Positions 1-31,771 of a stretch of DNA of 31,771 nt are shown one piece after another. The stretch lies in NCBI RefSeq assembly GCF_006345805.1, contig NW_021832150.1:1-31771 (forward strand), in the 5' to 3' direction. The notes beneath the pieces were generated by a model. It worked only from the letters and a program-made list of their open reading frames with translations, searched no databases and was not told the DNA's origin. Both the position numbers and the translations under genes were made by a program. The DNA is from Octopus sinensis. Its lineage: Eukaryota. Numbering within the stretch: the first letter of the stretch is position 1; every line of letters starts with the position of its first letter.

Positions 1-60
1 ATTTTACTAGTAAGATGCTGGCTCATACTGATAACAATATGCAAATATGCATACTCATAC

Positions 61-305
61 ACGCACACAAACACACACACATACATGCATGCATACATAC
101 ATACATACATACATACATACATACATGCATGCATACATACATACATACATACATACATACATACATACTCATACATACATGCATGCATACACACATACAT
201 ACATACATACATACATACATACATACATACATACATGCATGCATACATACATACATACATACATACATACATACATACATGCATACATACATACATACAT
301 ACATA
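61..305. repeat. (CATA)n microsatellite with CATG interruptions
   Basis: Tandem CATA units read directly; explains ORFs 15..367 (HTYI/MYVC repeats). Confidence 0.97.
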
Positions 306-327
306 TGTATATAATTATATACATAAA

Positions 328-510
328 GACGCAGGAGTGGCTGTGTGGTAAGTAGCTTGCTTATCAATCACATGATTCTGGGTTCAGTCCCACTGCGTGG
401 CACATGAGGCAAGTGTTTCTACTATAGCCTCGATCCGTGAATGGATTGGTAGACAGAAACTGAAAGAAGCCCGTCGTATATATGTATGTATATGCGTGTG
501 TGTGTGTGTG

Positions 511-541
<31 letters not shown>

Positions 542-762
542 TGTGTTTGTGTGTGTGTATGTGTTTATGTGTCTGTGTTTGTCCCCCCAACATCGCTTGA
601 CAACCGATGCTGGTGTATTTACCTCTCCGTCACTTAGCGGTTCGGCAAGAGAGTCCGATTGAATAAGTACTGGGCTTAGAAATAATAAGTTCTGGGGTCG
701 ATATGCTCGACTAAAGGCGGTGCTCCAGCATGGCCGCAGTCAAATGACTGAAACATACAAAA
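328..762 (+). mobile_element. tRNA-derived SINE, family 1 (CORE-like body, internal (TG)n, LINE-derived 3' tail)
   Basis: Box A TGGCTGTGTGG and box B GGTTCAGTCC. Tail GGCGGTGCTCCAGCATGGCCGCAGTCAAATGACTGAAAC at 716-754. Homologous to 23611-24020, 30126-30270 and 31595-31771. Confidence 0.9.
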
Positions 763-1137
763 GCATATACATACAGACATGGTTGGCAACTGCAGACTCT
801 GGTTTACTTAATACCTTGTAGATGGAATTTAGCAGAGTGAAAGTAGGTGACAGTCGTATGAATTTTTATATGCATGTAATTCATAAGAATTTTTGTGGCA
901 TGTGTAACTTTAGATAATTTGTATAAGCGTAACATATAACCACCGTCCAGTAGATGAAAAGAAACGCTGGTTTTTAAGAACATTATCATGAGCCACGTTA
1001 CACACTTCCTTGTCACTTCTATTAGCAATAAAGTAAAGCAATGATTAAGTGCTTGGCAGGAGTATTCGAGGACGCTAATCGTCACAAGCTGGAATATACT
1101 ACATTATATTTTGACTCATTTTATATATATATATATA

Positions 1138-1346
1138 GTTAATCCAAACATGAAAACACAAAGAGAAAACACAACAATGTGAGGACGTGGAACAAGTATA
1201 GTATTATTGGACGCTCAGGAAAGAAGGAAAGAAGGAGGGTTTAAATTTTCGAGCAGAGCACTTCGTCAGAAACATAGGAAAAGGAAAGATCCAAAGAAGC
1301 GAAGACGGAGGAAAAAGAATCGCCAACGGTACACACGCGGTCACAT
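1138..1346 (-). mobile_element. ~210-bp element in (TA)n, family A, with minimal hammerhead-like motif (putative Penelope-like pLTR or non-autonomous retroelement)
   Basis: Flanked by (TA)n and homologous to 9095-9299 and 27481-27572. Minus strand 1239-1273 reads GTTT CTGACGA A GTGC TCT GCTC GAAA AT TT AAAC. Confidence 0.75.
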
Positions 1347-1363
1347 TTTATATATATATATAT

Positions 1364-1565
1364 TCACCATGATAGATCGCTAGCTACTACACATTCTTTA
1401 TTTTCTCTCCTTGTTTCTTTCTGTTTTCCTCTCTGTAGAAGAGCGTAGGTTCGAAACGTTAAAGACTTTTTCACTTCCCGAGCGTTATACTAATACATCT
1501 GTTTGTTGCCTACTTCACCTGTCTTCGTCTTTTGTTTTTTTCTTTTTGTTGTGAATTCTCCCTAT
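1364..1565 (+). mobile_element. ~200-bp element in (TA)n, family B, with variant hammerhead-like motif
   Basis: Homologous to 22347-22531 (minus) and 3126-3302. 1429-1464 reads CTCT CTGTAGA A GAGC GTAG GTTC GAAA CG TT AAAG. Confidence 0.75.
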
Positions 1566-1572
1566 GTATATA

Positions 1573-1989
1573 TATGATTTACGTAAAGACTAGGAGATAA
1601 TCACTTTGTGTTTACTTTTGATAGAGAAGCATTTTCACCTCCATAATTTGAAGACGTCTAAGGCCAGCAGTGTCTGAGATCTGAAGATACGCCGTGAGGT
1701 TAAACCCCCTGTGAGCGAGAAACCCAGGGTAGCCCCATAAACCGACTCCCATTATAATATCAACTGATCTACATCTTAGAGTGTGCTTCTCCCCGGACTT
1801 ACGTATTTCTATAAAAGATATATATGGGGCTACCCTGGGTTTCTCGCTCACAGGGGGTTTAACCTCACGGCGTATCTTCAGATCTCAGACACTGCTGGCC
1901 TTAGACGTCTTCAAATTATGGAGGTGAAAATGCTTCTCTATCAAAAGTAAACACAAAGTGATTATCTCCTAGTCTTTACGTAAATCATA
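1573..1989. repeat. Perfect inverted repeat: 167-bp arms (1573-1739 / 1823-1989) with 83-bp spacer
   Basis: Right arm reads as the reverse complement of the left arm; both junctions and the C5/G5 run were checked by eye. Confidence 0.95.
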
Positions 1990-2790
1990 AATATGCATGT
2001 TCTGTCACTTGTGTGCATGCATCATGAACGATGCATTTATGCTGGATGCTTAGGATATTCGTTTCGCAGTCATGCGACTCCATATCTGTACTTTCTTGTA
2101 TAAGACCTTTGTTAATTGTCTTCCTCCATAATTTAGAATAGACCTAAATATTATAAGAGAATGGGATGGAAACACTCCGTCGGTTACGACGACGAGGGTT
2201 CCGGTTGATCCGATCAACGTAACGTCCTGCTCGTGAAATTAACGTGTTAGTGGCTGAGCACTCCACAGACACGTGTACCCTTAATGTAGTTCTCGGGAAT
2301 ATTCAGCGTGACCCAGAGAGTGACAAGGCCGGCCCTTTGAAATACAGGTACAACAGAAACAGGAAGTAAGAGTGAGAGAAAATTGTGGTGAAAGAGTACA
2401 GCAGGGATCACCACCATCCCTGCCGGAGCCTCGTGGAGCTTTTTTAGGTGTTTTAGCTCAATAAACACTCAAAACGCCCGGTCTGGGAATCGAAACCGTG
2501 ATCCTACGACCGCGAGTCCGCTGCCCTAACCACTGGGCCATTGCGCCACCACTTTATAAGAGAAAATAGTACGATGAACCCATTACGAGCAATAAACCCA
2601 GGATAACCCCCATAAACCGGACTCCATTATTATACTCTTCGGACATACTACCACCTGAACTTTCTGCACCTCTCCTCATCTGCACACCAGCATTCCACCC
2701 GGATTACTACTGGATATACATATGTATTTCTCTGGACTCTTCCGTTTATGAAAAATCGCTCCAATACACCACGATGCTTGAACCTTTTTT
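1985..2790. mobile_element. Interspersed repeat of unresolved class, interrupted by a SINE
   Basis: 1985-2160 plus 2564-2580 is collinear with 4203-4393. 2580-2635 (AAACCCAGGATAACCCCCATAAACCGGACTCCATTAT) matches 1720-1755. The right boundary is approximate. Confidence 0.65.
2162..2553 (-). mobile_element. tRNA-derived SINE, family 3 (head A + tail X), with 11-bp TSD
   Basis: Minus strand begins GTGGTGGCGCAATGGCCCAGTGGTTAGGGCAGCGGACTCGCGG, with box B GGTTTCGATTCCC. TSD TTATAAGAGAA at 2151-2161 and 2554-2564. Confidence 0.92.
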
Positions 2791-2866
2791 AACTTTTTTG
2801 AACTGTCTGTTTTTTCTTATTCTGTTTTTTTCTTACTCTGTTTTCTCTTAATCCGTACGTTGTTAT

Positions 2867-2937
<71 letters not shown>

Positions 2938-2955
2938 ATCTATCTATCTATCTAT

Positions 2956-3065
2956 CCCTTTTGATCGAAAACCTACGCCACCTTTTTTTTTCATCCCCCA
3001 TAAGAAAAGCTCTACTTTGTAACTTGTCCCGTCTGTGTGCAGCCCTGTGTGGCCAATAAAGAAAC
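2956..3065 (+). mobile_element. Short 3'-end fragment of a probable non-LTR retrotransposon inserted in (TATC)n
   Basis: A non-repetitive 110 bp splits a TATC array and ends TTGTCCCGTCTGTGTGCAGCCCTGTGTGGCCAATAAAGAAAC; a similar tail occurs on the SINE at 16346-16400 (minus). Confidence 0.55.
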
Positions 3066-3112
<47 letters not shown>

Positions 3113-3125
3113 CCTTTTTTTTTCT

Positions 3126-3302
3126 CCATGATTGACCGCTAACTCCAAAAGATTTTTTTTCTTTTCGCTTTCTGTTTATTTCCTCGTGTTCCTTTCTGCA
3201 GGCTCGAAATGTAAAAGACTCACCTTCCTGAGTCACAAACTAATACACCTGCTTGTTGTTATGCACCTGTTTTCGTCTTTTGTTTTCTTCTTGCAAATTT
3301 CA
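3126..3302 (+). mobile_element. Degenerate family B element (hammerhead-like core partly deleted)
   Basis: CCATGAT...CCTTTCTG/CAGGCTCGAAATGTAAAAGAC...CTAATAC...CACCTGTTTTCGTCTTTTG aligns with 1364-1565 and is followed by (TA)n. Confidence 0.65.
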
Positions 3303-3318
3303 TATATATAATATTATT

Positions 3319-3368
<50 letters not shown>

Positions 3369-3527
3369 ATATATATTATATATATATACAACATATATAT
3401 GAATAGAAATGGCTTTTTCTGATAATCTTTCCACTTTAGAATTTTAAGAATTTAAAATCTTACTGTAAGGTAGCAGCTGCTTTCTAACAAAGATACAAAG
3501 CTCCACCATTGAAGTTTAAGTAACAAT

Positions 3528-3965
3528 CTTACATTTTCAACTTCAGAAATATCTTGCATGTTCCGCTTACAGATTATAATGTTCGTGTTTCCTAGTTAAT
3601 TTTGTTTTTATTTGAGAACCCTAACCTTTTCAGATCCTCCTCTTAAACAATTACAAAATCAAGCGCACCATATGTAAATTTATAATCTGGGTATAGAAGC
3701 TGGACTTTCCGAAACAGTTGTCCATTTATATCCTCTTTCCCTTTGATTTTCGAAGGGATGTTCACAGCAGCAGAGCAACTGACTTCTATGAAGGTACATG
3801 CTTTTTCTTGCTTATCCCAAAGAGCGAAATTTGGCCAGATATTTTGCACTTGGTAGAAATTTCCACCAATATTCCTTGTGTTGATTTTTATGCATGCATT
3901 TTATATATGTTGAAGTCTCTATCCGAAAACATTTTTTTTATTAATACATATGCATATAAGTTTTT
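3528..3965 (-). pseudogene. Decayed C-terminal restriction-like endonuclease region of an R4/Dong-like (R2-group) non-LTR retrotransposon
   Basis: Frame-broken peptides HKEYWW, WDKQEKACTFIEVSCSAAVNIPSKIKGKE..NGQLFRKVQLLYPDYKF.YGAL, DLKRLGFS, SVSGT and CKIFLKLKM* resemble the PD..WD...C.IIEVSCP...N...K..EK...Y..L....GALG pattern of REL retrotransposons. Confidence 0.7.
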
Positions 3966-4202
3966 GTAAGAGTATAATAAAAGCCATAACAACGTTTTGT
4001 TGGTCCTGGAAAAGCTATCTTGGAAAAGGCAACCTAGAAAAGGAAATTGACATCTCCCTGGTAATAATTATTTCCGTTCTTCGGTTCACACTTTTGGGAA
4101 AGGTATGAAAGTCATCACTTCTGCTTCTGTTCCGATGGCCACTTGCAAAAATATCATAATCACAAAAGTAAATGTATTTGTGATACTAACTTGTGGAGCA
4201 AA

Positions 4203-4393
4203 TCATAATTATGTGTATTCAGTCACGTGTGTGCATGCGTCGTCAATGACGCAATTATGCTGGATGTTTAGGATATTCGTTTTGCAGTCATGCGACTCAA
4301 TATCCGCACCTTATTGTACAAGACCTTTGTTAAGTGACTTCGACCCTAATTTGGAATAGACCTAAACATTATGAGAGAAAATAGTACATGAAA
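4203..4393. repeat. Second, uninterrupted copy of the 1985-2580 repeat
   Basis: Shares TATGCTGGATG.TTAGGATATTCGTTT.GCAGTCATGCGACTC and shows the empty SINE site ATTATGAGAGAAAATAGTAC. Confidence 0.85.
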
Positions 4394-4644
4394 CCTGACT
4401 GGAAAACTGTTGAATTGGGTCTATATGTAATCTTAAAAATATAAAACAGTGATGTTCCACATTATGTCATGCTAGGTTCACCCGTGAATTACACTGTATC
4501 TGTGAGATACACAGTAACCTATATTACACTTTAATAGTGAAAAGGAAGCTCCGTTAGTTACATGAGTGGTATATTCATCCAGGAAACGAACGGCTAATAA
4601 TAGTTAAAAGCTGAATTTTAGGAGAGTTTTAAGAACTGTAAATA

Positions 4645-4686
4645 GTGCCCTAGCATGGCTGCAGTCAAATGACTGACACAAGTAAA
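4645..4686 (+). mobile_element. Isolated family 1 SINE 3' tail
   Basis: GTGCCCTAGCATGGCTGCAGTCAAATGACTGACACAAGTAAA matches 720-757. Confidence 0.7.
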
Positions 4687-5379
4687 TCAGGAAAAGTCTA
4701 ATTACGGGCTATATGTTCAGCTCGAGCATTACAAGCTTTCTCACTCTTGAAACAGTGTGTTTCAAAATATCTAACAATAAGTAACACATGTATTTATATA
4801 TAAGGATTGCGACATCATTTCTTCTATATAAATTTTATAAACATAACGATAATGGTACAAATCTGGGCGGCAAATCCTGCATAAATTTTATTAATATAAA
4901 ACAAAATTAAAATGTGACTGCTGTCTTGGAAACCTAAAGGCAAGATATTTTTGGCGGCAAAGTCTACATACGTTCGAATGGAAGAAAAGATAGTTTTAGG
5001 TATGTATCTAAATTTTGTACCACTCTTACTCTATACTTTATTGCCCCTCTCCTTTTTCTTGCTTGCCTATCTCACATTTCTTAACCCTCTCTTTCTTTAA
5101 CTCCCACTATTTCCCACTCGTTTATCTCCCCTGTACCTTTCTATTTGTCTCTTTTCTAATCCTTCAATCCCGCTGCTCCTTACTCATTTCTCCTCCTTCC
5201 ACGTGACTGGTGTCCGATCAGCCATGGTCTTTCTTTCTAGGCCTGACTGCCGACCGTCAACACTTCTTATGTCCATTTCCTATGTTCCTGCCTTTAGGCT
5301 TTCACTTCATACACGGCCGCTCAATTTTATCCGTTCTCAGTCGAAAAACACCTGTTGCTATTTCTTGTTGTTTGTATTC

Positions 5380-5690
5380 GTAATTGTGTACCATGTTCTC
5401 CATTTTTTGTTTGTTTGTTTTTTGCCTTTGTTGCCGTACACATTCGCTAGCTTTCTTACGAATGGGTCAAATGCACTTAGCTTAGACTTTCTGGGGGGAG
5501 CAACTCGGTCGAAACATCTCAAGTTATAACTGCTCGAAATGGCCGTGAAATCTGGAACTTGACTGAGGAAAGAAAGCCACGAATAACCCGTCTTTTTTGC
5601 CTGTCCTTCTAATTGTTGTTTCTCTTGTCCGCCTTTGTATCGTTTATCTGTCCGAATGTTTTAATGTCCTCTATTGCATTTTTGTTCTGT
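5380..5690 (+). mobile_element. Diverged interspersed repeat, family C (TA/CA-tract associated)
   Basis: Blocks AATGC..AGCTTAG, GAAAT..GCC.TGA and TGACTGA.GA..GAA.GC..CGAAT.AC are shared, in order, with the reverse complement of 14971-15300. Boundaries are approximate. Confidence 0.55.
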
Positions 5691-6154
5691 GTGTATAAAT
5701 GTATACATATATACATTTATACACACACAGATACACACATACACATAAAACTGTGAGTGTGTGTGCCTGTAAATGCACACACGTACACATACAACTACGT
5801 ATATATATATATATATACGTACACATACAACTACGTATATATATATCTATAGATATATATATATAATATATTATATATATTTGAACCGATAAAAAGGTTT
5901 TTTTTCATATTTTATGTATAAGTCTGTGTGTATATATATATGTATTGGTATAAATATCAACACACAAAAATATTTTTTCTTCCTCTCCACTTCCTCCCTT
6001 ATTTTAATTTATTTTTTATTTTTTATTTATTTTTTTATATTTTATTTTTATTTTTTATTTTTTATATTTTTTAATTATTTTTTATTTTTATTTTTATATT
6101 TATTTTTATTTTTATTTTCCCTTTTCTCTTTCTTTCTCTCTCTCCTTCTCCAAA

Positions 6155-6196
<42 letters not shown>

Positions 6197-6460
6197 AAAA
6201 CACACACGGACACACACACACACACACACCTCCACAAAACGATCATAGAAAGTGTGACCCCAAATGACATTTGTCCGGCCAGCCTACGCACAACACACAC
6301 TCAGTGACACGAGACTGGACAGAGAGCAGAGCCAAAATTCTTAGAAAACCACAGGAGGTCCAGTAGGCCAACAGAAATAATACTTCTTCTTCCCTCTCAG
6401 ATACAAACGCACACACACACACACACATACACACACACACACATACACATACACACATGT
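5690..6460. repeat. Compound microsatellite block (TA, CA, TTTA-rich) with a short unique island at ~6235-6400
   Basis: Direct reading. Confidence 0.85.
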
Positions 6461-6746
6461 TTTCTCTGTCTCACTTCCTCCTCACCCTTTTATACTGTCT
6501 TATTCCTCCCCACTAATACGAAACTATAAAATGTTCAAATTCCCCACAAAGGAATTGATTTGATTTGAAAACCCCACTGGATTGGGAGAAAGCGCTAATC
6601 CGAATGATATGATCTGAATGATATGATATATATGTAAAAAATGTAATATATAAATAAATATCTATAAATATGAACCATCCGATCTGATTACCTACATCAT
6701 TTTTTTCTAATATATAATACCTGTACATCATCTCCAAACCTTCCAA

Positions 6747-6777
<31 letters not shown>

Positions 6778-7944
6778 ATATATAATATATATATATTATA
6801 TATAAACTTATACATACATACGTGTATATAATAATATATTTGTGGTTATGGGTGTTTTGGTATATTTTTTATATGAAAATATATAAAATAGAAATATAGT
6901 GGGAACCTAAGTCGTTTATTGTTTATTTCAGTCCATCTCTGTAAGTGCAGAAGAGACTACTCTGCTCAAATTATTGGTTATAATGTCATCCTCGAAAGAA
7001 TTGCGTGCGTTAAAAACTGCATCAAATATTTCGCGCGTAAAATCCCGACTCATGTCTCAGTTCCAATTTGAATATTGTCAACAGGATACTACTCTGATCT
7101 AATGTTACTTGTTAATGGAGACGTAGATGACTTTTTTAGTGATAGACGGAAGGAGCAATGAAATGAGCCCCTAAAAGACAGAAGGGAGATTTGCATTGCA
7201 AAGAATAATAATAGAATATTTGTAAATGGCTCTGAACTGCTTTTCTGCACAAAATGAAAAATAAGTGTTCTCTAAAATTCATTAACCTTAATTTTACCAA
7301 ATTTATCTTATCTGAAAACATCTTTTATTATAAATAGTGTTATTTCGAACTAAGCACTACTGATTTAAGTAGGACTTCCCTTTAAATGTAAATCGAACGA
7401 AAGCTGCGCTAAAGAGATTTGAGGAATCGAAATGCCTATGCAGATTTATAACGAAAAAATACTCTTTAGATTAATGCAAAGTAGATTAACGTTGTCTTTA
7501 TTTCTGTAAAAAAAAAATACACAAGCTTCTTTCCTTACAAGAAGTAAAAGAATCAGGGTATCTATTGTACATAAATTTTGATTTTTAGTGAATTCTAGTT
7601 CTGTTAAACAAGTTGAGGAAATTTATACAAAAACGCCCTGGGCAAGAGAGGAATGTGCTGGGATGAACAAATTACAACAAAGTGCTTTTATAAAATTAAT
7701 ACAAGCCTTAATACAATTTTGGTATTATAAGCCATCACCTATAATGTGTTCTTTATACAATCGAATTAGCACCACTACGGGCTAGTCGTGCCTTATATGA
7801 TTAATTACAGAACGTATATAATTAGATTATTTATTCTATTTATTTACTGATATAAATGCATATCATTTTAATTATATAATATATATATATATATATAATA
7901 TATATATATATATAATGCATATCATTATATAATTATATATATAT

Positions 7945-8972
7945 ATGTTATTTTTTTATTATTTTTTTATTTATTTTATTTTATTTTTATCTAGTTTCAG
8001 CTTACAAGCTGTGGCCATGCTGGGGCACCGCCATTTGGTGTTGCTACATGATTTTACTTCACGAATGCTTTATGCAACTGCCATTTGGTGCATGAGAGAG
8101 TTCGATGCAGCTGCCCTCATCTGCACCTCCTGCCGTGAAGTTGGTTCATCTGGGACACCTGACAAGAAGAGGTCCAGTTTTGTTTTAAAAACAACTGCAT
8201 CCACCCCATGCAGGTCTCTTAGGTTCTTCGGGAGGATATTGAAGAGCTGTGGGCCTCGGAAGCCCAGGCTATCACAGTATCTCGTCCTACATCTTGATGG
8301 CAAATTTGGAGTCCTTGGCACTCTGCAGTGGCGCCCAGTTCTGGTATTTGTGTAATTCTCGATGCCAAAGTTTGGGACAAGTCCTTCTAGGATCTTCCAG
8401 ATGTATATTATGGCATATCTTTCTCGCCTACGCTCTAAGGAATAGAGTCTTAATCTCTTGAGTCATTCCCAGTAGCTTATATGCTGCACAGAGGCTATAT
8501 TCTTCGTGTAGCTTTGTTGGATAGCCTCAAGGTCTGTGATTAACTTGACACTGGATGGTGACCATAGCTGAGAGCAATAGTCAAAGTGGCTTAGGACAAG
8601 TGTCCTCCAGAGGACCATCATGGTTTCCTGGTCTCTTGTTCTAAAGGTTCTAAGAATCCATCCGGTCCGCCGCCTACATTTCATTGCCAATTTAGCAACA
8701 TGCACATGAAAGGCTGCATCATCACTCATGTAAATACCCAGGTCTCGCACTGATTGTGCCTCTGGGATTGCAATCCCTCCTGGTCCAGTGTATTCATTGG
8801 GTATTGCATTTAGTTTTGCATGCTGATAGCATAAAGCTTGAAACTTTTCAGCATTGAACTGCATGCTAATCTTTTCAGCCCACTTGTGTATTTTGTCCAG
8901 CTCACATTGCAGGTGCTTAGTGTCTTCAGGGTTCTGTATTGCCTGTGAAACATTTGTATCATCTGCATAACT
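7945..8972 (-). mobile_element. 5'-truncated LINE, CR1/L2 group (Jockey superfamily): RT C-terminal half, 3' UTR stem-loop and A-rich tail
   Basis: One frame from 8972 to 8070: SYADDT..LQCELDKIHKWAEK..MQFNAEKF..VRDLGI..GWILRTF..LVLSHFDYCSQLWSP..LEAIQ..SYWE*LKRLRLYSLERRRERY..WK..FKTKLDLFL..VPDEP..SNSL. A single TGA lies at 8463-8465. (TA)-rich flanks on both sides. Confidence 0.92.
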
Positions 8973-9094
8973 TATATATATATATATATAATACATACAT
9001 ATATATGGTATATATAATGTATATTATACATATATGTAACATGTATAAAATATATATAATATATGTATGTATATATACACAGATATAATATATA

Positions 9095-9299
9095 GTTATT
9101 CCAAATACGAACTGAGAGAAAACGCAACAACGCGAGGACGTGGAACAAGTATAGTGTTATTGGACGCTGAGGAAATGAAAGAAAGAAGGGGAATTTAACG
9201 TTTCGAGCGCAGCTCTTCGTCAGAAACATAGAAAAAGGAAAGATCCAAGGAAGGGAAGACGGAGATGGAAAATCGCCAACGATTCACACGTAGTCACAT
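9095..9299 (-). mobile_element. Family A element in (TA)n with best-preserved hammerhead-like motif
   Basis: Collinear with 1138-1346 over its full length; TA tracts on both sides. Confidence 0.8.
9193..9227 (-). ncRNA. Candidate minimal type I hammerhead ribozyme
   Basis: GUUU CUGACGA A GAGC-UGC-GCUC GAAA CG UU AAAU: core boxes CUGANGA and GAAA, 4-bp stem II, 4-bp stem I, and palindromic AACGUU in place of stem III. Activity untested. Confidence 0.6.
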
Positions 9300-9871
9300 A
9301 TTAAATAATATATATAATATATATATGTATATAAATAATATATATAATATATATACGTAATATATATAATATAATGTATAAAATATATATAATATATTTA
9401 TAATATATATAATATTATATATATATATACACTAAATATATATGACTATAATGAATATATATATATATATATATATAATATATATATAATATATATATAT
9501 ATATACATGCCTGTATATCTTTGTACATTCAATATGTCTGTAAATAGTCTAGTCGGAAGAATATATGTGGTTCTAATCACACGAATATTTACTACCTGCA
9601 ACTCGATCAAAATCTATATAATTCTATATAAGATGCGCATGCTCTGCGGTGACCTTAAGGATTTTGTCTCCAATGTGTTTTATTGTAAAACTTGAAATAC
9701 GTCTATATTGATTCCGAATGCACAGACATATATAAATATGTAAGCGCATACATACCTATGTTCCTGTATATGCGTAAGAACATAGGCGTATTCATGTACC
9801 TTAAGACAGTAAGATAGATGAGACATTTAAAAAGCAATCTCTCGTCCTTACAATTTCCGCGTACATTTTCG

Positions 9872-9909
9872 TGTGTAAATATATATGTGTGTATATATAT
9901 ATCTATATA

Positions 9910-9943
<34 letters not shown>

Positions 9944-9972
9944 GTATATGTGTGGGTGTTGTGTGTGTGTGT

Positions 9973-10033
<61 letters not shown>

Positions 10034-10380
10034 TATATTATATATATATATACATATATATATATGCATGTATCTATATATGTATGTACATACATTCATA
10101 TATATAGAAGTATATATATATGTGTGTGCACGTATAGTTGGACGGATGGATAAATGCATACACGCATGCATGCAATCATATACGCATGCGTATATAAATG
10201 CATATATATTTTTTTTTATACATACATATACGCACATACATTCACACAAAGTGATACACATACATATAATTCATGCTTGCGTATATGTATATGTGAATCT
10301 ATGGTTGTACATGTGTGTGTATATATATATAAATTTATATATACATATATACATATATATATACATGCGTACACATTTAT
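9872..10380. repeat. (TA)n/(TG)n/(CA)n low-complexity block
   Basis: Direct reading; source of the YI/IY-rich ORFs. Confidence 0.9.
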
Positions 10381-10650
10381 ATATTCCAGTTTTTAGATTG
10401 GCACGATATTGGTCAGTTGATGATGACGACTTGTCTGTGTAATCTGATAGATCGTTTCAACAGAGAATAGAAATTTAAGAAAACAAACAAGAAAATCACA
10501 GAAACCAATACACAAACAGAAAACAAAAAATAAATGAAAAATAACAATAAAAAAATACGGAAACTATTTCCATATAAGCGAGAAGTAAACATTCATCAAG
10601 TCCCATCTTCCCACTTATTTTTCTATTTATTTGTATATTTTTATTCCAAT

Positions 10651-10684
<34 letters not shown>

Positions 10685-12204
10685 TATATGTATATATGTG
10701 TGTGTCTGTGAGTGTATGTATGTATGTATTTATGTATCTGTATACATGTATGTGTGCCCGGATATATATATGTGGTTGTGTTTGTGAGTGTGTGTATCTG
10801 TGTGTGTATGTGTGTGTTTATTGGGTTTTTCTGTATTAACTTCTCTGTCCAAATTGTTAAGCTGTTGCGCCATGTTGGCAACTAGCGTTGGTTAAAACAA
10901 GTCCATGCTTAACAGATATTTCTTTTTCTATCATTTTTCTCTCGATTCCCTCTCTATACTCAGCCTCTTATTTCCCTCGTCACTAAAACTAAAACAAAAA
11001 AAAAACACACTGTGAAATAAAGACATTTAAATTAAGCATCTACACATATAGTTGTGTATCTGTTTGTATGTGTTTCTGTGTGTAATTGTGTTTGTGGGCA
11101 TGCATGTGTGTGGCGTGCATGGGTGATGTGGACAAATTTCTCTATGTTAAATCCATTTTCCTAATGTACATTTTTATTGTTACTTTTTCTTTTTTTTGCT
11201 AATGTGTTTTTCTTTCCTTTTCAAATTAGTTTTGCTGATTGGATAAAATACTTTTGGCTGTCGTCTGCTATGAGTTTGTCGTGTATTCTATCATTCATAG
11301 AGACAAACTCACACTTACATACACATATTTTCACACACATTTTTACACACACACACACATATATGGTCGTACAGATATACACTTATGCACATCCACCCAT
11401 ACGTAGATATACAACCGCATAAGCATTAATAACAAAAACATATAACAACAAACAAACAGACATACATTCAAATAGCCAAATAGAAAAAAAAACGATCTGT
11501 TACTTTATTCTTCCCATTTAACTGCAATTGTTTCCCTTACGTCCATTAGTTTGGACAAATAAGCCATCTTTGATGTTTAAACATCAAATTCCTGTATATT
11601 TTATTGATATACTAACATTATAATTACCGCCTTCTGTACTTTCCCACTATCTTGTTTTGTTTTCGTTTTTCGTTTCTAATTTTCTTTTTCAATTTACATT
11701 TTATGTCATGGCTGCTATCATGACTGTTGTTGTTTTTCGTTATATATTTGCTTGTTGGTTCTTGTTGTCTAAGTTATTACTGTAGTTTTTGTTTTGTCTA
11801 TGTATCTCTTCTTGTTACTGTTTTAGATTAATTTTGGTTTTATATTAGCCTTGCATTTTCTCCCAGTTTCCTGATCTGATGCGATTTTTGGCATTTCCAT
11901 TGGAAGGAGTTATTCATGCTGTATATTTTACAGAGAAATTTTCGCTTTGATTTCTTTTTTTTTTTTGTGTGTGTGTGTTTTGTTCAATTGTTCTTCGTTA
12001 TATTATAACTAACTCCCCTCCTTCGTTTTGTTTTAGTCATTGTTCTATTGTTCTTTCTCGGTTTTGTTACTTTGTTTCATGCTTATTTGTGCAATGGTTG
12101 TTACAATGCGTTGTTATTGTGCTGTATTGATAATGCTGTTGCTATTACCTCCAAATTTTTGTATTACCGCATGTACATGTATGACTATTACACATAGATA
12201 CACA

Positions 12205-12420
12205 AATAATAATGATGACAATAATAATAACAATAATAATAATAAGAATAATAATAATGATGATGTTGATGATGATGAGGAGGAGGATGATGACGATTAT
12301 AATAGTAATAATAATGATAATAACGATAATAATGTTATACTAATAGCAATTTCCTTCAAGTAACATATACATACACACACACATACACACACAGACGAAC
12401 ATATACATACATAATTATAT

Positions 12421-12456
<36 letters not shown>

Positions 12457-12514
12457 TCGTCGTCAAATAAACGAATTACTATTATAATTTTATAATTATT
12501 ATTAATATAAATTA

Positions 12515-12553
<39 letters not shown>

Positions 12554-13414
12554 CAGCAGCAGCAGTAGCAGCAGCAGCGTCAGGGTTATTAGCAGCTGCA
12601 GGTACAGCAACGTGTGGCGGTGGCGGCGGCGGCGGTAGTGGCAGCCAGACATAGAGTCACCAATCACTTTATAACACTCACTTTATAATACCGCCATCAC
12701 CATCATCATCATCATCATCAACATCACTGCCATCATCATCATGATGGTCATCATCATCATCATTACCATCGCCAGTAGCATCGACAAAAGTCTTTAACAC
12801 TACCTCCAACACCAATAACTGTAAAAACGAGAGGACAGTTCGCAACTACATCATTAGCTTCAACACCACTAACACCTTCATAACCACCACCTGTACAATC
12901 ACCACCATCACCACCATCACCACCGCCCACATCTCCAACGTTGTCATTGTCATCGTCGTTAGCGCCGTTTTCTTTGAGGACATTATCGCCATTCCGCAAT
13001 ACAATGATGACATATCACAATAAATTCACGTGTAAATGAATTTACCGTTTCCATTATTTGTATGGTTTGTCGTTGATTGATCCGTGATAGCGATTATGGT
13101 GATTAGGTAATTGATGATATCGGCGAGAACGACTACGACGGCGACGGCGACGGCGACGACAACGACGACGGCGTTGATGATGATGACGATGGTGATGGTG
13201 ATGATGACGATGGTGATGACGATGATGATGATGATAGCGACGACGACGATGATGACGACGACGATGATGATGATGATGATGATAATGATGGTGATGATGA
13301 TGATGGTGGTGGTGGTGGTGGTGGTGGTGGTGGTGGTGATGATGATGATGATAGTGATGATGATGATGTGATGATGATGATGATGATGATGACGACGATG
13401 ATGATGATGACGAC

Positions 13415-13451
<37 letters not shown>

Positions 13452-13491
13452 GTGATAATGATGATGATGATGTTGATGAAGATGATGATGA

Positions 13492-13525
<34 letters not shown>

Positions 13526-13653
13526 GATGGTCGATAACAATGATAATGGGAACGGGGAGGATAACGAGGACTATTATGATGATTTTGGTAACGATGATGA
13601 TGATGATGATGATGTCGGAGATAACTTTTCGCTCTGTGCTTTCCACTCCCTGC

Positions 13654-13708
<55 letters not shown>

Positions 13709-13710
13709 CG
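12205..13710. repeat. Large compound trinucleotide region: (AAT)/(GAT), (TAG)(CAG), (GGC), (CAT)/(CAC), long (GAT/GAC/GGT), then (CT)n
   Basis: Direct reading; gives poly-H/I/S/M ORFs in several frames on both strands. Confidence 0.9.
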
Positions 13711-13939
13711 TCTCTCCCACATGTTTCCCCCTTCTTTGTACCTATTTATCAAAATCCTTCCACCCCTATCCCCAAAACTACAATCAGGTTGTTGTCATGC
13801 TGATTCTCCCCGAGAATTATATTAATATAGTACATGTGACTGTGGAATACTCGGCCACTCCCCACACTAATTCAATAAACAACAGTATTCTCATACATCG
13901 AAATCAATGCGAGAGCCCATATTATTTTTTTAAAACATA

Positions 13940-14250
13940 TGGAATATGATTTATTAGATAATTGGCTGTTATTTCTAGCAGGCTAAGTGACTCTGTGGAG
14001 GCTTTCACGTTGTTCATAACAGGAGTATGTTGGCAATTTCTGAGGATTTCATTGAATTTAGTTGTTTGATTTCCATAGTAGTTCGACTCACTAGATGTAG
14101 AAACCAAATATCCCTCAGATCACACCACACCATATTAAAAACTTAAGTTCACAATCGATAAAATAGTGTATGGAGAAGGTGGAATGGTTCCGATTGGAAG
14201 GCATTTCAACTTAGATAAGATCGTTTGGCACCTATCTTGGTTTTATCAAA
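13940..14250. mobile_element. Old degenerate interspersed-repeat fragments
   Basis: CTAGA..TAG.A.CCAAATAT.CCTCA.AT motif recurs near 14091, 15655 and 29232 and inverted near 13962; AGGCATTTCAAC recurs at 14198 and 16810. Confidence 0.4.
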
Positions 14251-14327
14251 AGTAAAACAAAGGAGAAAGTGAGTCTGAATATAGCATTGTTTTACGTAGT
14301 TCGGATGTATTATTTAGAGTCCTGTAA

Positions 14328-14782
14328 AGGCGAAGAAGAGCTGGCAGATTCATTGAGACGATGGATAAAATGGGTTGCAGCATTTCTTCTAGTTTTATGT
14401 CCTGAGTTCAAATTCCATCTAGGACATATTTGCCTTTCATCCTTTCAGATTCGACCAAATAAGAGCTAGTTGAGCGCTGGGGTCGAGACCATAGACAAAC
14501 TCAACCCACTTGAAATTTCAAGCCTTGTGCCAATAGCAGAAAGAATTATTTAGAGTGCTGAAAGAAAGCGAAATGGCAGAATCATCAGCGCATCGGACAT
14601 ATTGCGTAATGTCATTTACTCCGGTTCTTTACGTACTGAGTTCAAATTCCACGAAGGTCAACTTCACCTTTTATCCTTGCGAGGTCGAAAAGATAAAATA
14701 TCAGACAAGTACAGGAGCCGACGTAATCGATTGACCCCCGAAACACAGAACAACGGTACTCTTTCGCCAAAATTTGAAAGCA
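14328..14782 (+). mobile_element. Two diverged head-to-tail SINEs, family 2 (tRNA head + Meta-like central domain)
   Basis: TGGCAGA(A/T)TC box A, GAGTTCAAATTCC box B and TTGCCTTTCATCCTTTC domain. Duplicated flank ATTATTTAGAGT.CTG at 14309 and 14545. Confidence 0.75.
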
Positions 14783-14970
14783 TACACTCTACACGTTTGC
14801 AAATCTAATTTGAAACCAGTCAATTGTATTCCTAGATTTTAGAATATAATTAAATGCTAATTAATTCTAATATATTCACTGTGCATTTTCATCATTTCTT
14901 CTGTACCTCCGTTAGCTTGGATTAATAATAATTTATACATACATATATGTGTATGCATATATATATATAT

Positions 14971-15300
14971 AGGAATAAGAGTTTATATATAAACAACGTG
15001 AAATACACAAAAGGACGAACACGGAAAACAGACAAGTCATTCGAAGCCTTCAATCTTCAGTCAGAAACCGAATCATCATGGCAAATTTCGGCTGATTAAT
15101 TCTGATATTTGCTCCAACTCGGCCAGCCCCAAGGAAAAAACTAAGCTGTGAGCATTAGATTTCTTGGTAGAAGGAAAGAATGTAAACTCAACAGAGACGA
15201 ATATAAATACAAGAAACAGAACAAAATTGAAAATAATAATGGTTAAAAACAGGATAACAGCGGGTGTCTTATGACTTTAGACAAAATGAGTCAAAAACAA
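14971..15300 (-). mobile_element. Family C element between (TA)n tracts
   Basis: Flanked by (TA)n on both sides; reverse-complement similarity to 5450-5620. Confidence 0.6.
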
Positions 15301-15807
15301 ATATATATATATATATATATAGACAGATAGATAGATAGATAGATAGGTAGGTAGGTAGGTAGGTAGGTAGGTAGGTAGGTAGGTAGGTAGGTTGGTTGGT
15401 AGGTAGGTAGATACATATACATACATATATACTTACATACATACATATAGTGTTCCCTTTCAATTCGGACAGTTCGAAATGGTTATAGCTGGAGAGTCTT
15501 TGGTCATACGCCTGCTAGACCGCGGCCGACAAGGAGCTAAATAACCGAAATTACAAAAGCATTGCAACTTTAAACCCGAGAGCTTATTCGCATTCACCTA
15601 CGATTCTTTAAGAGAAATTGTGATCATTCACAAAGCAGTATCAATCCAGTATATATAACAACCAAATATTCCTCAAATTATATCTTGTGACATTAAAAAC
15701 AAAGGTCACAATCAGACAGCCTGTGTAAAAGACGAAATGATTACGACTGGTAGGTTTTTTTTTTTCAAAAGTAGGTTACGTCGTTTAGCGCCGACATGGG
15801 TAATATC

Positions 15808-16573
15808 GATTTCAAATTTTGGTACAAGACCAGTAATTTCGGGAGAAGTGTTAAGTCGATCACATCGATCCCATTGTTCAACAAGTACTTGTTTAATCGA
15901 TCCGCAAAGGATGAAAGGCAAAGTCGACCACCGCGGAATTCAAACTCAAAATGTAAAGACAGAAAAGAATTTTGTCCGGCCTGCTAACGATTCTGCCAGC
16001 TTGCCGACCTAGTTAATATCGATTTAATTTTTTAGCAACAAGTCAGTAATTTGAGAGGAGGGGACAGTCGACTACATCGCTCAAATAGTACTTATTTTAT
16101 CGACCCTAGATAGGATGAAAGGCAAAGTCGACCACGGCGAAATTTGAACTCAGAATTTAAAGACGGGAGAAATACCGAAGTATTTTGCCCGGCGTGCTAA
16201 CGATTCTTTCTTCTACTCTAAGCGTAAGGCCCGAAACTTGGTGGGAGGGGGCCAGTCGATTAGATCGATCCCAATACGCAACTGGTAAGGCAAAGTCGAC
16301 CTTGGCGGAATTTGAACTCAGAACGTAGCGTCAGATAGAATACCTATTTCTTTACTACCCACAAGGGGCTAAACACAGAGGACAAACAAGGACAGACAAA
16401 TGGATAAATTCGATTATATCAACCCGAGTGCGTAACTGGTACTTATTTAATCTACCCCGAAAGGATGAAAGGCAAAGTCGACCTCGGCGGAATTTGGACT
16501 CAGAACGTAGCAGTAGACGAAATACCGCTAAGCATTTCCACCGGGATGCTAATGATTCTGCCAGCTCACTGCC
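15808..16573 (-). mobile_element. Array of four family 2 SINEs (tandem and nested)
   Basis: AAGGCAAAGTCGACC..GCG.AATT..ACTCA occurs four times (~15916, 16119, 16287, 16469). Approximate units: 15808-16010, 16020-16207, 16208-16345, 16346-16573. Confidence 0.9.
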
Positions 16574-17399
16574 CAAACAGACGGAGGTAATATCAATAAC
16601 AAAATCAAAGCAAAGACAACTTGTCATACACGAAAGGTTCTTAAACCCCTTCCCGGCTTCCACTTTTAATACTGATATAACAGACGTTGGCAATGTACAC
16701 TGCATGAGGTCGCTCGCTAAACATAACGAGCACATTTTCTTCCGGTAGTCTTAGAATAGGACAGGATAATTAAGGTGGTTCTTGATTTTTTTATGTCACA
16801 TAAGAAGGCAAGGCATTTCAACATAGGTTAGATCATCTAGCGCCGATCAAGGCATTATCAGTTAAAAAGCGAAAGAAAAAAAAATCAGGGAAAAACAGCT
16901 CGTCACAAACGTAGAGTTTTTTTATCCACATCCCTTACAGCACTGTGAGAATGGATTTTCTGCTATATATGAAAATTACGGGCAAGTCATAACAGGAATG
17001 CCTTCGATGATAGACCTGTATCATCAGGGCTGATTTGGAGGGTTTAACAACCACAATGATGACAACAAGAAACAGACAAAAACTAGAAAAATAACAGAAT
17101 CAAGTTCGTCTTGAAAGAAGTAAACGTCAGCTCCATTTTTACTAGTGAAATGCTTTGCTTCTGTCCGAGACTACAATAGCAATATCAACGCAGTGAATGA
17201 ATAAATGAATAAATAAATTAACATCAACTCTTCCAAGACTATGTCTGTCCCTGTATGAATGTGTGTGTGCGTGTGCGTGAGTGTGCACGCGCGGTCTATC
17301 TGTGTGTGTTTGCTTGTGTGTGTGTGTGCCTTGGGTGTAAAAGCGTTAGGTAGATGTATTCCGTATTCCATGAGAGTTAAACGTTTCCAGCTATGCATT

Positions 17400-17428
17400 T
17401 ATACATACATACCTGCATACTTACATAC

Positions 17429-17506
<78 letters not shown>

Positions 17507-17520
17507 TGTATGTGTGTATA

Positions 17521-17568
<48 letters not shown>

Positions 17569-17580
17569 AGTATATATATG

Positions 17581-17617
<37 letters not shown>

Positions 17618-17646
17618 TATGTATATATACATATATATATATATGC

Positions 17647-17739
<93 letters not shown>

Positions 17740-17900
17740 CAGTATGTATGTATGTATATATATGTATATTGTATATATGTATGAATAAGTATATGTATAG
17801 CATTATATATTATATATATATATACATATATACTACATACATATAATATATATTATATATATATATGTATGTATGTATGTATTTATATATATACATACAT
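17400..17900. repeat. Long (CATA)/(TA)/(TG)/(TA) microsatellite
   Basis: Direct reading. Confidence 0.95.
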
Positions 17901-18196
17901 GTTGTAATAGTAGTGGTGGGTGGTTGGTTGGTTCATTGGGTGGCTGGCTGGTTGGTCGGTTGGAGGTTAATACTGCAGTTGAGATTTTTAGTTTCTTTTA
18001 TCCGTTTGAGCTATCAAAGGTTTCATACGAAACGCTCTAATTCCTAGTCAATGTCCCGGCAACTGTTAAATTAAAGCTAGATTAATATATGGCTGCTTTC
18101 TTAAATTATTCCATTCCTGTTTTCATTCTTCTTGCCTCTACCAGGTTACATCCACTTGTAATATCTTCTTCGCTTTGGTTATTTTTTTTTATTCTT

Positions 18197-18277
18197 TCAT
18201 CATGATCATCGTCATCTTCATCGCCGTCATCGCCGTCATCAACGTCGTCGTCGTCGTCGTCATCATCATCATCATCG

Positions 18278-18344
<67 letters not shown>

Positions 18345-18707
18345 TGCCATCATTTTCCTCTTCTCCTTCTTCTACTTCTGCTCCTCTTCCTCCTCTTTTC
18401 TTCCATTTTTGTTTTTTTGATTTTGTTTTTGATCTTCCACTTCCGTTTCTAATTCTGTTTCACCTCCTTCTCCTTCTCCTCCTTCTTCTCCTTCTCCTTA
18501 TTCTCCTACTCTCTGTAACCCCTCCCACCCCGCCAACATAATTCATCTCCCACTTCTGACAATTTCTTCATCTCCATATTCAAAATCAACTTCCTCTCAT
18601 CGTCACCAATTGTCATCATCATCATCATCATTGCTATCATCACAAACATCGCCTCCACCAACAGCCTCTGCAGAAACAGCACCGCCATTAGCAACCACCA
18701 CCAACAG

Positions 18708-18748
<41 letters not shown>

Positions 18749-18976
18749 CCAGTCATCATCATCATCATACCCTTTACTCTTTTTTTTCTTCATCTTTTTC
18801 CTCACCTCTTTTTCATTCTTTTTCACCGCGCTAAATCATTTTTGTTTTGCTTTTATTGTGTTTGCACGCATACGTACATAGAAACACACATACAAGCATA
18901 CCTACACGCTCTCATACATATACATATGTATATCTATCTAAGTGTGCACATGCGTATGTGTGCATATACACACACA

Positions 18977-19059
<83 letters not shown>

Positions 19060-19355
19060 TATATATATACATATATATATACATATATATACATATATAT
19101 ATATTTCTCTTTTGGTATTCTGTAATTTCCTATTTTATATATTGTGTTGTGCAGCGAATATATTATTACATAGAAGCCACGGTTGACAAAACCTGCAAGC
19201 ATGTGAACATATCCATTATAATCACGCATATATTATATTATATTATATTACAATATATATATATACATATATACATAGACATAAATATACATATATATAC
19301 ATATATATACATGTAAATATATATATATATATAATACATATATATACATACAATA
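18197..19355. repeat. (CAT)n, (CTT/CCT)n and (TA)n low-complexity blocks
   Basis: Direct reading. Confidence 0.85.
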
Positions 19356-20136
19356 TATTTACGTAGAGACAAAGAACGGATAGACATCAATAGATTCCAA
19401 TACATGTAGTGATGCGCACAAAGCTTATTATGTATGCATGAATGCATTATATATTCATAAAGATGTCCACGTTGGCTTTTTAAGTTTGCTTGCATCTAAA
19501 TGCAGAAGATCTATAAGATATCCGTAATTTTATTTGCTAATTTTGCTTAAGCTTAGCCAATTACACAATTTTTTTTTGTTTTTGATTCACTTTGTTATTT
19601 TAGCATTTTCTACAGGTATATCCTATGGTATTCTCACTATTTAATTGCTCTGAGTGTGAGGCAAGGCGAAGGCAAGTCGTGTATAATGCAGACAAAATGT
19701 TCAAAGCATACCGATCCATAGCCGAAGTTTTCATTTCGATTCCCGTTTCAATATCTTTCGCTGCATTTACCAAGCTAACGACCCTGGAGTAGGAATTATA
19801 CTAACAGCATTTAGCAATTTTTTTTCTTTTGTATTTCTATTCCACTCATATCAAGCATTCATGACAGATACTTTTGATCACAAGAGACAAGCGTTTAACT
19901 GTATGCGCTGAAATTGGTTGGTTAAATCAAATATTGTAAATTACATTTCAATGTGTCGAATCCAACGAAAGACTTTCAGTTTCGTTTTCTATCTGAGACA
20001 AATACGAATTTATTTTCTGATTTCAATTCCCAACGTAGGCAATTTTACATTTTATCCTTTCGAGCTCGTTGAAATAAAGGACTACTCAAATACATTTAAT
20101 TTCCCTTCAATTCTCCTAGATATGAATGGAATAATA

Positions 20137-20590
20137 ATAATAATAATCTTTCTTACTATAGGTACAAGGCCTGAACTTTTGGGGAAAGGATAAGTCGATT
20201 ATATCGACCGCAGTATTTAACTGATACTTAATTTATCGACCCCGAAGGGATGAAACGAAAAGTCGACATCGGCGGAATTATAATTCAGAACGTAACGGCA
20301 GACGAAATACAGCTAAGCATTTCGCTTGGCAACCTAATGATTCTGCCAGCTCGCCTCCTTGGAATAATAATAATGATCCTTTCTATTATAGGCACATGGC
20401 CTGAAATTTGTGGGGAGGGGGACAGTCGATTATATCGACTCCGGTACTCAATTGCTACTTAATTTATCGACCCCGAAAGTATGAAAAGAAAAGACGACCT
20501 CGGCGGGATTTGAACTCAGAACGTAATGGTAGATGAAATACCGCTATGTATTTCGCCTGGTGTGCTAACTATTCTGCCAGCTCGCCGCCT
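20137..20590 (-). mobile_element. Two full-length head-to-tail family 2 SINEs with (AAT)n tails
   Basis: Each unit starts AGG(C/A)GGCGAGCTGGCAGAAT on the minus strand. Flank TGGA(A/C)TAATA at 20127-20136, 20360-20369 and 20591-20600. Confidence 0.92.
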
Positions 20591-21407
20591 TGGACTAATA
20601 GTTATACAAAACATTTTCAAATGTCGCTGGAGAAGCTACGTAGTTACTAACTACATTTCCGGTTCCAATACACCTTTCAACTTCTTTATCATCAAACTAT
20701 ATTTCTAACAACGTAATTGCATGTAAGACACAAACAATGGTGTAGATGTAAAATTTCCTAACAATGCAAAAACAAAAAAAACATTTATATGTAAATCGAA
20801 AATGATGGAAGTTCGAATTGTAGCTCTAACTTACTTTTCTTCAGTTATAATACATTTAGTTGGGAAAATAATGTGCAGCTTATTTTCTCTTGCTTCTTCC
20901 ACTGAAGAAAGAGAGTAGATGTTTTTATTATACTAGCCTTCCAATAACCGTGAGTATATATGCACGTGTGTATGTATGTGTATTTATGCTGCTTCGAGGA
21001 AGCACTGAGGAAGACTAAAGAGCCAGAACACGGTCTGACAGTCCTCTTGGGAGAGATACTCTCAGAAATGGAGTTTTTACACCTTTTCCCATAAGCAGGA
21101 ATTGTTTTTCCACATTAACTGCATGAATTTGCCTTCAGAGGCTGAAATGTGTCACAAATATGCTTTGAGTCTCCTAAAGTTTGTTTATTCTTCATGACTG
21201 TTTAGTGTTAATACCATGTGCTTATTCTGACCAGGCAGTCCGCGAGCGTAACTCAGTTACTAATTATGAATCTGCTCGAGTTATCTTTCTTCGGTATCTT
21301 CTAAATAACCAGGAACGCATCTGGGACTATGCTGAGGGTAGCCAACTACAACACATATCGTATTTTAAATGTTTAATCATAAGCTAGAATATTTTCACCA
21401 CGATCGC

Positions 21408-21703
21408 TGGCACTCCGTCGGTTACGACAATGGCGGATGATCCGGTCAACGGAACGGCCTATTCCTGAAATTAACGCGCAAGTGACTGAACACTCCACAG
21501 ATACGCGTTCCCTTAATGTAGTTCTCAGAGTGATTCAGCGTAACACAGAATATGACAAAGATGACACTTTGTCAGCTGGATGGACTGGAGAAAAATGAAT
21601 TAAAGTGTCATGCTGAAGGACACAACGCACCGACAGGGACCGATCTCACGACCTTACGATAGTGAGCCAAATACCCATGACCACGATGTCACTTGCCATC
21701 ACG
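21408..21703 (-). mobile_element. Diverged SINE with tail X but a different tRNA head and CORE-like body
   Basis: 21411-21570 (CACTCCGTCGGTTACGAC...CCCTTAATGTAGTTCTC...ATTCAGCGT) matches 2174-2340. The remainder (GTGTCCTTCAGCATGACACTT on minus) is unrelated to 2340-2500. Confidence 0.75.
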
Positions 21704-22346
21704 GCAACTGCAGTGAATCTACCTTTAGAAGATGAAACCGCCTGAAAAAGAAATTCATATTTCAGTCATTCTTTGGAAACCGAAACTCATTCGAACGAAG
21801 TTATTTTTTGCAGAGAGGTATCCGGATTGTTTATCCGTGTGGTTTATCCGGAATTTGTGGGGAATTTTCGTCCAGGATCCGTTCGAATATTATAAAATCT
21901 TTCTCTTCTCTTTGGTGCCTTGACATGATGTTAAAGCGAACAGAGCCAGTCTACATGAAGAAGATCTATCTTAGCGTTGCCATGTGATACGAGCATGGTT
22001 TTAGTGGAGGATGGTTAGCACGAAAACCGTGACTTGGGAGCATTTTGGGGTTGATGCCAGCATGATTTTGACAGTGCTATTGGAATATTTTCCACAAGAT
22101 ACGAATGATATAGCGCTCGTAGTGGCATAGGAGGGAAAAAAATTTTTGAACTTCTTGAGACGATACCAATATTCAATATCCATAATATCGTATATTTTTC
22201 TTGTGATCGATCCTTCGGTCGCTCGTGATGACGAGCGAAAGTGGAGAAAAGGAGGAGCACGCCTTCTGGGATATGTAAATTTGGTGTTCAGGTGGACACT
22301 GTGTAACTTGTATATATATGCATATATATATATATATATATATATA

Positions 22347-22531
22347 GGGAGAATTCACGAAAAAACACAAGACGAAGACAGGCAGTGTAGAAAACAAACA
22401 GACGTATTAGTATAACGCTCGGGAATCGAAAAAGACTTTTACGTTTTGAGCCTATGCTCTTCTACAGAAAGGAACACAGAAACAAACAAGGAGGGAAAAA
22501 TGTGTGTAGTGGCTACCGATCTATCATGGCG
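22347..22531 (-). mobile_element. Family B element in (TA)n with hammerhead-like motif
   Basis: Reverse complement aligns with 1364-1565. Minus 22436-22471 reads CTTT CTGTAGA A GAGC ATAG GCTC AAAA CG TA AAAG. Confidence 0.8.
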
Positions 22532-22584
22532 ATCTATCTATCTATATGTATATGCATATATATATATATATATATATAAATATA

Positions 22585-23039
22585 CTAGCAGCTAAGCCCG
22601 GTTTCATCCGGTCGGTTTGGATGATGTGGCTGTAAAACCTGTTCTGTGTAAGCATTCGACTAGTTTGGGCACGCTTACATTAAAAAAAAAACAATTTTAG
22701 AATGACATTTTCTGTCAAAACGCTAAAAATAACTGACCAACAAAAGAAAAAAAACATCCAGGATTCAACCAAATCAAAAAATAAAGCCAAATACTAAGCG
22801 AACAAAGATGAACCACCCTACTGCAACTGCGCGTGCACACGCACAAAAGTACACATTCACATACACCCTTTTACATACATACGCATATATTCACACGGAG
22901 TTGAAACGCTGTTTGATTTTTGTTTCTGCATGCAATTTTCATCATCCCACTACAAAGTATGATGTCACTCCTTACTTCCTTATTCATCCATCACCCATTC
23001 CTTTTTCATTCATAAACACAAGAGTATTATTATAGTAGA
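22585..23039 (-). mobile_element. Non-autonomous Helitron (455 bp)
   Basis: Minus strand A|TCTACTATAATAA ... CCGG-ATGAAA-CCGG hairpin, GCTTAGCTG, CTAG|T: 5' TC, 3' CTAG, subterminal hairpin, A/T insertion site and no TSD. Confidence 0.75.
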
Positions 23040-23199
23040 TTATCTCGGTAACCATAGTATGTATGAAAAAAATACAAAGCCCAGCAACACCGCCGGGTCA
23101 TTGTACACATCTGTGTAATGTTTCGCGCAGTTCGACCCAGCCGTTTGGCCGTAAATCCCAAGACAAGGATGAATCGCCATGTCAAATTTATATGTAAAG

Positions 23200-23240
<41 letters not shown>

Positions 23241-23250
23241 TATATATACG

Positions 23251-23284
<34 letters not shown>

Positions 23285-23513
23285 ATTTCTTGCGCGTGTG
23301 TGTGTGTAAGACATTCATTTTGGTCTCGAAGGAAAACTTCTCTATATGACGCGGGGTTTAGTATTACAAGTACTAACGCGCACGTACATACATGCATACA
23401 TATATGTTTGTGCATGCGCATTTGCTAGAACGTGCTCCGTTGTCCAATCACGTGCCATGCTTTGAAATCCTATGGAGGTCAACTGCATTTATCGTGCATT
23501 GAAAATAAAGTGA

Positions 23514-24020
23514 AGTGGCCGTGTTGTAAGTACCTTGCTTACCAACCACATGGTTCTGGGTTCAGTCCCATTGCGTGGAACTTTGAGCAAGTGTCTTCTA
23601 CTATAGTCTAGGCGTAGGAGTGGCTGTGTGGTAAGTACATTGCTTACCAACCACATGGTTCCGAGTTCAGTCCCACTGCGTGGCACTTTGGGTAAGTGTC
23701 TTCTACTATAGCCTCGGGCCGACCAAAGCCTCATAAGTGGATTTGGTAGACGGAAACTGAAAGTAGCCCGTCGTACATACGTATATATGTATGTATGTGT
23801 GAGTGTATATGTTTGTGTGTCTGTGTTTGTCTCCCTAACATCTCTTGACAACCGATGCTGGTGTGTTTACGTCCCGGTAACTTAGCGGTTCGACAAAAGA
23901 GACCGATAAAATAAGTACTAGGTTTACAAAGAATAAGTCCTGGGGTCGATTTGCTCGACTAAATGCGGTGTTCCAGCATGGACACAGTCAAATGAATGAA
24001 ACAGATAAGAGTAAAAGAGA
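23514..24020 (+). mobile_element. Family 1 SINE (23611-24020) preceded by a duplicated 5' segment (23514-23610)
   Basis: Box A/B and CAAGTGTCTTCTACTATAG occur twice; full body and tail GCGGTGTTCCAGCATGGACACAGTCAAATG present. Confidence 0.92.
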
Positions 24021-24244
24021 TGTGTACGTAAGTGCGTGAGAGAGAGAGAGTTTGTGTGTGTATTATACAATACAGATATATATATTGACATATATTACAT
24101 ATATGTGGAAGTATTTATGTATGTATGATCTCTTTTCACCTAGAACGAGGACTCAGAGTCAGAATAGAATAAAGCGTCAATGCCTCGGACAAAGAAATTC
24201 TTCTAATAGTCTCGGGTAAATTTACTTGTTTGAATTCCAATCAC

Positions 24245-24468
24245 ATAAAAACACACACATATAGACTCACACACACATATATACATACACACATATATAA
24301 ATACATATATACATACATGTTTATACATATATATATACAAACATATATAAATATATACATACTTATATATATATATACATATATATACAAACATATATGA
24401 ATATATACATACATATATATGCATAAATATAAATACACAATATATATAAATATATACATACATTTACG

Positions 24469-24511
<43 letters not shown>

Positions 24512-24560
24512 GTATGTATGTATATACTTATGTATGTATATCTATGAATATTTATGTATA
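24245..24560. repeat. Degenerate (CA)/(TA)/(TATG) microsatellite
   Basis: Direct reading. Confidence 0.85.
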
Positions 24561-25854
24561 AATTATCTGCACATCACTTGTAAAAATACGGATCAATGCA
24601 CAAGAAAATTAACTAAATGTAAATATATTTATTTCAGTAAATAAGCATTGCCTTATTTTATGATGTAGTATGTAGTTCCTGTTATTTTGAAATACTATCT
24701 GATATATATAAATTTATATATTTGTGTGAGTGTCGGGGTAGGGAGTGACAGGTGTTTCTGTCTATGTGTATTGACCATGGAAGAAAATGTGTGTAGAAGA
24801 AAATACTAGAATGCCTCCACCAGTATTCTATCTGATATATATTCCTGCAACATGAAGCGTTAACGCAGAGCAGATTTGAGTAGTAGATTCATTATTTAAA
24901 TAATATTAATAATAATAATTATTATTATTATCATTATTATTATTATTATTATCTTTACTACAGCAACCACTACTACTAATATAATTATTATTATTATTGT
25001 TATCACTATTATTGGACACGGAAAAATAGAAATGCAAAATTATTTGGTTTAATGCTCCATTATCTTTAATGTGCGTACAATTATCGCTAAACAGTTCTTT
25101 CATTTATTAGATAAATATCTTCCCCAGAAAACCATGGCTATAAAACTTTTAATAGGAGTATTGTTAAATTAAGCTTTAGTTGTACACATATTAAAAGGCT
25201 AAGACGACTACCTACATTGAATTCTTCTCGTTTGTTCAATTGTTTTAACCCCATACAATGCCCATTAAATAATTTGTCGTTCAAAGACGATCGTTTCTCG
25301 TGCAAAAGTATTTTTAGCTAATGATTCCCTTTTCAACGATTAAGTCCGCTTCACTGAAAATTATTTTAAGTTAAGATTTAATCAGCATAAATTTACTTTT
25401 ATAAATCCTAAAAGATCTAACAAGAATTTTCACAATATATTTGTTTCCTAAATAATTTTTTTTTTTAAATATGAACCTATAAAATCGTTTCTAAGATATT
25501 TGAATGCGACAAATCATCACAGGTGAATGATAATTCTGATATTATATTTCTGAAAAAATGTATATCTTTTTCCATACAAATTATGGCTTAAATATTCCTT
25601 GTTCATTTGCCGCCATAAATCGAAATTTCTGTTATGGTTATTTCAAAATGCCTGAAAGATTGAACACGGGACAACCTTCTTCTGAAGCAGTTAATACTTG
25701 AAACAACTCAAGAAGTTTTGTATTCTCAGTTTGTCACTCACATTAAACCCGTTGCGCATATTTTCTTACTATTATTAATACAGAAACCTGAGAGGAAACT
25801 TGGAGTTACGGTCTGTATAGCTTTGGTTAAATAAAAATGTTATTACATTACCAT

Positions 25855-26155
25855 AGAGACGCAATGGCCCGGTGGTTAGGGCAGCAGATCGCGGTTGTAG
25901 GATCGCTGTTTCGATTCCCAGACCAGGCGCTGTGAATGTTTATTGAGCGAAAACACCTAAAACCTCCACGAGGCTCCGACAGAGGGTGGTGGCGATCCCC
26001 GCTGTACTCTTTCGCCACAACTTTCTCTCATTCTTTCTTCTGTTAGCCAGCTCGCTTAGCCAGCGGGGTGGCGTCAGTTGAAGGCTAAAACAATGCGAAG
26101 TGCATTGTGTAGCAACATCTGATAGCTTGGTCGGTAACGGTATCATAACGGTATC
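25855..26155 (+). mobile_element. Family 3 SINE (head A + different tail Y) with 11-bp TSD
   Basis: First ~185 bp match the reverse complement of 2365-2548. TSD ATTACATTACC at 25842-25852 and 26156-26166. Ends in duplicated TAACGGTATCA. Confidence 0.88.
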
Positions 26156-26389
26156 ATTACATTACCTTACTTCATTATATTGAGATCAACGGGAAAATAA
26201 GTGTTCATATACATATGTGCGCGTGCGTGTGCGCATGCGCGTGTGTGTATGTGTGTGTGCGTGAAGTAAAAGCAAACCTAGTGTAATAAATATTATTATT
26301 CGACTTCCAAATATTTAAAGATACCGGCGACGTAAGACTTTCTATACTCCGCAACGCCATTGCAGCCACCGGAAAATACACAAAGCGCG

Positions 26390-26473
<84 letters not shown>

Positions 26474-26749
26474 TAATGGGGCTAATAAATGAATATTAAT
26501 TTAATTCGCATCAATTTAAAACCAGTAGCCTAGCATATAGAAAAATCTGAAAATTCAGAAAAATTGTAATACATGCGTATAATAAGGGATGACCACTAAG
26601 TGGACATCCAATATGCTAGAAGAAGATCATCTACGATCTAACTAAATAGAAAATTGGAGTATATATACGCCATGAAATCGGGAAGACGGCCTTTATGAGT
26701 CGGTATGGCTTGCGAAGGTAACTTTACCATTTACTATATTAATTATCTT

Positions 26750-27315
26750 CAAGTACCAAAAGTCGTACTTCCTCTCCAAAGTCAATAGTAATTTGGTTAT
26801 CACATTCGGCAGGGAACGGATAATAGATAAGAATCGCAGTCTGGACACTCTTGCCCTCCAAGTTAGAAGCACCGAGAGATTAGAACACAAGATGTGGGTA
26901 TGCGTCAGACGAAGTCATTTTAAACAGACCCCTCACATCTATGCCATTTGGTGCTATAGACCTTTGTCCACTGTTCTATACCAAATTCTTTCAGACTGTA
27001 AGCCCTAAGTCTGACACTAGAGTGTCAGAATCCTCCTGATTTAGACAAGTTCTTTGATGATTTAGACATGTTCTTTGATACGAACTAACTTTTGTGATTT
27101 TTGTGATATTTTCTTGATCAAAGTGACAGATAACTCTTGGTTTGATATTTCCATGGGGGATTTATGTCGGAGCGAAGGTGGTTGTTCTCCTGAATAGTTT
27201 TTTCCGTGATACCTACACAAAGCCCACTACCATTATATTTCCGGATTGTACAGAGATGACGGTTTAGCAAACTTACATAATACAAAAGGCTGCTATACTA
27301 ATAAAGGAAGGGCGT
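26750..27315 (+). pseudogene. Decayed Penelope-like element reverse transcriptase fragment (YRDD type)
   Basis: 27114-27158 LIKVTDNSWFDISMG, shifted YVGAKV (27163), and 27243-27269 GLYRDDGLA match the FDVTMGxYDGAEV...GLYRDDGL motifs of PLE RTs. Stops and frameshifts present; the 5' limit is uncertain. Confidence 0.7.
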
Positions 27316-27372
27316 AATAGGAATAAGGGTTTAGCTTAAACACAACTGTGCGTATGTATCTCTCTCTCTCTC

Positions 27373-27418
<46 letters not shown>

Positions 27419-27477
27419 GGTGGTGCCCAGCATGCTGTGTCAAATGAAATGACTGAAGCAAGTAAGTGATAAAAGAT
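27419..27477 (+). mobile_element. Isolated family 1-type SINE/LINE 3' tail
   Basis: GGTGGTGCCCAGCATG...AAATGACTGAAGCAAGTAAG. Confidence 0.6.
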
Positions 27478-27480
27478 GTA

Positions 27481-27572
27481 TTCTTCCTTCTTTCCTGAGC
27501 GTCCAATAATACTATATTTGTTCCACGTCCTCGCGTTGTTGTGTTTTTTTGTGTTTTCTTGTTTGGATTAAC
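27481..27572 (+). mobile_element. Truncated family A element ending at a TA-rich tract
   Basis: CCTGAGCGTCCAATAATACTATA.TTGTTCCACGTCCTC...GTTTGGATTAAC is the reverse complement of 1138-1232. Confidence 0.85.
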
Positions 27573-27574
27573 TA

Positions 27575-27625
<51 letters not shown>

Positions 27626-27763
27626 CATATGCATTTATATATAGATATATATATATATATATATATACATACATACATACATACATACATACATACATAC
27701 ATACATACATACATGCATACATAAGAGTGAATAAGCAAGGGAAACACGAGTATGTATAAGTAT

Positions 27764-27800
<37 letters not shown>

Positions 27801-28548
27801 GAAATAGATACATAGACAGTGGTAAGGGGTTTCACTGTGGACTTCAAATGCAATCAAATTTAAAATGTATTAAATACCCTGAGAGAGAGTCGAAATATAT
27901 AATTTATTTGAATCTGAATCAGTTTCCATTGCAACTCTGAGTCTTAGGTTCGAGTTCGTCTTGGAATAGAAATTACTCTACTACCGAGAACGAAGATTTC
28001 CTTCTAATGATCCAGGCTGTCGCAGCTTTAAATATATGTTATGTATGCGTGCGTGTATGTAATATATGGACTTATATATAATCATGTATATGTAGGTATT
28101 GCTATTACTTTATATAGAGTGGCTAATAACTCGTTCTCACGAATTATCTACTCAAATGTCTTGCAAACAACTAACGTTTTGTCTTTCTCACTTTACATTC
28201 GGAATTACGTAGGCCAACTGATCGCCCGAGTTTTCTTTTCTGTTTTTTTTTGTTTTTGTTTTGTTCTTTATTCATTCGTTCTTTATTTCTTTTTTTTTTT
28301 TTCGGCTTATGTTGTTTCCATACCGCCACCATCACCATCATCACCACCACTACCACCACAACCAATATCACCACCACCACCACCATCACATCCAATATCA
28401 CCCCCTCACTGTCACCAACACCATCTCCATCAGCACCACCAATACCATTACCTGCACCACAAATATCATTACCACAACCAACACCTGTACCATCGTCACC
28501 ACATTATCATCACTACAACCATCACCACCACCACTACTACTGCTGCTG

Positions 28549-28581
<33 letters not shown>

Positions 28582-28790
28582 TATATAGAATGCCTGACAC
28601 CTAACACTTTCAGACGAACTGGGAGTACACTGAATGTCAGTTAGCTACTTATTGAAGTTAACAGGTTGGTAGGTAGATAGGTAGGTAGGTAGGTAGTTAG
28701 GTAGGTAGGTAGGTAGGTAGGTAGGTAGGTAGGTAGGTAGGTAGGTAGGTAGGTAGGAAGGTAAGAAGGTAGGTAGGAGGATAGATGGAC
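27575..28790. repeat. Microsatellite blocks: (TA)/(CATA)/(GATA) 27575-27800, (CAC/CAT/TAC) 28325-28580, (GGTA) 28665-28790
   Basis: Direct reading; the blocks are separated by unique sequence. Confidence 0.85.
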
Positions 28791-30125
28791 AGGTATGCAA
28801 ATATATAAGTAGTTAGAGGAGGTGGGTAATATGGTAGGTATATGAGTAGATACCTACGTCAAGTTATGTGGAGAGTTAAGTAGGTTTTTGATATATTACC
28901 CTACAGACTACTGTCTTTAACTATTCTAAATTATCCATTAGAGGAACAGAAAACGCGAGTAAGTTAAAAGAAAGCTATGTAAATAATGAGAAAAAAAAAA
29001 CAACACTCTCAGAAGAAAAAAAATTCCATTATCTTCTCCGGTGACGAAAAATAGCTAAACGGAACTCAACGAATATGAACGAAAATTGAACGGAAATGAT
29101 CGGAAAGTAAACGAAAAGCTTTTTAGCGTTTACTTGTTTTTTGGTGGGGAGGGGAAGAGACGTCCATCTGGCTGTAAAATACCTGGCTCTGACGAACCAA
29201 AGCGAGAACAACTATATAGCCACCGAGCATGCTAGAAATAGCAGTCAAATAACCTTTAAGAAATATCTTAATAAATGTCCAGGCAAGATAACTGTAGGCT
29301 TAGATACACCTCGCCTATATGCGATGGTTATGGACAGAACACCTTAGATTAGTGATTAGTAAACTACGGTTTGTGGGACCACCTGAAAGGCACGCATAAC
29401 GAAAAATTATCTTGGATTTCGCTTTTAATAGGGCGGGCCGCCAGATGATAAATCATATCTCATGAGACTCGATTCTCGACTACATATGCCCACGTCTCTT
29501 TCTATAAGTATTTTCATGGCCATTGTTCAGCTGAGCTCTCTTCTCTGGTTTCTCCTTTAAGAACGTATCAGCGAACAACTAGACTTGCATTCAGTTCTCA
29601 TCAGTATACTGTGCAAACTCCTATTCTCTTCCACAGTCTTGTTTTCCTCTTCAATATGACCTCCAGTCTTTTATGTCTAATATACATCGTCACCTATTGA
29701 CTTCTGTCTAGCGTCCATTTTATTCAAGTAGCTCTTACGTTTTCAGTGGTCTAAGAAGGACCTTGTAACGAACGAACGCTTTTTTTTAAAAATACTATCA
29801 TACTTATGCTCCGAGAAGTTTGACTTAGGCTTTAAGAAAAACAACACGAACAAGAAGAACAACAGCAATTACAAGAAAAATCAACTACAGCTACTACATC
29901 TACTTCGACTAATAGTAATCGAAAGCATGATGGAAATAATTATTCAAACTTTTATATAAAGTCCGCCAAAACAAGATATATATTCACACTTCAGGAAAGA
30001 TAAATTTGTATAAATATTTTAATTCAGTGTTATTGCAATTTATTGAATGTAATTACAATTTGGCAAAACATCGGAAGAGGTATTTATATTTATAGGGTTA
30101 CTTATAGAAGTTAGATATTTATATA

Positions 30126-30269
30126 GGTACAGGAGTAGCTGAGTGGTAAGTAGCTTGATTACCAACCACATGGTTCTGGGTTCAGTGTTTTCTACTATAG
30201 CCCTATACCCTCCGGCCGACCGATGACTTGTTACCGGATTTGGTAGACAGAAACTAAAAGAAGCCCGTC

Positions 30270-30270
<1 letters not shown>
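30126..30270 (+). mobile_element. 5' half of a family 1 SINE with internal deletion
   Basis: GGTACAGGAGTAGCTGAGTGGTAAGTAGCTTG...GGGTTCAGT...TGGTAGACAGAAACT.AAAGAAGCCCGTCG. Confidence 0.85.
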
Positions 30271-30325
<55 letters not shown>

Positions 30326-30338
30326 GACGGGCTTCTTT
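30257..30338. repeat. Perfect 82-bp palindrome AAAGAAGCCCGTCG-(TA)27-CGACGGGCTTCTTT
   Basis: Direct reading. Confidence 0.93.
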
Positions 30339-30710
30339 ACCTCGCATGTGTACGTATATTTACATATACCCACATACATGCATATACGCATACCCTCACT
30401 CGTGCGCATACCCGCACGCATGGGTGTGTGCACATACATACGAATATAATCAGATGGTTGTATATGTGAGAAACTAGATAGGGATTAGGAGTTAGAGTGT
30501 AAGTTTATAAGGTTATTGGGATTACATAAGGAGTATTGTGGAAATGAACTGTATGGTCATTCTGCCATTTTGGATTTCTGGTAGAATTTAAATGTGTCAC
30601 AAAAACAGTGGTTGCATGTGCTTAGTGCCTCGTTATGTTTATTAAGCAGTGTTGTGCTTTAATATTTGGAGTGCCTCTTTCAGTCAAGGTTTGCAGGTTC
30701 GAGCGCTCAC

Positions 30711-30748
30711 ATACCGCTAAGCATTTCGCCCGGCGTGCTAACGTTTCT

Positions 30749-30846
<98 letters not shown>

Positions 30847-30960
30847 TAGACAGGCAGAAGACGGACGGACGGACGGACGGACGGATAGGCAAACATTTAG
30901 ATAGACAGACAGGCACATAAATAGACTGACTGACAGACAGACAGATAGATAAACAGATGT
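30711..30960. repeat. Family 2 SINE head fragment (30711-30747, minus) fused to a (GATA)n/(GGAC)n microsatellite
   Basis: ATACCGCTAAGCATTTCGCCCGGCGTGCTAACG matches 16522-16555; tandem tetramers follow. Confidence 0.8.
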
Positions 30961-31594
30961 ATGTATGCATATATGCATGTATGTATGCATGTATATTCCA
31001 TATCTTTATACTTTACATACGCGTAGTATACACCTAGTTTTGTATTTATATCATACATCTCGTCTGCGTCCTATCTTCTGCTTTGCTCTATATTGTATCG
31101 AGGCTTCTGTTCTCTCTATTATTGAAGTTGTAGGCAAGGTGGTTGATGGGGGTCGCGATTACTACAACAATACTGACCCTAATGCTATCACCAGCTACTA
31201 CCACGACAATTACTCCTACTACCAGCACTAATAACATCAATTAGGACAACGCCATAGATGACTGTCGTTCTTGCCACGGCATTCACCCCCATAGTCAACC
31301 AGCTTCACTACCACTGCTGTCAGCCTACAGCCAATCATCACCATCTCAGCACCATTGACCTTAATGTGAACTCTAAGACACTAACTACGCCAGTATTTAG
31401 GGAGCTTTTGCTACTAACACAAGCTTCGGACAAACAGGATCCATGTAAATACAAATTTCTTTGGTGATGTTCCACTGAAGACAGGTCATTGCGCCCGAAA
31501 TATAAAAGTTTTTAGACTTTCTTTATTGTTAGAAGCTCACTTTTTTTTTCTCTCATTTCATTCATTACTCTACTTATATACTCTTTTACACTTT

Positions 31595-31771
31595 TATTTG
31601 TCATTTTGACTGTGGCCATGCTGGAGCACCACTTTTGTAGTCAAAGAATCTGACTCCTGGAATTATTCTTTGTAAGTCTAGTATTTATTCTATCAGCTTC
31701 TTTTTTGCCGAACCGCTAGGTTAAGGGGACGTAAACACACCAACATCGGTTGTCAAGTGATTGTGAAGGCA
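31595..31771 (-). mobile_element. 3' half of a family 1 SINE running off the window
   Basis: Minus strand CTTGACAACCGATGTTGGTGTGTTTACGTCCCC...AGCGGTTCGGCAAAA...GGTGCTCCAGCATGGCCACAGTCAAAATGAC. Confidence 0.88.

What the first reader, a model, noticed from the sequence alone, without database searches (positions are those of the whole stretch)
1138..1565. Two related ~200-bp (TA)n-associated element families carry a minimal hammerhead-ribozyme motif with covariation
Seen: family A (1138-1346, 9095-9299, 27481-27572) and family B (1364-1565, 3126-3302, 22347-22531) all abut TA-rich tracts; the four copies with an intact core share one layout. Stem I covaries between families (GUUU/AAAC in A, CUUU/AAAG in B). 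Stem II stays GAGC/GCUC-like while its loop varies (UCU, UGC, GUAG, AUAG). Established: Penelope-like elements (PLEs) carry minimal type I hammerheads lacking a proper stem III in their pseudo-LTRs, and such variants can cleave as dimers. Inference: these are PLE solo-pLTRs or retrozyme-like non-autonomous elements, at high local density (6 copies in 32 kb), that prefer TA microsatellites.
Basis: partly seen in the sequence, partly recalled or inferred. Interest (0 to 1): 0.75.

Follow-up and report, generated by a model that had tools for sequence, protein, structure and literature searches.

The report
Neptune retrotransposon ends carrying altered hammerheads
These short repeats are the end pieces of two Penelope-like (Neptune-type) jumping genes that sit in TA repeats and carry a minimal hammerhead-ribozyme motif; most exact matches to the motif in the genome have a changed catalytic-core letter, which suggests the RNA fold is likely kept while self-cutting is weak or dispensable.

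Summary
All six repeats are real. They are terminal repeats (pLTRs) or truncated 3' ends of two related Neptune-type Penelope-like retrotransposons: longer copies lead into RT + CX4CxxC + GIY-YIG coding sequence, and pLTR-ORF-pLTR copies exist. The motif has the published minimal type I hammerhead layout, and stems I and II covary across other motif families of this genome. Only the two A copies keep CUGANGA; family B has U at core position 6. Of 28,505 exact motif matches genome-wide, 57% are A6U, 26% vary at position 4 (all 100 listed are U4C) and 15% are canonical. B keeps the rest of the motif fixed while position 7 takes all four bases, also in young full-length copies and in runs under four organism labels. 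Most sampled copies start upstream of the predicted cut (28 of 30 A, 27 of 30 B), so uncut RNA is likely the usual template. PLE hammerheads are known; a dominant A6U lineage was not found in the papers searched, but one key paper could not be read. Activity is untested.

The parts
1138..1346 (-). A1: solo pLTR of Neptune-type family A; 3' end runs into (TA)n at about 1122-1137
1239..1273 (-). A1 minimal type I hammerhead motif with stem I; core CUGACGA kept, U-U mismatch in stem II, AAUU in place of ACGU; predicted cut between 1243 and 1242
   Evidence: cut site inferred from the published layout
1347..1363 (.). (TA)n tract between the head-to-head 5' ends of A1 and B1
1364..1565 (+). B1: solo pLTR of Neptune-type family B
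1429..1464 (+). B1 hammerhead-like motif, core CUGUAGA (A6U), one mismatch in stem I
3126..3293 (+). B2: old family-B copy with the 5' half of the core deleted
9095..9299 (-). A2: solo pLTR of family A
9193..9227 (-). A2 hammerhead motif, the only fully regular one in the window
22345..22532 (-). B3: solo pLTR of family B
22436..22471 (-). B3 hammerhead-like motif, A6U plus a private G12A change
27484..27572 (+). A3: 5'-truncated family-A copy that begins 3' of the hammerhead

Best explanation
The six repeats are solo terminal repeats (pLTRs) and truncated 3' ends of two related Neptune-type Penelope-like retrotransposons, likely copied into (TA)n tracts by the element's own endonuclease and reverse transcriptase from RNA that was likely still uncut at its minimal hammerhead motif. 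Shown: pLTR-5'UTR-ORF-3'UTR-pLTR layout; RT, CX4CxxC linker and GIY-YIG coding sequence; 3' ends that stop at a TA-like run which full-length elements carry at the pLTR/5'UTR junction; a motif held constant between subfamilies; fixed A6U (family B) and U4C (most of family A). Inferred: the nicked (TA)n target pairs with that internal TA run and primes reverse transcription inside the RNA; copying stops after about 200 nt (in A mostly at an Initiator-like site, possibly the transcript start); canonical-core copies could cut as an ACGU-paired dimer or with help from the element's protein; in the A6U and U4C lineages cutting is weak or dispensable and the fold is kept for pairing or protein binding.
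For: Longer copies: tblastn with an 889-aa relative hits the same strand upstream of the repeat in 4 of 7 A and 6 of 6 B long loci. The A repeat ends about 250-325 nt upstream of the ORF start in 16 of 30 ORF-start loci. In 7 B stretches, 5 have an upstream pLTR, 4 a downstream one and 3 both; L385 and L386 have A6U in both pLTRs, with upstream pLTRs 98.0 and 98.5% identical to the subfamily majority. RVT_1 scores above cut-off and GIY-YIG just below. The linker CSRPRCRTC and its spacing match the Neptune rows, not the Nematis or Poseidon rows, of PMC8557442's supplement (compared by eye). The motif matches the consensus of PMC4209133 Fig. S3. In 30 loci with other stems, stem I has 75 of 120 Watson-Crick cells vs 43+-6 shuffled and stem II 63 of 90 vs 48+-4, 0 of 10,000 shuffles reaching either. 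B subfamily majorities differ at 1 of 27 motif positions while ungapped flanks differ at 4-25%. In contigs laid without motif selection, position 7 shows all three other bases and position 6 none at the 5% level in 4 of 4 runs. 28 of 30 A and 27 of 30 B copies start upstream of the predicted cut. PMC11167929 reports for an anole PLE that hammerhead mutants insert normally, uncut RNA is the dominant substrate and cutting needs the protein.
Against: No cleavage, RNA end or strand was observed; only contigs of runs guessed to be RNA were available. The hammerhead fold is not the predicted minimum-energy fold as monomer or dimer. The covariation shuffle ignores relatedness, the pattern forced the first stem II pair and restricted the second, and 3 of the 30 loci are mutated B copies. 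B subfamilies were defined by position 7 and collected with at most 2 motif changes, so part of the motif constancy is built in; pairwise P values are 0.004-0.09 for five pairs and 0.67 for one. Other blocks (CCTGAGCG...ATAC) are also conserved. Upstream pLTRs of ORF-bearing A copies do not share the sharp 5' boundary (starts -68 to +62) and B starts are scattered, which weakens the transcript-start reading. Family A shows an unexplained excess of junctions 2 nt 3' of the predicted cut, which may mean some cutting. Neptune placement rests on motifs, not a tree.
Confidence: 0.8

Rival explanations
1. The A6U and U4C motifs are fully working ribozyme variants: dimer formation, the element's protein or another metal ion compensates, and cleavage is a needed step of the cycle.
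For: All other core positions stay fixed while N7 is free, the pattern expected of a functional core. Natural A6C and U4C variants keep low but detectable or sufficient activity (PMC3088659 passages), and A6C cuts well in Mn2+ (PMC7151607 passages). The anole PLE hammerhead is protein-assisted. Some junctions fall at the predicted cut in both families.
Against: Changes at position 6 lower activity strongly in Mg2+. Most copies keep the sequence 5' of the cut. In B the peak at the cut (10 direct junctions) is matched by the other TA dinucleotide in the loop (7), so microhomology can explain it (counted by eye).
Confidence: 0.25
2. The motif in B and in the U4C subfamily is a dead relic that hitch-hikes; its constancy reflects recent common ancestry or an overlapping DNA signal (promoter or protein site), not RNA structure.
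For: Two lineages fixed different core changes and together outnumber canonical copies about 5.6 to 1. Folding gives no support. Within A and B only one compensatory pair is seen.
Against: The B subfamilies diverged up to 25% in the flanks yet changed only the hammerhead's free position. A and B keep the motif at 21-23 of 27 positions against about 40-51% in flanks.
Confidence: 0.2
3. The roughly 200-bp copies are a SINE- or retrozyme-like non-autonomous family amplified from its own short master or circular RNA.
For: Family A copies have a sharp 5' boundary (18 of 30 within -1 to +13 of a TC/ATTC site), and short copies far outnumber long ones (5,633 and 1,570 first-look candidates for the repeats vs 185 for the ORF start).
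Against: The same sequence, subfamily by subfamily, is the pLTR of ORF-bearing elements, and lengths grade upward. Sampled copies are dispersed monomers, not tandem arrays; retrozymes are defined as tandem units (bioRxiv 10.64898/2026.07.22.740005, part 1 of 5).
Confidence: 0.1
4. MITEs or chance look-alikes of a hammerhead.
For: No Rfam hammerhead hit.
Against: No terminal inverted repeats; direct link to PLE ORFs; reversed-pattern controls give 0 against thousands of matches and 13 against 377.
Confidence: 0.01

Closest known systems
Neptune clade of endonuclease-containing Penelope-like elements (e.g. Neptune1_Nv, Neptune1_Ap rows in PMC8557442 supplement)
   Same: One ORF with RT, then CX2-5CxxC linker, then C-terminal GIY-YIG; pLTR tandem layout; hammerhead near the 3' end; microsatellite targeting.
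   Different: Long low-complexity 3' UTRs (about 0.8-1.8 kb). Tens of thousands of solo pLTRs (rough estimate 39,000 A and 36,000 B). Most exact motif matches are non-canonical.
Minimal type I hammerheads of metazoan PLEs (Cervera and de la Pena 2014, PMC4209133)
   Same: U-rich lead, short stem I, CUGANGA plus one extra base, G-C closed stem II, GAAA-CG-UH with a palindromic ACGU in place of stem III.
   Different: Every row in the part of Fig. S3 that I saw has A6 and U4, and the only core change reported there is U3-A8. Here A6U and U4C dominate. No cephalopod row was seen ('octopus': 0 hits in supplement file 2; file 1 could not be searched).
Poseidon_Ac of the green anole (Frangieh et al. 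2024, PMC11167929)
   Same: Internal start of reverse transcription near the pLTR/ORF junction, AT-rich targets, uncut RNA as main template.
   Different: There priming is at a site not homologous to the target and leaves a tail; here copies end at an internal TA run that matches the target, and most lack a tail. There the cut lies inside the ORF; here the motif is far from the ORF start.
Natural hammerhead core variants A6C (phage Bcep176) and U4C (viroid) (PMC3088659, PMC7151607)
   Same: Single substitutions at core positions 6 and 4.
   Different: Those are rare single RNAs with full stems; here A6U is fixed in over 16,000 exact genomic copies of a minimal motif.
Non-LTR retrozymes (bioRxiv 10.64898/2026.07.22.740005)
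   Same: Type I hammerhead, PLE pLTR ancestry.
   Different: Retrozymes are tandem arrays; these are dispersed monomers tied to coding elements.

Membership tests
EN+ Penelope-like element | RT followed by C-terminal GIY-YIG endonuclease in one reading direction | tested here: met
   the copies examined carry frameshifts; GIY-YIG scores 20.8 and 21.7 vs cut-off 22.6
EN+ Penelope-like element | pLTR: the 3' end repeated upstream of the ORF | tested here: met
   16 of 30 A ORF-start loci; 5 of 7 B stretches, 3 with both pLTRs
EN+ Penelope-like element | RT phylogenetically sister to telomerase RT | not tested
   no tree built; no named references in hand; PDB sequence search gave no relevant hit
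Neptune clade | CX2-5CxxC linker before GIY-YIG with Neptune-like spacing; two Cys inside the GIY-YIG core | tested here: met
   searches compared by eye with rows
Neptune clade | Placement in the Neptune group of an RT tree | not tested
   only by-eye likeness to the Neptune1_Ap RT row
Neptune clade | Microsatellite (TA)n insertion bias | tested here: met
   26 of 30 and 25 of 30 vs 275 of 2400
Minimal type I hammerhead (family A, CUGA subfamily) | Core C3U4G5A6N7G8A9 / G12A13A14 / A15.1-U16.1 / H17 | tested here: met
   4,230 exact matches (includes a small sister family); window copies A1, A2
Minimal type I hammerhead (family B; family A CCGA subfamily) | Canonical core with U4 and A6 | tested here: not met
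   A6U in 16,261 matches; position 4 not U in 7,492, all 100 listed U4C
Minimal type I hammerhead | Stems I and II supported by covariation | tested here: met
   across other motif families of the genome (relatedness not corrected); within A/B only one compensatory pair
Minimal type I hammerhead | Palindromic 15.2/16.2 for a dimer stem III | tested here: met
   ACGU in all six subfamily majorities; the dimer is not the predicted minimum-energy fold
Minimal type I hammerhead | Self-cleavage after H17 | not testable with these tools
   no raw RNA reads; genomic junction footprint inconclusive
Rfam hammerhead families | Match to a covariance model | tested here: not met
Non-LTR retrozyme | Tandem units each with a hammerhead, no ORF-bearing parent | tested here: not met
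   dispersed monomers in samples; ORF-bearing parents; no genome-wide tandem search was run
MITE | Terminal inverted repeats | tested here: not met
   4-9 of 25

The most novel reading that the evidence does not exclude
The most successful Neptune lineage of this genome has carried an A6U hammerhead through at least four subfamily radiations and across related species under purifying selection. It is either a new natural active-site variant that cuts with help (dimer, protein or Mn2+), or a hammerhead fold turned from a ribozyme into a non-cutting RNA element for dimerisation or RT loading. Canonical, U4C and A6U sister lineages would then form a natural series for asking what PLE hammerheads are for.
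Probability: 0.45. Interest if true: 0.65.

Novelty: new variant of a known kind. Interest (0 to 1): 0.42.

Why it matters
What the hammerhead does in the PLE cycle is open (PMC8557442 and PMC11167929 passages). This genome holds sister lineages with canonical, U4C and A6U cores that all spread to thousands of copies, with the A6U motif apparently still constrained, and most copies look made from uncut RNA. That is in-genome support for cleavage being dispensable and gives direct test material. It also means descriptor searches that require CUGANGA would miss about 85% of these motifs. The internal TA run at the pLTR/5'UTR junction offers a testable account of (TA)n targeting and of mass solo-pLTR production.

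Tried and rejected
Rfam scans found no hammerhead model. Single-strand and dimer folding gave no energetic support; target folds were 3-5 kcal/mol above the monomer minimum for A_T, A_C and B_T and within about 1 for B_A and B_G, and dimers prefer other pairings. No PLE protein match lies inside the window. PDB sequence search was uninformative. Expression: no RNA holder listed on record; contigs of runs guessed to be RNA cover both repeats but cannot show ends, strand or level. Junction footprint of cleavage, counted by eye from listings: family A has 15, 10 and 31 junctions at cut+1, +2, +3 among 75 distinct loci in the first 100 of 144 rows (12 more ambiguous, 7 other) vs 7, 7, 1 at the upstream AAA run (17 loci); family B has 37, 12, 10 (61 loci) vs 4, 8, 4 (18 loci). 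Cut+1 has TA microhomology to the target, so this was judged inconclusive; only the A excess at cut+3 stays unexplained. 'Window is unusually rich in TA targets' was not shown: 20.8 vs 21.3 tracts per 10 kb in comparison loci that are themselves biased. Literature searches for A6U or the variant heptamers with hammerhead, and for hammerhead with Neptune, Octopus or cephalopod, listed no report of this variant (listings only, one search showed 15 of 56). The 2017 paper on small PLE hammerhead variants that cleave as dimers (recalled) is not held and may cover such variants.

Full report
Observation. The window is contig C8621 of a 2.72-Gb, microsatellite-rich animal genome; that the host is an octopus is my untested guess. 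A1 (-) and B1 (+) lie head to head across a short (TA)n. Four copies hold a motif. Only A2 is regular: A1 has a stem II mismatch, B1 and B3 read CUGUAGA instead of CUGANGA, B3 has also lost G12, B2 lacks half the core and A3 begins 3' of it. Rfam and folding give no independent support.

What they are. Both repeats have thousands of relatives. Some copies extend 5'. Walking upstream through low-complexity 3' UTRs reaches RT and GIY-YIG coding sequence on the same strand in 4 of 7 A and 6 of 6 B long loci. The closest proteins are mostly unnamed RT proteins, up to 64% identical over part of the query; the named ones come from animals such as a shark, corals and sea urchins. The A repeat also lies about 250-325 nt upstream of the ORF start in 16 of 30 loci chosen by ORF start. 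Of 7 B stretches, 3 are complete pLTR-ORF-pLTR copies; in L385 and L386 the two motifs are about 4.5 kb apart and both are A6U. All ORFs examined have frameshifts. The CX4CxxC linker and its distance to the GIY-YIG core fit the Neptune rows of the PMC8557442 supplement (by eye, no tree). A and B are distant sisters: ORF DNA is about 66-75% identical, and pLTR majorities agree at 21-23 of 27 motif positions but only about 40-51% of flank columns.

Insertion anatomy. Solo copies end in (TA)n in 26 of 30 A and 25 of 30 B flank-anchored samples against 11% background. In full-length elements the same point is followed by a short TA-like run and then the 5' UTR, in both families. I infer that the nicked (TA)n target pairs with this run and primes reverse transcription inside the RNA. 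PMC11167929 (parts 1-2 of 4 read) showed internal initiation for an anole PLE, but at a non-homologous site. Family A copies start mostly within -1 to +13 of a TC/ATTC Initiator-like site (18 of 30; 'Initiator-like' is recalled knowledge). This may be the transcript start, but upstream pLTRs of ORF-bearing copies (16 examined) and B copies do not show the same sharp edge. A rough capture estimate (9 of 30 and 14 of 30 samples hold an exact core) gives about 39,000 A and 36,000 B copies, or about 0.9 per window; six is high but the window was selected. Median divergence from the subfamily majority is 3.3-5.5% in these samples, which lean toward well-kept copies.

The motif. It matches the metazoan minimal-hammerhead consensus of PMC4209133 (main text parts 1-2 of 4 and part 2 of 3 of supplement file 2 read; file 1 not searchable). 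A pattern excluding the A/B stem found 377 further motifs against 13 in the reversed control. In the first 30 of these, stem I pairs in 75 of 120 cells (shuffled 43+-6) and stem II positions 2-4 in 63 of 90 (48+-4), and 25 of 30 have A6. Relatedness is not corrected, and the pattern fixed the first stem II pair. So the motif class is real in this genome; within A and B alone there is just one compensatory pair.

Core variants. Exact counts with the GAGC/GCUC stem are 4,230 canonical, 16,261 A6U, 522 with C or G at 6, and 7,492 with non-U at 4 (all 100 listed U4C), reversed controls 0. From 247 collected copies (26 unassigned and left out), four B subfamilies differ at 4-25% of ungapped flank positions but only at position 7 of the 27-nt motif. 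They were grouped by position 7 and collected with at most two motif changes, so this is partly built in. The unselected check agrees: contigs from four runs under four organism labels, laid at 80% identity, show all three alternative bases at position 7 and none at position 6 above 5%; other variation in the motif is at CpG sites, H17 and B3's private changes. Published data (passages only) show that changes at positions 6 and 4 cut activity strongly in Mg2+ but not to zero, and that A6C works in Mn2+.

Does it cut? 28 of 30 A and 27 of 30 B copies begin upstream of the predicted cut, so the RNA that is copied is usually intact there or re-ligated. Junction scans show some copies beginning at the cut, but TA microhomology accounts for the B peak, and only an A excess two bases further on is unexplained (counted by eye, about 1% of copies or fewer). 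No RNA ends could be seen. This agrees with the anole result that hammerhead mutants insert normally, and with the remark in PMC8557442 that the function is unclear (passages).

Verdict. The class of element and motif is known. The new point is that the dominant lineages carry fixed A6U or U4C cores, with the A6U motif apparently still constrained. I did not find this in the searches run (listings, plus passages of PMC13282606 with no mention of hammerheads; bioRxiv 10.64898/2026.07.22.740005 part 1 of 5). The most relevant 2017 paper (recalled, not held) and Repbase/Dfam were not seen and may bear on novelty. Novelty: new variant of a known kind; interest 0.42.

Noticed in passing
window 1564-1739 and 1823-1998: 176-bp inverted repeat, 99% complementary, 83 nt apart, starting at the 3' (TA) end of B1; a foldback element or an assembly inversion.
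   Followed up: no
window 23514-23775: SINE-like repeat (label recalled) with a 105-bp tandem duplication; the same repeat flanks many fetched loci. ARAGORN finds no tRNA.
   Followed up: no
window 8463-9023 (-): Fragment of another reverse transcriptase, LINE-like by eye (RVT_1 E 3.6e-4, below cut-off), next to A2.
   Followed up: partly
L385:1925-1960, L386:2022-2060; L266-L293 about 1230-1260: Both families keep a GC-rich CGCTCAC-type motif just 3' of the internal TA run at the pLTR/5'UTR junction; candidate RT-binding signal.
   Followed up: no
pLTRs of A and B, 20-30 nt 3' of the predicted cut: A second conserved block (TTCCTGAGCG...ATAC) is shared by both families; function unknown.
   Followed up: no
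L194-L223: Several further hammerhead-bearing repeat families with different stems and mostly canonical cores; 2 of 30 have PLE protein matches within 1.5 kb.
   Followed up: partly
L136, L137, L158, L030:1801-1972: A third, diverged sister family of A with a canonical CUGAAGA core and UUU-type loop.
   Followed up: no
L033, L038, L321 5' ends: A G replaces the templated C just before the ATTC start in three A copies; possible cap-derived base, too few to judge.
   Followed up: no
L038, L004, L055, L030, L311: A and B copies often sit side by side in one TA tract, as in the window; 24 extra copies in 363 kb of A/B-anchored loci vs 1 in 82 kb of other loci.
   Followed up: partly
L130:536-4490: Large near-perfect palindrome of a roughly 490-bp tandem repeat upstream of a B element.
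   Followed up: no
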